Of a stretch of 64,000 nt of DNA, positions 1 through 64,000 are shown piece by piece. The first letter of the stretch is position 1; each line of letters starts with the position of its first letter. Made by a program: the position numbers and the translations under genes. The stretch is from NCBI GenBank assembly GCA_903858475.1, contig CAIOIZ010000049.1, positions 1,238 to 65,237 on the forward strand, given 5' to 3'. The stretch is from an uncultured Bacteroidota bacterium (lineage in GTDB: Bacteria; Bacteroidota; Bacteroidia; Chitinophagales; Chitinophagaceae). Under the pieces are notes generated by a model. That model saw nothing but the letters and a program-made list of their open reading frames with translations, searched no databases and had not been told where the DNA came from.

Positions 1-819
1 AATGGTGAATTTTTGAATAAGAGAAAAAATGGAGACCCCTATTGGGAAAAAGTAAATATTTCTCAAGTCTATAATACCGCAGGCGAAATCACTCATTTCA
101 TTTCAGTAAAAGAAGAAATTACCCGTCAGAAAGAACTAGAAGCAGAGCAGCAGAGAATGAATGAGGAGCTTCATTCATTCTCTTGGCATTTAAAACACAT
201 CAGTGAAATTGAAAAAAATAAACTGGCCATTGAAATGCATGATGAATTGGGTCAAGGGTTGATTGCTTTAAAAATGGAAGTAGCTCAATTAAAAAAACAT
301 TTATTCGAAGGTCCTTTTGTTTTAGAAACTAGGGTAGATAATTTATTGCATTCCATCAACGAAAAAGTGGAAGCTTTTACTCGAATTTACAATACCGTCA
401 ATCCTACTATTTTGAAAGCATTGGGATTGGAGGCAACATTAGAAAACCTACTTCATTCATTTAAAGAAAAGTCGGCCATTTCTTTCAAGTTCATATATGA
501 ATTGCAAGGTTTGCAAATAGATTACAATACCAATTTAGCACTTTATCGAATCATTAAAGAGGGACTGACCAATATTGTGAATGATTCAGCTGCTACTGAT
601 GCTACTGTTAGCTTGCAGCAAATAGATCATTCAATTCTTTTGAACATAACGGATAATGGAAAGGGTTTTGAGCCAGCTGCAGTAGACGGAGATTATCATT
701 TTGGTATTTTAGGCATGCGTGAAACGGCCTATGCTATTAGTGGATCATTTGAAATTCATTCTACAATTGGCCAAGGTGCAACAATAACCGCGAAGCTGCC
801 TTTGCCCATGCAGGGATAA
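1..819 (+). CDS. PAS/PAC-domain sensor histidine kinase (HisKA_3/HATPase, NarX/UhpB-like); 5' end lies outside the window
   Basis: Frame is open from base 1. PAC-like GEFLNKRKNGDPYWE, H-box HDELGQ, G1 DNGKGF, G2 FGILGMRE. Confidence 0.9.
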   Translation, partial: NGEFLNKRKNGDPYWEKVNISQVYNTAGEITHFISVKEEITRQKELEAEQQRMNEELHSFSWHLKHISEIEKNKLAIEMHDELGQGLIALKMEVAQLKKHLFEGPFVLETRVDNLLHSINEKVEAFTRIYNTVNPTILKALGLEATLENLLHSFKEKSAISFKFIYELQGLQIDYNTNLALYRIIKEGLTNIVNDSAATDATVSLQQIDHSILLNITDNGKGFEPAAVDGDYHFGILGMRETAYAISGSFEIHSTIGQGATITAKLPLPMQG

Positions 820-964
820 GCCTTTTTTATAGCCGCTATTAACCGACGACTTACAAATTAGAATAAAATATATGTTTTTCTCCATACAATAAACTATTGC
901 AGTTTAGCGATTTATATACAGCAAGACGAACTTGCTAGTCCGTACCCTATTAAAAACCACAAGA

Positions 965-1675
965 ATGAGAGTAAACCGTATTGCACCTGCACTGTTGCAG
1001 TTGCTTATGCTAACCGCCGCCAGCCCTTCTCCTTTTTCAGGTTTTACATTTAAAAAAAGTAAGTTTTTTACACCTGCTAAAAAGAAAAAATCATTGTATG
1101 AGGAATGGAATTTAGAATCTATGGGCATTGCAGAAGAAGCTTTCACTACAGCATTAAAAGGGTATCAATTATTAAAATCAACTAATCAATTACTGCAATC
1201 CAATCACCTCACGATTATTGATTACAATCAACCTTCCACACAAAAAAGATTGTATGTATTGGATATGACAACAGGTAAACTTATATTTCATTCATTGGTG
1301 GCACATGGTCAGGGGTCAGGCATTATTTATGCCAGCGATTTTTCTAACGTGCCGGAGTCTTATAAAAGCAGTTTGGGTTTTTATGTAACAGGAAAAGTAT
1401 ATCGTGGTAAAAACGGGTATTCATTGAAGTTACACGGTTTAGAAAAAGACATCAACGATAAAGCCCTGTTTAGAGATATTGTAATACATGGGGCCAAATA
1501 TGTAAGTCAGGACTTTATTAATCAACATGGCTATGTCGGTAGAAGCCAGGGTTGCCCAGCCTTACCCATTGGACTCAACAATCAAATAATAGATCAGATA
1601 AAAGATGGTAGTTGTGTATTTATCTATCATTCCAATAAAAAATACTTAGCACAGTCAACAGTTCTTAATCAATAA
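965..1675 (+). CDS. Murein L,D-transpeptidase catalytic domain protein (YkuD_2-like)
   Basis: VAHGQGSG, SSLGFY and catalytic IVIHGA...GRSQGCPAL motifs. ATG at 965 preferred over TTG at 932. Confidence 0.85.
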   Translation: MRVNRIAPALLQLLMLTAASPSPFSGFTFKKSKFFTPAKKKKSLYEEWNLESMGIAEEAFTTALKGYQLLKSTNQLLQSNHLTIIDYNQPSTQKRLYVLDMTTGKLIFHSLVAHGQGSGIIYASDFSNVPESYKSSLGFYVTGKVYRGKNGYSLKLHGLEKDINDKALFRDIVIHGAKYVSQDFINQHGYVGRSQGCPALPIGLNNQIIDQIKDGSCVFIYHSNKKYLAQSTVLNQ

Positions 1676-1704
1676 TAAACTTACACAATCTACTCAAGTT
1701 ATTA

Positions 1705-1760
1705 TTGTTAGGCACAACAGGAGAGCGATGACCCCACCCCGGATATGGTGGGGTTTTGTT
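1705..1760 (+). other. Intergenic hairpin (ACCCCACC/GGTGGGGT plus T-run): intrinsic terminator and/or 3' end of a small RNA
   Basis: Stem 1731-1738 pairs with 1747-1754 and is followed by TTTTGTT. It lies between convergent genes. Confidence 0.5.
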
Positions 1761-1828
1761 CGTCTATACGTTACTGTAATAAATAGTCTTCTATTTCTGT
1801 ATAAATGGAAACGATGATCTAGCACCAA

Positions 1829-2509
1829 TTAGGTAATGACTAATGCGGCTACTAATTGGCAGAGCAGGCCGAAAACCAGCCCCATATAAATTTCGCGGTT
1901 AGTATGATTGCTTACTATTAAGCGGCTCGTGCAAACCAATCCAGCAATCAATAGGGCAATGCACAATGGCCAAGTCATGAGCATGGTATTGCTTTTCATA
2001 ATTACTAGCCCGATACCAATAAGCCCACCCATGCCTATGGCGTGCATGCTTATTTTATAATAGATATTTGCCATCAAAGCGGCAGAGGCAGATAATAATA
2101 TACCGAAGAAAAAAGCCGTTAGCACAATCGGATATTGATTTTGTTCCCGAAACACGTGGTAGGTCCAAAAAAAGAAAATGCTACAAGCCATATAAGGAAT
2201 GATTCTATCTTTTTGTGTATGTAAAAAAACAGATTGAATAAAGCCAACCCCTTTTAATAGTAATACCGAGAGGAGTGGGAAAAACACTGCGTTTAACAAT
2301 ACAATTAATATAACCTGTGCCTTATCGGGGGTACTAAATCCTGAAAAATAATGAGGGTGCACAAAAATGATAAAGTACACTACATATACGGGAACAAACA
2401 AGGGATGAAAAAGAATAGATACTACATGTGCTGGAATACGCAACCAAAGCGGTTGTTGAATTGCATTAACGCCGTTCTCTTTTTCCAATAGGGGAGATTG
2501 ATTGTCCAT
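1829..2509 (-). CDS. Multi-pass membrane protein, PAP2-like phosphatase superfamily
   Basis: About 6 hydrophobic segments. KISMHA and SRLIVSNHTNRE resemble PAP2 motifs 2 and 3. Confidence 0.6.
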   Translation of the reverse strand: MDNQSPLLEKENGVNAIQQPLWLRIPAHVVSILFHPLFVPVYVVYFIIFVHPHYFSGFSTPDKAQVILIVLLNAVFFPLLSVLLLKGVGFIQSVFLHTQKDRIIPYMACSIFFFWTYHVFREQNQYPIVLTAFFFGILLSASAALMANIYYKISMHAIGMGGLIGIGLVIMKSNTMLMTWPLCIALLIAGLVCTSRLIVSNHTNREIYMGLVFGLLCQLVAALVIT

Positions 2510-2517
2510 GTATAATA

Positions 2518-4005
2518 TTAAAGTTCTTTTCTTAATCTTGCCACAGAAATATTTAATTGTTCCCTGTATTTGGCAACCGTTCTTCGAGCAATATTATATT
2601 TTTTTTCGATGAGTAATTCGGTTAGTCTTTCATCACTCAGCGGCCTTTTTTTATTTTCTCCTTCAATGAGGTCGCTCAGAATTTTTTTCACTTCCCGCGT
2701 ACTCACTTCTTCGCCACTATCCGTTTGTAAACTTTCGCTGAAGAAAAATTTAAGTCGGTAAGTACCAAATTCTGTTTGAACAAATTTGCTATTGGCCACT
2801 CGGCTTACGGTACTGATATCGAGGTAGGTTTTTTCCGCAATGTCTTTAAGAATCATGGGCCGCATTTCAGTTACATCACCCGAAACAAAAAAATCATATT
2901 GGTATGTCATGATGGCTTCCATCGTATTCATGAGGGTATTGTGCCTTTGTTTGATGGCATCAATAAACCATTTGGCCGCATCTATTTTTTGCTTAATGAA
3001 AAGTACCGCTTCTTTTTGTCGTTTATCTCTCTTGCTGCCTCGGTCATAATCTTTCAGCATTTCTTTAAATCCTTCACTGATGCGCAGATCCGGGGCATTT
3101 TTACTATTAAGGGTAAGTTCTAGTTTGCCATTATTATTTAGGATAAAAAAATCGGGGGTGATATAGGTTTCTCCTTTGTGGCTATCGCCAATATTTCCAC
3201 CTGGTTTGGGATTGAGTTTAACGATTTGATTAATGGCTTCTTTTAGTTGCTCATCACTTAAGCCCAGTCCTCTTTGAATTTTTTCGTAGTGCTTCTTGGT
3301 AAACTCATCAAAATATTTCTCCAATACTTTCATGGCAGTTTGCACATGAATACCATCGCTTAATTTTCTTTCTAATTGTAGCAAAAGACATTCCTGTAAA
3401 TTTCTGGCTGCAACACCGGGCGGGTCAAACTGTTGAATTTGCAGTATGAGTTTAGCCACTTCTTCTTCCGTGCTGATGATATTTTGTCGAAAGGCAAGGT
3501 CATCTACGATGGCAATGATGTCTCTTCTCAAATAGCCATCATCATCCAGGCTGCCCAATAATTGTTCGGCTACTTTTTGTTCGTGTTCATCGAGGTTGAG
3601 CATGCTCAATTGCTCCAGCATCAATTCATTGAAGCCCATCTCCACTTTAATAGGAATTACCCTGCCGTCATCTAATTCGGGGTAGTTTTCGTCTCTTAGT
3701 TTATAGTCGCCGATTTCATCATCCCCATCACTAACATATTCGCTGATATCGATATTCTCATATTCATCGGTACTTCCATCTAGTTCAAATTCTTCTTCTT
3801 CGGTTTCTTTGAATTCGTCTTTGCTTTCGTCGTATTCATCTTCATGGCCTTCTTCGCCAGGTTCGAGGGCGGGATTTTCTTCCATTTCCTCTTTGATCCT
3901 TTCTTCTAGCTGTACCGTAGGAATTTGCAGCAATTTCATGAGCTGAATCTGCTGCGGCGAAAGTTTCTGAAGCTGCTTTTGATATAGTCCCTGACTTAAA
4001 GCCAT
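2518..4005 (-). CDS. rpoN: RNA polymerase sigma-54 factor
   Basis: Q/L-rich N-terminus (QKLSPQQIQLMKLLQ), DISTVSRV helix-turn-helix, RpoN box ARRTVAKYRE. Confidence 0.98.
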   Translation of the reverse strand: MALSQGLYQKQLQKLSPQQIQLMKLLQIPTVQLEERIKEEMEENPALEPGEEGHEDEYDESKDEFKETEEEEFELDGSTDEYENIDISEYVSDGDDEIGDYKLRDENYPELDDGRVIPIKVEMGFNELMLEQLSMLNLDEHEQKVAEQLLGSLDDDGYLRRDIIAIVDDLAFRQNIISTEEEVAKLILQIQQFDPPGVAARNLQECLLLQLERKLSDGIHVQTAMKVLEKYFDEFTKKHYEKIQRGLGLSDEQLKEAINQIVKLNPKPGGNIGDSHKGETYITPDFFILNNNGKLELTLNSKNAPDLRISEGFKEMLKDYDRGSKRDKRQKEAVLFIKQKIDAAKWFIDAIKQRHNTLMNTMEAIMTYQYDFFVSGDVTEMRPMILKDIAEKTYLDISTVSRVANSKFVQTEFGTYRLKFFFSESLQTDSGEEVSTREVKKILSDLIEGENKKRPLSDERLTELLIEKKYNIARRTVAKYREQLNISVARLRKEL

Positions 4006-4222
4006 AAATTGGTATACAAAACGATATTTAAATGAAAAGGGTCAATCATTTCAATCTCGATCGGTTTTGTCAGGTTGCTGGAGGAAAAAACCGGCATTAG
4101 TAAAATTGAAATATGCTGTAAATTTACATACATCCTCCCTTGTAAACGATATAAAAAAGCTAATATTTTATTTTTTGCACGATTTTTGTGGATGCGAAAT
4201 TTTTTGAGTGCAAATGGGGGGT

Positions 4223-4247
4223 GTTTATTGGCTTTGGAGCAATAAAC
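4223..4247. terminator. Inverted repeat downstream of the KdnA-like gene; possible terminator
   Basis: GTTTATTG-N9-CAATAAAC. The U-tract is weak on the minus strand. Confidence 0.35.
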
Positions 4248-4325
4248 TTTTAGGCTCGTGAGGTCAGAACCCTAGGGAGCGAAAACAGGAAATTTAGTAG
4301 GAGGCAAGAAAATTCCATTATAGCC

Positions 4326-5528
4326 TCAACCCTTCAATACCCCTTTGATTATCTCCACCATCCTATTTCCCTTCTCCGTAATTTGTTCTGACGTCCAGGA
4401 TAAACTGATGGCAGTAGAAACACAGCGGCTAAGGATGGCATCGCTGGCAGCAAAGTCTTTATTGGCATGGTGTATGACCTGAGCTTTTAATTCGGGACTC
4501 AATGCATTGAGGGTGAGGGCATTTTTAAGATGATCCCACTTGCGAATATAATGCCAGTTATTATCGAACCAATAAAAATTTCCGGCCAATACATTTTGAG
4601 CTTTCATTTCAGCAATCACAGCACGGGTTATTTCGGCTGTGGGTAAATACCAACTGATAAAGGAACAGCTGTCGCCTTCAGGATCGGGAATGGTACGGAA
4701 ACTAATTTCGGGTACGCTTGCCAGTATATTTTTAAGTGCTGCATGATTGCTCTTTTGTGTACTTAAAAATTCATCCAGCCTTTTTATTTGTGCAAGACCC
4801 ACTGCAGCATGCAGTTCACTGATTCTAAAATTATAACCAATAAAAGGGTGCAAATCTGCCCCACGATCTACTCCAACATGATCATGTCCATGGTCGCTAT
4901 AGGCATCGCTGGCAATTAAAACATCTTTGCGGTTGGTCATCACTACACCTCCTTCGGCACAGGTAATGGTTTTTACAAAATCAAAACTAAAGGTACCTGC
5001 GTCGCCAATGGTGCCTAATTGTTTTCCTTTATAAGACCCGCCAATTGCTTGACAGGCGTCTTCTAATAATAGTAAATTATGTTCTTTGCAAATGGCTTGT
5101 AGGGCATCCATATCTGCCATGCTTCCGCACATATGAACCGGCATGATGGCCTTTGTTTTAGGGGTGATGGCATTGCGTACAGCCGTTGGGTTTAGTGTAA
5201 GGCTTTCGTCTACATCCACCATCACTGGCACTGCACCCACACTGAGTACTCCTTCAAAGCTGGCTACAAAAGTGAAACAAGGCATGATTACTTCATCACC
5301 ATATCCAATGCCCAATGCGCTCATGGCGGTGGTAAGTGCTGCTGTACCACTGCTCACCAATTGTGCATATTGCGACCCAAATCTTTCGCAGATGGCGGCT
5401 TCCAATTCCTTGGCCTTCCAAATTCCTTGGCGGGGGCCATCAAAACCATAGCGCATTAAAATTCCTGTTTCCAGTACTTCATTTACTGATTTGCGTTCTG
5501 CATCGCTCCAACGTTCAAAACCGGGCAT
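4326..5528 (-). CDS. kdnA: DegT/DnrJ/EryC1/StrS PLP aminotransferase, KdnA-like (8-amino-Kdo synthesis)
   Basis: EDACQA and SFDFVKTIT (PLP lysine). MPGFE start, DHGHDHVGVDRGA, FRISE and NNWHY match my recollection of Shewanella KdnA. Confidence 0.8.
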   Translation of the reverse strand: MPGFERWSDAERKSVNEVLETGILMRYGFDGPRQGIWKAKELEAAICERFGSQYAQLVSSGTAALTTAMSALGIGYGDEVIMPCFTFVASFEGVLSVGAVPVMVDVDESLTLNPTAVRNAITPKTKAIMPVHMCGSMADMDALQAICKEHNLLLLEDACQAIGGSYKGKQLGTIGDAGTFSFDFVKTITCAEGGVVMTNRKDVLIASDAYSDHGHDHVGVDRGADLHPFIGYNFRISELHAAVGLAQIKRLDEFLSTQKSNHAALKNILASVPEISFRTIPDPEGDSCSFISWYLPTAEITRAVIAEMKAQNVLAGNFYWFDNNWHYIRKWDHLKNALTLNALSPELKAQVIHHANKDFAASDAILSRCVSTAISLSWTSEQITEKGNRMVEIIKGVLKG

Positions 5529-5554
5529 AATTGATAATTATTGGTGATAGGCTG

Positions 5555-5562
5555 CAAAGGTA
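5555..5562 (-). promoter_or_regulatory. Bacteroidota housekeeping promoter -7 element (TACCTTTG) for the KdnA-like gene
   Basis: Exact TAnnTTTG 26 nt upstream of the ATG. Confidence 0.7.
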
Positions 5563-5615
5563 ACAAAAAGCTGGGTTGAGAAGAGAACAGAGTACTGTCT
5601 GGAAATAAAGTTTTC

Positions 5616-6857
5616 CTATTTTTTAAGTGGGTTGGGGAGCTGGGCCGGACTAGCAAAATAATTCAATCGTAAGCTATCGTTCCAGCCATTGGGATTTTTA
5701 TTAAAACTTTTACTACTGAAAAAAATCATGCCTTGTATATTGGCACTTTGTCGAAGCAGTTGTATTTGTCTTGGTATTTGGTTTTTGTCTTTCCAGGCTT
5801 CATTGGAACCAGCCCGGTAAATACCCAGGCCGATATAACAGTTTTTGCCATAGCTATGCTTATTCCACCAGTCAATCAATACTTCATAGGGTGCTGCTTT
5901 GTGCCCAAACTCCCAATATAATTGAGGTGCCACATAATCAATCCATCCCATTTTTAACCATAATAAAATATCAGCATATAGATCATCATAATTGGTTTGG
6001 CCTGCCTTGGTATTACTGCCATCGGGGTCTTTGTCGATATTGCGCCAAACACCAAATGGTGAAATACCGAACTGACATTTTTTATTTTCTTTTTTTATGG
6101 CCTTACTCAGCATTAGTATGATAGAATCTACATTGCTTCTCCTCCAATCATCTTTGTTCATGCCCTTTCCGTAGAGTAAGTATTTATCGTTGTCGGGAAA
6201 TTCTTTTCCAGGAATACGATAGGGGTAAAAATAATCATCAAAATGAATGGCGTCTACGGCATACCGGCTTACTACATCTTTCACTACATTGGTAACATAC
6301 TGCTGCACTTCTTTGTTGCCCGGATCAAAGTAAAGCTTATCGCCATAGGTAATAAACCAATCGGGATGCAATCGGCTGATATGAGTAGCTGCAATACTTG
6401 AGCGACTGGTATTGAATACGGCCCGGTAAGGATTCATCCAGGCATGAAATTCCATTCCTCGTTTATGCGTTTCCGTAATCATGAAAGCCAATGGGTCGTA
6501 ATAAGGCACTGGAGGCCGACCTTGTTTGCCCGTTAACCATTCGCTCCAGGGCTCATAGGGCGAAGGATAGAATGCATCAGTAGCAGGGCGTATCTGTACC
6601 ACCAGGGCATTCATGCCATTGGCTTTGTGCATATCAAGCAATTGTATAAAAGATATTTTTTGCGAATCGGCATTGTAATTGCCCTTGGCCGGCCAGTCGA
6701 TATTATCTACTGAAGCTACCCATACGCCTCTGAATTCACTGATTTTTTGTGCATGTGCAGTAGGCATCATCAATAGTAAACCCAGGCATAACCGAAAAGG
6801 TATCCATTGCAGATAGCGAGGGGCACTCAGCAGTTGAACTGCATTGCAAATTTTCAT
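5616..6857 (-). CDS. Glycosyl hydrolase-like family 10 protein (GHL10, YddW/DigH-like)
   Basis: EFRGVWVASVDNIDWP, HAWMNPYR, FDDYFYP and DYVAPQLYW motifs; signal peptide. Confidence 0.9.
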   Translation of the reverse strand: MKICNAVQLLSAPRYLQWIPFRLCLGLLLMMPTAHAQKISEFRGVWVASVDNIDWPAKGNYNADSQKISFIQLLDMHKANGMNALVVQIRPATDAFYPSPYEPWSEWLTGKQGRPPVPYYDPLAFMITETHKRGMEFHAWMNPYRAVFNTSRSSIAATHISRLHPDWFITYGDKLYFDPGNKEVQQYVTNVVKDVVSRYAVDAIHFDDYFYPYRIPGKEFPDNDKYLLYGKGMNKDDWRRSNVDSIILMLSKAIKKENKKCQFGISPFGVWRNIDKDPDGSNTKAGQTNYDDLYADILLWLKMGWIDYVAPQLYWEFGHKAAPYEVLIDWWNKHSYGKNCYIGLGIYRAGSNEAWKDKNQIPRQIQLLRQSANIQGMIFFSSKSFNKNPNGWNDSLRLNYFASPAQLPNPLKK

Positions 6858-6873
6858 TAAACCGATTTAGGAA

Positions 6874-7326
6874 TTATTTTGGCTGGCGTATTTTATCCAG
6901 CAATTTATTGATTGTCTTTGCTTCGCTTTCAGATAAATTATTAAATACAGCATCCATCTCGTATTCGTGCTCATCCATTTTCGCGAGCAGTTTTTTTCCT
7001 TTTTCGGTGATGGAAACATCTACCAACCTTTTATCTGTTTTGCAAATCACTTTTTTTACGAGTCCTTTTAAAATCAAGCGGTCAACAATTCTGCTAGTAT
7101 CGCTCATCTTATCGAGCATGCGTTGGCGTATTTGTAAAGTAGAGAGCGGTTGTCCAGCGCCCCTCAGAATTCGAAGAATATTGAACTGTTGTGAAGTAAG
7201 TCCGAATTTTTCGAAAAGAATTTTCATTTTTTCAGTCATCCAGTTAAAAGTATAGATGAGATTGATCCCGGCTTTTTGATAGTCATTCCTGAATTTGGAT
7301 TGATTGATATCTTTTTCTATTCCCAT
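6874..7326 (-). CDS. MarR-family transcriptional regulator
   Basis: LTSQQFNILRIL, SRIVDRL..KGLV, DKRLVDVSITEKG winged helix. Confidence 0.93.
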   Translation of the reverse strand: MGIEKDINQSKFRNDYQKAGINLIYTFNWMTEKMKILFEKFGLTSQQFNILRILRGAGQPLSTLQIRQRMLDKMSDTSRIVDRLILKGLVKKVICKTDKRLVDVSITEKGKKLLAKMDEHEYEMDAVFNNLSESEAKTINKLLDKIRQPK

Positions 7327-7359
7327 ATTGTATAATTAAGCGTGTTAAATTATTTTTTA

Positions 7360-8379
7360 CTAGCTAATGGTAGAAGGTGCAAATTCATTAATATAAATTT
7401 TCACCAATATAATCATATAACTGATTAGTAAAGGTCCAAAAATTAATCCCCAGAAACCAAACAGTCCGAGTCCGATGATTATCCCAAAAATGGTAATCAA
7501 TGGATGTACATTTAGTAATTTCTTGAGAATGGTTAAGCGGGCCACATAGTCCATATTTGAAATTAATACCACTGCATAAATCAATAAACCCCAGCCATAG
7601 GCATTTTGACCAATGGAGAAAAAATAAAGGGTCAATGGTAGCCAGACGATGGCAGTACCCACGATGGGTACCATGGAAAAAACACCCGTAACAAAACCCC
7701 ATATCCCAAAATCTTTTACACCGAAGATCCAATAGCCAATGGTGGCAATAATGCCTTGTATAATTGCCAATACTGGTATTCCGATGGCATTGGCCTTGAT
7801 GATATTTTTGGTTTCATTGCCAAGCAAGTCGATATTTTCTTCTTTCAAGGGTATAAAACGTTCCAAGAAAGTTTCCATTTCTCGGCCGTTGGTTAACATG
7901 AAATACAGTAAAAAAAATAGGATGGCAAAATTGCTTAGGATATTGGCAGAACTGTTTAAGAGAGCAGGAACAATCGTAGCTGCTCTCTTTTGAAAATTCT
8001 GTATATTTTCATCAGTCATGATATCATATCCTGTGAGTTCATAAATTTTTCCTCCGACAATTTTAGCATCCATCATTAGTTCTACTGGACTGCTTAATAC
8101 CTCTTTGGTTTTATTGGTAATTAAGGTGACAGAAAAATAAAGTGGCAGTGCAATTAAAAAAATACTGCCTACAATAAGTAGGATGGCCAGTAAAGTTTTA
8201 TTCCATTTTCGTTTAATGGTGAGTTTGAAATAGGAATCCCGGTAAAGAATATACAGCGTAATAGCCCCTAAGAATCCAGGAAGAAAAATGACTAATTGCT
8301 TTAATAATAAAACAGCAAGTAAAAGAATAATGCCGAGTAGAATAACCTGACGCAAGCGATTGTTAAAAATAGAAGGCAT
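7360..8379 (-). CDS. AI-2E family transporter
   Basis: Multi-TM protein with PIVGTAIVW, HPLITIFGIIIG and GLIFGP motifs. Confidence 0.9.
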   Translation of the reverse strand: MPSIFNNRLRQVILLGIILLLAVLLLKQLVIFLPGFLGAITLYILYRDSYFKLTIKRKWNKTLLAILLIVGSIFLIALPLYFSVTLITNKTKEVLSSPVELMMDAKIVGGKIYELTGYDIMTDENIQNFQKRAATIVPALLNSSANILSNFAILFFLLYFMLTNGREMETFLERFIPLKEENIDLLGNETKNIIKANAIGIPVLAIIQGIIATIGYWIFGVKDFGIWGFVTGVFSMVPIVGTAIVWLPLTLYFFSIGQNAYGWGLLIYAVVLISNMDYVARLTILKKLLNVHPLITIFGIIIGLGLFGFWGLIFGPLLISYMIILVKIYINEFAPSTIS

Positions 8380-8448
8380 GGTTAACTATTAATTATTATA
8401 CAAGATACAAATTAAATAGGCGAAAACTACTGAGTTTACTAACGGAGT

Positions 8449-9480
8449 TTAATCTTTCCATACACTTACCCCTTCACTGCAATTAGAGCAGATGTCGATT
8501 GTTTTCCGACTTTTCTTTAAATCGCTGCGAAACTGCTGATATTGTTGATTGCGCCAGATGGCTTTGAAGGATTGGTCTTGCAGATTGCCCAATTGATGGC
8601 TGGCATCTTTGTCGAAACAACAGGGCACTACCAGTCCATCCCAGGTAATCACATTGCTGTGTTGTTGTTTCCAGCAGCGGTTGGCCAATTTATTTTTGGC
8701 TCGATAAGTGCCGTCCTCGTTTTTGCGGTAACGACTAAATTTATCAATACTAGGAATTAGTTGATTGGGGTCGGTTTCATAGTCATATACCTGGGCTGTT
8801 TTAAAGCGCACTTCGTCTACTCCTACCTCTTTTGCCAGCTTTTTGATCGCTTCAATCTGGTGTTCATTTGGTTTTACTACCAAAAACTGAAAAAACACAA
8901 AGGGCGTTTTACTATTTAAAGCTTTTTTCCATTTTACAATATTGCGAGCACCTTCTATCACTTTGTCAATATTGCCGCCAATCCTGTATTGCTGGTATAC
9001 CTCTTGGGTGGTGCCATCTATCGAAATAATTAATCTATCCAATCCGCTTTCAACTGTCTTGCGTGCATTTTCGTCTGTTAGATAATGTGCATTGGTGCTG
9101 GTAGCAGTATAAATTTTTTTTTGAACTGCATATTTTACCATTTCCAAAAAATCGGGATTGAGATAAGGTTCTCCTTGAAAATAAAAGATAAGGTATAATA
9201 ATTCGCGATGAATTTCATCGATGGTGCGGGTAAAAAAATCTGTTTGTAACATGCCAGTCGGTCGCGTAAACTGTCTTAATCCGCTCGGGCATTCGGGGCA
9301 ACGAAGATTGCAACTGGTGGTGGGCTCAAAGGAAATAGAGATAGGGTATCCCCATTGAATGGGTTTATTGAATAGCATGCCAGCATAATAACCTGCGAGT
9401 AATTTCACTCCATTCCAACAACGTGGGATAGTGAGCTTGCGCAGTAAATTGATAGTATCCTGTTTATTAAAACCTGGCAT
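8449..9480 (-). CDS. Radical SAM protein with C-terminal SPASM/twitch domain
   Basis: CNLRCPEC, GEPYL, TSTNA, CW...ITWDGLVVPCCFD...CSNC. ATG at 9480 (MPGFN) chosen over the ORF-track start at 9573. Confidence 0.9.
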   Translation of the reverse strand: MPGFNKQDTINLLRKLTIPRCWNGVKLLAGYYAGMLFNKPIQWGYPISISFEPTTSCNLRCPECPSGLRQFTRPTGMLQTDFFTRTIDEIHRELLYLIFYFQGEPYLNPDFLEMVKYAVQKKIYTATSTNAHYLTDENARKTVESGLDRLIISIDGTTQEVYQQYRIGGNIDKVIEGARNIVKWKKALNSKTPFVFFQFLVVKPNEHQIEAIKKLAKEVGVDEVRFKTAQVYDYETDPNQLIPSIDKFSRYRKNEDGTYRAKNKLANRCWKQQHSNVITWDGLVVPCCFDKDASHQLGNLQDQSFKAIWRNQQYQQFRSDLKKSRKTIDICSNCSEGVSVWKD

Positions 9481-9484
9481 CTGC

Positions 9485-9492
9485 CAAAGATA
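9485..9492 (-). promoter_or_regulatory. TATCTTTG -7 element immediately upstream of the radical SAM ATG
   Basis: Exact TAnnTTTG, only 4 nt (GCAG) before the ATG. Confidence 0.55.
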
Positions 9493-9639
9493 ATTTATTA
9501 ATAGCCGCCGTGTTGCTGATTTCAGCATCAGGTATAATTTTTTCCCAATATAGAGAATAGCAAGGAGCTGCATAAATCCGATGTAGGGTTGCCATATGAT
9601 AAAAAAAACTGAACTTTAATTAATAGATTTGAAACAATT

Positions 9640-11592
9640 ATGAAGCTATTACTAGTTCTATTTTCTGTAATTGGGTTTTCGGCTACTGCGCAAACGTATC
9701 CCCCCGTTGATAAAACGCAGGCCGCCCTCATTGCACAGGAGCAGTTACGACATAGTCGCTTATATGGCGGCAGCCCGAATGGTGTGCAAGGGCTCAGTGG
9801 TGCTTCCACCAATTTCAATGTACATTATTATCGTTGCGAGTGGGAAGTAGATCCTGCCATTCGGTATATCTGCGGAAAAGTGACAGTCTATTTTACCATG
9901 GTGGCAGCTGGCACTTCAGTGATAATGGATTTGATGAGCAGTTTAACAGTGGATAGTGTAAAGCAAAGAACCAGTGTTTTGAGCAAGCAACAGCAAAATA
10001 ATTTACTAACGATTAATTTCTCAGCTACTATTAATGTAGGTACTGTTGATTCTTTTTCGGTTTATTATAAGGGCATACCTGCTAATACTGGTTTTGGTTC
10101 TTTTATTCAGGATCAACACAATGGCATTCCGGTTATCTGGAGTTTGAGTGAACCTTATGGTGCGCGCGACTGGTGGCCCTGTAAAAATGGATTGGATGAT
10201 AAGTCCGATTCAATTGATGTACTCATTACGCATCCATCGGCTTACAAAGCTGCCTCCAATGGACTTTTTCAATCCGAGACCTTGATTGCGGGGGGTACAA
10301 AAAAAATAACGAGTTGGAAACATCGTTATCCCATTGCGGCCTATTTAATTTGTTTTGCAGTAACCAATTATTCGGTATTTAATAATAGTGTACAATTGGG
10401 TAGTATCAATCTGCCTATGCAGACTTATTGTTATCCCGAAAACCTGAGTAGTTTTCAAGCAGGTACACAAAATGTATTGGATGCATTGCAATTGTATCAT
10501 CAATATTTTGGCGATTATCCCTTTATTAAAGAAAAATACGGACATGTACAATTTGGATGGGGTGGAGGCATGGAACACCAGACAGCTACGTTTGTTATCT
10601 CCATCGAAGAAGGATTGATAGCACACGAGCTGGCACATCAATGGTTTGGCGATAAGATTACCTGTGGTAGCTGGGAAGATATTTGGCTCAATGAGGGATT
10701 TGCTTCTTATCTGGCGAGTTTTTATATCGAACATAAATATCCTGCTACTGCCATTTCCAATCGCCGCAATGAAATTAATTATATCACCTCACAGCCAGGT
10801 GGTTCAGTAAAAGTGGATGATACCACTAATGTGGGAAGAATTTTTGATGGACGATTAAGTTATAATAAAGGCTCGCATCTTATTTATATGCTGCGTTTTA
10901 AATTAGGTGATACTGCCTTTTTCAAAGGTATTAGAAATTACATGAAAGATCCTGCGCTTGCTTACGGTTATGCACGAACGAATAATTTGAAGCAGCACTT
11001 GGAGCAGGCCAGTGGGCAGGACTTAACAGCTTTTTTTAAGCAATGGTATGAAGGGCAAGGTTATCCTAGTTATCAGGTACAATGGACGCCGCTGGGCAGT
11101 GGTTATGTGCGCATTAAAATGAATCAAACCACTTCGCATGCTTCAGTACCTTTCTTCGAAATGCCAGTGGCTTTACAATTTAAAAATGCAACACAAAGCA
11201 AAACGGTGGTGGTCAATAATACTTCCAGTGGAGAAGTATTTATCGAGCCGATTGGTTTTGTCGCCGATACGGTAGTGATTGATCCGGAATATTGGCTCAT
11301 AAGCAAAAACAATTCTAGTGTACGCATTTCCGATAGCGGTCCAGCTTCTGTGCAATTGTATCCCAATCCCATTGGCAATCAGTTTACTGTTTATATACGG
11401 GGGCTCAATGCAAGCAAAGCAAGTATTGCTGTTTGGAATGCCAAGGGACAAAGGTTGTATACCAAACAATCCACTTTACTCAATGGGGGCGATTATATCA
11501 GTATCCCTTCAGGTACCTGGGCGGCGGGTGTGTATACTATTCGTATTGAAGCACCCAATGGATTTACCTGGGTAAGAAAATTGCAGAAATAA
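9640..11592 (+). CDS. M1-family aminopeptidase with type IX secretion C-terminal domain
   Basis: Signal peptide, GGMEH (GxMEN variant), HELAH...WLNEGFA zinc site, C-terminal LYPNP...GVYTIRI...RKLQK. Confidence 0.92.
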   Translation: MKLLLVLFSVIGFSATAQTYPPVDKTQAALIAQEQLRHSRLYGGSPNGVQGLSGASTNFNVHYYRCEWEVDPAIRYICGKVTVYFTMVAAGTSVIMDLMSSLTVDSVKQRTSVLSKQQQNNLLTINFSATINVGTVDSFSVYYKGIPANTGFGSFIQDQHNGIPVIWSLSEPYGARDWWPCKNGLDDKSDSIDVLITHPSAYKAASNGLFQSETLIAGGTKKITSWKHRYPIAAYLICFAVTNYSVFNNSVQLGSINLPMQTYCYPENLSSFQAGTQNVLDALQLYHQYFGDYPFIKEKYGHVQFGWGGGMEHQTATFVISIEEGLIAHELAHQWFGDKITCGSWEDIWLNEGFASYLASFYIEHKYPATAISNRRNEINYITSQPGGSVKVDDTTNVGRIFDGRLSYNKGSHLIYMLRFKLGDTAFFKGIRNYMKDPALAYGYARTNNLKQHLEQASGQDLTAFFKQWYEGQGYPSYQVQWTPLGSGYVRIKMNQTTSHASVPFFEMPVALQFKNATQSKTVVVNNTSSGEVFIEPIGFVADTVVIDPEYWLISKNNSSVRISDSGPASVQLYPNPIGNQFTVYIRGLNASKASIAVWNAKGQRLYTKQSTLLNGGDYISIPSGTWAAGVYTIRIEAPNGFTWVRKLQK

Positions 11593-11660
11593 TTTATTTA
11601 TAAAAACTTTATGAATCAGTAGCAAATTGTTTTCGCAAATTTGCTTTTCAATTTTCCTCC

Positions 11661-12425
11661 GTGGCAAGAAATAAGAAATCTTTATTCCGCATATTGGCAA
11701 TCCCTGTATTATTCCTTCTACTGGCGGGTACGGCTACCTATTATATCAGTCAATATTTAAACCGCCCAAGATTTGTGCGCTACAAAGCCTTTGGTATTGA
11801 TATACCAGTAGCTTATAACATACATGGAATAGATGTGAGCCATCACCAGGATAATATCGATTGGAAAGCGGTACAAGCAATGCAGGCTAGTAATATCAAA
11901 GTGGGATTTGCCTTTATTAAAGCCACAGAAGGATTGGGCAGGGTGGACAATGCTTTCCGACGCAATTGGTTCAATATAGGGCAAGCGAATATTCCCAGAG
12001 GGGCCTATCATTATTTTATTTCTAGTAAAAGCGGAAAGGCACAAGCAGAAAATTTTATAGAAACAGTACAATTATTACCTGGCGATTTACCACCGGTCTT
12101 AGATGTTGAAGCTGCCAATGGGGCCAGTACACAAAATATTAGGTCGAGGGTTAAGGATTTTTTAGCGCTCATAGAGGCGCATTATAAAGTACGTCCGATT
12201 ATTTACACTTATGTAGATTTTTATGAGCATTACCTTGGTAAGGATTTTGATGCATATCCCTTGTGGATTGCTCATTACTTAGTGAAGGACAAACCCAGAA
12301 TAGAAAGAGATTGGTTGTTTTGGCAACACAATGAAAAGGGGCATGTAGATGGCATCAATGCATTGGTTGATTTTAATGTTTTTAATGGAGATAGTACTGA
12401 ATTTAAAAAATTGCTGATAAAATAA
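11661..12425 (+). CDS. GH25 muramidase/lysozyme with N-terminal membrane anchor
   Basis: GIDVSHHQ, FIKATEG, LDVE (DxE), DFNVF. GTG start. Confidence 0.92.
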   Translation: MARNKKSLFRILAIPVLFLLLAGTATYYISQYLNRPRFVRYKAFGIDIPVAYNIHGIDVSHHQDNIDWKAVQAMQASNIKVGFAFIKATEGLGRVDNAFRRNWFNIGQANIPRGAYHYFISSKSGKAQAENFIETVQLLPGDLPPVLDVEAANGASTQNIRSRVKDFLALIEAHYKVRPIIYTYVDFYEHYLGKDFDAYPLWIAHYLVKDKPRIERDWLFWQHNEKGHVDGINALVDFNVFNGDSTEFKKLLIK

Positions 12426-12450
12426 TTAACTTGGGGAACAATTGAATACT

Positions 12451-12675
12451 ATGGGAATTGACAATGAAGCCAGGGATTTTCTCATGAATGTTGCCAATAC
12501 ATTGGCAGTGGTATTGGGCTGGATGATTATCGACGTTTATTTTGGTATTTATTATAATTGGGCTTTTATAGAAGGAAGCATACATTGGCAAAACTGGGTT
12601 TTTTATGCCTGGTTTATTATTAGCCTGACGCTACTCATTTTCTATATCCGACACAAATGGAAAGATAAAATATAA
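12451..12675 (+). CDS. Small two-TM hypothetical protein
   Basis: Two hydrophobic helices; co-oriented after GH25. Confidence 0.65.
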   Translation: MGIDNEARDFLMNVANTLAVVLGWMIIDVYFGIYYNWAFIEGSIHWQNWVFYAWFIISLTLLIFYIRHKWKDKI

Positions 12676-12742
12676 TATACTCTTTGGCAGGTCAAGTCAG
12701 AAAACTTTATTTACTTTTAAATAAATAATTCCAATACTATAT

Positions 12743-13132
12743 ATGCGGCTTGTACGATTTTGCAGGTGGTCTGTTATTGTGGGTACTCTTTTGATTTGGA
12801 CAATTAAATGGGGCATTCGACCCTATTTTCATTTTACACAACCAACCATTTATATCTTGGGTATTGCACCAAATTTGTTAGGATCCTTTTTATTACCCAT
12901 AGGATGTTATTGGTTATTCCGCAAGTATATTAATCTGTATGAAGAGTTTCAGCTAAGAATTTTTTGTGCTCTGTGTTTTGTGTTATTGGTCCTAAATGAG
13001 ATGCTCCAATTGTTTCCAGTCTTTGGTAGAACCTTTGATTACAATGATATTGCTGCTTCTGCTATTGGGCTCAGCGCTTCTTATGTTTTCTGCAATAAAT
13101 ATTTGTTTAGCAGGTATGCAACTTTCCCTTGA
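12743..13132 (+). CDS. VanZ-like membrane protein
   Basis: E-x2-Q...GRTFD-x2-DI motif with 4 TM segments. Confidence 0.6.
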   Translation: MRLVRFCRWSVIVGTLLIWTIKWGIRPYFHFTQPTIYILGIAPNLLGSFLLPIGCYWLFRKYINLYEEFQLRIFCALCFVLLVLNEMLQLFPVFGRTFDYNDIAASAIGLSASYVFCNKYLFSRYATFP

Positions 13133-13139
13133 TGGTCGA

Positions 13140-13595
13140 TTAACTACTGTGGTCCTTGATAATCACCCATACTCCTTTTATTTTTTGAAACAATAGGGTG
13201 AAGTGCCCACTGATATCTCCGATACTTCTTTGCAAATACCATTTGCCTACTACATGATAAAAAAGGTTTGATAATTTCTTTACCTCAAGGATGTTAAAAA
13301 TTAATTTACCCATACTGGCTGTGTCGGGGTAATTTTTTTTATAATTGTTTAAGGTATTTTGCCAGCCATAGGTGATACCTGATTTTCCAATAAACATTAA
13401 GGAATCTGATTTCCAGTAGCCCTCCATAAAAGCAGCGGTATTGCCTTCGTTCCAGGCCTTGTTTTGTGTAGCCAGTACATAACGAATGGCAGCAGCATCT
13501 TTTTGGTCAGCAACCGATTGGGTTTGTTGGCTATAAATTAGCTGGCTATACAATAGGAAGAAAAAAATGCTGTAAAATATTTTACTGCTTTTCAT
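13140..13595 (-). CDS. NTF2-like (DUF4440/SnoaL-like) exported protein
   Basis: Signal peptide, AWNEGN..AFM.GYW, GHFTLLF, DHSS C-terminus. Confidence 0.8.
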   Translation of the reverse strand: MKSSKIFYSIFFFLLYSQLIYSQQTQSVADQKDAAAIRYVLATQNKAWNEGNTAAFMEGYWKSDSLMFIGKSGITYGWQNTLNNYKKNYPDTASMGKLIFNILEVKKLSNLFYHVVGKWYLQRSIGDISGHFTLLFQKIKGVWVIIKDHSS

Positions 13596-13683
13596 GTTAA
13601 TTTAATTGATGTATCATAAAGATAGTAAAAGCTACGACTATGCAATTAGATAGCATAATTAGCAATGAAAAGTATAAAATGAA

Positions 13684-14073
13684 TTAGTGCTTGTGGTGGG
13701 GTGAAGCGCATTTGCTTTTGTGACAGAGCTGATAATTATAAAAATGTGCTCCAATGATTAGCATAACCGCAGGAATTAGTAAACCAATTTCATATTGGTG
13801 GAATATTTGTTTTAATACCAAAAAAGCAAACCCTACACTAAATATCAAAACGGGTAGGCTAGAGCGGTGGTGTTTTACGTATCCATGAAACAGTGAATAG
13901 GAGCCAACGGCAAAAGCCAGTAGTATCATGCCCCATTCAAAAAAAACATTGTGAATGATATTGATGCCGAAAATGGGAAGGGTACTCATCATCACCGGCA
14001 ATAAAGCACAGTGAATAGCACAGGCCACAGAAGTGGCAATGCCCATTGCGTCCCAGTTGAGTTTGATTTTCAT
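13684..14073 (-). CDS. MerC-domain membrane protein (putative metal permease)
   Basis: ACAIHCALLP motif in TM1, 4 TM segments, C-terminal HKSKCASPHHKH. ATG at 14073 preferred. Confidence 0.8.
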   Translation of the reverse strand: MKIKLNWDAMGIATSVACAIHCALLPVMMSTLPIFGINIIHNVFFEWGMILLAFAVGSYSLFHGYVKHHRSSLPVLIFSVGFAFLVLKQIFHQYEIGLLIPAVMLIIGAHFYNYQLCHKSKCASPHHKH

Positions 14074-14087
14074 TTTTCGGTGTAGAG

Positions 14088-14095
14088 CAAAGATA
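14088..14095 (-). promoter_or_regulatory. TATCTTTG -7 element for the merC-like gene
   Basis: Exact TAnnTTTG 14 nt upstream of the ATG. Confidence 0.7.
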
Positions 14096-14101
14096 GTATT
14101 T

Positions 14102-14118
14102 TTGCAATACTGTTGCAA
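14102..14118. promoter_or_regulatory. Palindromic operator TTGCAA-TACTG-TTGCAA; candidate Fur/Zur-family box
   Basis: Perfect 6-5-6 inverted repeat 6 nt upstream of the merC-like -7 element. Confidence 0.6.
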
Positions 14119-14159
14119 GTATAAAAACGCCTTTTCTCGGCTGGTAAGGGTAGGAATTG

Positions 14160-14167
14160 TAATTTTG
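14160..14167 (+). promoter_or_regulatory. TAATTTTG -7 element for the SCO gene
   Basis: Exact TAnnTTTG 15 nt upstream of ATG 14183. Confidence 0.6.
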
Positions 14168-14182
14168 CAAAAAACTTAGTGT

Positions 14183-14908
14183 ATGAATAAGAAGTTGCTA
14201 GGCTATATTGTTTTTTTTGCCGTTTTGATTACGGTATTCTTGCTGGTGGTTTCTAGGAGTTTTGATTTCACGCAATCCAATTTGGGGGTCATCAATAATA
14301 ATGTGGATACCTTTTCATTTGTCAATCAGGATGGAAAGATCATGACAGCCAGGGATGTAGAGGATAAAGTATATGTGGCAGAATATTTTTTTACTACTTG
14401 CAGGGGTATTTGTCCAAAAATGAATGCCAATATGCGCCGGGTATGGGATGTGTACAAGGATGAATCTGACTTTCTTATAATGTCGCATAGTTGTATGCCA
14501 GAAACGGATAGTGTGCCCTTGTTGAAGGGATATGAAAAATGGATGATCAATGGTAATTTGGTAAAAAACGAAGATGGGTCAGTTAAAATTTTGCCATCTG
14601 AAATTGACAAACCCATCGTAAATAAGAACTGGTTTTTTTTAACAGGCGACAAGTCGGCTTTGTATAAAATGGCCCGAGTATCTTATATGATTGATAATAA
14701 TAAACCTGATACCACTCAAAATCCAGCGGATGATTTTATTCATACACAATTTTTTGCCTTGGTGGATAAGCAAAGAAGGTTAAGGGGAATATATGATGGT
14801 TTGAAAAATGAGGAGGTTGAAAAATTAATCGATGATATTAAAGGCTTATTAAAAGAGCGCAAAGAAGCAGCTAGTTATAAGAATGGTTTTAGTAATGCAC
14901 CGAATTAA
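14183..14908 (+). CDS. SCO1/SenC-family copper chaperone
   Basis: N-terminal TM, FFTTCRGICP (CxxxC), conserved His in FIHTQFFALVD. Confidence 0.92.
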   Translation: MNKKLLGYIVFFAVLITVFLLVVSRSFDFTQSNLGVINNNVDTFSFVNQDGKIMTARDVEDKVYVAEYFFTTCRGICPKMNANMRRVWDVYKDESDFLIMSHSCMPETDSVPLLKGYEKWMINGNLVKNEDGSVKILPSEIDKPIVNKNWFFLTGDKSALYKMARVSYMIDNNKPDTTQNPADDFIHTQFFALVDKQRRLRGIYDGLKNEEVEKLIDDIKGLLKERKEAASYKNGFSNAPN

Positions 14909-14969
14909 TTGTTGTAGCATACAACCATTTATATTTGATTTTTAAAAAAGCCTATTAGCTTTAGTTTAC

Positions 14970-15383
14970 ATGGAACTATTACTCGACATATTGAAAAGAA
15001 ACGGCTTGAGTGTAACGGAAAGTCGCAAAAGTATACTGGCCTTGTTTCTTCAGCGAGAAGCAGCTTTGGCACATGCGGATATCGAAAAGAGTACCAATGA
15101 AAGTTTTGATAGGGTAACTGTTTACCGTACTTTACAAACCTTTGTAGAAAAAGGCATTATTCACAATATTCCTACCACCGATAATTCTATCTTATATGCA
15201 TTGTGTAAGGACAATTGTGAAGAAGGGCACCACCACGATAATCATGTACATTTTATATGTACCGATTGTGAAAAAACCATTTGCCTAGAAGATGTAACGG
15301 TGCCCCACGTTAAATTACCCAAGGGTTTCAAGCCTCATCATGCAGCCATGATTGTTAAAGGTATTTGTGACGATTGCAAATAA
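14970..15383 (+). CDS. Fur-family metalloregulator, Zur-like
   Basis: DRVTVYRTL helix, HHHDNHVHF, CTDC and CDDC structural zinc sites. Confidence 0.9.
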   Translation: MELLLDILKRNGLSVTESRKSILALFLQREAALAHADIEKSTNESFDRVTVYRTLQTFVEKGIIHNIPTTDNSILYALCKDNCEEGHHHDNHVHFICTDCEKTICLEDVTVPHVKLPKGFKPHHAAMIVKGICDDCK

Positions 15384-15390
15384 GCAGCGT

Positions 15391-17103
15391 TTATACCGGC
15401 ATTTCATTTTTCACAAAGTCCATCAATCCCTTTATTGTAGCAGGACTAAAATCAAATTGCAAGCCAGCGGCTTCAAATAAAGCAGGCAATGTTTTGGTAC
15501 CACCCAATGCCAGTGCTTTGCAATAATTATCCATTGCTGTTTCTTTATTTTTTTTGAATTGCATCCACATGCCAATGGCGCCTAATTGCGCAATGCCATA
15601 TTCGATATAATAAAAGGGCACTTCAAATAAATGCAATTGACGTTGCCAGCTATTGGCTCGATAGGCTTCTAATCCGGAGTAATCCATTACATCGTCTTTG
15701 AATTCGGCCAGTATTTGCATCCATTGTTGGCTGCGAGCTTCTATGCTGTGGGTTGGGTTTTCGTATAGCCAATGCTGATATTTGTCAATGATGGCAATCC
15801 AGGGGAAGATAGTGATGACTCTTTCCAATTGATGTTCTTTGGCTCTTAATAAATCTTCCTCATTGTTAAAGAAACTTTCCCATTCATCCATACTCATTAG
15901 TTCCATCGACATGCTGGCCACCTCTGCAATTTCCATGGGGTATTCTTTGAAACCATTCAGCGGCAGTGGATGTGCTAAGAACGAATGAATGGCATGACCA
16001 CCTTCATGTACCATGGTGGTTACATCTCCCATTTGCCCGGCAGCATTCATAAAAATAAAGGGAGCTCCTGTTTCTGCAAGTGGACAATTATATCCTCCAG
16101 GGGCCTTGCCTTTTCTGCTATCTAGATCAAGCTGTTTTAAGGCATTCATTTTTTTAAGGCACTCTCCAAAAAAAGGACGCAGCTTACTAAAACAGTCGAT
16201 GGTTTTATTCAATAAATCTGCTCCATCTTTAAATGGGCGAAGTGGAGCTGTACCAGCTGGTTCTGCTTCAATATCCCAGGGGCGAAGGGTATCAACGCCT
16301 AATTTTGTTTTTTTCTTTTGATGAATTTCGTTGATTAAAGGAATGACATGTAGTTTAACCGCTTCATGAAATTGAAAACAATCTTCCTTGCTATAATCGA
16401 ATCTTCCAAGTTCCTTAAATCGGTAATCGCGGTAATTAGAAAATCCCGCATTGAGTGCTTCCTGATTTCTTTTTTCAATCAGTTGATTGAATAATTTGTT
16501 AAGGGCATCGGTATCTACTTTTCTTCTTTCCTGAATTTTGCGATATACTTCTTCTCGTTTATTTCGATCGGCACTTTCTAAGAATTTACCGGCTTGTTGC
16601 AAAGTGTACTCCTGTCCATCTACTGTAATCATCATTTTTCCAGTGATAACGCCATACTGTTGTTGTAAAACAGCCAACTCCGCTTGCAATGGAATGTTTT
16701 CTGCTCTAAACAATTCAATATTTTTTTGAACACTGCGCAAGTAGGTATGATAGGTGGGTTTATCCAAACTATCGCAGAGGGGATGATTGAGAAGTTTTTT
16801 ATTCAGCGCATCGCTATACGGTTGTATTTGCGGTTGTATTTCGGTAACAAAAAAATTGAAAGCAGCTTCTAGGTCTTTGTTCTCTGTATCGCAGGTCATA
16901 CGAATTTGTCTCCAGCAGGCATCTTCATTCACTAGTGCTTCCAGTTCACTTTGGTCCTTTAGCCATTGTTCCAATTCTGCTAGTGTTTCTATTTTCCTTT
17001 CTAGTAAGGTTTTAAAAAAAGGCGCTAGGCTTTCCCAATTGGTGATGGAAAAATTGGCTGGAATAAAATGGCGTGCTGTTTTTTGTATGTCTGCTGAGTA
17101 CAT
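15391..17103 (-). CDS. M3-family oligoendopeptidase F
   Basis: KAPGGY, HEGGH, EIAEVASMSME, HLFEVPFYYIEYG. Confidence 0.93.
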   Translation of the reverse strand: MYSADIQKTARHFIPANFSITNWESLAPFFKTLLERKIETLAELEQWLKDQSELEALVNEDACWRQIRMTCDTENKDLEAAFNFFVTEIQPQIQPYSDALNKKLLNHPLCDSLDKPTYHTYLRSVQKNIELFRAENIPLQAELAVLQQQYGVITGKMMITVDGQEYTLQQAGKFLESADRNKREEVYRKIQERRKVDTDALNKLFNQLIEKRNQEALNAGFSNYRDYRFKELGRFDYSKEDCFQFHEAVKLHVIPLINEIHQKKKTKLGVDTLRPWDIEAEPAGTAPLRPFKDGADLLNKTIDCFSKLRPFFGECLKKMNALKQLDLDSRKGKAPGGYNCPLAETGAPFIFMNAAGQMGDVTTMVHEGGHAIHSFLAHPLPLNGFKEYPMEIAEVASMSMELMSMDEWESFFNNEEDLLRAKEHQLERVITIFPWIAIIDKYQHWLYENPTHSIEARSQQWMQILAEFKDDVMDYSGLEAYRANSWQRQLHLFEVPFYYIEYGIAQLGAIGMWMQFKKNKETAMDNYCKALALGGTKTLPALFEAAGLQFDFSPATIKGLMDFVKNEMPV

Positions 17104-17189
17104 ATGAAGGTGGTAAATTTGAAAATCCTGCTATACGATCAATATAGCAGGATTTGTATCAAGAATGGGTAGAGAAATGGGCTTGATCA

Positions 17190-17690
17190 TTAAGCCATTT
17201 TTCTAGGTGAGTTAATTTTTTTGGCAGGTGCATTTTTCACAGCGGTTGTTTTCACTTCTTTAGGCTTGGCTTTGGCTACGGTATTTTCAGTTTCCTCTGG
17301 ACCAAGTTCGCTTAGTTTGATTTCAATATTGTTTTTATCCAGCACTTGCAGCCATTTTACCATTTTCTTCATATCGCTGCTATACACTCTTTCAAAATCG
17401 ATATCAGCATATACTTTTTGGAAATAAGCTTTAACGGCTTTGGCATCATTGGCATCGGGCAATGCTACTGAACTGGCCTTCATGGCCAGAAATATTTCGG
17501 AAAGATTTACATTGTCTTTAACAGTAAATACTTCTATGCTTTCTAGGTGAGAAAAATTATGAACCCTGCTACTTACAAATTTGGTGCTATTGTCTTCCAA
17601 AGAGCGAACCACAGCCCCATCGGCTTTTGATGATAACAATTCAAACAATCCCCCCATTCCGGTTACAGAAACCAATTTGTTATATTCCAT
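17190..17690 (-). CDS. DUF5606-like conserved Bacteroidota protein
   Basis: VSVTGMGGLF N-terminus, DFERVYSSDMKK..KW, lysine-rich tail. Confidence 0.75.
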   Translation of the reverse strand: MEYNKLVSVTGMGGLFELLSSKADGAVVRSLEDNSTKFVSSRVHNFSHLESIEVFTVKDNVNLSEIFLAMKASSVALPDANDAKAVKAYFQKVYADIDFERVYSSDMKKMVKWLQVLDKNNIEIKLSELGPEETENTVAKAKPKEVKTTAVKNAPAKKINSPRKMA

Positions 17691-17777
17691 ATCTATAAAA
17701 ATTTTTAGGGCTGCAAGTTAGCTGTAAAATGCCAAATTTCAGTTGACCACCCAATATTAAAATTTTCTAAAAATTAC

Positions 17778-17807
17778 CGACAGTTTCTTTCCCCGCTGTC
17801 GTCTAAT
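17778..17807 (+). promoter_or_regulatory. Candidate ECF-sigma promoter (GACAG-N16-CGTCTAA) upstream of the OMP/ECF operon
   Basis: ECF-type -10 CGTCTAA at 17800 with 16-nt spacer, about 20 nt before the ATG. CGACAG/CTGTCG also form an inverted repeat. Confidence 0.5.
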
Positions 17808-17827
17808 AGACAATACAAATTCATTTT

Positions 17828-20710
17828 ATGATAAAAACAACACTGGCCGCACTGATTTTGTGTTTTGCCGCATTGCCCGCCAGTAGTCAGGATATCGTTC
17901 TAAAAGGAAAATTGAATGATAAATCCGATAACAAACCCTTGGCTGGAGCAACTATTCGATTGGTTTTGCAAAAAGACACACTACAGGTGAAATCCGTTGT
18001 AACAGATAATAAAGGGGCTTTTAAGTTCAATAACCTTTCACCACAAACGTATATATTAAAGACAAGTTCCATTGGCTACGAAAATATAGCGCAGGCTATT
18101 AATCTGCAAGCCAGTAATAAAGAGCCATTGGTATTTACGATGGCCAAAAAATCAACCACCCTAACCGAAGTGGTGGTGACGAGTAAAACGGCCGCTGTTA
18201 AACAAAAGGGAGACACCACTGAGTTCAGTGCCAGCCAGTTTAAAGTCAATCCAGATGCAACTGCAGAAGATATGATTAAAAAACTGCCTGGCATTACTAT
18301 CGACAAGGCGGGTAATGTAACAACCATGGGAGAACAAGTAAAAAAAGTAACCGTAGATGGCCGCGATTTTTTTGGTGATGATGCCACGGCTGCCCTGCGT
18401 AACCTTCCAGCAGAAGTGATTGATAAAATTCAGGTATTTGATAAGCTAAGCGATCAAGCTGCATTTACTGGCTTTGATGACGGGAATAGTAGTAAGGCAA
18501 TTAATATTGTTACAAAATCGGGTATGCGTAACGGTCAGTTTGGCCGTGTATATGCTGGAGCTGGTACCGATGGCCGTTATACGGCAGGTGGCAATGTGAG
18601 TTTGTTTAAAAAGAATAGGCGCCTATCTTTTGTAGGGTTAAGCAATAATGTCAATCAGCAAAATTTTGCGTCTCAAGATTTATTGGGTGTAACCAGTAGT
18701 GGCGGCAATCGTGGCGGACAGACACGGAGCATGGGTGCAGGTGGATTTGGTGGTGGTAACCGAGGCGGCGGAGGGAATACAGGTAATTTTATGGTAGGGC
18801 AACAAGATGGTATTAGCAGCACCAATTCTATCGGTATCAACTACTCCAATACATGGGGTAAAAAAACAGATGTATCCGGCAGCTACTTTTTCAACAATAG
18901 CGGAACCAATAATAATCAATTGTCGAATGCTGAATATTTTCAAATCAGTGGGAAAAATCAATTTTATAATGAAAATACCATTAGCAGTTCCAACAATTAC
19001 AATCACCGGGTAAACCTAAGAATAGAACATCGTTTCGATGATAAGAATTCATTAAGTTTTACGCCTTCTATTAGTTTTCAAAACAATAAATCATTTACTG
19101 AAATCGCTGGGTTAAATTCTTATACCCCTGCCGAACTGATAAGTAAATCACAAAACAGGACTAATAACAATACCAGTGGCTATAATTTCAGCAATAATAT
19201 TTTATTCAGGCATGCATTCACCAAAAAGGGTAGAACAATTTCTGTCAACTTAAATACTTCTTTGAATGATAAAAAAGGAGAAACCTATATTCTTACCAGC
19301 AATAAATATTACAGATCATTTGCCAATTTGAATGATAGTTTGCAGCAATTTACCGATGTAGCCAATAATGGCTATCAATTGTCTGCTAATATTGCTTATA
19401 CCGAAGCCATTGGCAAGAAAGGTCAATTGCAATTAAATTATACACCTTCTTATTCAAAATCAAAGGCCGATCAAGAAGCATATAAATATGATTATTTAGG
19501 GGGCAAGTATTCCATATTTGACAATAACCTGAGTAATAAATTCGACAACAGTATTACCAAGCACAATCTAGGTGCTAGTTACCGTTTGGGGGATAGAGAT
19601 AATATGTTTTCCATTGGAATTGCTTACCAATACACCGTGTTGGCTAGCGATCAGGTTTTTCCTTACAGCACTACGATTCGTAAGCCATTCAATAATGTGT
19701 TGCCTAATCTAATGTGGAATAAAAAACTAAATGCTAAAAATAGCATTCGGTTGATGTATCGCAGTAGTACCAATACGCCATCGGTGACCCAATTGCAAGA
19801 TGTAATCAATAACAGCAACCCTTTGTTTATTTCAACAGGTAATCCTGATTTGAAACAGCAGTTTGGGAATGTATTAAGTGCTCGTTATACTTTTACTAAT
19901 ACAGGGAAAGCAAAAAGCTTTTTCGCGAATTTATTTCTGCAACAAAACAGTCATTATATCGGTAATTCCACTTATACAGCAGGAGCTGATAGTGTGCTGA
20001 ATAGTTCTGTTACCTTATACAAGGGCTCGCAATTGTCGAAGCCTATCAATATGGATGGATACTGGAGTGTACGTTCTTTTTTCACCTATGCTTTGCCAGT
20101 GAAAATGATCAAGAGTAGCTTGAGTTTAAATGCAGGTGCTACTTATGCAAAAACCCCCGGTCGCAATAATAATATCAGCAATTTCTCAAGCTCATATGGT
20201 TATAATGTAGGAACCGTAGTGGCTAGTAATATTAGTGAATACATTGATTTTAATCTTTCCTATTCAGCCAATTTCAATGTTGTAAAAAACTCCTTACAAC
20301 CTTCTTTGAATAATAATTATGTAAATCAAAGTGCAGGGGCTACAGTGAATTTGTTGACGAAAAAAGGTTGGTTTGTACAAAATGATGTAAGCAATCAACG
20401 CTATAGCGGATTAACCGATGGCTTCAATCAAAGTTATTGGTTGTGGAATGCAGCAGTGGGTAAGAAGTTCTTAAAGAACAAGGCGGGGGAATTAAAACTT
20501 TCTGTATTTGATTTATTGAAACAAAATCAAAGTATCACCCGCACAGTAACCGAATCTTATATCGAGGATGTACAGAATACGGTATTGAGACAATATTTCA
20601 TGCTTACGTTTACTTATAAATTGAAAAATTTTGGTCTTCCAGCACAGATGAATATGAATAGAAATAGTGGAGAAGGAAGACCAGGTGGTGGTTTTCGTCC
20701 AGGCTTTTAG
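17828..20710 (+). CDS. Large outer-membrane beta-barrel, TonB-dependent-receptor-like, with N-terminal carboxypeptidase-regulatory-like domain
   Basis: Signal peptide, GATIRL/TSSIGYE domain, plug-like EDMIKKLPG...VDGRDFF...IDKIQV, GNPDLK, Gly/Arg-rich inserts. Confidence 0.85.
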   Translation: MIKTTLAALILCFAALPASSQDIVLKGKLNDKSDNKPLAGATIRLVLQKDTLQVKSVVTDNKGAFKFNNLSPQTYILKTSSIGYENIAQAINLQASNKEPLVFTMAKKSTTLTEVVVTSKTAAVKQKGDTTEFSASQFKVNPDATAEDMIKKLPGITIDKAGNVTTMGEQVKKVTVDGRDFFGDDATAALRNLPAEVIDKIQVFDKLSDQAAFTGFDDGNSSKAINIVTKSGMRNGQFGRVYAGAGTDGRYTAGGNVSLFKKNRRLSFVGLSNNVNQQNFASQDLLGVTSSGGNRGGQTRSMGAGGFGGGNRGGGGNTGNFMVGQQDGISSTNSIGINYSNTWGKKTDVSGSYFFNNSGTNNNQLSNAEYFQISGKNQFYNENTISSSNNYNHRVNLRIEHRFDDKNSLSFTPSISFQNNKSFTEIAGLNSYTPAELISKSQNRTNNNTSGYNFSNNILFRHAFTKKGRTISVNLNTSLNDKKGETYILTSNKYYRSFANLNDSLQQFTDVANNGYQLSANIAYTEAIGKKGQLQLNYTPSYSKSKADQEAYKYDYLGGKYSIFDNNLSNKFDNSITKHNLGASYRLGDRDNMFSIGIAYQYTVLASDQVFPYSTTIRKPFNNVLPNLMWNKKLNAKNSIRLMYRSSTNTPSVTQLQDVINNSNPLFISTGNPDLKQQFGNVLSARYTFTNTGKAKSFFANLFLQQNSHYIGNSTYTAGADSVLNSSVTLYKGSQLSKPINMDGYWSVRSFFTYALPVKMIKSSLSLNAGATYAKTPGRNNNISNFSSSYGYNVGTVVASNISEYIDFNLSYSANFNVVKNSLQPSLNNNYVNQSAGATVNLLTKKGWFVQNDVSNQRYSGLTDGFNQSYWLWNAAVGKKFLKNKAGELKLSVFDLLKQNQSITRTVTESYIEDVQNTVLRQYFMLTFTYKLKNFGLPAQMNMNRNSGEGRPGGGFRPGF

Positions 20711-20739
20711 TAATTTTAGTGCTAGGAGATAACAGACAT

Positions 20740-21318
20740 ATGTTGAATCAACCAGAATTCATTGTACAATTGAAGCAAGGAGAAGAGGTAGCTTTCACAA
20801 AGCTGGTGAATGACTATGAAGGGATGGTATACAATACGGTGTTGGGAATTCTGCAAGTGCCAGCTGATGCAGATGATATAACACAGGAGGTTTTTATTCA
20901 GGTATATAGGTCTATTAGTTCTTTTAAAGGGGAGTCTCAGTTTTCTACTTGGTTGTATCGGATTGCAATCAATAAGGCATTGGATTATGAAAAAACCACC
21001 AAACGCAAAAAGCGGTTTGCATTTATTCAATCCTTATTTGGCAAATCGGATAGCTCAATGACAACAGTTCCGGATTTTAATCATCCGGGTGTGATATTAG
21101 AGAAAAAGCAATCCTCGGCGGCATTATTTGCGGCGCTGAAAAAGATTCCGGAAAAACAGCGAATAGCATTTACGCTGCATAAATTAGAAGGACAAAGTTA
21201 TCGAGCGGTTGCCGACATTATGGAAACAACAGTAATCGCGGTAGAATCATTGATGGCTAGGGCAAAGGAAAGTTTACGAAAAGAATTAAAAAATTTTTAT
21301 CAACATGAAAAATATTGA
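20740..21318 (+). CDS. ECF RNA polymerase sigma-70 factor
   Basis: DDITQEVF, FSTWLYRIAIN, region 4 YRAVADIMETTVIAVESLMARA. Confidence 0.93.
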   Translation: MLNQPEFIVQLKQGEEVAFTKLVNDYEGMVYNTVLGILQVPADADDITQEVFIQVYRSISSFKGESQFSTWLYRIAINKALDYEKTTKRKKRFAFIQSLFGKSDSSMTTVPDFNHPGVILEKKQSSAALFAALKKIPEKQRIAFTLHKLEGQSYRAVADIMETTVIAVESLMARAKESLRKELKNFYQHEKY

Positions 21319-21655
21319 TATGAATCAAACACCCTTAAAAAATAAAATTGAAGAGGCGCTCCAAAGTTTGGATGCTGTTCAGCGAGCTACGCCTCGTCCT
21401 TTTCTAATGACTCGTATCCATGCCCGCATGAATAAGGAATCCCTTTCTGTATGGGAAAGAGTTGGTGAATTATTTATTCAACCGCGTTGGATCTTGACTG
21501 GATTATGTTTGGTACTAGCGATGAATGCAGCTGTTGTGTTATTTAATAACAGATCAAATGATGCAGTTGTATCCACTATTGAACAAACCAATTCAGAAGA
21601 AGATTATAGCACAGCAGTAGCTACATTATATGACCTTGAAAACAATGAACCATGA
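21305..21655 (+). CDS. Putative single-TM anti-sigma factor
   Basis: Overlaps the ECF stop; short N-terminal domain (PRPFLMTRIHAR) and one TM helix. Alternative start at 21320. Confidence 0.65.
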   Translation: MKNIDMNQTPLKNKIEEALQSLDAVQRATPRPFLMTRIHARMNKESLSVWERVGELFIQPRWILTGLCLVLAMNAAVVLFNNRSNDAVVSTIEQTNSEEDYSTAVATLYDLENNEP

Positions 21656-22131
21656 TAAATAAATTTTCTAAGAATAAAATAATGGGCGCAGCTATTATCA
21701 TTCTGCTCCTTGTTAATATCGGTCTTTTGGTCTTCTTTTTCTGTTGCAAAGGAGATAACAGGGGGCATAAGCCTGGTGCGGGCAGAGAAGCAATGGCAAA
21801 GGAATTTTTGAAGAAAGATATTGGCTTCAGTGAGGCTCAATTGCAGCAATATGATACATTGAGCAAACAACATCGCGAAAGCGTGAAGTCTTTTTTTGAA
21901 GAGATGCGCAATAGCAAAGAAAAATCCTTGAAGGAATTAGGCACGAATGGATTTTCCGATTCCATTATTGATTTGACTGCAACTCAAGCTTCGGCCAAGC
22001 AAAAGGAAATGGATATTAAAATGTTTCAGCACTTTAAAGCCATTCGGGCGCTCTGTACGAATGATCAATTGCCTCGTTTTGATTCCCTTTTTTATAAAAT
22101 GGTCACCAAAAGAAAACCAACAAACAAATAG
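21652..22131 (+). CDS. Spy/CpxP/ZraP-like periplasmic helical protein
   Basis: N-terminal TM, FSEAQLQQY and CTNDQ..RF (LTxxQ-like repeats); ATGA overlap with the upstream gene. Confidence 0.7.
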   Translation: MINKFSKNKIMGAAIIILLLVNIGLLVFFFCCKGDNRGHKPGAGREAMAKEFLKKDIGFSEAQLQQYDTLSKQHRESVKSFFEEMRNSKEKSLKELGTNGFSDSIIDLTATQASAKQKEMDIKMFQHFKAIRALCTNDQLPRFDSLFYKMVTKRKPTNK

Positions 22132-22175
22132 CCATATACTTTAAACAAATTTTTTTAAATCAAACAATTCAAGAA

Positions 22176-22574
22176 ATGAAAAAACAAATTTTCCTCAGCT
22201 TAGTACTGGCTATATTTAGCATCAGTATAACCAATGCACAAGGTGGCTTTCAACGTCGTACTGTCGAAGAAAGAGTAGCTAAAGTGCATGCAGTATTAGA
22301 CAGTGCATTTGAAAAACCTGCAGCTAGTTTTTTAACAGCAGTGGACACGGTGTTTACCAATTATTATAAAGCGCAAGATGCTAAAAGAGAAGAGTTGATG
22401 GCAGGCGGTGGTCAGGTTGATAGAGACGCTATGCGTGCAGCATTTCAAGAACTTACAGACAAAAGAGACGAAAAATTAAAAGCCTTGTTTTCTGAAAGCC
22501 AAATGAAAAAATGGAAGGATGAAATTGAACCTAGCCTTCGACCACAAAGAGGCACCCGTCCTCCAGGTCAATAA
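22176..22574 (+). CDS. Exported helical protein, DUF4890/LTxxQ-like
   Basis: Signal peptide, charged helices, FSESQMKKW, Arg/Gly/Pro-rich tail. Confidence 0.65.
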   Translation: MKKQIFLSLVLAIFSISITNAQGGFQRRTVEERVAKVHAVLDSAFEKPAASFLTAVDTVFTNYYKAQDAKREELMAGGGQVDRDAMRAAFQELTDKRDEKLKALFSESQMKKWKDEIEPSLRPQRGTRPPGQ

Positions 22575-22596
22575 ATTAATAAATTAGTTTTAAGAT

Positions 22597-22632
22597 ACCC
22601 CGTAGCATTTTTTGCTATGGGGTTCTTTTTTA
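22597..22632 (+). terminator. Intrinsic terminator closing the 17828-22574 cluster
   Basis: ACCCCGTAGC/GCTATGGGGT stem followed by TCTTTTTT. Confidence 0.8.
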
Positions 22633-22784
22633 TATACACCTATTTCCGTACACGGGTAGCTGCTATCAACTAGCCTCACCGCTTATCATAAAATTGCTGG
22701 GCTTGTAATTTTATTTCTTATTTTGAAGTCCTGTTAATTACCAAGCACCCATACTTATTATTTTACATTCATAAACCAGTCTAC

Positions 22785-23132
22785 ATGAAAAAAGTACTTT
22801 TTGTTTTTGTTTGTTTCGCTTTTGTAGCGATTTTATCGCAGTGTAGCAGCAGTAGAAATACAGCCAAAGCTGCCCCTGCCTTATCCTTTGAGAAAGATAT
22901 CCTACCCATGTTTCGAACCAGTTGTGCCCCATGTCATTTTCCTCCCGATGGAAGAAAAGAGCCATTAAATAATTACGATGCGGTGAAAAAAAATATTACA
23001 GAAGTGTTGATTCGGGTGAAACTGCCTGCATCCGATAATAAGTACATGCCATTTAAATCCAAGAAGCCAGCTTTCTCAGATAGTCTGGTGCGTGTGTTAG
23101 AACAATGGCAAGCACAAAACATGCCTCAATAA
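22785..23132 (+). CDS. Monoheme c-type cytochrome lipoprotein
   Basis: Lipobox-like ILSQC, CAPCH heme motif, distal Met in YMP. Confidence 0.75.
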   Translation: MKKVLFVFVCFAFVAILSQCSSSRNTAKAAPALSFEKDILPMFRTSCAPCHFPPDGRKEPLNNYDAVKKNITEVLIRVKLPASDNKYMPFKSKKPAFSDSLVRVLEQWQAQNMPQ

Positions 23133-23149
23133 TTTTATAAAATATCATT

Positions 23150-23620
23150 ATGCAATCAAAGGCAGTTACGGTAGAGGAGTACATAGCGTCCTTGTCTGAT
23201 GACAGAAAGCAGGCTGTTGATTTACTCAGAAAAGCGATTAAGAAAAACTTACCCAAAGGATTTAAAGAACAAATGTCATATGGCATGATTGGTTATGTTG
23301 TGCCTCATTCGCTTTATCCTGCAGGATATCATTGTACACCAGCACTACCCTTACCTTTTTTAAATATTGCCTCGCAAAAAAATTTCATAGCAGTATATCA
23401 TATGGGTATTTATGGCAGTCCGAAATTATCGGAATGGTTTACTGCTGCGTATACAAAATTAAATTTAGGCAAACTGGATATGGGGAAGTCTTGTATTCGT
23501 TTTAAAAAACCCGAACAAATTCCATATGCATTAATCGGAGAATTGTGTACAAAGATGACGGTGGCAGAATGGATTGCGCTGTATGAAAAAAATTATGTGC
23601 GTCCTAAAAAGGAAAAATAA
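23150..23620 (+). CDS. DUF1801 (YdhG-like) protein
   Basis: EQMSYGMIGY, ASQKNFIAVYHMG, DMGKSCIRFKK. Confidence 0.85.
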   Translation: MQSKAVTVEEYIASLSDDRKQAVDLLRKAIKKNLPKGFKEQMSYGMIGYVVPHSLYPAGYHCTPALPLPFLNIASQKNFIAVYHMGIYGSPKLSEWFTAAYTKLNLGKLDMGKSCIRFKKPEQIPYALIGELCTKMTVAEWIALYEKNYVRPKKEK

Positions 23621-23634
23621 TTAGCGAAGCATAT

Positions 23635-24555
23635 TTACGCCTCTTTCAATAACGCATAGAGTCTTTCTGCATCTTCTATTTTAAATAACTGTGTGCCATC
23701 ATTCATGGTGGCAGCCGATCCGCAGGCCACCCCAAAGCGAAGTGCATTGTGTAAATCGAAGTTTTTTTGCAGCGAATAAGTGATACCTGCCACCATACTA
23801 TCACCTGCACCCACGGTACTTTTTTTATCAACAGGCGGAGCGGCTACAAAATATTTTTCACCGCTACTTACTAGCCACGCCCCATCTCCACCCATGGAAA
23901 CAACAATGATTTCCGCAAATCCGTCCATGATGGCTTGCTGTGCTGCAGCAGGTACTTCCGATTGGTCGAGCCAATCTACATTCAACATTTTGCAGAGTTC
24001 TCCGATATTAGGTTTAATCATATAAGCATGTTTACCCTTTAGCGCCTGCAGTGCTGGCCCACTGGTGTCTACAATGCATTTTGCACCTACAGCAGCAGCG
24101 TTTTTTACAATTAGTCCGTAAAAATAATCGGGTAGGCCTGGGGGTAAGCTTCCACTGGCTACTACATAGGTTGGCGAGAAAGCCCTTATTTGATCTACCA
24201 ATTGTTTGATGGTGTCTTCCAACACTTCTCTACCTGGGAAAGTAAAACGATATTGATTATTAAGGCCAGTTTCCAGTACAATCCAATTTTCTCTTGTTTC
24301 TACATTGGTATCTACGGCATGAAATAAAATTCCTTCAGATTTCAACAAACTACAAAGCATATTGCCATTGTGGCCACCTGCAGGAAAAAGCGCAACAGAA
24401 GAGGCATCTAATTTTTTAAGCGCCTTACTTACATTGATGCCGCCGCCACCAGGTTCATTTATTACTTCAGTACAACGAAGTTTACTTTCGGGTTTTAATT
24501 TTTCTACTCGAGAGCTTTTATCAATACATGGATTGAGGGTAACGGTAAGTATCAT
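23635..24555 (-). CDS. 1-phosphofructokinase-family hexose kinase (PfkB family)
   Basis: TVTLNPCID, GGGGINVS, KPNIGEL, STVGAGDSMVAG. Confidence 0.92.
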   Translation of the reverse strand: MILTVTLNPCIDKSSRVEKLKPESKLRCTEVINEPGGGGINVSKALKKLDASSVALFPAGGHNGNMLCSLLKSEGILFHAVDTNVETRENWIVLETGLNNQYRFTFPGREVLEDTIKQLVDQIRAFSPTYVVASGSLPPGLPDYFYGLIVKNAAAVGAKCIVDTSGPALQALKGKHAYMIKPNIGELCKMLNVDWLDQSEVPAAAQQAIMDGFAEIIVVSMGGDGAWLVSSGEKYFVAAPPVDKKSTVGAGDSMVAGITYSLQKNFDLHNALRFGVACGSAATMNDGTQLFKIEDAERLYALLKEA

Positions 24556-24564
24556 ATGAAAAAA

Positions 24565-25227
24565 TTAAGTATATAGGGGTGTTGCTATTTCAGCTAATAT
24601 CGATTGAATTCTATTGTTCAGTGTTTCATAATCTGTATACCCTTTCGACAATAAATAAAATTTTGTTTCATCGGTTTGCAAAACAACCTGCGGAAATCCT
24701 TCTACTTGTAATTGTTTGCAAAGGGCAAATTCATAATGGGCTTTTTCTTTGTATTCCTCCGATTTCAATTTGCTATAAAATTCATCTGCGGGGATATGGT
24801 ATTTATCTAGCAGGTGGCGATACGCTTCATCATCATCTAGGTCGCGCCCTTCAAAATTCAAGGCGTACTGTAGGTCTGCTGCGAATGCTAATTGGCTATT
24901 GATATCAAAGTCTTTTAAGATACACAATGCAATGGCTGGCTTTTCACTATTGAGTATCCAGTCACTTTTATCTGGGTTGGCAGTATGCCATAAAAAATCT
25001 TCTCCAAACTTTACTCCAGTTAATTCCTCCACACGTTGATAGGCATTTTGTATATAGGGGCCTATTTTTTCAATCGGCATCACCTGATCGCCAATCATCA
25101 TGCCACCACTCAATACTTCTATTTCTACAATGTCTTTGTATTGAGCGGCAATTTTTTTTATTACCGGACTAAATCCATAACACCATCCACAATAAGCATC
25201 GTAACAATATATCAGTACAGGTTTCAT
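24565..25227 (-). CDS. DsbA-family thioredoxin-fold protein (no signal peptide)
   Basis: YDAYCGWCYGF (CxxC) and cis-Pro motif VEGFP. Confidence 0.85.
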   Translation of the reverse strand: MKPVLIYCYDAYCGWCYGFSPVIKKIAAQYKDIVEIEVLSGGMMIGDQVMPIEKIGPYIQNAYQRVEELTGVKFGEDFLWHTANPDKSDWILNSEKPAIALCILKDFDINSQLAFAADLQYALNFEGRDLDDDEAYRHLLDKYHIPADEFYSKLKSEEYKEKAHYEFALCKQLQVEGFPQVVLQTDETKFYLLSKGYTDYETLNNRIQSILAEIATPLYT

Positions 25228-25239
25228 TTTTTAATATTA

Positions 25240-28098
25240 TTAATGAGCAGCTAGCCAATTTGTTCCCATTCCCAATGCCGCATCAGTTGGTACATCATTG
25301 GGTAATGCCAGTGCAGTTTGCATACAATTTAAAATAATGGGTTGAATGGTTTCTATTTCGTCCTTGTGTGCATCAAAAACCAATTCATCATGTACCTGTA
25401 ATAGCATTTTACTTTTGAAACCTTGTTTTTTAAACTCAGCCTGAATTTTTATCATGGCCATTTTAATCATATCGGCAGCAGTACCTTGAATAGGTGAATT
25501 AATAGCGTTGCGTTCCGCAAAACCACGTACTGTAAAATTGGCGGAGTTGATATCTTTCAACCATCGTTTGCGTCCCATCAATGTTTCTACATACCCATGC
25601 TCTCTGGCAAAATTGATGGTATCGTCCATGTATTTTTGAATATTTGGAAACTGTAGTTTGTAATTGTCAATTATTTCTTTGGCTTCTGCTCTAGGGATAC
25701 TTAAGTTTTCTGCAAGGCCAAATGCGCCTTGTCCATAAATAATTCCAAAATTTACACTCTTGGCTTTATAGCGCATTTCTTTGGTAACTGCCGATTCTTC
25801 TACATTGAAAACTTTGGCGGCGGTGGCGGTGTGAATGTCTTTGCCAGATTTAAAGGCTTCACACATATTTACATCAGCACTGATGGCTGCTACAATTCTT
25901 AATTCTATTTGCGAGTAGTCAGCAGAAATCAATAGATGGTCATTGTCTCTGGGTATAAAGGCTTTTCTAATTTCCTTTCCTCGATCAGTGCGAACAGGAA
26001 TATTTTGCAGATTGGGGTTATTGCTACTCAATCTACCGGTAACAGCCACTGCCTGCGCATAGGACGTATGCACCCTGCCGGTTTTTTTATTAATCATCAA
26101 CGGCAATGCATCTACATAGGTAGATTTTAATTTGGTATATTCTCGAAACACCAGAATATCGTCTACGATTTTATTTTTACTTGCTAATTTCAGTAAAACA
26201 TCTTCACCCGTTGCATATTGGCCTGTTTTGGTTTTTTTTGCCTTGGGGTCCAATTGTAGTTTATCAAATAATACTTCTCCCAATTGTTTTGGACTGGCTA
26301 GGTTAAACCGAACTCCCGCTTGCGCATAAACGCTTTCTTCCGCTAGTTTCGCTTCTCTTTCTAATTCTTTGCTATAATCATTTAAAAATCCTTCATCAAT
26401 GCGGATGCCCTCAAACTCCATATCGGTGAGCACCTTTACCAAAGGATTCTCTACTTCGTAAAATATTTTTTCAACTTCTTTTTCTTTGAGCTTGGGCAAA
26501 AAGATATTTTTTAATTGAAGGGTAATGTCTGCATCCTCTGCTGCATATTCTTTTACTTTTTCTATTTCCACTTCTCGCATCGTGCCCTGGTTTTTGCCTT
26601 TCTTTCCTATCAATTCTTCAATGTGTACGGGTTCGTATCTTAAATATTTTTCACTGAGTGCATCCATGCTTCTTTTGCCATCTGGCTCTATGACATAATG
26701 TGCAAGCATGGTATCAAAAATATTTCCTTTTAGTTGAAATCCATACCACTTCAGCATGAGCATATCGTATTTGATATTCTGGCCTACCCAAGTTTTTGTC
26801 TCGTCTTCAAAAAGCGGTTGAAACTGTTTTAATAATTCAATACAGGCAGCCTGGTCCACTGGACAGGGCACATAGTAAGCTACGGTTGGGAGAATCGAAA
26901 AACTCAATCCAACTAAGCTGGCATCATTGGCGTCAATACCGGTGGTTTCCGTATCAAAACATATTTCATTCGCATCCCGCAATGTTTGAATTAAATCGGC
27001 GATTGCTTTTTCGGAGTCAACTAAAAAATATTGGTGTGCTGTATTGTGAATGTTTTTATCAGCAGGATAGCTGATTTCTTCGGTTGATTCTGCAGGAATT
27101 ACTTTTGCTACTACAGGTGCTGTTTCAATAATATTGCCAAACAAATCCATCTGTTGATTACTGGCAGCACTGGCAGTATGTTTATTGCCTGTGATGCCTG
27201 CAGGTACTGCATTCAATTCAGGTATTTCTTCGCCCAGGATTCTTTTGGCCAAGGTTTTAAATTCAAGTGTTGTAAAGATTTCTCTTAAAGCGTCTTTGTT
27301 TACTTCTTTGATTCTAAAATTTTCTTCATGAAATGCTGTTGGTACGTCTATGATAATCGTAGCCAATTTTTTACTTAACAAAGCCATTTCTTTTCCTGCT
27401 CTTACTTTTTCGCCAATGGAGCCTTTTATTTTATCCGCATTGTCTAAAATGTTTTCGAGGGTTTCGTATTCTGCAATTAATTTAGCGGCTGTTTTTTCAC
27501 CTACCCCTTTGATGCCCGGAATATTATCTACTGCATCTCCCATTAAACCCAATATATCGATTACCTGACTTACTTTTTGGATGCCCCATTTTTCACAAAT
27601 CTCCTTGGGTCCAAGAATTTCAAAATTGCCTCCTTGATAAGGAGGTTTATATATTTTTATGTTTTCCGATACTAATTGACCATAATCTTTATCGGGCGTT
27701 ACCATATATACTTCATATCCTTCTTTCTCCGCTTGTTTGGCCAATGCACCAATTACATCGTCTGCTTCATAACCATCAATGGCTACAACAGGTATATTAA
27801 ATCCCTCAATAATTTTTTTGATATCCGGAACGGCCGAAAGAATATCTTCTGGTGTTTCCTGGCGATTGGCTTTGTAGTCGGCAAAATCAGCATGTCTTTC
27901 TGTGGGAGCATGTGTATCAAAACATACTGCCATATGTGTAGGTTGTTGATTTTTTATCAGTTCAATTAAAGTATTGGTAAATCCAAATTGTGCATTGGTA
28001 TTACGTCCTTTGCTGGTGATACGAGGATTGCGAATGAGTGCATAATAGGCTCGAAAAACCAGTGCAAATGCATCTAGAAGAAATAATTTTTTTTGCAT
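25240..28098 (-). CDS. polA: DNA polymerase I
   Basis: 5' nuclease (LLDAFAL, EADDVIG, GDAVDNIPG), 3'-5' exonuclease (FDTETTG, YAAEDAD), polymerase motifs DYSQIELR, KSVNFGIIYG, QVHDEL. Confidence 0.99.
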   Translation of the reverse strand: MQKKLFLLDAFALVFRAYYALIRNPRITSKGRNTNAQFGFTNTLIELIKNQQPTHMAVCFDTHAPTERHADFADYKANRQETPEDILSAVPDIKKIIEGFNIPVVAIDGYEADDVIGALAKQAEKEGYEVYMVTPDKDYGQLVSENIKIYKPPYQGGNFEILGPKEICEKWGIQKVSQVIDILGLMGDAVDNIPGIKGVGEKTAAKLIAEYETLENILDNADKIKGSIGEKVRAGKEMALLSKKLATIIIDVPTAFHEENFRIKEVNKDALREIFTTLEFKTLAKRILGEEIPELNAVPAGITGNKHTASAASNQQMDLFGNIIETAPVVAKVIPAESTEEISYPADKNIHNTAHQYFLVDSEKAIADLIQTLRDANEICFDTETTGIDANDASLVGLSFSILPTVAYYVPCPVDQAACIELLKQFQPLFEDETKTWVGQNIKYDMLMLKWYGFQLKGNIFDTMLAHYVIEPDGKRSMDALSEKYLRYEPVHIEELIGKKGKNQGTMREVEIEKVKEYAAEDADITLQLKNIFLPKLKEKEVEKIFYEVENPLVKVLTDMEFEGIRIDEGFLNDYSKELEREAKLAEESVYAQAGVRFNLASPKQLGEVLFDKLQLDPKAKKTKTGQYATGEDVLLKLASKNKIVDDILVFREYTKLKSTYVDALPLMINKKTGRVHTSYAQAVAVTGRLSSNNPNLQNIPVRTDRGKEIRKAFIPRDNDHLLISADYSQIELRIVAAISADVNMCEAFKSGKDIHTATAAKVFNVEESAVTKEMRYKAKSVNFGIIYGQGAFGLAENLSIPRAEAKEIIDNYKLQFPNIQKYMDDTINFAREHGYVETLMGRKRWLKDINSANFTVRGFAERNAINSPIQGTAADMIKMAMIKIQAEFKKQGFKSKMLLQVHDELVFDAHKDEIETIQPIILNCMQTALALPNDVPTDAALGMGTNWLAAH

Positions 28099-28165
28099 GA
28101 CATAAAAGTAAAACAATCTACCTTCTTATACCAATTGGATTTGATTATTATAAAGGGCCAATGAT

Positions 28166-28194
28166 AAAAAAGGCTATTGAATTTCAACAGCCTT
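28166..28194 (-). terminator. Intrinsic terminator after the esterase gene
   Basis: On the minus strand, AAGGCTGTTGAA/TTCAATAGCCTT followed by a T-run. Confidence 0.7.
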
Positions 28195-28220
28195 GGGAAT
28201 AATGGTATTGTCACAATAAA

Positions 28221-28961
28221 TTAAAATCGAGTAGCTAGGTACTTCGGCAGCATGGCTTTCCAGGTAGGCCAATCGTGTTTCCATTCCGGACCCCAGGTAT
28301 CCAGTTCGTAATTGATGCCTTTGTTGTATAGTATGGAAGCAATTGTTCCCGCAGCGTAGGGGGCTTCGTATTCGCCACTACCGGTGAGGATATGAATATG
28401 TTGGCTCTGTCTTATTTGCTCCAGTATATGGTGATCTGTTAAATTGGGCATGTAATGCATGGGTGAATTGAAATATACTTCTTCGTCAAAATAACCCTTT
28501 GTATATTCTGTTAAATCATACACACCACTCATGGCAATAACGCCGTTGATTAAATCGGGGCGTTTTAAAAATAGATTCATACTGTGCAATGCACCAAAGG
28601 AAGCGCCGCAGGTAATAATGGGAGTATCTACCGAGGTGGCATTTTTAATAAAAGGCACTACTTCATTGTATATATAATTATTGAACTGATTGTGGCGAAT
28701 GGCTTTATGCGCACCTTCCATTTCATTGTTCAGCCAGCTTTCTTTATTGATACTATTCACCGAGAATACTTTCACTTTTCCACTATCAACAAAGGGAGCC
28801 AAGACATCCATTAATTGAAAGCGTTCATATTCCAGGTAATCAGCGGCGGCAGTGGGCACTAGTAAAAGGGCGAAGCCATAATCGCCATAGGTAGCAATGG
28901 GCATCTCTTTTTGAAGTGAGGGGCTAAACCAGGAGGAAAGTTCTCTTTTCATAATCTGCAT
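28221..28961 (-). CDS. Putative esterase (alpha/beta hydrolase)
   Basis: GASFG nucleophile elbow, SGVYD, HDWPTW. Confidence 0.85.
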   Translation of the reverse strand: MQIMKRELSSWFSPSLQKEMPIATYGDYGFALLLVPTAAADYLEYERFQLMDVLAPFVDSGKVKVFSVNSINKESWLNNEMEGAHKAIRHNQFNNYIYNEVVPFIKNATSVDTPIITCGASFGALHSMNLFLKRPDLINGVIAMSGVYDLTEYTKGYFDEEVYFNSPMHYMPNLTDHHILEQIRQSQHIHILTGSGEYEAPYAAGTIASILYNKGINYELDTWGPEWKHDWPTWKAMLPKYLATRF

Positions 28962-29044
28962 TTATTACACAAAGATGCATAAAGGCAAGGAAGCTACAAA
29001 GAGAAAAACCTTGCAGGCAGGGAGAAGTAAATGATAATAGGTAT

Positions 29045-29788
29045 TTATTCTAGTACGCCTTCCTTTATTTCTATCCAAAGTTCGCGGTAGCAATTGGCCG
29101 CATAACTACTATTGGCAAATTCCATAATGGGGGCTCGGTGTGTACCCATTTTTTCTACATCGCTTAAGTAAGGAATATAATTTTGGAAGAAGCGTTTGTC
29201 TTTATATAGCTCATTCATGATTTCGTGGTGCATATTCTTGCGCAAATCGGTCATGGTAAAGAAGCACATCATCTTGCTCATGTCCACCTCTTTCTCTTTG
29301 AAATAATCTTTTACCATGTGATAGGTGCGAATAGAGAGTGTAGTTGGGATTACGGGCATTAGCACAATATCAGCCGCTTGAAAAATATTCTCACTGAGGG
29401 CACTAAAGCCGGGAGGGCAGTCAATAAATACAAAATCATATTCACCTACCAATTGTTTTAATACAGATTTAAGCCTGTTTTTATTTCCTTTCATTTCTTC
29501 TAGCATCACATCAAAGCTTTTGCTGCTATTGTCGGCAGGAATTACATCTAGTAGTTCAAAATCTGTGCTGAGGATGGCATTTTCCAAATCGGCATCCTTG
29601 GTTATCAATTTTTTGATACCGGGGTGCGTTTTGGGTTTGGCTTTATAGTAAAAAGAAGAAGATCCTTGTGGGTCAATATCCCATAACAATGTTTTAAATC
29701 CATCGGCTGCGGCCAGATAAGCAAAATTGACACAGCTGGCAGTTTTGCCTACTCCTCCTTTGAGGTTGTACAATGCAATCGTAGTCAT
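29045..29788 (-). CDS. ParA/MinD-family ATPase with no parB nearby
   Basis: Deviant Walker A KGGVGKT, DIDPQG, Walker B IDCPP. Confidence 0.92.
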   Translation of the reverse strand: MTTIALYNLKGGVGKTASCVNFAYLAAADGFKTLLWDIDPQGSSSFYYKAKPKTHPGIKKLITKDADLENAILSTDFELLDVIPADNSSKSFDVMLEEMKGNKNRLKSVLKQLVGEYDFVFIDCPPGFSALSENIFQAADIVLMPVIPTTLSIRTYHMVKDYFKEKEVDMSKMMCFFTMTDLRKNMHHEIMNELYKDKRFFQNYIPYLSDVEKMGTHRAPIMEFANSSYAANCYRELWIEIKEGVLE

Positions 29789-29955
29789 ACGCGGTAATCT
29801 TTTAAAATGGACAGGTAAGATAATGATTTTTCGTTTATTTAAACCTGCAAAAATTCATTAAAAGCCAATGGCATTACAGCAGACAATCATTTGCGATGCT
29901 GCTGTCTACTTAATTGTCGGCGAGCTGTTGGATAACAATTATGGATAAACGAAAT

Positions 29956-30204
29956 TTAAGCTGCTCCCAAGCGGGTGATTTCTACACCGTTGAAGATTCT
30001 GGCGAGGCTGGTATCTTTAGAGGTTTGATATTCTTTTACTTTTGAATCGCTTACAATACGCCACAAATTTTTTGTTTTCAATTCGGTGTAATCAGCAGTT
30101 TTGATGAATACTCCTTTGATTGTCCCTCTGGTTTTAAAGAATATGTTTACCAGTGATTTATCTAGATGTGAGTCTATAAATTTTTCAATTTGTTCGTTTG
30201 TCAT
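29956..30204 (-). CDS. Small hypothetical protein
   Basis: 82 aa from ATG 30204 with protein-like composition; function unknown. Confidence 0.7.
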   Translation of the reverse strand: MTNEQIEKFIDSHLDKSLVNIFFKTRGTIKGVFIKTADYTELKTKNLWRIVSDSKVKEYQTSKDTSLARIFNGVEITRLGAA

Positions 30205-30393
30205 GTTAAATGATTTATAAATAATAGTAAGCCAAGTTGCAACCAGTCTGAGCCGTTGTTGCATTTGTTTGATTCAGTTGAAAGATAGAGAGAGTAAATA
30301 AATAAGTAGAAGATTACTAACGATAGGTTTCAACCCCAGGGCCGCAAGATACGTTTTTTTACTGAGAAGCTAGGTCGATAGGGTAATAGGCCC

Positions 30394-32433
30394 CTATCCT
30401 GCCTTCATTTCAGCTAGTTTTTTTTCTAAGCGAAACATTTCATCGCGAAGTCTTGCGGCTTCCATAAAATCCAAATCTTTCGAGGCTTTTGTCATAGATT
30501 TTTTAACCATTGCAATTTTCTTTTGTATACCAGGTATCGTCATGTATTCTTCCTGTTCCTCTGCTGCGGGTACTATGTTTTCATCGGGTGCAATGCTATA
30601 TGGATTGGCAGGATCATAGCCTCTTACATCCAATACCGATCCCTGTGCAAATATTTGTTCATGACTTTTTTTAATAGTGGTCGGTATTATATTATTGGCT
30701 GTATTATGCTCAATTTGTTTTTCTCTTCGGCGATTGGTTTCATCAATGGTTCTTTGCATACTGCCGGTTATTTTATCGGCATAAAAAATAACCATTCCAT
30801 CTACATTTCTGGCAGCCCGCCCTGCCGTTTGTGTAAGGCTTTTTTCATTTCGCAAAAATCCTTCTTTGTCTGCATCTAATATGGCCACCAATGACACTTC
30901 TGGCAAATCAAGTCCTTCTCTTAATAGGTTTACTCCTACGAGTACATCAATTTTTCCCAATCGGAGTTCCCTTAAAATTTCTACTCTTTCCAATGCATCT
31001 ACTTCGCTGTGTATATATTTACTCTTAATGTCAATGCGCTTTAGGTATTTATCCATTTCCTCCGCCATGCGTTTGGTGAGGGTAGTAACCAATACCCGGT
31101 CGCCCTTGGTCACTCTTTTATCTATTTCATCCAATAAATCATCAATCTGATTAATGGATGGTCTGATTTCGATGGGAGGGTCTAATAATCCAGTGGGACG
31201 GACAACTTGCTCCACTACAATGCCTTCGCATTTATCTAATTCGTAATCTCCCGGTGTGGCAGACACGAAAATAGTTTGAGGTATCAAAGATTCAAATTCA
31301 TTGAAGTTAAGCGGGCGATTGTCTAGTGCAGAAGGCAGTCGGAATCCATAATCAACCAATACCAATTTTCTGCTGCGATCTCCTCCATACATCCCACTTA
31401 CTTGTGGAATGGTTTGATGGCTTTCATCTACAATGCAGATAAAGTCTTTTGGAAAATAGTCGAGCAAACAGAAAGGTCTTGTTCCTGCTTTTCTTCTGTC
31501 AAAAAAGCGCGAATAATTTTCAATGCCACTGCAATAACCCAATTCCCGAATCATTTCCAAATCATAGTTCACTCTTTCACTGATGCGTTGCGCTTCGATG
31601 TATTTATTACTGTCTTTAAAATATTGCGCTTGTGCACCCGCTTCATCTTGAATTTCATGTATTACTTGTTGCAAAACATCCTTGGGGGCCACATATAAAT
31701 TAGCGGGGAAGATGGCGGCATTTTGCACCAAGCCAATTCTTTTGCCACTACTGAGCTCCAATGTTTCAATACTTTCAATTTCATCACCAAAAAAGCTGAT
31801 GCGATAGCCAAAATCTACATAGGGGAGGTTGATGTCAACCGTATCTCCTTTTACCCTAAAACTGCCCCTGGTGAAATCGGTTTCGGTACGGTTATACAAA
31901 CTATTCACCAGTGCATGTAAAAATCCTTGTCGAGAAATAATTTGTCCTTGTTCAATGCGGATGATACCATTTTCGTAGTCAGTGGGATTGCCCATACCAT
32001 AGATACAACTCACAGATGCCACGATGATGATATCTCTTCTTCCACTCAGTAATTGCGCGGTTGCTTGTAAGCGTAACTTGTCAAGTTCTTCATTGATGGA
32101 TAAATCTTTTTCAATGTAAACGCCGCTTACTGGCATATAAGCTTCTGGTTGATAATAGTCGTAGTAACTAACAAAATAGCCTACTGCATTATTCGGAAAA
32201 AACTGCTTGAATTCGCCATAGAGTTGTGCCACCAAGGTTTTATTATGCGTAATCACCAGTGTAGGTCTTTGCACCTGTTGAATTACATTGGCCATGGTAA
32301 AAGTCTTACCACTGCCCGTAACACCCAATAAGGTTTGGTGTCTTTCCCCATTCAATAATCCCTCCGTCAATTGTCGGATGGCTTCTGGTTGATCGCCGGA
32401 GGGAGCATATGGTGCTTGCAGCTGAAAAGGCAT
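30394..32433 (-). CDS. uvrB: Excinuclease ABC subunit B
   Basis: GVTGSGKT, YYDYYQPEAY, DESH, GGDRSRK, NLLREGLDLPEV, C-terminal UVR domain. Confidence 0.99.
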   Translation of the reverse strand: MPFQLQAPYAPSGDQPEAIRQLTEGLLNGERHQTLLGVTGSGKTFTMANVIQQVQRPTLVITHNKTLVAQLYGEFKQFFPNNAVGYFVSYYDYYQPEAYMPVSGVYIEKDLSINEELDKLRLQATAQLLSGRRDIIIVASVSCIYGMGNPTDYENGIIRIEQGQIISRQGFLHALVNSLYNRTETDFTRGSFRVKGDTVDINLPYVDFGYRISFFGDEIESIETLELSSGKRIGLVQNAAIFPANLYVAPKDVLQQVIHEIQDEAGAQAQYFKDSNKYIEAQRISERVNYDLEMIRELGYCSGIENYSRFFDRRKAGTRPFCLLDYFPKDFICIVDESHQTIPQVSGMYGGDRSRKLVLVDYGFRLPSALDNRPLNFNEFESLIPQTIFVSATPGDYELDKCEGIVVEQVVRPTGLLDPPIEIRPSINQIDDLLDEIDKRVTKGDRVLVTTLTKRMAEEMDKYLKRIDIKSKYIHSEVDALERVEILRELRLGKIDVLVGVNLLREGLDLPEVSLVAILDADKEGFLRNEKSLTQTAGRAARNVDGMVIFYADKITGSMQRTIDETNRRREKQIEHNTANNIIPTTIKKSHEQIFAQGSVLDVRGYDPANPYSIAPDENIVPAAEEQEEYMTIPGIQKKIAMVKKSMTKASKDLDFMEAARLRDEMFRLEKKLAEMKAG

Positions 32434-32553
32434 GCGTAAAATTAACTGAAAAGAATCGATGATGGAAGCAAAGGATTGGAACTTTATCAATTATATGGAT
32501 TGATTTCGCATTGCCTACTAAAATGCTAACTTGTATCAATAAAAATCAGCTTT

Positions 32554-32982
32554 ATGAAATGCATGCGATACGGGGCAGCTTTATTAATGGTAGTTGTATT
32601 AAGCTCCTTTAATTTTTTTGATCCCTGGAAAGAGGCACAATTAATGGCACCTGAAACACTGGCCAATATCATCAAGGATGCGCATGCTAGTCCAATACTT
32701 ATTATCAATATTGGTCCTGCGGGCTTGATTAAACAGGCCATAGATATTGGTCCCATGTCTGATGACAGTAATGTTGAAAAATTAAAATCATTACTTGGTA
32801 AAACAAATAAGTCCACCGCCGTTGTTGTTTATTGTGGCTGTTGTCCGTTTAAAAACTGTCCGAATATTCGGCCTGCTTTTGAGTTATTGAAATTGTATAA
32901 ATTCAGTAAGCCCTATTTGCTCAATTTGCCACATAATTTAAAAGTAGATTGGATCGACAAGGGTTTACCGATGAGTAAGTAG
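32554..32982 (+). CDS. Exported rhodanese-like protein with Cys-rich loop
   Basis: Signal peptide, VVVYCGCCPFKNCPN, DWIDKGLP rhodanese-like C-terminus. Confidence 0.7.
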   Translation: MKCMRYGAALLMVVVLSSFNFFDPWKEAQLMAPETLANIIKDAHASPILIINIGPAGLIKQAIDIGPMSDDSNVEKLKSLLGKTNKSTAVVVYCGCCPFKNCPNIRPAFELLKLYKFSKPYLLNLPHNLKVDWIDKGLPMSK

Positions 32983-33127
32983 AGGATTTTTACTATTACA
33001 GTTGGGTAGTAAAACTTTGAAAAAAAATCGGTAGAAAAAATTTCGTAAATTGTAGCACGATAATTCCGAAACTTGTTGTATTCAAGCAATAGGAATTAAC
33101 TGTAAATAAACGATAAAAACGATCGCT

Positions 33128-34231
33128 ATGCCTATTCATGAACCTTCCAATGTTTCATTGGTTGCTGCTGCCGATGATGGTGGCGGTCACAACAAGTCTT
33201 TATTAGAAACTCCTGAAGCTAAATTAGAAAACAAAATCCGACATCTTTGGAATATGGTGGGTAATACCCCGATGCTCGAAATTGCTTATCGTTACCAGGG
33301 TAAATGCAGGAAAATTTATGTGAAATGCGAAAACTATAATTTAACCGGTAGTATCAAGGACCGGATGGCATTGTATATTTTGCAACAAGCTTATCACTTA
33401 GGACAGATTAAAAAAGATAATATTATTGTAGAAGCCACGAGTGGCAATACGGGTATATCATTTAGTGCTATTGGTAGGGCACTCGGTAATGCGGTTAAAA
33501 TTATAATGCCCGATTGGTTGAGTAAGGAAAGGGAAGAAATTATCAAAAGTTTGGGTGCAGAAGTGATATTGGTAAGTAAGGCCGAAGGTGGATTTTTAGG
33601 TAGCATTGCATTGAGTGAAAAAATGGCGGCCGCTAATCCCAATATTTTTCTACCCCGACAATTCGATAATCGCTTTAATGCCGATGCACACAGTAAAACC
33701 ACAGCAAAAGAAATATGGATGCAAATGCAGTCAATTGATATTACTCCTGCCGCTTTTGTAGCAGGGGTTGGCACGGGTGGAACGATTATGGGTGTAGGGG
33801 CTTATTTAAAAGATCGTAACCCAGCAGTAAAAATTCATCCAATAGAACCTTCAGAGTCTCCTACTTTAACTACTGGTTACAAAGTTGGTTCGCATCGAAT
33901 ACAAGGTATTTCAGATGAATTTATTCCTTCTATAGTTGCTTTAGATCAACTCGATGAAATAATACAGGTATCAGATGGCGATTCTATTCTAATGGCGCAG
34001 AAATTATCAAAAGAATTAGGATTGGCAGTAGGTATTTCCTCCGGAGCCAATTTTATTGGAGCTATTCAAGTGCAAAATAAATACAACATAGACAAAGGCG
34101 TAGTGACGGTGTTTTGCGATAGCAATAAAAAATACTTGAGTACCGATCTGATGAAAGTAGAACCTATTAAGGATGGCTATATCAGTCCAGCAGTTGAATT
34201 GCTCGATTACTTAGGAATTGATAGAATATAG
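33128..34231 (+). CDS. PLP-dependent cysteine synthase-family protein
   Basis: [13 protein letters not shown] (PLP Lys), [28 protein letters not shown]. Confidence 0.9.
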
Positions 34232-34335
34232 TTCGAAATTGCTACAGTGTAAATGGGTTTAGTTGTATAGCCGTTTAGCTGACCATCCTTTGGATCGTGT
34301 AGCGAAGGCTGAAACAATTATAGGATACGGCTTTT

Positions 34336-36489
34336 TTATTTTACCAGTTTCATTTCCTTGATTAATCTTTTAGCGCCGCCGAACTTATCAACGATGAATA
34401 ATACATATCTAATATCTACCATGATATTGCGACAGATATTGACATCATAATTGATATCGCTCATCGTACCTTCCCATACCCTGTCAAAATTTAATCCCAC
34501 AAGCTGTCCATAGGCATTGAGTGCGGGGCTTCCGCTATTGCCGCCTGTTGTGTGATTGGCCGCAATAAAACATACGGGCATCTTTCCATTCTGACCATAG
34601 GGTCCGTAGTCCTTATTTTTATATAAGGTTCTTAATTTTTCAGGTACATCAAACTCATAATCCCCCGGAATGTATTTTTCCATTACCCCATCCAGGTAAG
34701 TGTAATAATGATATTGCACACCGTCCTTGGGTTGATAGCCTTTTACCTTACCATAAGTGATGCGCAGGGTGCTGTTGGCGTCTGGATAAAATCTTTTGTC
34801 CTTCATCACTGCCATTTGCGCCTGCATATATAGTCTTTGCAATTTGTTGATGTTATCCTGATAGCCCGCTACTTTTTTAGCAGCCGTATTGACATAATTA
34901 TTCCTTAATAATTTGGCAAATTGAAAAGCTTTGTCGTTGGATAGTAGGGCCAGCAAATCATCATTTGTTTTTTCAAACGCAGCTTTCAATTGATCGATAT
35001 TGGCTAAGAAAGAATTTTCAAATATGCTATGTGCTATAGCCGCCGCATTTTCTTTGTAATTAGCAGCATACCCAAGATCAACTATGTTTTGGTGATAAGC
35101 ATCCTCCGTTTTTGTAAAATATACTTCCAGCAGTCGGGTTAATACCTGTTCATCTACTTTGGCACTATAATCTTTGTAAAAAGCCTTGGCCGCAGCCAGT
35201 AAAGCTTCTTTTTCTTTTTTGATAGGCTCAGTATAACCTGTGGTTAGCATTTTTTCGAGATTCAAATAGCCCAGGGCCTGATTGAGTATTTCGCTGTTCC
35301 CCACCGTTTCGTTGAATGCATCCCGTATATAAAAATAAGGCGCTGCTGCTTCATATAGTGTATTGATATCCGTTAGTATAGTGCCGTATTCGGTTATAAA
35401 GGCTGGATTAGCCTGCAACCTTTTTTGAAACAATTGTTCATATGCTTTCTTTTTTGCCACAGCGCCACTGCTTTGTAAACCCAAGTTTTCACCAATCCAT
35501 TTTTTCCAGGCATTGGCAATGCCTGCATATTTGGCTGAATATTGTAATTTGATGCCAGCATCATTTTGCATAAAGTCTTTTTGGGCTTTTAATACCACCT
35601 CTCTTAATTGTATTTTGATGGGATTATTCAATTCGAGTGTTTGTTGCACTGCAATGGCAGGTAGGTACTCATTGGTTCTACCAGGAAAGCCAAATACCAT
35701 AGTAAAGTCACCTTCTTTTACACCTTTAAGCGATATGCTCAATGATTTTTTAGGTTTGTACGGAACATTGGATGCATTGTAAGGGGCTGGTTTATTATCT
35801 GGTCCTGCATAAATGCGGAAGATAGAAAAATCGCCACCATGACGGGGCCATACCCAATTGTCGGTATCTGCTCCAAAAGCGCCGATACTAGCTGGCGGAG
35901 CGCCTACCAGCCGCACATCCTTATAGGTGACCGTTGCTATCAATACGTACATGCTACCATTGTAAAAAGGACGTATTGTTATATTTTCATAAGTCTCTTT
36001 TTTATAGGTTGATTTCAATTCGGTCAATTTTTTATCAATAGTCGATTGCCTTTCGGGCTCGGTCATTTTATTGGTCACCTCTTTTAAAACCAAAGCAGTT
36101 ACATCTTCCATTCTACTAATAAATGTTACACTAGAGCCCGGACTAGGCAGTTCAGCTGATTGCTGCTGACTCCAAAATCCATTGTTTACATAATTATTTT
36201 CGAGTGTTGATAACCGTTGTATTGCGCCATAACCACAATGGTGATTGGTGAGCACCAACCCCTGTTCTGAAATAATTTCGCCCGTGCACCCCCCGCCAAA
36301 TTGTACAATGGCGTCTTTTAGGCTGCCTTTATTGATGTCATAAATATCTTTGGCAGTTATTTTCATGCCCATGGCCTTCATTTCTTTTTCATTTAATTGC
36401 CCCAATAAATAGGGAAGCCACATGCCCTCATCCGCAAATGATTTAAAAGAAAGGGAAACGAAAAGCAAGAATAATCGTAGGTTTCGCAT
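34336..36489 (-). CDS. S46 dipeptidyl peptidase, DPP11-type
   Basis: DEGMWLP, TNHHCG, TGGNSGSP (catalytic Ser), FDRVWEG (Arg at the S1 position). Confidence 0.92.
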   Translation of the reverse strand: MRNLRLFLLFVSLSFKSFADEGMWLPYLLGQLNEKEMKAMGMKITAKDIYDINKGSLKDAIVQFGGGCTGEIISEQGLVLTNHHCGYGAIQRLSTLENNYVNNGFWSQQQSAELPSPGSSVTFISRMEDVTALVLKEVTNKMTEPERQSTIDKKLTELKSTYKKETYENITIRPFYNGSMYVLIATVTYKDVRLVGAPPASIGAFGADTDNWVWPRHGGDFSIFRIYAGPDNKPAPYNASNVPYKPKKSLSISLKGVKEGDFTMVFGFPGRTNEYLPAIAVQQTLELNNPIKIQLREVVLKAQKDFMQNDAGIKLQYSAKYAGIANAWKKWIGENLGLQSSGAVAKKKAYEQLFQKRLQANPAFITEYGTILTDINTLYEAAAPYFYIRDAFNETVGNSEILNQALGYLNLEKMLTTGYTEPIKKEKEALLAAAKAFYKDYSAKVDEQVLTRLLEVYFTKTEDAYHQNIVDLGYAANYKENAAAIAHSIFENSFLANIDQLKAAFEKTNDDLLALLSNDKAFQFAKLLRNNYVNTAAKKVAGYQDNINKLQRLYMQAQMAVMKDKRFYPDANSTLRITYGKVKGYQPKDGVQYHYYTYLDGVMEKYIPGDYEFDVPEKLRTLYKNKDYGPYGQNGKMPVCFIAANHTTGGNSGSPALNAYGQLVGLNFDRVWEGTMSDINYDVNICRNIMVDIRYVLFIVDKFGGAKRLIKEMKLVK

Positions 36490-36629
36490 GGTTTAAAATT
36501 TTACTGAAGGTAAAAAACAATCGCTAGATTTTGTTTTACTGTCTGCGACCCTTTGATACAATTTTCCACGTAATGTATAGTTAAATTATAAAATTTGTTG
36601 TAGTTTACTCACTCATTCAAAACCTTACT

Positions 36630-36989
36630 ATGAGCCCAGCTGCCAAATCTGTCTGCTATTTCGGATTGTACCTATATCTAGTGGGAATCACTTTGATTGT
36701 GGTGCCTAATTTTTTATTAAGCTGTTTACAGTTGCCTCCCACCAATGAGGTATGGATTCGGGTGGTAGGCGTATTGGTGTTTTGTATCGGTTATTATTAT
36801 CATAAAGCTGGACAAAATAATATAGGGGCCTTCTTTATTCATACCATCCCTACCCGTCTATTTGTTTTTGCAGCATTCATATTTTTTGCCTTGATGCAGT
36901 ATGTCTCCCCTTTGTTAATTATTTTTGGAGCCGTCGATTTCGCAGGTGCCATGTGGACCTTGCTAGCCCTGCGAAAAGAAAATAAATAA
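36630..36989 (+). CDS. Four-TM hypothetical membrane protein
   Basis: Four hydrophobic helices; first gene of a tight three-gene run. Confidence 0.75.
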   Translation: MSPAAKSVCYFGLYLYLVGITLIVVPNFLLSCLQLPPTNEVWIRVVGVLVFCIGYYYHKAGQNNIGAFFIHTIPTRLFVFAAFIFFALMQYVSPLLIIFGAVDFAGAMWTLLALRKENK

Positions 36990-36997
36990 TTCAGTAT

Positions 36998-37498
36998 ATG
37001 GAACTGCAGATTGAATTTGATAAAGCCGTTGCGTTTATTAATAGTATTGGTATTTCGGTTATTTTTCAGCCCATTGAATCAGCCAGTTTTTTACCAGGTT
37101 TGAGTATACACAATGGCAGTATCATGGTGGATAAAACAAAATTGAAATATCCCGGCGATATACTGCACGAAGCTGGTCATATTGCTGTTGTGCCTGCAGC
37201 AGAGCGGGCTACACTCTGTGAAGCAGATATTGCAGTACGAAAGGATCGGGGTGCTGAAGAAATGATGTCTATTGCTTGGAGCTATGCTGCTTGTATACAT
37301 CTTCAATTGGATCCTAGTTTTGTGTTTCATGACCAAGGCTATAAAGGGGGTGGAGGAAGTATTGCAGATAATTTTAGCCAGGGACAATATTTTGGCGTAC
37401 CGATGTTGCAATGGGTGGGATTGGCATTAGAAGAAAAAAGAGCTGCCGAAGAAAATAAACCTGCATATCCTGTGATGTTGCAATGGATACGGGATTAA
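36998..37498 (+). CDS. Hypothetical HExxH metalloprotein
   Basis: PGDILHEAGH followed by EEMMSIAW. Confidence 0.7.
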   Translation: MELQIEFDKAVAFINSIGISVIFQPIESASFLPGLSIHNGSIMVDKTKLKYPGDILHEAGHIAVVPAAERATLCEADIAVRKDRGAEEMMSIAWSYAACIHLQLDPSFVFHDQGYKGGGGSIADNFSQGQYFGVPMLQWVGLALEEKRAAEENKPAYPVMLQWIRD

Positions 37499-37512
37499 TT
37501 TTAATTAAAAAA

Positions 37513-38190
37513 ATGAGCCAACATTTTCTACATATTCCTGCTTTATTAGAAGCAAAAGAAATCGAGTCTATTCTTTCACTTTCTGCAAACGCTGAATTTG
37601 TAGATGGTAAAATGACTGCTTCCATGGCAGCAAAAGAAGCTAAAAATAATTTACAAATTACCGCTACCCATGAGTCGCTTGCTACGATCCATGATATTTT
37701 AAACCATGCTATTCAATCCAGCCCCTTGTTTAATATTGCAGCCTTGCCAAAAACAGTATATCCGTTTTTGATTAGCAAATATGGAAAGGGTCATTATTAT
37801 GGTTGGCATGTAGATAGCCCCGTGATGGGTCAACCACCTATTCGAACGGATTTGGCCATGACTGTTTTTTTAAGTGACCCCTCTACTTATGAAGGCGGCG
37901 AATTACTTATACAAGTGGGAGGTAATACCACGGCATTTAAACCTGCAAAAGGCGATGCTATTCTATACCCTTGTCAATATTTACATTGCGTAAACGAAAT
38001 CAGTGCTGGTGAAAGATTGGCGGCGGTTACTTGGGTACAAAGTCATGTAAAAGATCCAGCACAACGACAGTTATTATATCAATTAAATCAAATTCACGCT
38101 TCTTTGTATCAGCAGGCACCCAATGCAGCAGAAACCAATTTGCTATTACAAACGCATAGCAATCTATTTAGAATGTGGGCAGATTTGTAG
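37513..38190 (+). CDS. PKHD-type 2-oxoglutarate/Fe(II) hydroxylase (YbiX/PiuC-like)
   Basis: YGWHVD (HxD), YEGGEL, LHCV...ERLAAVTWVQS, C-terminal helical extension. Confidence 0.9.
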   Translation: MSQHFLHIPALLEAKEIESILSLSANAEFVDGKMTASMAAKEAKNNLQITATHESLATIHDILNHAIQSSPLFNIAALPKTVYPFLISKYGKGHYYGWHVDSPVMGQPPIRTDLAMTVFLSDPSTYEGGELLIQVGGNTTAFKPAKGDAILYPCQYLHCVNEISAGERLAAVTWVQSHVKDPAQRQLLYQLNQIHASLYQQAPNAAETNLLLQTHSNLFRMWADL

Positions 38191-38191
38191 T

Positions 38192-38659
38192 TTAGTGAAT
38201 CAGTAATTTGTAAAATCTTTCGAGTTCAGCTTTATCGGTATTGGATAACGCCTTATTTTTTTCGAATAGGGATTGGAGTAAGCGAACCCTTTTGTGTGCT
38301 GGAAATTTTGCTAATATTTCCTCCAACATTTTCCCCGATTCTTCGTCTTTCTTAGCTGGCTTTAAAACCAGTGGAGCTACCGATTTGTGTTTGGTAGGCT
38401 TTTGTAAAATGATGGCGGCGAGCGTGGCCAGTTTGGGTACAGGAATCTCTTTGTACTTGCTGGCTTTATTGTGCAATCCTTCTAATTGTTTTCTGCTCAG
38501 ACCCCCTCTGTCGCAATATTGCTGGTGTAGGCTTTGTACAAAAGCTGAATGAGGTTGTAATATTATTAGTTGTTGGAGAATATCCAGCGTAACATCTACC
38601 TCGCGGGGTTCAAAGCGTTTGACTTTTTGATGCAGCAGTTTTTGATGCAGGTTGCTCAT
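38192..38659 (-). CDS. Hypothetical protein with an internal two-fold helical repeat
   Basis: 155 aa; 4-nt overlap with the mgsA stop. Confidence 0.7.
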   Translation of the reverse strand: MSNLHQKLLHQKVKRFEPREVDVTLDILQQLIILQPHSAFVQSLHQQYCDRGGLSRKQLEGLHNKASKYKEIPVPKLATLAAIILQKPTKHKSVAPLVLKPAKKDEESGKMLEEILAKFPAHKRVRLLQSLFEKNKALSNTDKAELERFYKLLIH

Positions 38660-39108
38660 AATTTTCTTTTCAAATAACCAGAATAATCGGGTATAATTGT
38701 TTCATATTCTTCCTGCATGAGTGGAGAAGTAAGGATAAAATCTGCACTGGCTCTATCGCAGGCCAATAAAATATTCCAGGCCACTCCCAAACGCAACAAG
38801 GCTTTTACATCGCTGTCATGTGGTTGTGCTTCCATCGGGTCCCAAAAGAAGACGAGCACATCTACTTTTCCTTCTGCAATCAGGGCGCCTAATTGTTGGT
38901 CACCTCCCAAAGGGCCACTTAATAATTTTTGAACCGGCCGATCCAGTCGCTCTTCTAGCATTTTTCCTGTAGTGCCTGTAGCCATCAATTCGTGACGGGC
39001 CAATTCGGCACGATTATAAAAAGCCCAGTCCGATAAATCCTTCTTTTTGTTATCATGTGCCACTAGGGCAATTCGTTTGCGGACTTTGATGATTCTGCGT
39101 TCAGCCAT
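38656..39108 (-). CDS. mgsA: Methylglyoxal synthase
   Basis: ALVAHD, ATGTTG, SGPLGGDQQ, FFWDP...PHDSDVKALLR. Confidence 0.96.
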   Translation of the reverse strand: MAERRIIKVRKRIALVAHDNKKKDLSDWAFYNRAELARHELMATGTTGKMLEERLDRPVQKLLSGPLGGDQQLGALIAEGKVDVLVFFWDPMEAQPHDSDVKALLRLGVAWNILLACDRASADFILTSPLMQEEYETIIPDYSGYLKRKL

Positions 39109-39180
39109 AAGTGATTGATTTTCAATTGATAATTTCAAAATATGCAAGAAGCGAAGTAAATATTTAATTCTTAAATAACC

Positions 39181-39210
39181 TTGTCAGCCCGTCTTTTTAA
39201 TGTACCTTTG
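39181..39210 (+). promoter_or_regulatory. Bacteroidota promoter TTG-N19-TACCTTTG upstream of the long typA leader
   Basis: TTG at 39181-39183 and TACCTTTG at 39203-39210, with canonical spacing. Confidence 0.75.
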
Positions 39211-39328
39211 CGGACTGAAAAAACTTGGGAGGAACCATTTTTGAAAACAATTTTGATTCAAAATGGATATCCCCATCAGGAATTTTGAAAGGTCAGCAGT
39301 CTCGAAATAGACATTCTACCTCCATTGA

Positions 39329-39463
39329 ATGATCAAAAATAGTGAAAACCTTTCCATCGATATTAGATTTCAGGAACATCGAATAAATGAACGACCGAAA
39401 CAATCTGCCTTTTTTGCTTGGGCAAAGGCAAACGTATCGCGCGTATTTTTATCTGGTGCATAG
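39329..39463 (+). CDS. Unannotated 44-aa upstream ORF (MIKNSENLSIDIRFQEHRINERPKQSAFFAWAKANVSRVFLSGA); candidate leader peptide of typA
   Basis: Translated by hand. ATG at 39329, tandem TAG TAA stop, ends 36 nt before typA. Shorter than the ORF-track cutoff. Confidence 0.5.
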   Translation: MIKNSENLSIDIRFQEHRINERPKQSAFFAWAKANVSRVFLSGA

Positions 39464-39499
39464 TAAATTAGGAAGCATATTTTTTTATAAAAAGTAAAC

Positions 39500-41311
39500 A
39501 TGAACATTAGAAACATCGCCATTATTGCTCACGTAGATCATGGTAAAACTACCTTGGTAGATAAGATTTTGCACAGTACCAATATTTTCCGGGATAATCA
39601 GGAAACGGGAGAATTGATTATGGACAATAATGACCTCGAAAGAGAAAGAGGCATTACCATTTTTAGTAAGAACGTATCTGTTACCTATAAAGACGTAAAG
39701 ATTAACGTGATTGATACCCCTGGTCACAGTGACTTTGGTGGTGAAGTAGAAAGGGTATTGAAAATGGCGGATGGTGTATTGTTGCTGGTGGATGCATTCG
39801 AAGGTCCAATGCCTCAAACTCGTTTTGTATTGCACAAAGCATTGGAATTAGGTCTTCATCCGATTGTTGTAATCAATAAAGTGGACAAAGAAAACTGCCG
39901 CCCCGATGAAGTACACGACGCAGTATTTGAATTGTTTTTTAATTTGGATGCAACCGAAGAGCAGTTGAACTTCCCTACAATATATGGTAGTAGCAAGCAA
40001 GGTTGGATGAATACCAGCCTTACGCCTATAGATAATATCATTCCTTTATTGGATGCTATCTTGGAGTATGTACCTGAACCTAAAGTAAACGAGGGGACTA
40101 CTCAAATGCAGATTACCTCATTGGACTATTCTTCCTTTTTAGGTAGAATTGCCGTAGGAAAAGTAGCCAGAGGGGTTATTAGAGAAGGTCAACCCATTGC
40201 ATTGGTACAGGCCGATGGGGGTATTAAAAAAATGAAAGTAAAAGAATTGTACACTTTTGAAGCATTGGGTAAGAAAAAAGCAACGGAAGTAAGCGCAGGT
40301 GATATTTGTGCAATAGTAGGCTTAGATGAATTTAATATCGGTGATACTGTTTGTGATGTCGAATTTCCAGAAGCATTGCCGTTGATTAGTGTCGACGAAC
40401 CAACGATGAGTATGTTGTTCAGTATCAATAACTCGCCTTTCTTTGGTAAGGATGGAAAATTTGTTACGTCTAGGCATTTACGTGATAGACTAATGAAAGA
40501 AACAGAAAAGAATTTAGCACTGCGCGTAGAAGATACAGACGGAGCGGATAGTTTTCAAGTATTTGGTAGAGGTATCCTCCATTTGGGTATTCTAATTGAA
40601 ACAATGCGCAGAGAAGGGTATGAACTTACTGTTGGACAACCTACGGTAATTGTAAAAGAACTTCACGGAAAAAAATGCGAGCCTTACGAAAACTTAGTAG
40701 TGGATGTGCCACAGGAATTCAGTGGTCGTGTAATTGATTTAGTTACTCAACGTAAAGGCGAATTGTTGGTGATGGAAAGTAAGGGCGACATGCAGCACCT
40801 TGAATTTGATATCCCTTCTCGTGGTTTGATTGGCTTGCGTAGCAATATGCTTACCAATACAGCGGGGGAGGCTGTTATGGCTCATCGCTTTACGGATTAT
40901 CGTCCCTGGAAAGGTCCTATTCCTGGAAGAAACAATGGCGTTTTGTTATCAAAAAATACCGAAAAAACAACTGGCTATTCCATTGATAAATTACAAGAAA
41001 GAGGAACCTTTTTTGTTGATCCAGGAGAAGAAGTGTATGCAGGCCAGGTTATCGCAGAACATATCAAGCCAGGCGATTTAGTAGTGAATGCTACTGAACC
41101 AAAGAAACTTACCAATCACCGTGCAAGTGGTAGTGATGATGCAAGTCGCATTGCTCCTAAAACCCTCTTGACTTTGGAAGAGTGTATGGAATATATTCAG
41201 CAAGATGAGTGTATTGAAGTAACACCAAAGAATATACGCATGCGCAAAGTAATATTGAATGAAGATGATCGCAAGAAAGTGCAAAAACAAATGAGCACAG
41301 AATCAGCTTAA
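39500..41311 (+). CDS. typA: Translational GTPase TypA/BipA
   Basis: AHVDHGKTT, ERERGITI, DTPGHSDFGGEVER, GRGILHL, C-terminal EVTPKNIRMRK. Confidence 0.99.
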   Translation: MNIRNIAIIAHVDHGKTTLVDKILHSTNIFRDNQETGELIMDNNDLERERGITIFSKNVSVTYKDVKINVIDTPGHSDFGGEVERVLKMADGVLLLVDAFEGPMPQTRFVLHKALELGLHPIVVINKVDKENCRPDEVHDAVFELFFNLDATEEQLNFPTIYGSSKQGWMNTSLTPIDNIIPLLDAILEYVPEPKVNEGTTQMQITSLDYSSFLGRIAVGKVARGVIREGQPIALVQADGGIKKMKVKELYTFEALGKKKATEVSAGDICAIVGLDEFNIGDTVCDVEFPEALPLISVDEPTMSMLFSINNSPFFGKDGKFVTSRHLRDRLMKETEKNLALRVEDTDGADSFQVFGRGILHLGILIETMRREGYELTVGQPTVIVKELHGKKCEPYENLVVDVPQEFSGRVIDLVTQRKGELLVMESKGDMQHLEFDIPSRGLIGLRSNMLTNTAGEAVMAHRFTDYRPWKGPIPGRNNGVLLSKNTEKTTGYSIDKLQERGTFFVDPGEEVYAGQVIAEHIKPGDLVVNATEPKKLTNHRASGSDDASRIAPKTLLTLEECMEYIQQDECIEVTPKNIRMRKVILNEDDRKKVQKQMSTESA

Positions 41312-41326
41312 TCTTTTAATTTATAC

Positions 41327-41362
41327 AAAGGCCTGGATACTCAATATCCGGGCCTTTTTTTT
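41327..41362 (+). terminator. Intrinsic terminator after typA
   Basis: AAAGGCCTGGATA/TATCCGGGCCTTT stem plus T-run. Confidence 0.85.
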
Positions 41363-41452
41363 GCCGCTCATCTTCAGTTATTTTAAAACAGCATCTTCGG
41401 CAGTGATTTTTCCTTCTTTTATAAATAAGTTTTGACAGCCGACACACTTTAA

Positions 41453-41460
41453 TATCTTTG
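41453..41460 (+). promoter_or_regulatory. TATCTTTG -7 element for the glycosyltransferase operon
   Basis: Exact TAnnTTTG, with TTTG about 19 nt upstream. Confidence 0.65.
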
Positions 41461-41474
41461 TTGTTACTTAAAAG

Positions 41475-42308
41475 ATGATTCCCAATATATTTCATTTTGT
41501 ATTTGGCATGGCAGCCGACTTTGGTGGAAGACCCTTTTCGCTTTCACATTATCTTGCTATTAAGTCTGCCGTAGATGTAAATCAACCTGAAGCTGTTTAT
41601 TTTCATTATGAATATGAACCCTCGGGCGAATGGTGGGAGAAGGCCAAGCCCTTATTGATTTTAAATATAATAAAAGCGCCTGATCAATTTATGGGAAGGC
41701 CTTTGTACCATGTGGCACATAAAGCCGACGTGGTTAGATTGCAAGCATTGAAAGAATGGGGTGGAATTTATTTAGACCTTGATACCATTTGTGTTCGACC
41801 ATTGCATGAATTGTTTAATCATTCATTTATTATTGGTCAGGAATTGAAGGCGGCTTATATCCCCAAAAACTGGCGACAAAAAATAAAGCATCGCATCCGA
41901 ACCTGGTGGAAGGGCAAGGCGGTGGATGAAGTCAATGGACTTTGCAATGCCGCATTGATGGCAGAGAAAAACAGCGCATTCGTAAATTTATGGCTGGATA
42001 CTTATGAAAGTTTTCGTTCAAAAGGAAGAGATAAATATTGGAACGAGCATTCCGTAATAGTGCCCATTCAATTGGCAGCAAAACATCCTTCATTGATTAC
42101 CTTTCTGGGTCCATATGCTTTTCATTTTCCCTTGTATAATCAACCAGGCTTGGCAGCTATGTTCGAAACTAAGACCTCCTTTCCTGACGCTTACTTGCAT
42201 CATTTATGGGAATCCTTCTCTTGGGAAAAATACCTTAGTCAACTCAGTATTCAAGATATCAAGGAACGAGATACTACCTATAATTGTATAGCAAGAAAAC
42301 ATTTGTAA
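41475..42308 (+). CDS. Glycosyltransferase, GT32/DXD sugar-binding type
   Basis: IPNIFHF, ADVVRL..L..WGGIYLDLD, HHLW. Confidence 0.88.
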   Translation: MIPNIFHFVFGMAADFGGRPFSLSHYLAIKSAVDVNQPEAVYFHYEYEPSGEWWEKAKPLLILNIIKAPDQFMGRPLYHVAHKADVVRLQALKEWGGIYLDLDTICVRPLHELFNHSFIIGQELKAAYIPKNWRQKIKHRIRTWWKGKAVDEVNGLCNAALMAEKNSAFVNLWLDTYESFRSKGRDKYWNEHSVIVPIQLAAKHPSLITFLGPYAFHFPLYNQPGLAAMFETKTSFPDAYLHHLWESFSWEKYLSQLSIQDIKERDTTYNCIARKHL

Positions 42309-42323
42309 ACCAACCCAGCAATC

Positions 42324-43469
42324 ATGAAGATAGGCTTTGCAGGAAGATGGAATCCCTTGAATAAGACAGCCTGGTCTGGCATTTATTTTAATACCTATAC
42401 GGAAATAAAAAAATATTATCCAGTTGAAAGCTTTTACTATAAATGGCCCTGGCAGGTGCGGGAGTCGCTTTTATTGCATAAGCAGTTTCAAAAACTATCT
42501 GGTAAAAAAGCAGCGGTCGAATTTTTAAAAGGCTATGGCAAACATTTCAGTAAACAATTGGAAAAGGATTTATTGAAAAGAAAAGTAGACTTGCTTTTTG
42601 TTCCCTCTGCGCCACAGCTCATAGCTTATTGCAATACCAATATACCCATTGTGTATATGACGGATGCAACCTTCTTGCAATTGCAAGGATATTATCCCCT
42701 CTTTAGCGAAATAGCCAATTATAATATTCAACAGGGCATCGATATGGATCGCCTAGTATTTCAAAAAGCTAGTCATTGTATGTTGGCATCGGATTGGACA
42801 AAAGCATCTGCCATCAACGATTACCATATTGATGCAAATAAAATTTCGGTGGTGCCCTTTGGCGCAAACATTGATGCAGCGCCTTCTATAGATTCGCTCA
42901 AATTGGCGCCCAATGAAATTTGTCAATTGTTGTTTTTAGGAGTTGAATGGGAAAGAAAGGGAGGACAAATTGCATTGGATACCCTGCATGCCTTGAATAA
43001 AAATGGCATCTCAGCACAACTCACTATCATTGGTTGTACACCCCCTGGCTTTGTTGAAGGGCAATTCTCCGATGAGAATGTAAGCATCATCCCCTTTATT
43101 GATAAACATCATCAATCGGAGGTGAATCGTTTGAATGATATACTAAGCAAGAGTGATTTTTTATTATTACCCACTCGTGCCGAGTGTGCGGGAATTGTAT
43201 TTTGCGAAGCCAGCGCCTACGGTATCCCAGCCATCACTACCAATACAGGTGGTGTTGGTAATTATGTGAAAGATGGCATCAACGGATATGCGCTGCCACT
43301 CGAAGCAGGATCCGACGAATATGCTACAGTTATTCAAAAAGTATTCACAGATAAAGTAGGATATCGTCAACTTTGTATCAGTAGTAGAAAAAGATATGAG
43401 GAAGATTTGAATTGGGAAAACTGGGGGACTGCTTTTCACCAAATTGCTAAAAATATTTTACAACCATAA
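42324..43469 (+). CDS. GT4 glycosyltransferase
   Basis: LFLG, ECAGIVFCEASAYGIP (ExxxxxxxE). Confidence 0.9.
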   Translation: MKIGFAGRWNPLNKTAWSGIYFNTYTEIKKYYPVESFYYKWPWQVRESLLLHKQFQKLSGKKAAVEFLKGYGKHFSKQLEKDLLKRKVDLLFVPSAPQLIAYCNTNIPIVYMTDATFLQLQGYYPLFSEIANYNIQQGIDMDRLVFQKASHCMLASDWTKASAINDYHIDANKISVVPFGANIDAAPSIDSLKLAPNEICQLLFLGVEWERKGGQIALDTLHALNKNGISAQLTIIGCTPPGFVEGQFSDENVSIIPFIDKHHQSEVNRLNDILSKSDFLLLPTRAECAGIVFCEASAYGIPAITTNTGGVGNYVKDGINGYALPLEAGSDEYATVIQKVFTDKVGYRQLCISSRKRYEEDLNWENWGTAFHQIAKNILQP

Positions 43470-43479
43470 ATTAAAACAA

Positions 43480-44253
43480 TTGTCAATTCCAGCTAACAGT
43501 ATAGCCTACCTGCAAAAATATTTTGATAGAATATTTGTTGTATCCGTGCCTCGTTTTTCCGACAGGCATCAACGGGTTAGTCAACAACTGCAGGGGCTAT
43601 CATTTGATTTTTTCTGGGGAGCAGACAAATTGCAACTGGATGCAGCACAAGTGAAGCAAGATGGCACTTATGATGAATGGCAAGCCAAAAAATTACAAAG
43701 ACAAGGCAAACCCCTCAATTTGGGTGAAATAGCCTGTTCGCTTTCTCATAGGATGGTATACCAAGAAATGATTAATAACAATTGGGAAAGGGTATTGATT
43801 TTAGAAGATGATGTTGTACCCCTAACAGCGCAATTAATTGAATTGCCTGCGGCGCTTGACGAACTGCCACATAATTGGGAATTGGTATACCTGGGTTATT
43901 TGAAACATGAAACAGTTGGAATAGGGTTAAAACTTAAACAGTTTTTTTATAAAATATTGGCTGCTTGCGGAATGATGAAATGGAATTTGACAATGGTTAA
44001 GCATCTTTTACCAAAGCCTTATAGTCAACACTTGCGAAAGGCTGGTTTTCATGACTGTACACATGCTTATGCGGTAACATTGGAAGCAGCTAAAAAATTA
44101 TTGCCTTTACAAAGCCCTGTTGTGTACCGGGCAGACGATTTGCTTTCTTCCACTGTTTTAAAAGGTAGTTTGAATGCATTCGTGACAGTTCCTAAGTTTT
44201 TTGACCAGGAATTGTTCAATAATCCAGCGATTGCTTCAGAAATAAAAGAATGA
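43480..44253 (+). CDS. GT25 glycosyltransferase (LPS/LOS biosynthesis type)
   Basis: GEIACSLSH, ILEDD, THAYAVT, RADD. No upstream ATG; TTG at 43480 or 43444. Confidence 0.85.
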   Translation: MSIPANSIAYLQKYFDRIFVVSVPRFSDRHQRVSQQLQGLSFDFFWGADKLQLDAAQVKQDGTYDEWQAKKLQRQGKPLNLGEIACSLSHRMVYQEMINNNWERVLILEDDVVPLTAQLIELPAALDELPHNWELVYLGYLKHETVGIGLKLKQFFYKILAACGMMKWNLTMVKHLLPKPYSQHLRKAGFHDCTHAYAVTLEAAKKLLPLQSPVVYRADDLLSSTVLKGSLNAFVTVPKFFDQELFNNPAIASEIKE

Positions 44254-44281
44254 TTGTAATTTCTTCTTATTTTTGCCTCCC

Positions 44282-44500
44282 ATGTTGAAGAAGTTTATCA
44301 CCCTATTGTTATTTATTCAATTGATGGCAGGCATCCTACCCGCTATACAGGCTCAATGTTCTATTTGTGCCAAGACTGCTGCTCAAATGGGTGAAAAGCC
44401 AGCTAAAGCTTTGAATGGAGCCATTGTATATTTAATGGCTACTCCTTTTGCCATTGCAGGGGTTGTAGGATTTCGTTGGTGGAAAAGCAGAAAGGATTGA
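44282..44500 (+). CDS. Small exported/membrane protein with AQCSIC (CxxC) motif
   Basis: Signal peptide, CSIC, C-terminal TM (LNGAIVYLMATPF). Confidence 0.7.
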   Translation: MLKKFITLLLFIQLMAGILPAIQAQCSICAKTAAQMGEKPAKALNGAIVYLMATPFAIAGVVGFRWWKSRKD

Positions 44501-44533
44501 ACTTTTGCTGAAACTTGCCAATACAATCTATAG

Positions 44534-44833
44534 TTAGCTGCCAATGGTTTTATGTGTACCATCGCAGTAAGGAGGGTTCTTAGTTTGCTTACATTGGCAA
44601 AACCAAACTTCCTCTTCTTTTTCAAATGCTGCTTTCAAACTTTTATAAGGCAGTACAGACTCCCCCTGTTCGTTGATAATAGGTTCAATTTGTTTGTGTG
44701 CTCCATCACAAAAAGGTTGTTTCTTGCTAAGTCCACAGGTACACCAAGCATAAATTTTTCCAGGTTCTACTTTAACCATGGCAGGTACTTTGTCTGCAGC
44801 TATTGGCAAATCTTTATTGGGGATTAATTCCAT
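44534..44833 (-). CDS. CDGSH iron-sulfur protein with two motifs (CISD3/MiNT-like)
   Basis: WCTCGLSKKQPFCDGAH and FCQCKQTKNPPYCDGTH. Confidence 0.92.
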   Translation of the reverse strand: MELIPNKDLPIAADKVPAMVKVEPGKIYAWCTCGLSKKQPFCDGAHKQIEPIINEQGESVLPYKSLKAAFEKEEEVWFCQCKQTKNPPYCDGTHKTIGS

Positions 44834-44890
44834 TGTTGAAATTGATTTTTACAATTATTGAACTGCAATGTAGGGTATAGTGTGCTAGTT

Positions 44891-45784
44891 TCAGGAAAAA
44901 CCATTTACAAAATGATAAAGGTTAAATTGATCACCAGCCGATTCAATGTTTTTTTTCAATTGAGCCTTATCGATGTTCTTCATTCTTTTTTGTTGAATTA
45001 ACTGATAGGCTTTCTCAGTCAGTAACCAGGCTTTGCGTTTATTGGTACTTGGGTTTGCCAATAGTTTAATAATCGCATCCAATAATTGGTCAATGCCCGT
45101 TTTGTTGGACGCACTGGTTTTAACAATGCTTACTTCTTGCTCTTGCCTTGTAAAACTTGGCGCCAACATCATACGCAGATTTTTTACAAAAAGATCTGCA
45201 TCGGGTCGATCTGCTTTATTTACTACAAATACATCTGCAATCTCCATTAACCCAGCCTTCATGGTTTGTACCTCATCGCCGGCTTCAGGTACCACTACAA
45301 CAACAGTTACATCTGCCAGTCCCGTTATTTCAATTTCACTTTGTCCTACACCAACCGTTTCTATGATGATGTAATCATAGGGGGCTGCCTTTAGCAAATC
45401 ACTGATTTCAATAATTTTTGGATGAAGTCCACCGAGTGCACCCCTGGTGGCCAAGGAACGGATGTATACATTGGGGTGATTGTACCATTCACTCATTCGG
45501 ATGCGGTCTCCCAATAAAGCACCCAAATTGAATGGAGAGGAAGGGTCTACACAAAGCACAGCTACTTTCTTATTGTCCTTCACTAGTAATTGAATCAATG
45601 CATCTACTAATGTGCTTTTGCCTGCACCAGGAGGTCCCGTGATGCCAATAACTGGCGTATGACTAATTGGTAATGATTCTAATAGCTGCTCATAATCCTT
45701 CACTTCATTTTCAATAAAAGAAATTGTTCTGGCCAATGTTTTTACATTGCCTTCTTTTATCTCTTTGAGTTGGGTTTGCCACAT
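44891..45784 (-). CDS. meaB: Methylmalonyl-CoA mutase-associated GTPase MeaB
   Basis: GPPGAGKST, VDPSS, LLGDRIRM, ETVGVGQSE, NKAD. Confidence 0.93.
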   Translation of the reverse strand: MWQTQLKEIKEGNVKTLARTISFIENEVKDYEQLLESLPISHTPVIGITGPPGAGKSTLVDALIQLLVKDNKKVAVLCVDPSSPFNLGALLGDRIRMSEWYNHPNVYIRSLATRGALGGLHPKIIEISDLLKAAPYDYIIIETVGVGQSEIEITGLADVTVVVVVPEAGDEVQTMKAGLMEIADVFVVNKADRPDADLFVKNLRMMLAPSFTRQEQEVSIVKTSASNKTGIDQLLDAIIKLLANPSTNKRKAWLLTEKAYQLIQQKRMKNIDKAQLKKNIESAGDQFNLYHFVNGFS

Positions 45785-45911
45785 ATAGCAAATTTCATTT
45801 TTAATCTATCAAATTCCAAATGGAATTTGATAGGGGTTGGTAATAGGCAGGAGAAAGATACCAATTCCTAAAATCTCGTGATATCGTCTTTAATTGGTTT
45901 ATTTGTAAAAT

Positions 45912-47144
45912 ATGGGAGACAAAGAAAGATACCGTGAAAACCTATTGGTACTGGTAATCCTCTTATTATTAGTAGGGTTGTTCTTTTCCCGTGCACTGCT
46001 TTCTATTGGTACAGGCTTATTCTTTTTGCTGAGCAGTTGGGGTATCTCATTTCGAAAAACCAAACAGGTGCTTTCGCAAAACAACTATTATTGGTTATTG
46101 GCACTCTTGTTTTTGCTGCCCTTGATGTCGGGCATTTGGAGCACAGATCAAGTAGAATGGTGGAATAGGATTCAAGTAAAGATTCCCTTATTGATTATCC
46201 CTTGGGCCTTTTTGGTCATGCCTGTATTGAGTAAACGAGCTTATTATCTCATTTCCTGGTGCTATATTATTTTGGTAATTGTTACCAGCCTCTACAGTGT
46301 GGTATTATTTGCAAATGACGCATCTACTTTTTTACAAGCCTACCACAAAGCGGGTCTGCTGCAGGTTGCTTTTGATAATGATCATGTGCGATACAGTTGG
46401 GCCATTGTCATTGCTTTGTTGCTATTGGTAACACTGTATAAAAATAAAATCAATAGTCGAATTGAAAATTTGCTTTGTATTTTTCTTATCGCTTGGTTGG
46501 TTTTTTATTTGCATCTGCTCGCTGCCAAAACAGGATTGATTACTTTCTATCTTGGCTTTTATTTGTATTGTATTTATTGCCTACTTACAGCACAACGCAA
46601 ATGGATACCCATAGTAGGAGCCTTTTTGCCAGTATTGCTGATACTGATAGCTTATTATTGCTTGCCTAGTTTTCAGCATCGACTTCATTATGTGGTATGG
46701 GATTATCAACAATATGCCAATGGACATTTTTTACCGGGTAGTCCCGATGGCTCAAGGGTAGCCAGTTGGAAGGCGGGGCTTTCTATTTTCTCCAATCATT
46801 GTTGGGGGGGCGTGGGAGCAGGAGATCTGTGGCAATACATGCAAAGCTACTACCAGCAAAATTTTCCTCTCTTTACAGCGCATGACCGAATTCTTCCGAA
46901 TCAAATACTTGTTTATGCTGCCAGCATGGGCTTGCCAGGTTTAGTATTGATACTCTCTATTGGGCTCTATCCTTTTTGTATAAAACAAGAAAGTAAAAAT
47001 ATTATTTGGATTTGTTTTCATGCAGGCAACCTAATTTGTTTATTCACAGATATTGGTCTAGAAGGGCAGTATGGCGTATTTTTATTCTCTTTTTTCACGA
47101 GTTGGTTCTCTGTAAAAAACCAAGCAAGCCTGCTATCACAATAA
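45912..47144 (+). CDS. O-antigen ligase (Wzy_C/WaaL-like) membrane protein
   Basis: About 12 TM segments; AKTG, SRVASWKAG, GVGAG motifs. Confidence 0.8.
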   Translation: MGDKERYRENLLVLVILLLLVGLFFSRALLSIGTGLFFLLSSWGISFRKTKQVLSQNNYYWLLALLFLLPLMSGIWSTDQVEWWNRIQVKIPLLIIPWAFLVMPVLSKRAYYLISWCYIILVIVTSLYSVVLFANDASTFLQAYHKAGLLQVAFDNDHVRYSWAIVIALLLLVTLYKNKINSRIENLLCIFLIAWLVFYLHLLAAKTGLITFYLGFYLYCIYCLLTAQRKWIPIVGAFLPVLLILIAYYCLPSFQHRLHYVVWDYQQYANGHFLPGSPDGSRVASWKAGLSIFSNHCWGGVGAGDLWQYMQSYYQQNFPLFTAHDRILPNQILVYAASMGLPGLVLILSIGLYPFCIKQESKNIIWICFHAGNLICLFTDIGLEGQYGVFLFSFFTSWFSVKNQASLLSQ

Positions 47145-47185
47145 TATGGAAGCCAGCACTTAATTTTACACTCAATTCAAATGGC

Positions 47186-47941
47186 ATGTTGTTATCTGTT
47201 GTAATTATTACTAAAAATGAAGCCCATATTATCGGCACTACTTTGCAAAGTTTGCAAGGGCTTACCGATGATATTGTAATGGTGGATAGTGGTAGTACAG
47301 ATGATACCATTTCAATTGGCAAACAATTTAATGCAAGGGTTATTGAAATGGGTTGGAATGGATATGGGATCAACAAAAATGTAGGTATTGATGCAGCTCA
47401 GCACGACTGGATATTGAATATTGATGCGGACGAAGCATTGGATGAGGAGTTGAAGCAAGCTTTATTGCAATTAAGTTTAACCGACAATCTGGTATTGTAT
47501 GAGATGCGGTTTAAAAACTTTTTCTGTGGTAAATGGATTCGTTTTGGGGAATGGGGATTTGATAAGCATATTCGCTTATTCAATAGAAAGCAGGTGCGAT
47601 GGAATACAGCTGCTGTGCATGAATCATTGCAATTGCCATCTGGCGCAAGGGTGCAATTGATGCAAGGGCATATCTTGCATTATACCACACAGCACCAGGA
47701 AGAATATGCTTTTAAAACATTGGCCTATGCAAAACTGAATGCGGAAAAATATTTTCAACAAGGCAAAAAAGCTACATTATTCAAACAGATTTTTTCACCC
47801 CTTTTTTCTTTCATTAAATATTATATTTTAAAAGCTGGATTTTTAGATGGCCAATATGGATGGATCATTGCTTTGTCCACTGCAAAATATACCTATTTAA
47901 AATACAGTTTCCTTCGGAAAATGTATCGTCAACAAGCATAA
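47186..47941 (+). CDS. GT2 glycosyltransferase, WaaE/KdtX-like
   Basis: LSVVIITKNEA, DSGSTD, IDADE, RLFNR, VHE. ATG at 47186 chosen. Confidence 0.9.
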   Translation: MLLSVVIITKNEAHIIGTTLQSLQGLTDDIVMVDSGSTDDTISIGKQFNARVIEMGWNGYGINKNVGIDAAQHDWILNIDADEALDEELKQALLQLSLTDNLVLYEMRFKNFFCGKWIRFGEWGFDKHIRLFNRKQVRWNTAAVHESLQLPSGARVQLMQGHILHYTTQHQEEYAFKTLAYAKLNAEKYFQQGKKATLFKQIFSPLFSFIKYYILKAGFLDGQYGWIIALSTAKYTYLKYSFLRKMYRQQA

Positions 47942-47954
47942 TATTGAAATTAGC

Positions 47955-48590
47955 ATGACCAATTTTATTCCTATATTTCCCTTGGGGATTGTTGTATATC
48001 CTGGAGAGTCTTTGAATCTGCATATTTTTGAACCGCGGTATAAACAATTAATCAATGAATGCTGGGCAACCAAAAAGCCTTTTGGTATTCCTACTGTCAT
48101 CAATCAAAGCATGAAAGATTTGGGCACGCTGGTAAGGGTTACAGAAATTTCAACCACTTATGAGGATGGACAGTTGGATATTAAAACAGAAGGGTTGGAG
48201 GTATTGCACATACTGGAATTAATGAAGGAAGTGCCGGATAAATTATACAGTGCTGCCATCGTTAATTATCCAGCCAATCAATATAATGGCGATAGTGTTT
48301 TGATGCAAAAACTAATCGCAGAGATACGGGCCTTGCATGCATTATTACAAGTACAGAAAAAATTTCAGAAGCCAGATGAAGTACTATGTAGCTATGACTT
48401 GGCCCATCATGCGGGACTTACATTGCAAGAAGAATATGATTTGTTAGGTTTGCTGCAGGAAATGCAAAGACAGGAGTATTTAAAACGTCATCTTTCGAAA
48501 GTGGTGCCCGTATTAAATGAAATGAATGCACTGAAAAAGAAAGTGCAATTGAATGGGCATTTCAAAAATCTTGAATCATTTAATTTATAA
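47955..48590 (+). CDS. Stand-alone Lon N-terminal substrate-binding domain protein
   Basis: IPIFPL..VVYPG..LNLHIFEPRY; no AAA+ or protease domain. Confidence 0.88.
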   Translation: MTNFIPIFPLGIVVYPGESLNLHIFEPRYKQLINECWATKKPFGIPTVINQSMKDLGTLVRVTEISTTYEDGQLDIKTEGLEVLHILELMKEVPDKLYSAAIVNYPANQYNGDSVLMQKLIAEIRALHALLQVQKKFQKPDEVLCSYDLAHHAGLTLQEEYDLLGLLQEMQRQEYLKRHLSKVVPVLNEMNALKKKVQLNGHFKNLESFNL

Positions 48591-48618
48591 CAGCAGAAAA
48601 TATTTATAAAACATTCAC

Positions 48619-49353
48619 ATGAGTTCAATTAAAACCATTTGCTTCGATTTTGGCAATACCCGTTTAAAAGCAGCCTTGTTCGAAGGGGATGTATTGACAG
48701 ACACAATTGTATTACCTAACGATAATGACTCCACGATTATTGATTTATTGGATCATCACCAGCCAAACAAAGCCATATTGTCTTCGGTGGTTAATCACAA
48801 CACAGCCATTGAAGCCATATTGGCTGATCGTACTCAGTATCATCAATTGACGCATTTAACCGAGGCTAATTTTACCACGCCTGTTGGTTCGCCCAAGTCC
48901 ATTGGTGCCGATCGCCTGGCACTTTCAGCGGCTGCCGTTCATTTTTATCCGAATCAAAATAATTTGGTGATTAGTTTAGGCACCTGCATCACTTATAATT
49001 TCATTAATCAATACCATCAATTTATCGGCGGTAGTATTTCGCCCGGGATGCAAATGCGGTTCAAGGCACTACAGTTATTTACCGCCAAGCTACCAGAAGT
49101 AGCTCCGGTGTGGAATTATCCATTATTGGGCTATGATACGGAAACCAATATCCTAAGCGGTGTTTTGGCTGGTATGGCCTTTGAAATAGAAGGCTTTATA
49201 GGCGCAACGGAGGCTAAATACAGCAACTTTAACGTGGTATTAACCGGTGGAAATACAGAACATTTTGCCCAACGGCTTAAAAAAAGGATATTTGCCGACC
49301 AAAATTTTTTATTCAAAGGCTTATATGCACTCAGTGAAATCAACAATACTTAA
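48619..49353 (+). CDS. coaX: Type III pantothenate kinase
   Basis: DFGNTRLK, GADR, GTCIT, GGSISPG, VLTGG. Confidence 0.93.
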   Translation: MSSIKTICFDFGNTRLKAALFEGDVLTDTIVLPNDNDSTIIDLLDHHQPNKAILSSVVNHNTAIEAILADRTQYHQLTHLTEANFTTPVGSPKSIGADRLALSAAAVHFYPNQNNLVISLGTCITYNFINQYHQFIGGSISPGMQMRFKALQLFTAKLPEVAPVWNYPLLGYDTETNILSGVLAGMAFEIEGFIGATEAKYSNFNVVLTGGNTEHFAQRLKKRIFADQNFLFKGLYALSEINNT

Positions 49354-50701
49354 ATATTTTTCCTTATTACTACTTGCTTTTAGCAGTCAGCTAAGCGCTT
49401 TTTCTCAGGAAAACTCCCCTTATTCTAGATATGGATTGGGTGATCTGGTGCCTAACCAGAATATAACCAGCAGGGCAATGGGTGGCATTAGTTCCGGTTT
49501 TTACGATTTACAAGGTATTCAAAGTATCAATTTTTCCAATCCTGCTACTTTAGGAAGCATTTCCTTTACGATGTTGGATTTAGGGGCAGAAGCGGATATC
49601 CATACATTAAAAAATATCAATCCCGCCAAAAAATATACGCAATCCAACTCACTGTTTTCTTATCTGCAGGCAGCTTTTCCAATTGCTTCTCAAAAGATGC
49701 TGAAGAAAGGCACCAATTGGGGCTTCGGTTTTGGAATCAAGCCCGTATCCCGGATTGATTATAAAATTGAAAAGCGTAGCAGGCTTAACAATGTGGATAG
49801 TTTATATACTCAATATGAAGGAACTGGTGGATTGAATCAAGCTTATTTAGGTACAGGTATTTCCTTTAACCTCAATAAAAATAAAGCTAGCTTGAGAGTG
49901 AACCGCTTGAGTTTTGGTGTACAATTCGGATACATGTTTGGCAGTAAAGATTTTAGTACCAAACTTACTTTCATCAACGATACGGTTAATTATTATCGTT
50001 CGAATTCAGAAACCAAATCTAATTTTGGTGGCGTATTTACACATGTAGGCATACAATATGAAACATCCCTGAAAAATGGCGGCATGTTAAGGATAGGTGC
50101 CAATGGCAACATGCAGCAAAAAATGAATGCAAAGCAGGACATTATCAGAGAAACTTTTCAGTTTGATGCCAATGGCAATACTTACAGAATTGATAGTATC
50201 TATGATCAAAAAAATGTAAAAGGTAAGGTGGAGTATCCTTCTAGCTATTCAGTTGGCTTTACTTATGCGGATCATCATTGGCTATTTGGCGCCGATTATG
50301 AAACCAGCAATTGGGCTAGTTATAAATATTATGGTGCTACTGAACAATTGCGCAACGCATGGACCATCAGAGGTGGGGCACAATATTTTCCAGCTAAAGA
50401 CAATACCCCTGCTAAAAAATATTTCAGTTTTGTAAAATACCGTATGGGCTTTTATTATGGTCCCGATTATGTGCAGTTAAATAGCAATAACAGACCACAA
50501 TATGCATTTACACTGGGCACAGGAATGCCACTCACTTCATTGCGTCGCAATAGTTATAATATAGAATATGTTACCCTAAACACCGCTTTGGAAATTGGCG
50601 CTAGGGGTAATAAACAAACCAATGTTAAAGAAGGAATGGTTCGTTTTAGTGTTGGTGTTTCCATGAATGCACGCTGGTTTAGAAAAATAAAATATGATTA
50701 A
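49325..50701 (+). CDS. Outer-membrane beta-barrel protein (FadL-like)
   Basis: Signal peptide, NSPYSRYGLG, NPA motif, amphipathic strands. Start overlaps the end of coaX. Confidence 0.7.
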   Translation: MHSVKSTILKYFSLLLLAFSSQLSAFSQENSPYSRYGLGDLVPNQNITSRAMGGISSGFYDLQGIQSINFSNPATLGSISFTMLDLGAEADIHTLKNINPAKKYTQSNSLFSYLQAAFPIASQKMLKKGTNWGFGFGIKPVSRIDYKIEKRSRLNNVDSLYTQYEGTGGLNQAYLGTGISFNLNKNKASLRVNRLSFGVQFGYMFGSKDFSTKLTFINDTVNYYRSNSETKSNFGGVFTHVGIQYETSLKNGGMLRIGANGNMQQKMNAKQDIIRETFQFDANGNTYRIDSIYDQKNVKGKVEYPSSYSVGFTYADHHWLFGADYETSNWASYKYYGATEQLRNAWTIRGGAQYFPAKDNTPAKKYFSFVKYRMGFYYGPDYVQLNSNNRPQYAFTLGTGMPLTSLRRNSYNIEYVTLNTALEIGARGNKQTNVKEGMVRFSVGVSMNARWFRKIKYD

Positions 50702-50750
50702 TTCCTTTTTGGAATTCATCGTCTGTTAATATATACCGGCAATTATTTTT

Positions 50751-51332
50751 ATGACCAATTCCATGTACCTCTCTTTTTTACGGAATTCCTTTTTTGGGGT
50801 AATGCTGGTTTTTCTATTTAATTCATGTGAAAATACCGATGCCGAATTAAAGGCATTGAGCTCCAAGGCGCTTAGGGTGGAGGAGGCAAAGGTTGTTAAT
50901 GTCAATTATACCATTGGGGGCAAAATTAAAGCCACCCTTAGTGCACCAATTATGCTTAGGGTGCAGGATAGTCTTTCTTATGTGGAATTTCCCCAAACCT
51001 TGCATGTAGATTTTTATGATGTTACAGGAAAGATTGAAAGTAAATTAGATGCCCAATATGGCAAATACTATGAGACACAAAGCAAGGTTTTTTTAAAAGA
51101 CAGTGTGCGTGTTATCAATATAAAAGCTGATACCCTTTATTGTGATGAACTATGGTGGGATAGAATGCGCACTGGTACAGAGTTCTTCACTGAAAAGCCG
51201 GTTCGTATAAGAACGCCCATTCAAATACTCAACGGCATTGGCATGGAAGCCCGCCAGGATTTTAAAGAATGGCATATCATTCAATCCACTGGTATCATCA
51301 AAGTGCCAGCAGCAGAATTCCCCGATCAATAG
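50751..51332 (+). CDS. lptC: LPS export protein LptC
   Basis: Lipobox FNSC, VEFPQTLHVDFYD, DTLYCDELWWD, FFTEKPVRI. Confidence 0.82.
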   Translation: MTNSMYLSFLRNSFFGVMLVFLFNSCENTDAELKALSSKALRVEEAKVVNVNYTIGGKIKATLSAPIMLRVQDSLSYVEFPQTLHVDFYDVTGKIESKLDAQYGKYYETQSKVFLKDSVRVINIKADTLYCDELWWDRMRTGTEFFTEKPVRIRTPIQILNGIGMEARQDFKEWHIIQSTGIIKVPAAEFPDQ

Positions 51333-51418
51333 TCTATCAGTTTTCCTAAAAGCGTAAGTAAAGAATTTCAGTGATATAAAAGCATGCTATAACTTGCAGC
51401 CTCATTAAAGCAATATTT

Positions 51419-52408
51419 ATGGAGTATCGTTATTTAGGTAAATCGGGTTTACAATTAAGTGTTTTATCCTTTGGAAGTTGGGTAAGCTTCAGTAAACAAA
51501 TCAACGATAAGGTTGCCGATGAACTCATGGGTATTGCCTATGACCAGGGGGTCAATTTTTTTGACAATGCAGAAGTGTATGCATTGGGGGAGAGCGAGAA
51601 AATGATGGGTCGTGTTTTGAAAAAGAAAAAATGGGACAGAACCTCTTATACTGTATCCTCGAAAGTTTTTTTTGGTTGCAGGGGTAAAGCAAATAAGCCC
51701 AATCAAATGGGACTTAGCAGAAAACATATTATGGAAGCCTGTGAAGAGGCTTTACAAAGATTACAAGTAGATTATTTAGATCTTTTTTTCTGCCATCGTC
51801 CAGATAAATTGAGCCCAATTGCTGAAACTGTATGGGCCATGAATCATCTCATTCAACAAGGAAAGATTTTATATTGGGGAACCAGTGAATGGAGTGGTGT
51901 TGAAATCATGGAAGCCCATCGGGTAGCAGAGCAATACAAATTGATTGGTCCTACCATGGAACAACCTCAATACAATTTATTTGAAAGAAATAAAGTGGAA
52001 AATGAGTTTGCTCAAATTTATAAAAACCAAGGATTGGGTACTACTATTTGGAGCCCGCTTGGTTCTGGATTATTGTCAGGAAAATACAATGACGGCATTC
52101 CAAAAAACAGTCGCTTTGCTTTAGAAGGCTTTGGCTGGCTAAAGGATAAGTGGGTATTGGATGACAAAGTGAAAAAAGTAAAAAAGCTATCCGAGTTGGC
52201 TGCTAAACTGGGCGTAAGTACGGCAGCTTTAAGCATTGCCTGGTGTATCAAAAATCCCAATGTTACTACAGCTATTTTAGGAGCCACTAAAAAGCAACAA
52301 TTAATAGAAAATTTAAAATCACTGGACGTGCTTCCCTTGCTAGATGCTTCCGTAATGGAAAAGATAGAGAGCATTATGAAAACTAAACCCGTTTTCCCGG
52401 AATTTTAA
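51419..52408 (+). CDS. Aldo/keto reductase, Kv-beta-like
   Basis: FDNAEVY, SSKVFF, CHRPD, WGTSEW, QPQYN, WSPL. Confidence 0.92.
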   Translation: MEYRYLGKSGLQLSVLSFGSWVSFSKQINDKVADELMGIAYDQGVNFFDNAEVYALGESEKMMGRVLKKKKWDRTSYTVSSKVFFGCRGKANKPNQMGLSRKHIMEACEEALQRLQVDYLDLFFCHRPDKLSPIAETVWAMNHLIQQGKILYWGTSEWSGVEIMEAHRVAEQYKLIGPTMEQPQYNLFERNKVENEFAQIYKNQGLGTTIWSPLGSGLLSGKYNDGIPKNSRFALEGFGWLKDKWVLDDKVKKVKKLSELAAKLGVSTAALSIAWCIKNPNVTTAILGATKKQQLIENLKSLDVLPLLDASVMEKIESIMKTKPVFPEF

Positions 52409-52409
52409 G

Positions 52410-52763
52410 ATGAAACAAGCAGTGGTATATGGAATTCCTAATTGTGATACGGTGAAAAAAGCCATCGATTGGTTAAAACTAAATGAGGTGGACTGTGTAT
52501 TTCACAATTACAAAAAGGAAGGCATCTGCAAAGAAAAATTAACAGCATGGTTTGAGTTAGTAGGTTGGGAAACGGTTATGAATAGACGAAGTAGCAGCTG
52601 GCGAGCATTAACAGCAAAAGAGCAGTCATCTGTACATGGACCTGCCGATGCATTGAAGCTGATGCTTGCCAATAATAGTATTATCAAAAGGCCTATTATT
52701 GAGTATAAGAAACAATTATTGATAGGATTTGATGAAGTTCAATATCAAAAACTATTTTCCTGA
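52410..52763 (+). CDS. ArsC/Spx/YffB-family thioredoxin-fold protein
   Basis: YGIPNCDTVKKA, IIKRP. Confidence 0.88.
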   Translation: MKQAVVYGIPNCDTVKKAIDWLKLNEVDCVFHNYKKEGICKEKLTAWFELVGWETVMNRRSSSWRALTAKEQSSVHGPADALKLMLANNSIIKRPIIEYKKQLLIGFDEVQYQKLFS

Positions 52764-52803
52764 ATTAAATTTTTATAACACTCATTCATAAATAAAAATA
52801 AAC

Positions 52804-53214
52804 ATGAAACGCAATGCAACTGCCGTTTGGAACGGCTCTGGAAAGGAAGGCCATGGTCACCTTACCACACAAAGTACAGTTTTAACTGATACTCAATATT
52901 CCTTTAGTTCACGATTCGAGAATGGCATTGGTACCAATCCAGAAGAATTAGTGGCAGCTGCTCATGCAGGTTGTTTTAGTATGAAACTAAGTTTTATATT
53001 GGGCGCAGCTGGTTTTACACCTGATCGTATCGAAACAAAAGCAGTTATTACCTTGGAAGAAGGAAGCATTACCAATTCTCATTTAGTTGTTACTGCTACG
53101 GTACCGGGTATTGATGCGGATGGCTTTGAAGCAGCTGTGGTAAATGCAGCAGCCAATTGTCCAATATCAAAATTGTACAATTGTGCTATTACACATGAGG
53201 CCGTTTTAGCTTAA
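52804..53214 (+). CDS. osmC: OsmC-family peroxiredoxin
   Basis: GTNPEELVAAAHAGCFSM and NCPISK. Confidence 0.93.
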   Translation: MKRNATAVWNGSGKEGHGHLTTQSTVLTDTQYSFSSRFENGIGTNPEELVAAAHAGCFSMKLSFILGAAGFTPDRIETKAVITLEEGSITNSHLVVTATVPGIDADGFEAAVVNAAANCPISKLYNCAITHEAVLA

Positions 53215-53231
53215 TGTGATAAAATAATTCA

Positions 53232-53271
53232 GCGGCGAATCCTTAACATTTGGGATTCGCCGTTTTTTTTT
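53232..53271 (+). terminator. Intrinsic terminator after osmC
   Basis: CGGCGAATCC/GGATTCGCCG stem plus long T-run. Confidence 0.85.
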
Positions 53272-53296
53272 GATTAAATTTGATAAAACAATTCAG

Positions 53297-54115
53297 ATGT
53301 CATTCAAAGGAAAAACAGTACTCATTACCGGCGCAAGTCGCGGTATTGGCAAAGCCATTGGAATAAAATTAGCCAGCGAAGGTGCGAATATTGTTATCGC
53401 CAGTAAAAGTGTGGAAGAAAATCCCAAGCTTGGGGGAACCATTTATACTGCTGCGGCCGAAATGGAAGCAGCGGGTGGTAAGGCCCTGGCAGTACAATGT
53501 GATATTCGCTTCGAAGATCAGGTGCAAGCAGTAGTTGAAAAAGCAGTAGCCAGTTTTGGCGGTATTGATATTCTGGTGAACAATGCATCTGCTATTAATT
53601 TAAGTGCAACAGAGCAAATGGACCCAAAGCGCTATGATTTAATGTATGACATCAATGTGCGCGGAACATTTTTTGTTAGCAAGGCCTGTATTCCTTTTTT
53701 GAAAAAATCTGATAACGCCCATATACTTACTTTATCTCCTCCTATTAACATGGATCTAAAGTGGTTTACAAATCACCTGGCGTATACCATCAGTAAGTAC
53801 AATATGAGTATGATGGCCTTGGGCTTGAGTGCTGAATTAAAAAAATACCGCATTGCTGCCAATGCATTGTGGCCCAGAACAACTATCGCAACTGCAGCAG
53901 TTAATAATTTATTGGGTGGCGAAATGTTGATGAAGATGAGTAGAACCCCAGCCATCATTGCTGATGCTGCTTATTATATTTTGTCTAAGTCTGCTGCAGA
54001 ATGTACCGGCAATACTTTTATTGATGAAAATGTTTTAGCAGCAGAAGGCATTACAGATTTATCACACTATTCTGTAGTGCCAGGGGCCCATCTCTACAAT
54101 GATTTATTTGTTTAA
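53297..54115 (+). CDS. Short-chain dehydrogenase/reductase (HSDL2-like, no SCP2 domain)
   Basis: TGASRGIG, NNAS, YTISK, NALWPRT. Confidence 0.9.
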   Translation: MSFKGKTVLITGASRGIGKAIGIKLASEGANIVIASKSVEENPKLGGTIYTAAAEMEAAGGKALAVQCDIRFEDQVQAVVEKAVASFGGIDILVNNASAINLSATEQMDPKRYDLMYDINVRGTFFVSKACIPFLKKSDNAHILTLSPPINMDLKWFTNHLAYTISKYNMSMMALGLSAELKKYRIAANALWPRTTIATAAVNNLLGGEMLMKMSRTPAIIADAAYYILSKSAAECTGNTFIDENVLAAEGITDLSHYSVVPGAHLYNDLFV

Positions 54116-54161
54116 TTGAGACTGTTAAGAAAAGCCTAAGAAAAATTTTCTTTGATGAATG

Positions 54162-54190
54162 GTAACATATACCACCTCCAGTACGTTTAA
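54162..54190 (+). promoter_or_regulatory. Candidate ECF-type promoter GTAAC-N17-CGTTTAA
   Basis: ECF-like -35/-10 pair about 57 nt before the ATG. Confidence 0.4.
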
Positions 54191-54247
54191 TTTCGTACTT
54201 GCAATACGACGCCATGCATATTGCTTCACTAGACCAAAAGTATAGCC

Positions 54248-56755
54248 ATGACCAAAAAATTAACTGGAATGCTGCTTGCATTTCTATTCTTACACTCCTA
54301 TGCCTTTTCACAAATTCCGATAAAGCAGTTAAATGCGAAAAAAATTAACGGCAGCATCAAAATAGATGGAATATTAGATGAAGAGGATTGGAAAAATGCG
54401 CCGGTGGCCAGTCAGTTCACCACCTTAAAACCAGCACCCTTCATCCCCGAAAATCCTGATAATGCCAGTTCGGTTTATTTTCTTTATGATGACAACGGAC
54501 TTTATATTGGCGGTTACATGAAAGAAAAAACCAAAGACAGTATTTCAACTGAGCTCGTTGGAAGAGATGGCTTTGGCAACAATGATTTTGTAGGGGTTAT
54601 ATTTGATACATATCATGATAAACTCAACGCGTTTGAATATTTTGTAACTCCCTTGGGAGAACAGATGGATTCAAAATTTGCTTCTAATATGATTGGGAAT
54701 TCTGAAGACTTTAGCTGGAATAGTGTATGGCAAAGCGCTTCTAAAATTAATAATGATGGTTGGAGTTTTGAAATGTTCTTGCCCTATTCGGCCATTCGGT
54801 TTGGAAAAAAACAAGTACAAGATTGGGGATTGAATATTGTACGTCGTAGACAAAAAAGCGGCGAACAACTATTCTGGCAATCTATTGATCCCACCAAAAA
54901 TGGACTTTTAACACAGGAAGGGGTTTTAACTGGGTTAGCAAATATTAAACCGCCGATGCGTTTGCAGTTGTCTCCTTATTTTTCTGCCTATGCTAATCAC
55001 TATCCATATAATCAATCGGATATTAAAAACACCAATACACTTGTTAATGGTGGAATGGATGTGAAATATGGAATTAATCAAGCGTTTACTTTGGATATGA
55101 CCCTGATACCCGATTTTGGTCAGGTGGTTAGTGATAACAGGGTTTTGAATCTTTCTCCATTTGAAGTGAAGTTCAACGAAAACCGTTCTTTCTTTACTGA
55201 GGGTACCGAATTATTTGGAAAGGGCGACTTGTTTTATAGTCGACGCATTGGCAATTCTGCTCCTATTCATTATTATGATGCTTATTTTCAAACTAACGGC
55301 AATGAGCAGGTGATAAAAAATCCATCTGTAAGTAAGTTAATCAATGCAACTAAGATAAGTGGCCGTACACAAAGTGGGCTTGGTATAGGGGTATTGAATG
55401 CCATTACTAAACCACAGCATGCCATTATTGAAGGCAACAATAAAGAGCAAAGATTATTTGAAACAGATCCCTTAACCAATTATAATGTTTTAGTGCTCAA
55501 TCAATCGTTGAAACACAATAGCAGCATCTCCTTTGTAAATACCAATGTATTAAGAAGTGGCAACGATTATGATGCGAATGTAAGTGCCTTGCTTTTCGAT
55601 TTCAATGACAAAAAAAACAAGTGGAATCTTGGTGGTGGCATCAATAGAAGTGCATTGTATAACAAAGGGGGTAAAAATATTTTCGGCTATGCCCATACAC
55701 TTTATTTTAGTAAGACTAGTGGGCGCTTCAATTTTTATGCATGGCAGGAAATGAGTAATGATTCGTACGACAAGAGTGACATGGGTTATTTTACCAATAA
55801 TAATACAATGGATCAAGGGTTGTGGATGGGCTATAATTGGAACAAGCCAAGAGGTTGGTACAATCAATTGCGCATTAATACCGATTGGTGGTATAGTCGA
55901 TTGGTAACACCTATTGATATTGTAAAAGGTAGAGATCGAATGTATCAAGGAGCGGGGGTTAATTTTAGTCTAAATGCACAAACGAAAAAACTATGGTCAA
56001 TAGGTGCGAACTTAAGTGTAAAATTAGCCCATAATGATTTTTATGAACCAAGAGTAGTTGGTAGGGTTTTTCAAAATAAGGCCAGTATTGACTTCAGGGC
56101 CTTTTGGCAGAGTAATGAAGCTAAAAAACTTTCTTGGGCTGGTAATTTTATAGCGGGAACGGGGGCAGTCTTTAATCGCACCAGCATTGGATTAGGGCTT
56201 GGTGGTAAACTTCGGTTTTCAAGTAAATTCTCCATTGATCATAATGTTAATGTGGAGCATCATTCCAATCAAGCAGGTTGGGCGGATACCAAGTATTCAG
56301 GATCGGGGGCAGTGTATGATACAATAATATTTTCGAGAAGAAATTTAATGACCACCGAAAATATTTTCAATATGAAGTATAGTTTTAATAATAAAATGGG
56401 ACTTACTTTACGGGTACGTCATTATTGGAGCAAAGTAACACCCCAACAGTTTTATGAATTGAATAAGTATGGAAATCTTACAACCCCAACAACTCCCTTT
56501 GCTGGCAATGTAAATCAAAACTATAATTTTTTCAGTGCTGATATGCTCTATACCTGGCAGTTTGCACAGGGTAGTTTTATTAATATTGTTTGGAAGGATA
56601 TGGCAGAAACTTTTGATAGGGATATTGCACCAGGTTATTTCAAGAATTTGCGCAATACAAGTGCTGGCCCTCAAAACAATAGCTTGTCCATAAGGGTTAT
56701 CTATTTTATAGATTATCTGTCAGTGAAAAATAAATGGAAAAAAAAGGCTGTTTAG
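54248..56755 (+). CDS. DUF5916-like outer-membrane protein with N-terminal CBM9-like domain
   Basis: Signal peptide, IKIDGILDE..W, PDFGQV..D, LNLSPFE..F.ENR.FF.EG. Confidence 0.82.
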   Translation: MTKKLTGMLLAFLFLHSYAFSQIPIKQLNAKKINGSIKIDGILDEEDWKNAPVASQFTTLKPAPFIPENPDNASSVYFLYDDNGLYIGGYMKEKTKDSISTELVGRDGFGNNDFVGVIFDTYHDKLNAFEYFVTPLGEQMDSKFASNMIGNSEDFSWNSVWQSASKINNDGWSFEMFLPYSAIRFGKKQVQDWGLNIVRRRQKSGEQLFWQSIDPTKNGLLTQEGVLTGLANIKPPMRLQLSPYFSAYANHYPYNQSDIKNTNTLVNGGMDVKYGINQAFTLDMTLIPDFGQVVSDNRVLNLSPFEVKFNENRSFFTEGTELFGKGDLFYSRRIGNSAPIHYYDAYFQTNGNEQVIKNPSVSKLINATKISGRTQSGLGIGVLNAITKPQHAIIEGNNKEQRLFETDPLTNYNVLVLNQSLKHNSSISFVNTNVLRSGNDYDANVSALLFDFNDKKNKWNLGGGINRSALYNKGGKNIFGYAHTLYFSKTSGRFNFYAWQEMSNDSYDKSDMGYFTNNNTMDQGLWMGYNWNKPRGWYNQLRINTDWWYSRLVTPIDIVKGRDRMYQGAGVNFSLNAQTKKLWSIGANLSVKLAHNDFYEPRVVGRVFQNKASIDFRAFWQSNEAKKLSWAGNFIAGTGAVFNRTSIGLGLGGKLRFSSKFSIDHNVNVEHHSNQAGWADTKYSGSGAVYDTIIFSRRNLMTTENIFNMKYSFNNKMGLTLRVRHYWSKVTPQQFYELNKYGNLTTPTTPFAGNVNQNYNFFSADMLYTWQFAQGSFINIVWKDMAETFDRDIAPGYFKNLRNTSAGPQNNSLSIRVIYFIDYLSVKNKWKKKAV

Positions 56756-56771
56756 TCAGTTCGTATTTAAT

Positions 56772-56808
56772 AAGCCCTCCTTATCTACATAAGGAGGGCT
56801 TGCTTTTT
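56772..56808 (+). terminator. Intrinsic terminator
   Basis: 13-bp perfect stem AAGCCCTCCTTAT/ATAAGGAGGGCTT, followed by GCTTTTT. Confidence 0.85.
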
Positions 56809-56871
56809 ACGGATGTCCGGATTGCAGGGGTTTTAGAAAATTTGCTTAATTTGTGGGTCTAAAATTTTGGC

Positions 56872-57708
56872 ATGAAAAAATTATCAACCCTTGTTTTATT
56901 AATTGCTGTTGCAACGATTTTCAACGCCTGTAAGAAATCAGGTGGTTCTTCTGGTGGTACAACTCCTCCTGTAGCTACTCCCAAGTACACGAAAAAAGTG
57001 TTAGTAGAAGATGTAACTGGTACCTGGTGTGGCTGGTGTCCATTAATGGCTTATGCCCTTGAGCAAAAAGCAATTTCTACACCCAATCTTGTATCGGTTG
57101 GTTTACATGATAAGGCGGGTACTTCCGATATCTATCATTCTCCCTATAGCACTAGCATCAGAAGTAATTTTGGTATTAATGCCTTTCCTACAGCCTTGGT
57201 CAATCGCAAATCACAAGCGGACGATTCAAATGTGGGTTCTTTTATTGATGCCAATCTTGGTGGTAAAACAACGGCCGGTTTAAAAATAGAATCTACACTT
57301 GCTGCCAATAATATTTCAGTAAAAGTCTCTGTTGGGTTTAGTGATAATTATTCCACTTCATCAATGAAATTGGTGTGTTTTCTGGTAGAAGATCAGCTGG
57401 TGTCTCCGCAGGCCAATTATTTAAGTGGCAATGGTTCGTTTGCAGGCCATCCCTATTATTCAAAACCTAATCCCATTCCCAACTTTGTACACCACAATGT
57501 ATTGAGAGAAGTAGGCAATGGAGCTCCTTTGGGTGAGCCTATACCTGCATCACAAACAGGGATAGATGCTATATATACCAACACTTATACCATAAATACC
57601 ACAGGATATGTTGCCGCTAATTTATATGTGGTGGCATTTGTATTGAAAGGTACAGAATGTGTTAATGTGCAAATCGCTCCAGCGGGTGTTACGAAAGCAT
57701 TTGATTAA
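56872..57708 (+). CDS. Omp28-related outer-membrane lipoprotein (thioredoxin-like domain plus C-terminal domain)
   Basis: Lipobox FNAC, KVLVEDVTGTWCGWCP, AFPT cis-Pro, HHNVLR. Confidence 0.82.
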   Translation: MKKLSTLVLLIAVATIFNACKKSGGSSGGTTPPVATPKYTKKVLVEDVTGTWCGWCPLMAYALEQKAISTPNLVSVGLHDKAGTSDIYHSPYSTSIRSNFGINAFPTALVNRKSQADDSNVGSFIDANLGGKTTAGLKIESTLAANNISVKVSVGFSDNYSTSSMKLVCFLVEDQLVSPQANYLSGNGSFAGHPYYSKPNPIPNFVHHNVLREVGNGAPLGEPIPASQTGIDAIYTNTYTINTTGYVAANLYVVAFVLKGTECVNVQIAPAGVTKAFD

Positions 57709-57729
57709 TAAATTTGAAATTAATAATAG

Positions 57730-57761
57730 CAAAGGGTCATGCAGGAATGCATGGCCCTTTG
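57730..57761. terminator. Bidirectional terminator between convergent genes
   Basis: CAAAGGGTCATGCA-GGAA-TGCATGGCCCTTTG. Confidence 0.75.
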
Positions 57762-57791
57762 TATATAAAATAGTTACTGCAACTGCGGCAG

Positions 57792-59411
57792 TTAAAAATT
57801 ATAGGCTAAGGTTCCTGTAAATCCTAAATAAGTTGGAACAAATCGACAAACACCTCCTACACATACCAGCCCGCCTCTTTGTTTGGCATAGCCAAGCGAT
57901 AATCGAAGCGAGTTGTGGTTATAAGCGCTTCCTACATTGAAGTAGTTTATTTTTTTGCTTTGATAATTACTCAGGTTAGAAGCATAAAAACTAAGGCCAT
58001 TGCTGAAACTATATTCAGCCAATAGGGCATACCAGTTTTTTTCATCATCCTTGGTAAAGAGGTGTTGGATTTCGGTACGAAGTGATTGTTCTTCTTTTAT
58101 TTTAAATAGAAAATCTGCTATTAGAATATTAGCGTCTACACTTCCATAAGGCCCTCCTTGTAAAGCAGCTTTATTGTAAAATAAATGTTGATAGGAAAAG
58201 CTTCCCTTTACTTTGGCTGTCCATCTTTTTTCGAAGCTTAGGTTGATATCACGGAAATATTTTTCCTTGCCGAATGACAATGCTTTACTTGAAAATCCTT
58301 GGTTGCCGGAAAGGCGAGTGGTATCAAGTGCATTATAAAGAGCAGCATTTAAAATAAATTTTGCTCCGTAGGCGCCGCCAATTGGACTATTCTTGGCAAA
58401 ATGATAATTGATATCCAATTGCCCTCCGATTTCTTGTAACCATTGCGTATTGTGTGGATATATATTAGATACCAAGTAGGAATGTTGTTTGGTCAATGCG
58501 GGTAAATAATTTAGAGAGGTAACCGATTCGGTTGATACATAATTTGATTTAAAATCCATATTCTCTAATCTTCTCAGGCTAATATTAATGCCCCATCCTT
58601 TGGAGCTGCTATAAGATTGATTGAGCAGAAAGGCAGCCCCTTTTTTATATATGTATTTGTTTTGAAAATCTGGTTCAATAGATTTATTAACGTATTCAGC
58701 ACTGGCGCTATAATTATTTCTACTAAAATTAATTCTAGCAGCCAGGGCGGTAATGTGATCGGGAAAATTAGGCAGGGGTACTGTTACTTCTTGTTTTTTG
58801 TAAACATAGGAGCCGCCGATGTTTAAATGGGTTTGGTTATTGTCTTTTTCAATAGCTATAATATCAAATTCTGCATCTGCACCAGCAATGAGGCGGGCAG
58901 GAGAAAGGTCCATAAAATTGCGCTGTCTTCCTGCAAATGCTTTAAAGCGTATAGCCTTTACCGGTATTAATTTAAGGTGTCCCCCAAGAATGGCATTGTC
59001 AATGCCCAATTGCCTTTCTTCATAGGCGCGAAATACGATACCTGCACCAAATTGATCATAAAAAGTACCTGCCGTGATTTCGGCATATTTAGATTTATAC
59101 CTGATAAATCCATGTACCAATTGATTGCCATCATAGCCTGTTGGATAGCCTTGCAAAACTGGGTTGTATCCTTCCAATTGAATACCTGCTTCCAGGTGTT
59201 GGTATTGATAATTCAGATTGAGGTAAGTATTGGAAGCAAATCTTTTTTCAGGCAGGAGTATTCCTGATTTTTTATTCTCAAAATAATATTGATTATTAGA
59301 TTCAATGCCTCCCGAGAAATGATGGAGGGCATACCAAGGATTTTTATTTTGTGCAGCAGCATACTGCTGTAGGAATAGCAAACTTAGTGGCAGGATTATT
59401 TTTTTTAGCAT
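57792..59411 (-). CDS. DUF6029-like outer-membrane beta-barrel
   Basis: Signal peptide, GTFYDQFGAG..FRAYE.R.LG.DN, C-terminal GGLVCVGGVCRFVP...YNF. Confidence 0.75.
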   Translation of the reverse strand: MLKKIILPLSLLFLQQYAAAQNKNPWYALHHFSGGIESNNQYYFENKKSGILLPEKRFASNTYLNLNYQYQHLEAGIQLEGYNPVLQGYPTGYDGNQLVHGFIRYKSKYAEITAGTFYDQFGAGIVFRAYEERQLGIDNAILGGHLKLIPVKAIRFKAFAGRQRNFMDLSPARLIAGADAEFDIIAIEKDNNQTHLNIGGSYVYKKQEVTVPLPNFPDHITALAARINFSRNNYSASAEYVNKSIEPDFQNKYIYKKGAAFLLNQSYSSSKGWGINISLRRLENMDFKSNYVSTESVTSLNYLPALTKQHSYLVSNIYPHNTQWLQEIGGQLDINYHFAKNSPIGGAYGAKFILNAALYNALDTTRLSGNQGFSSKALSFGKEKYFRDINLSFEKRWTAKVKGSFSYQHLFYNKAALQGGPYGSVDANILIADFLFKIKEEQSLRTEIQHLFTKDDEKNWYALLAEYSFSNGLSFYASNLSNYQSKKINYFNVGSAYNHNSLRLSLGYAKQRGGLVCVGGVCRFVPTYLGFTGTLAYNF

Positions 59412-59417
59412 ATAGAA

Positions 59418-59912
59418 TTAGCGAATGGCTTGTTTTTTCAAGAATTTTTTTAATTCATTTTCACTCCCCGGCGTATAACCTGAATGTCGTTTTACAATGT
59501 CTCCTTTTTTATTAATGATAATGGTATACGGAACAGTATTGATATTCAGCGAACGCTTGAAGTCCTGGTTAACATCGAGATAGGTAGTAAAAGGCCAATC
59601 TCTTCCATTTAAAATTCCTTTTACGCCATTGAGTGTACGGCTATCATCAATGGCTATTGCGATGATGCTGCTATGCGTAGTCTTTTTCCAGTTCTCATAA
59701 TCTTCTGCCAATGCATCTAGTTCCTGCATACAGGGTTTGCACCAGGTGGCCCAAAAACTGATGACCACATATTGGCTACTGTCGATTAATTGATGGCTGC
59801 TGATTTCTTGCCCTTCCAGCGTTTTAAGAGTGGCCTTGGGTAAATAACTTTGTGTCAAAGCACAATGTGTAAGTAATAAGCTACAGATGGTTACGGCGAT
59901 TATTTTTTTCAT
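59418..59912 (-). CDS. TlpA-family exported thiol-disulfide oxidoreductase
   Basis: Signal peptide, SFWATWCKPC, TVPYT. Confidence 0.9.
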   Translation of the reverse strand: MKKIIAVTICSLLLTHCALTQSYLPKATLKTLEGQEISSHQLIDSSQYVVISFWATWCKPCMQELDALAEDYENWKKTTHSSIIAIAIDDSRTLNGVKGILNGRDWPFTTYLDVNQDFKRSLNINTVPYTIIINKKGDIVKRHSGYTPGSENELKKFLKKQAIR

Positions 59913-60150
59913 GCGATTGAATTCAGCAATAAAAGTACTGAATAAAATAAAGCGAAAAGGAGAAGGCCAATGAATTGCCTATTATGGGATGGTCCACAAT
60001 TAAGCTGTTCAATATTCGGCCTATGCCTGCAGCTTCCATCACTTGCCACATAGTAATAGAAATTTTAAGATCTTTGGCCTACGGTAGCATGCGAATTATT
60101 ATTTTTACCATTCCCCAATCAGTAAAGATTGGCAGCAGCACAAAAAAATA

Positions 60151-60158
60151 TATCTTTG
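60151..60158 (+). promoter_or_regulatory. TATCTTTG -7 element for pyrH
   Basis: Exact TAnnTTTG 53 nt upstream of the ATG. Confidence 0.65.
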
Positions 60159-60168
60159 CAAAAATTAT

Positions 60169-60189
60169 CAAACTGCAGTCTGCAGTTTG
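60169..60189. repeat. Perfect inverted repeat CAAACTGCAG-T-CTGCAGTTTG in the pyrH leader
   Basis: 10-1-10 palindrome read directly from the sequence. Confidence 0.8.
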
Positions 60190-60211
60190 GGCAACTATCT
60201 AAAATTGCTAT

Positions 60212-60931
60212 ATGCTTCCAAAGTACAAAAGAATCCTGCTTAAACTTTCCGGTGAATCATTGATGGGTAGTAAAACAAGTTTTGATCCCATTGATCCAGC
60301 CATTATTGCACAGTATGCCGCCGATATCAAACAAATTACCGATATGGGTGTACAAGTGGCAGTAGTAATAGGCGGTGGAAATATTTATCGTGGAATGAAT
60401 GAGGCAGAAAGCGGAATCGAAAGAGCACAGGGCGATTATATGGGGATGTTGGCCACTGTTATCAATGGCATGGCGGTGCAAAGTGGATTGGAAAAAGCAG
60501 GGGTGTATACCAGGTTGCAAAGTGCCATTAAGATGGAGCAGATTGCTGAACCCTATATTCGCAGAAGAGCGATGCGTCACTTAGAAAAAGGCAGGGTAGT
60601 GATTTTTGGAGCAGGCACGGGCAATCCTTATTTTACCACCGATACAGCAGGTTCGCTTCGTGCAATTGAAATCAAGGCCGATGTAATATTAAAAGGCACT
60701 AGGGTGGATGGTATCTATTCTGCCGATCCAGAAAAAGATCCAACTGCAACCAAATACGATACCATTACATTTAATGAATGCTTTCAGAAAAACCTTAAAG
60801 TGATGGATATGACAGCATTTACTTTATGCATGGAAAACGACTTACCCATTATTGTATTTGATATGAATAAGCCGGGCAATTTATTGAAAGTTGTAACAGG
60901 AGATAAAGTGGGCACCCTAGTTAGCAAATAA
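60212..60931 (+). CDS. pyrH: UMP kinase
   Basis: [39 protein letters not shown]. Confidence 0.98.
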
Positions 60932-60953
60932 CTTAAAAAGATTAATAAAAAAT

Positions 60954-60983
60954 AAAGCGGTCACGTAATTACGTGACCGCTTT
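60954..60983. terminator. Perfect 30-bp palindrome; likely bidirectional terminator
   Basis: AAAGCGGTCACGTAATTACGTGACCGCTTT between convergent genes. Confidence 0.8.
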
Positions 60984-61005
60984 TATATATGAACAGGAAA
61001 CTTTA

Positions 61006-62004
61006 TTAGAGGGTGCCCAAATAGGCTTTGATATCTGCCAATCCGGTTTTAATTGGCGTAATAGGAACCGACTGATTGGAATTACCAGTAACATTCAATC
61101 CACTATTGCTGATTTGTTTTCCAAGATAATAGTCGTTGCCTTGTTTGGATATAACAACAATGGTAATAGGTTTGCCAACAGGCACTTTACCGGAAATAAA
61201 TTTCTTAACTGTTGGTTCGCCATACATACCAACTACTGTTCTCATTTCATTAAATACCAAGTAAACGGAAGTATTAGCATTGGTAAAATGGGCGGGTAAT
61301 TCGGTTTGTATTTTAACACGATTTGCACCCGTGGTATCATAGAAATAATCACAGTTTACCCAACGAAGGTTTCTGGAGTATAATTGGTAAAACTGATTAC
61401 CGGCAATTACTTGCGATGCAGTACCAGCAGTATCAGCTGGCAGCCAATTGAATTGGTTGGGGTTGGACTCGTCTCCATAAAAAACTTTCATTAAGGGAGA
61501 TGGCTGAGGATCTGCGAATTTTACCTGTATATAGGTACTGGGTTTCAGTTGTAATTCTTCGCCATCTTTTTTTAATTTGATAAAAAAGGAACCACCGCTA
61601 ACCAATAGACGATTGTTGCTGCTGGTGGGCCTTGCCATGCGAATCATATCTCCCTTGTTTTTTAATAACAGCAGCTCAAGATATACTTTGCCGCTTACTG
61701 TTAACCCATTGGGTCTTTGACAGCAGAAGGGAGGGAAATTAATATTTAGTCCAGCTGCAGTAGCATTCACTGTGGCCAAATTAGCATTCACTTCAAAACT
61801 ATCAGTATAAGTTTCTAGCAAAAGATTGTTTTGTAATATAGTTACTGGCATACCGGCAGTAATAGTAGCTACCCAATTGGTGTCAGGTCCGCTTACTTGA
61901 CCTGGGTCAGGGATAAAAACATCCGTATCCTTTTGACAAGCAGTTAGCAATAAGCTACTGCTGATAAAAAGGAGGGGGATAATATTTTTGTAATTCATTT
62001 TCAT
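61006..62004 (-). CDS. Hypothetical lipoprotein, probably surface-exposed
   Basis: Lipobox LLTAC followed by QKDTD; beta-rich composition; WVNCDYF motif. Confidence 0.75.
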   Translation of the reverse strand: MKMNYKNIIPLLFISSSLLLTACQKDTDVFIPDPGQVSGPDTNWVATITAGMPVTILQNNLLLETYTDSFEVNANLATVNATAAGLNINFPPFCCQRPNGLTVSGKVYLELLLLKNKGDMIRMARPTSSNNRLLVSGGSFFIKLKKDGEELQLKPSTYIQVKFADPQPSPLMKVFYGDESNPNQFNWLPADTAGTASQVIAGNQFYQLYSRNLRWVNCDYFYDTTGANRVKIQTELPAHFTNANTSVYLVFNEMRTVVGMYGEPTVKKFISGKVPVGKPITIVVISKQGNDYYLGKQISNSGLNVTGNSNQSVPITPIKTGLADIKAYLGTL

Positions 62005-62028
62005 TTTCTTTTCTACACTTTTTATAAA

Positions 62029-62054
62029 GATGCTTTGATAAATTATTTTGCTGC
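62029..62054 (-). promoter_or_regulatory. Candidate ECF-type promoter GCAGC-N17-CATC for the lipoprotein gene
   Basis: Spacing fits ECF promoters and an ECF gene lies nearby; short motifs, weak evidence. Confidence 0.3.
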
Positions 62055-62058
62055 CTGT

Positions 62059-63429
62059 TTATTTCAAATCAAGGCGTAAGCCCAACTTGATTCCGGCGGT
62101 ATTGTACTTTTGTTTAAGTGTTAAATTGTCTTTGTTCATAGAGGAGAGGTTGTGTCTGTAATAGGGTTCTGCTAGCAAGTGTAATTTGTCGGTTATTTTA
62201 TAATAAACAGAAACGCCTCCAGTAAACCCAATGCCGATATTCGTTTTAAATCCATACGGAGAAGCACTGTTTTTGCCAGTAGTGATATTTACTGGATTGC
62301 CCGCTGCATCTAGTACATCGCCTTTTTGCCAGCTATATACATTCACTATGGCCCCTGCATTTAAATTGGCATGTAGTTTTCCATTGCCTAATTCATAACC
62401 AACGATCAATGGAATATCGAGGGTTCTGTATTTATTGTAAGTTGTTTTATATCGTGTACCCGTTACCGTATAACTGCCGGTAGTATCGCCCTGGGCATTA
62501 ATGATATAGGTTACCTGTACAATATTGCCTTGTACAAGGGTAAATTTTTCATTGATTTGGCTATAGTTAAGGCCGGTACGCAGGCTCATACCATTATTGA
62601 ATACACGTGTATAGCGAATACCGGCACTAAAGGCAGAGGAGAATTTAGTACTGGCTTTTCTGCTTTGCAAGTAAGCACTATTGACTCCGGTATCAGAGAA
62701 AGATTGGAATCCCCTGTCGGGACTGCCATAAAATTCAAGATAGGTTTTGTTGCCAGCGGCATTTTCTTCAATAGTTGGACATCCGGGTAATACTACATTG
62801 GGCATTTTTCTTTCTTGCAATCCGGCTACACGGTGATGTAGCGTAGATGGATTATTCAATTCAAGGTAAAGGCGTCCCATTGGACCAAAACCACTGAGTT
62901 TATTTTCTGTTAATTCATTTGAATCAAAATCATCACTTGTGACCCACTCACTGCCATTAGGACTGCTTGTTTTAACCCTGGTACGGGAAAAGTTTTTTCG
63001 TACTCCCGAAAATAATGATGTGGTGCCAGCCTGGTTGGAACGAGCATCAGGTAAAGGTGAAGAAATACCAACTTGATCAACAGGAGTAGCAATGCCAGCA
63101 TCATTATTTAATGGAGTGGTGTTTGCGGTTGTTTGCTTTGGTTCAGAAGGAATGTTCGTATTGTTCGAAATTGCATTTTCATGGGACGAAGCACTATCTA
63201 CTGGCAAAATGGTAGTGCTGTGAGGAGTTTGTAAGAGCAACCAAACACTGGTTCCTATGGTAAGTAAAAGCCCAGCAGCAATCATCAAATTGCGTGTATT
63301 CAAAAGGGTTATCCAAAATCCTTTGGGCCTGCGTTCTCTTTTGGCCATAATATTATCCCAGATATGCAGTGGCACATCAGGTGAATATTGATGAAATTGA
63401 TCTTTTATGTGTTGGTCAAAATTACTCAT
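62059..63429 (-). CDS. Putative anti-sigma factor: short N-terminal domain, TM helix, low-complexity linker and C-terminal outer-membrane beta-barrel
   Basis: FDQHIKDQF...P..IWDNI N-terminus, TM at about aa 48-66, S/T/N/P-rich linker, barrel strands (SLRTGLNY, YRTLDIPL..GY, AEPYYR, GIKLGLRL). Confidence 0.7.
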   Translation of the reverse strand: MSNFDQHIKDQFHQYSPDVPLHIWDNIMAKRERRPKGFWITLLNTRNLMIAAGLLLTIGTSVWLLLQTPHSTTILPVDSASSHENAISNNTNIPSEPKQTTANTTPLNNDAGIATPVDQVGISSPLPDARSNQAGTTSLFSGVRKNFSRTRVKTSSPNGSEWVTSDDFDSNELTENKLSGFGPMGRLYLELNNPSTLHHRVAGLQERKMPNVVLPGCPTIEENAAGNKTYLEFYGSPDRGFQSFSDTGVNSAYLQSRKASTKFSSAFSAGIRYTRVFNNGMSLRTGLNYSQINEKFTLVQGNIVQVTYIINAQGDTTGSYTVTGTRYKTTYNKYRTLDIPLIVGYELGNGKLHANLNAGAIVNVYSWQKGDVLDAAGNPVNITTGKNSASPYGFKTNIGIGFTGGVSVYYKITDKLHLLAEPYYRHNLSSMNKDNLTLKQKYNTAGIKLGLRLDLK

Positions 63430-63968
63430 ACCGCCACTTTTTGTAATTGCATAATTTGTTTTTGCAGCATCGCTCTTGCTTTTACCAGTTGACTGCGACT
63501 GGTACCTGGTTGAATATTCAGCATCGTTGCAATTTCTTCGTGTTGAAATCCTTCCAGTACATAGAGGTTAAAAACGAGTCGGTAGCCATCTGGTAAACTA
63601 TTGATTAAATCCAGTAGGTCTTTTTCAGAAAGCTGACTGTAGGCACTGGGTTCTAAAATAGTTTCATCCCGGTCTTTTATCTCATAGCCAACCAACTCTT
63701 TTTCATAGCGTCTCAAAGAATATTTTTTTAAGGCAGTGTTCACTACAATTTTGCGTATCCATCCTTCAAAACTACCTTCAAATTTAAACTGATGAATCTT
63801 GTCAAACACCTTAATAAAGGCATCCTGCAAGATATCTTCCGCATCAGCACTATTTCGTGCATAGCGGTTACAAACACCCAGCATGCGGCCGGCGTACCGG
63901 TTATAGACCTCCCGTTGACAGGTGGCTTCTTCCCGTATGCATCCTCTTATGAGTTCTTGTTCTGTCAA
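63426..63968 (-). CDS. ECF RNA polymerase sigma-70 factor
   Basis: AEDILQDAFIKVF, FEGWIRKIVVN, region 4 HEEIATMLNIQPGTSRSQL. TTG start. Confidence 0.93.
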   Translation of the reverse strand: MTEQELIRGCIREEATCQREVYNRYAGRMLGVCNRYARNSADAEDILQDAFIKVFDKIHQFKFEGSFEGWIRKIVVNTALKKYSLRRYEKELVGYEIKDRDETILEPSAYSQLSEKDLLDLINSLPDGYRLVFNLYVLEGFQHEEIATMLNIQPGTSRSQLVKARAMLQKQIMQLQKVAV

Positions 63969-64000
63969 TGGCCTTGGTTTACACGGGGGGCTTGGTAATT

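Follow-up and report, generated by a model that had tools for sequence, protein, structure and literature searches.

A TlpA-like reductase, a DUF6029 barrel and thioredoxin-fold proteins form a conserved gene unit in Bacteroidota and may constitute an outer-membrane thiol-disulfide module

Described relatives of the module

Two relatives of the lipoprotein encoded at this locus come from P. gingivalis. HBP35 (structure 5y1a) has the same architecture, i.e., a thioredoxin domain with a CxxC motif followed by an Omp28-like beta-sandwich. It is located on the cell surface and has CxxC-dependent disulfide reductase (insulin-reducing) activity, and its C-terminal part binds haemin, for which the thioredoxin motif is dispensable, and the protein supports growth under haemin limitation (PMC2907840). 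However, HBP35 carries a C-terminal sorting domain and is exported as T9SS cargo, whereas the protein described here is a lipoprotein without such a domain, and the sequence identity between the two is approximately 16%. The other relative, Omp28 (PG2173, structure 2r2c), is likewise a lipoprotein and is matched in the C-terminal domain. In the literature, PG2173-PG2175 are found solely in proteome listings of outer-membrane vesicles.

The second protein of the locus shares an exported thioredoxin fold, the W-C-x-P-C motif, the cis-proline and the Pfam families with the TlpA/ResA/CcmG (DsbE) reductases. These systems are fed by DsbD or CcdA, and a DsbD-like gene (a 670-aa ORF with DsbD_TM) is also present in this genome. 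All relatives of this type that we know of keep a client cysteine pair reduced ahead of a maturation step, and the TlpA of Bradyrhizobium reduces ScoI, a thioredoxin-fold copper chaperone. In contrast, the fixed partners of the TlpA studied here are a barrel and outer thioredoxins, not cytochrome c maturation or Sco/Cox proteins. In the prevailing view, reducing pathways in bacterial envelopes go no further than the periplasm.

For the arrangement as a whole, MtrCAB (6r2q) follows the same logic of a periplasmic electron carrier, a large barrel and a surface redox lipoprotein, and MtrB is among the fold matches of our barrel. This is an analogy only: MtrCAB uses haem wires, while the present module has no haem motifs and would need thiol-disulfide exchange. 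LptD-LptE is a further combination of a large barrel and a lipoprotein, in which the barrel, LptD, requires specific disulfides, and the fold matches of our barrel include an LptD model. However, the sequences are unrelated, the substrate of LptD is LPS, and the LptD disulfides connect its N-terminal domain with the barrel. The module itself is without a published description in the literature, where DUF6029 is mentioned in a single paper and only in passing (PMC9603273).

The locus and its three proteins

The window, i.e., the whole stretch of DNA analyzed, is 64,000 nucleotides from an uncultured member of the Chitinophagaceae, and the features of the module within it are listed in Table 1. 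The three adjacent genes each encode an exported protein with a cysteine pair, as an earlier sequence-only reading of this DNA had noted: WCKPC in TlpA, C517-VGGV-C522 in the barrel and WCGWCP in the lipoprotein. The same reading had placed tlpA 6 nt from the barrel gene, with the Omp28-like gene converging on the two across a hairpin. The ORF coordinates agree, as tlpA lies upstream of the barrel gene with 6 nt between its stop and the barrel start (59412-59417), and 83 nt containing a strong hairpin separate the convergent lipoprotein and barrel genes. This hairpin has a folding dG of -26 kcal/mol (z -6.7) when read on the plus strand, against -18.7 kcal/mol (z -5.0) for the minus strand, and it is likely a bidirectional terminator. 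Across a gap of 6 nt, tlpA and the barrel gene are probably co-transcribed, and the region between tlpA and the divergent pyrH is presumed to contain the promoter of this operon. Upstream of tlpA, the minus strand has no strict TAnnTTTG (the Bacteroidota -7 element) and only relaxed matches to it, located 25 and 37 nt before the ATG.

Table 1. Positions of the module's genes, motifs and intergenic features in the window
Feature	Position	Strand	Length and basis
HBP35-like lipoprotein gene	56872..57708	+	278 aa; ORF, Pfam Omp28
WCGWCP codons, lipoprotein active-site motif (residues 52-57)	57025..57042	+	
Hairpin (15 bp) in the gap separating the lipoprotein gene from the convergent barrel gene	57729..57762	strand-neutral	sequence and fold energy
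DUF6029 outer-membrane beta-barrel gene	57792..59411	-	539 aa; Pfam PF19494
C517-V-G-G-V-C522 codons (barrel, within GGLVCVGGVCR)	57846..57863	-	
TlpA/ResA-like periplasmic thiol-disulfide reductase gene	59418..59912	-	164 aa; Pfam matches
WCKPC codons, TlpA active-site motif (residues 57-61)	59730..59744	-	
Intergenic region common to tlpA and divergent pyrH (presumed promoter region)	59913..60211	-	sequence

The barrel protein matches DUF6029 with 577 bits (cut-off 27) over positions 2-538 of the 538-position Pfam profile, is matched by no NCBIfam model, and is encoded in a single copy in this genome. It has a signal peptide cleaved at about AAA/QN and ends in an aromatic residue, Phe539. 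The AF2 model (pLDDT 91.9) contains 24 long strands, corresponding to approximately 24 predicted membrane strands. Three loops are conserved, L3 (118-140), L7 (284-325) and L12, and the invariant columns concentrate in L3 and L12. A Foldseek search against the PDB returned barrel folds only, which were generic 22-26-strand barrels at TM values of at most 0.47, and no specific structural relative was found among them.

In the AF2 model, C517 and C522 sit in a mini-hairpin between the last two barrel strands (strands 514-518 and 521-525 by DSSP), where they directly face each other on opposite strands of a short beta-hairpin that turns at a GG. From the topology of the strands, the modelled hairpin would lie far away from the periplasmic TlpA, on the extracellular or lumen side. 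The predicted geometry could be that of a redox-labile cross-strand disulfide, but a structural staple would fit it equally well. The window protein carries the C-terminal motif R-x-G-x-x-C-x-G-G-x-C-R, and both cysteines are invariant in an alignment of 39 barrel sequences. Furthermore, C-x4-C is kept in 80/80 related loci, in 65 of which it is the sole cysteine pair of the mature protein, and all 22 readable barrels from more distant lineages have C-x-[GNS]-G-x-C. The pair is therefore more than a chance occurrence. In total, C-x4-C is present in 102 of 102 readable homologues, usually as the only cysteine pair, and the barrel cysteines on which the sequence-only reading had built its proposal are thus invariant across the whole family.

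The lipoprotein starts with a signal peptide and a lipobox with Cys20 (NAC/KKS), followed by a Gly/Ser/Pro linker, a thioredoxin fold with the WCGWCP motif and cis-Pro106, and a C-terminal Omp28 domain. The match to Pfam Omp28 (PF11551) is 93.2 bits against a cut-off of 34.9. The protein does not reach the cut-off of the NCBIfam subfamily lipoprot_Omp28 (72.9 bits vs 150) or that of NCBIfam Omp28_seleno (32 bits vs 200). The profile search found HBP35 (5y1a, 3.5e-12) and Omp28 (2r2c, 2e-11), and the top Foldseek match of the AF2 model (pLDDT 91) was again 5y1a, across both domains (TMq 0.66). Thioredoxins and PDI were also among the profile and fold matches. When 24 class A homologues were aligned, C20, W52, C53, C56, H79, D86, P106 and R112 were invariant, so that the CxxC is kept in all of them. 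No acidic residues follow Cys20 (CKKSGGSSGG), and the protein thus lacks an acidic export signal. In class B partners, the conserved start is C-D-K-I-E-x-P-Y, and class A partners often begin C-S-K-x-E, while the five SusD-like lipoproteins of this genome begin with CKKS, CKKQ, CAKK, CTKK or CNKF.

The TlpA protein has an N-terminal signal peptide and a cis-Pro128 in VPY. It is above the Pfam cut-offs for AhpC-TSA (61 bits), Redoxin (57 bits) and Thioredoxin_8 (50 bits), and below those of NCBIfam for ResA (71.6 vs 170 bits), StoA (61 vs 210), DsbE (39.9 vs 123) and TlpA (36 vs 230). The nearest solved structure in the profile search is 2m72, itself uncharacterised, at 8e-33 compared with 1e-12 for ResA. 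An HMM of the barrel-neighbouring TlpA proteins gave 2e-66 for the window protein and 1e-23 for the next paralogue. Judged by the curated cut-offs, the TlpA of the module is a separate subfamily and not an ortholog of ResA, StoA, DsbE/CcmG or the rhizobial TlpA. W-C-x-P-C is found in nearly all of the 78 barrel-neighbouring TlpA proteins.

Linkage and partners across Bacteroidota

We analyzed 103 loci, of which 80 represent all major orders of Bacteroidota and 23 form a separate sample from more distant lineages. The gene immediately upstream of the barrel gene is TlpA-like in 101/103 loci (78/80 and 23/23), the median gap in the 80 loci being approximately 20 nt, and a thioredoxin-fold partner with a CxxC motif adjoins the barrel gene in 99/103. 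Unbiased clustering of the neighboring ORFs in the 80 loci gave three conserved families, namely the barrel, TlpA and Trx/Omp28. The last of these has 163 members in 76 loci, while any other neighboring family is present in at most 12. At genome level, all 50 of the genomes with Omp28 above the Pfam cut-off, among 301 sampled, fall within the 53 that have a strong DUF6029 match (Fisher p = 6e-54, not corrected for phylogeny). This co-occurrence holds even in six genomes whose Omp28 genes have no linkage with the barrel gene. Within the family to which the window belongs, four genomes have both DUF6029 and Omp28 and 13 have neither, including three of the same genus. The module is patchy, and is therefore accessory. 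Collectively, the three families that the sequence-only reading had grouped from a single locus are adjacent and co-occur almost without exception, and the trio is a unit kept together across Bacteroidota, not a chance neighborhood.

The partner proteins differ between lineages. In 49/103 loci, the thioredoxin-fold partners carry a Pfam-validated Por_Secre_tail, and these partners therefore act outside the outer membrane. Since the partners are often extracellular, a link across the outer membrane is biologically sensible. One distant family has, in place of the Omp28-type partner, Redoxin-type CPHC proteins without an Omp28 domain, one of them a lipoprotein and one with a T9SS tail, while TlpA and the cysteine hairpin are retained. 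Therefore, the conserved feature is the thioredoxin-fold partner and not the Omp28 domain. PorA-family proteins (6kjk; profile match 3e-8) with an invariant C-x3/4-C are encoded in 43/103 loci and often join the module as its fourth member in other genomes. No PorA-family protein is encoded in this window or genome, and a secreted partner is also lacking, which leaves a single lipoprotein in what is the minimal form of the module.

Larger proteins with thioredoxin domains found next to the barrel gene were considered as DsbD and ruled out, as they are T9SS cargo. A search for selenocysteine at the three motifs (80 loci, six frames, TGA read as U) gave nothing beyond noise, and two Omp28 matches with an internal TGA were ordinary stops or a fragment, not selenocysteine variants.

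Possible functions of the module

Our preferred explanation, which we consider as likely as not, is that the products of the three genes make up a single thiol-disulfide module of the outer membrane. The module would probably carry thiol chemistry to the outer membrane or the cell surface. TlpA would be the soluble reductant in the periplasm, of the same type as ResA/CcmG/TlpA, and its reduced state would presumably be maintained by the DsbD-like membrane protein of this genome. The barrel of approximately 24 strands would be the only membrane-spanning part, with its conserved loops and the invariant cross-strand C-x4-C hairpin as the functional core, and the chain would end in the HBP35-like lipoprotein as a thioredoxin-fold oxidoreductase, located at the outer membrane or the cell surface. 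Most likely, the barrel links the periplasmic reducing power with the outer thioredoxin, and there are two ways in which it could do so. Either thiol-disulfide exchange would pass via the barrel's own hairpin, or the barrel lumen would hold the thioredoxin domain within reach of TlpA. The sequence-only reading had proposed a relay from TlpA through the barrel cysteines to the lipoprotein. The invariant barrel cysteines, the co-occurrence and the extracellular partners speak for a dedicated module, and our results would allow electrons to hop through the barrel cysteines, but they do not show the path itself. Against the module count the distance of the hairpin from TlpA, at which it could serve purely as a structural staple, the lack of selenocysteine variants at the three motifs in the 80 loci, and the patchy distribution. 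A physical complex, the direction of the electrons, a redox activity of the barrel pair and the location of this lipoprotein are what we infer.

A more specific and more tentative reading, which we consider possible, is that DUF6029 is an outer-membrane counterpart of DsbD, where the lumenal hairpin would pass electrons from TlpA to thioredoxin-fold proteins at the surface. Here, the recipient would be the HBP35-like lipoprotein, and in other lineages T9SS-secreted thioredoxins and PorA-family proteins would take this role. If this is correct, the module would represent the first thiol-based electron path over a bacterial outer membrane, and the recycling of surface thioredoxins would be explained. 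A module that is widespread in Bacteroidota links a periplasmic reductase, an outer-membrane barrel and thioredoxin-fold proteins that in many lineages are secreted to the surface. This makes it possible to test how surface thioredoxins like HBP35 stay active, what role the Omp28 family has, and by what route PorA gets to the surface independently of the T9SS machinery, and the three-gene form in this genome is the simplest version for reconstitution.

The barrel could instead be a translocon, insertase or dock that brings the neighboring cysteine-pair proteins to the surface, in the manner of ushers, LptD-LptE or Slam. TlpA would then only keep their pairs, and perhaps that of the barrel, reduced within an oxidising periplasm until export or assembly, and the barrel disulfide would be structural or a gate. 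Approximately 24 strands do place the barrel in the usher/LptD size class, client reduction before maturation is the known role of TlpA/ResA/CcmG proteins, the PorA-family proteins would be further cysteine-pair clients, and no export route is established for surface lipoproteins of Bacteroidota. Still, most secreted partners carry a T9SS tail and HBP35 requires T9SS, and these partners therefore already have an exit route. In addition, Omp28-domain T9SS proteins encoded far from a barrel gene are found only in genomes that have the barrel, which points to a functional dependence and not one of export. The tightest linkage is between TlpA and the barrel rather than between TlpA and a client, and an export role does not account for the fact that no element of the family is more conserved than the cysteine pair of the barrel itself. 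This alternative would account for a good part of our observations, but we regard it as less likely than the module.

Metal or haem handling without an electron relay appears unlikely. Here, the ligands would be supplied by the cysteine pairs together with the lipoprotein residues His79 and Asp86, with the barrel acting as a channel in a scheme that follows the TlpA -> Sco -> CuA logic. The reduction of the copper chaperone ScoI by the Bradyrhizobium TlpA provides a precedent, and the two invariant residues next to the CxxC in the lipoprotein family would suit such a role. The haemin binding of HBP35 and its support of growth under haemin limitation point in the same direction, but the thioredoxin motif is not required for this binding (PMC2907840). 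Likewise, the Foldseek matches of the barrel include TonB-dependent receptors, one of them the copper transporter OprC, but these matches are generic (TM of about 0.4), and the barrel has neither a TonB-type plug domain nor a TonB box. There are no conserved metal, haem or regulator genes near the barrel in the 80 loci, and the one lineage with plain Redoxin-type CPHC proteins does without the Omp28 domain.

Finally, Wzi-barrel-like proteins near OPX genes have HHpred similarity to DUF6029 (PMC9603273), but a Wzi-type polysaccharide-export porin with unrelated redox neighbors is very improbable and disfavoured by the neighborhood data, as the fold search gave no specific Wzi match, the 80 loci show no conserved OPX or polysaccharide genes around the barrel, and TlpA and a thioredoxin-fold partner adjoin it in essentially all loci.

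Linkage of the TlpA, barrel and lipoprotein genes

The three genes lie side by side in the window (table below), with 6 nt separating the end of tlpA from the first codon of the barrel gene, and the convergent lipoprotein and barrel genes are separated by an 83-nt gap holding a hairpin whose stability was equalled by no shuffle. The layout, the three cysteine motifs, the 6-nt spacing and the shared hairpin, all described in the sequence-only reading, agree with the ORFs, Pfam, sequence and folding.

Features of the TlpA-barrel-lipoprotein region of the window
Feature	Position	Strand	Details
DUF5916 outer-membrane protein, 835 aa	54248-56755	+	636 bits; directly upstream of the lipoprotein gene
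Hairpin after the DUF5916 gene	56771-56802		strong 14-bp terminator
Omp28 lipoprotein, 278 aa	56872-57708	+	ORF; lipobox Cys20; WCGWCP, residues 52-57; Pfam Omp28, 93 bits
Shared hairpin	57729-57762		15 bp; dG -26 kcal/mol (+), -18.7 kcal/mol (-)
DUF6029 barrel, 539 aa	57792-59411	-	ORF; C-terminus ...QRGGLVCVGGVCRFVPTYLGFTGTLAYNF; Pfam DUF6029, 577 bits, full model
TlpA, 164 aa	59418-59912	-	ORF; WCKPC; Pfam AhpC-TSA / Redoxin / Thioredoxin_8
ECF sigma factor gene, 456-aa gene and 332-aa lipoprotein gene	61006-63968	-	sigma factor gene overlaps the 456-aa gene

A barrel search with one genome per species gave 597 relatives, and we analyzed the best 80 of the 597 loci, which cover Chitinophagales, Flavobacteriales, Bacteroidales, Sphingobacteriales and Cytophagales. 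A TlpA-like gene lies immediately 5' of the barrel gene on the same strand in 78 of the 80 (median gap about 20 nt), and one of the two exceptions begins at a contig end. Class-specific HMMs detected a thioredoxin/Omp28 partner in 76 loci. Label-free clustering of the neighbouring ORFs returned exactly three conserved families, the remaining ones being housekeeping genes present in at most 12 loci each. In all 23 loci sampled from more distant lineages, a C-x-P-C TlpA adjoins the barrel and a thioredoxin-fold partner is present. At L074, one of the barrel loci, the TlpA gene (5402-5904) is broken up, its two ORFs overlapping in different frames; rather than recoding, this probably reflects a pseudogene or a frameshift in the assembly.

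A second, independent sample comprised 301 high-quality genomes of the phylum, of which 53 match DUF6029 strongly. Omp28 exceeds the Pfam cut-off in 50 genomes, every one of them DUF6029-positive, and the other three carry a divergent thioredoxin partner adjoining the barrel (2x2 test, p = 6e-54, a statistic uncorrected for phylogeny). The families that had been joined in one proposed relay thus do co-occur, and this is kept in six genomes where the Omp28 genes are distant from the barrel. Within the window's own family the pattern is the same, with both genes found in 4 genomes and neither in 13. The module is accessory, gained or lost as one unit even between close relatives.

The window genome has a single copy of each trio gene and a 670-aa DsbD-like ORF. 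None of its 49 ORFs with a type IX secretion system (T9SS) tail is of the thioredoxin type, and no PorA-family protein was found in this genome; it therefore represents the minimal three-gene form. Three of the 13 same-family genomes without DUF6029 and Omp28 (G182, G194 and G266) belong to the window's genus.

The window's TlpA has ResA, StoA and DsbE as its closest NCBIfam models. Because it scores under all curated cut-offs and lies far closer to 2m72, an uncharacterised thioredoxin-like protein and its nearest solved structure by sequence (8e-33), than to the ResA structures (about 1e-12), it belongs to a distinct subfamily of exported reductants.

The barrel and its cysteine hairpin

The confident AlphaFold model of the barrel (pLDDT 91.9, pTM 0.85) has 24 long strands, with turns of 2-5 residues and one 11-residue turn on one side and longer loops on the other. 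Since the N- and C-termini are taken as periplasmic, the short turns are placed in the periplasm, and the conserved stretches 118-140 (L3), 284-325 (L7) and 512-527 (L12) would therefore be extracellular or lumen loops. In the model topology, L12 forms a mini-hairpin (514-518, a GG turn, 521-525) with C517 directly opposite C522, and this hairpin may project into the lumen. In an alignment of 39 sequences, 15 of the 29 invariant columns fall in L3 and L12. This is opposite to the usual pattern, as loops are ordinarily the most variable parts of outer-membrane proteins.

The cysteines through which the relay was suggested to run proved to be conserved: C-x-G-G-x-C is kept in all 80 related barrels, as the sole cysteine pair in 65, and C-x-[GNS]-G-x-C in all 22 readable distant ones. 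Foldseek returned generic 22-26-strand barrels only (TonB-dependent receptors, ushers, MtrB and LptD, TM <= 0.47). The sole long periplasmic turn of the model, residues 339-351, carries a conserved G-G-x-Y-G with G346 and G349 invariant, and we infer that it may be a candidate TlpA docking site.

Partners at the outer membrane and beyond

The partners fall into three classes. Class A, the window type, has TGTWCGxC and a divergent or convergent gene, class B has FTGHxCxNC and a conserved start C-D-K-I-E-x-P-Y and is encoded directly downstream, and the third comprises forms bearing a T9SS tail. One family of the phylum has very divergent barrels (HMM E about 1e-9 to 1e-16), and there a pair of Redoxin-type CPHC proteins, of which one is a lipoprotein and the other a T9SS cargo, stands in for the Omp28-type partner. 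As CPHC is the DsbA-type motif, these outer partners may be oxidants or isomerases in this lineage. At the loci of this family (L084, L088, L089 and L106, in genomes G119, G175, G135 and G131) the barrel is about 503 aa long and has CTSGIC for CVGGVC, with a CKPC TlpA upstream and both CPHC proteins downstream. Since the Omp28 partner is replaceable, the constants are TlpA, the cysteine-hairpin barrel and some outward-bound thioredoxin-fold partner, whose destination is the outer membrane or beyond.

In the window's lipoprotein, the lipobox Cys, W52, C53, C56, H79, D86, cis-Pro106 and R112 are invariant among 24 aligned sequences, as are Q180 and N182 of the Omp28 domain. After processing, its N-terminus is CKKSGGSSGG, without acidic residues, which under the Capnocytophaga/Bacteroides export rule would argue against a surface location. 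Yet SusD-like lipoproteins are canonical surface proteins, and the five in the same genome start with CKKS, CKKQ, CAKK, CTKK and CNKF. By profile, the thioredoxin part matches HBP35 (5y1a, 3.5e-12) and the C-terminal part Omp28 (2r2c, 2e-11), and the model (pLDDT 91) superposes on HBP35 over both domains (TMq 0.66, E 3e-13). HBP35 is a P. gingivalis surface protein, and recombinant HBP35 outpaces E. coli thioredoxin in insulin reduction, for which C48 and C51 are required (PMC2907840). Two extra Omp28-domain cysteines, C169 and C263 (model strands 165-173 and 262-270), are not conserved among homologues and may form a lineage-specific disulfide. An Omp28-related annotation is also attached to the Paraprevotella trypsin-recruiting protein 00502 (PMC9477747).

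Screening with a T9SS sorting-domain HMM, verified against Pfam on 20 proteins, revealed tailed thioredoxin-fold CxxC proteins in 49 of the 103 loci (80 related and 23 more distant). Of the 138 proteins near the barrel that bear the tail, 64 are of this kind. As T9SS cargo is destined for the outside of the outer membrane, these tails provide the strongest case for a module connecting periplasm and cell surface. A fourth family of about 240 aa, with a T9SS tail, an invariant C-x3/4-C and a FimH-like N-domain, occurs in 43 of the 103 loci and is PorA-family (e.g., L040:3951-4673(-) and L013:9397-10143(+)). In P. gingivalis, PorA switches on the PorXY-SigP cascade and arrives at the surface without T9SS, and a neighbouring DUF6029 barrel is an obvious candidate for its export route. 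The PorA cysteines are reported to be dispensable for signalling (PMC12152298).

A proposed thiol-redox module and its alternatives

We favor reading the trio as a dedicated outer-membrane thiol-redox module, with about even confidence. TlpA would be kept reduced by DsbD and act on the periplasm-facing side of the barrel, its putative direct partner because of their tight linkage, and the barrel would join TlpA to the outer thioredoxin-fold protein. The specific path first proposed, through the barrel cysteines, is doubtful. In its favor, the pair is invariant across very large distances, cross-strand geometry is of the kind that yields strained, redox-labile disulfides, Arg523 adjoins the pair, and a thioredoxin domain could fit the large lumen of the model. 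Against it, the modelled pair is on the side remote from TlpA, its accessibility is hypothetical, and the pair could just as well be a structural staple.

The leading alternative, a translocon or dock with TlpA only holding client cysteines reduced before export, is rather unlikely. It matches the working mode of all known TlpA relatives and the T9SS-independent export of PorA, but it gives no reason for T9SS cargo to depend on the barrel, nor for the strong conservation of the latter's own cysteine pair. Both other readings are weaker than this one: metal or haem handling by the module is improbable, and polysaccharide export by the barrel highly so.

A literature search on combined terms turned up no account of the module; DUF6029 appears in passing mentions only, as a possible Wzi-like porin, and P. 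gingivalis PG2173, PG2174 and PG2175 only in vesicle proteome lists.

Two neighbours of the trio remain to be mentioned. The DUF5916 protein, which has a paralogue on contig C142, is placed outside the module because it lies close to the barrel in just 2 of the 80 related loci. The C-terminal part of the 456-aa product gives a weak match to the outer-membrane barrel domain OMP_b-brl_2 (18.7 bits, under the cut-off), and its gene is followed by that of the 332-aa lipoprotein, which is without a family match; together with the ECF sigma factor gene, these may form a trans-envelope signalling unit.
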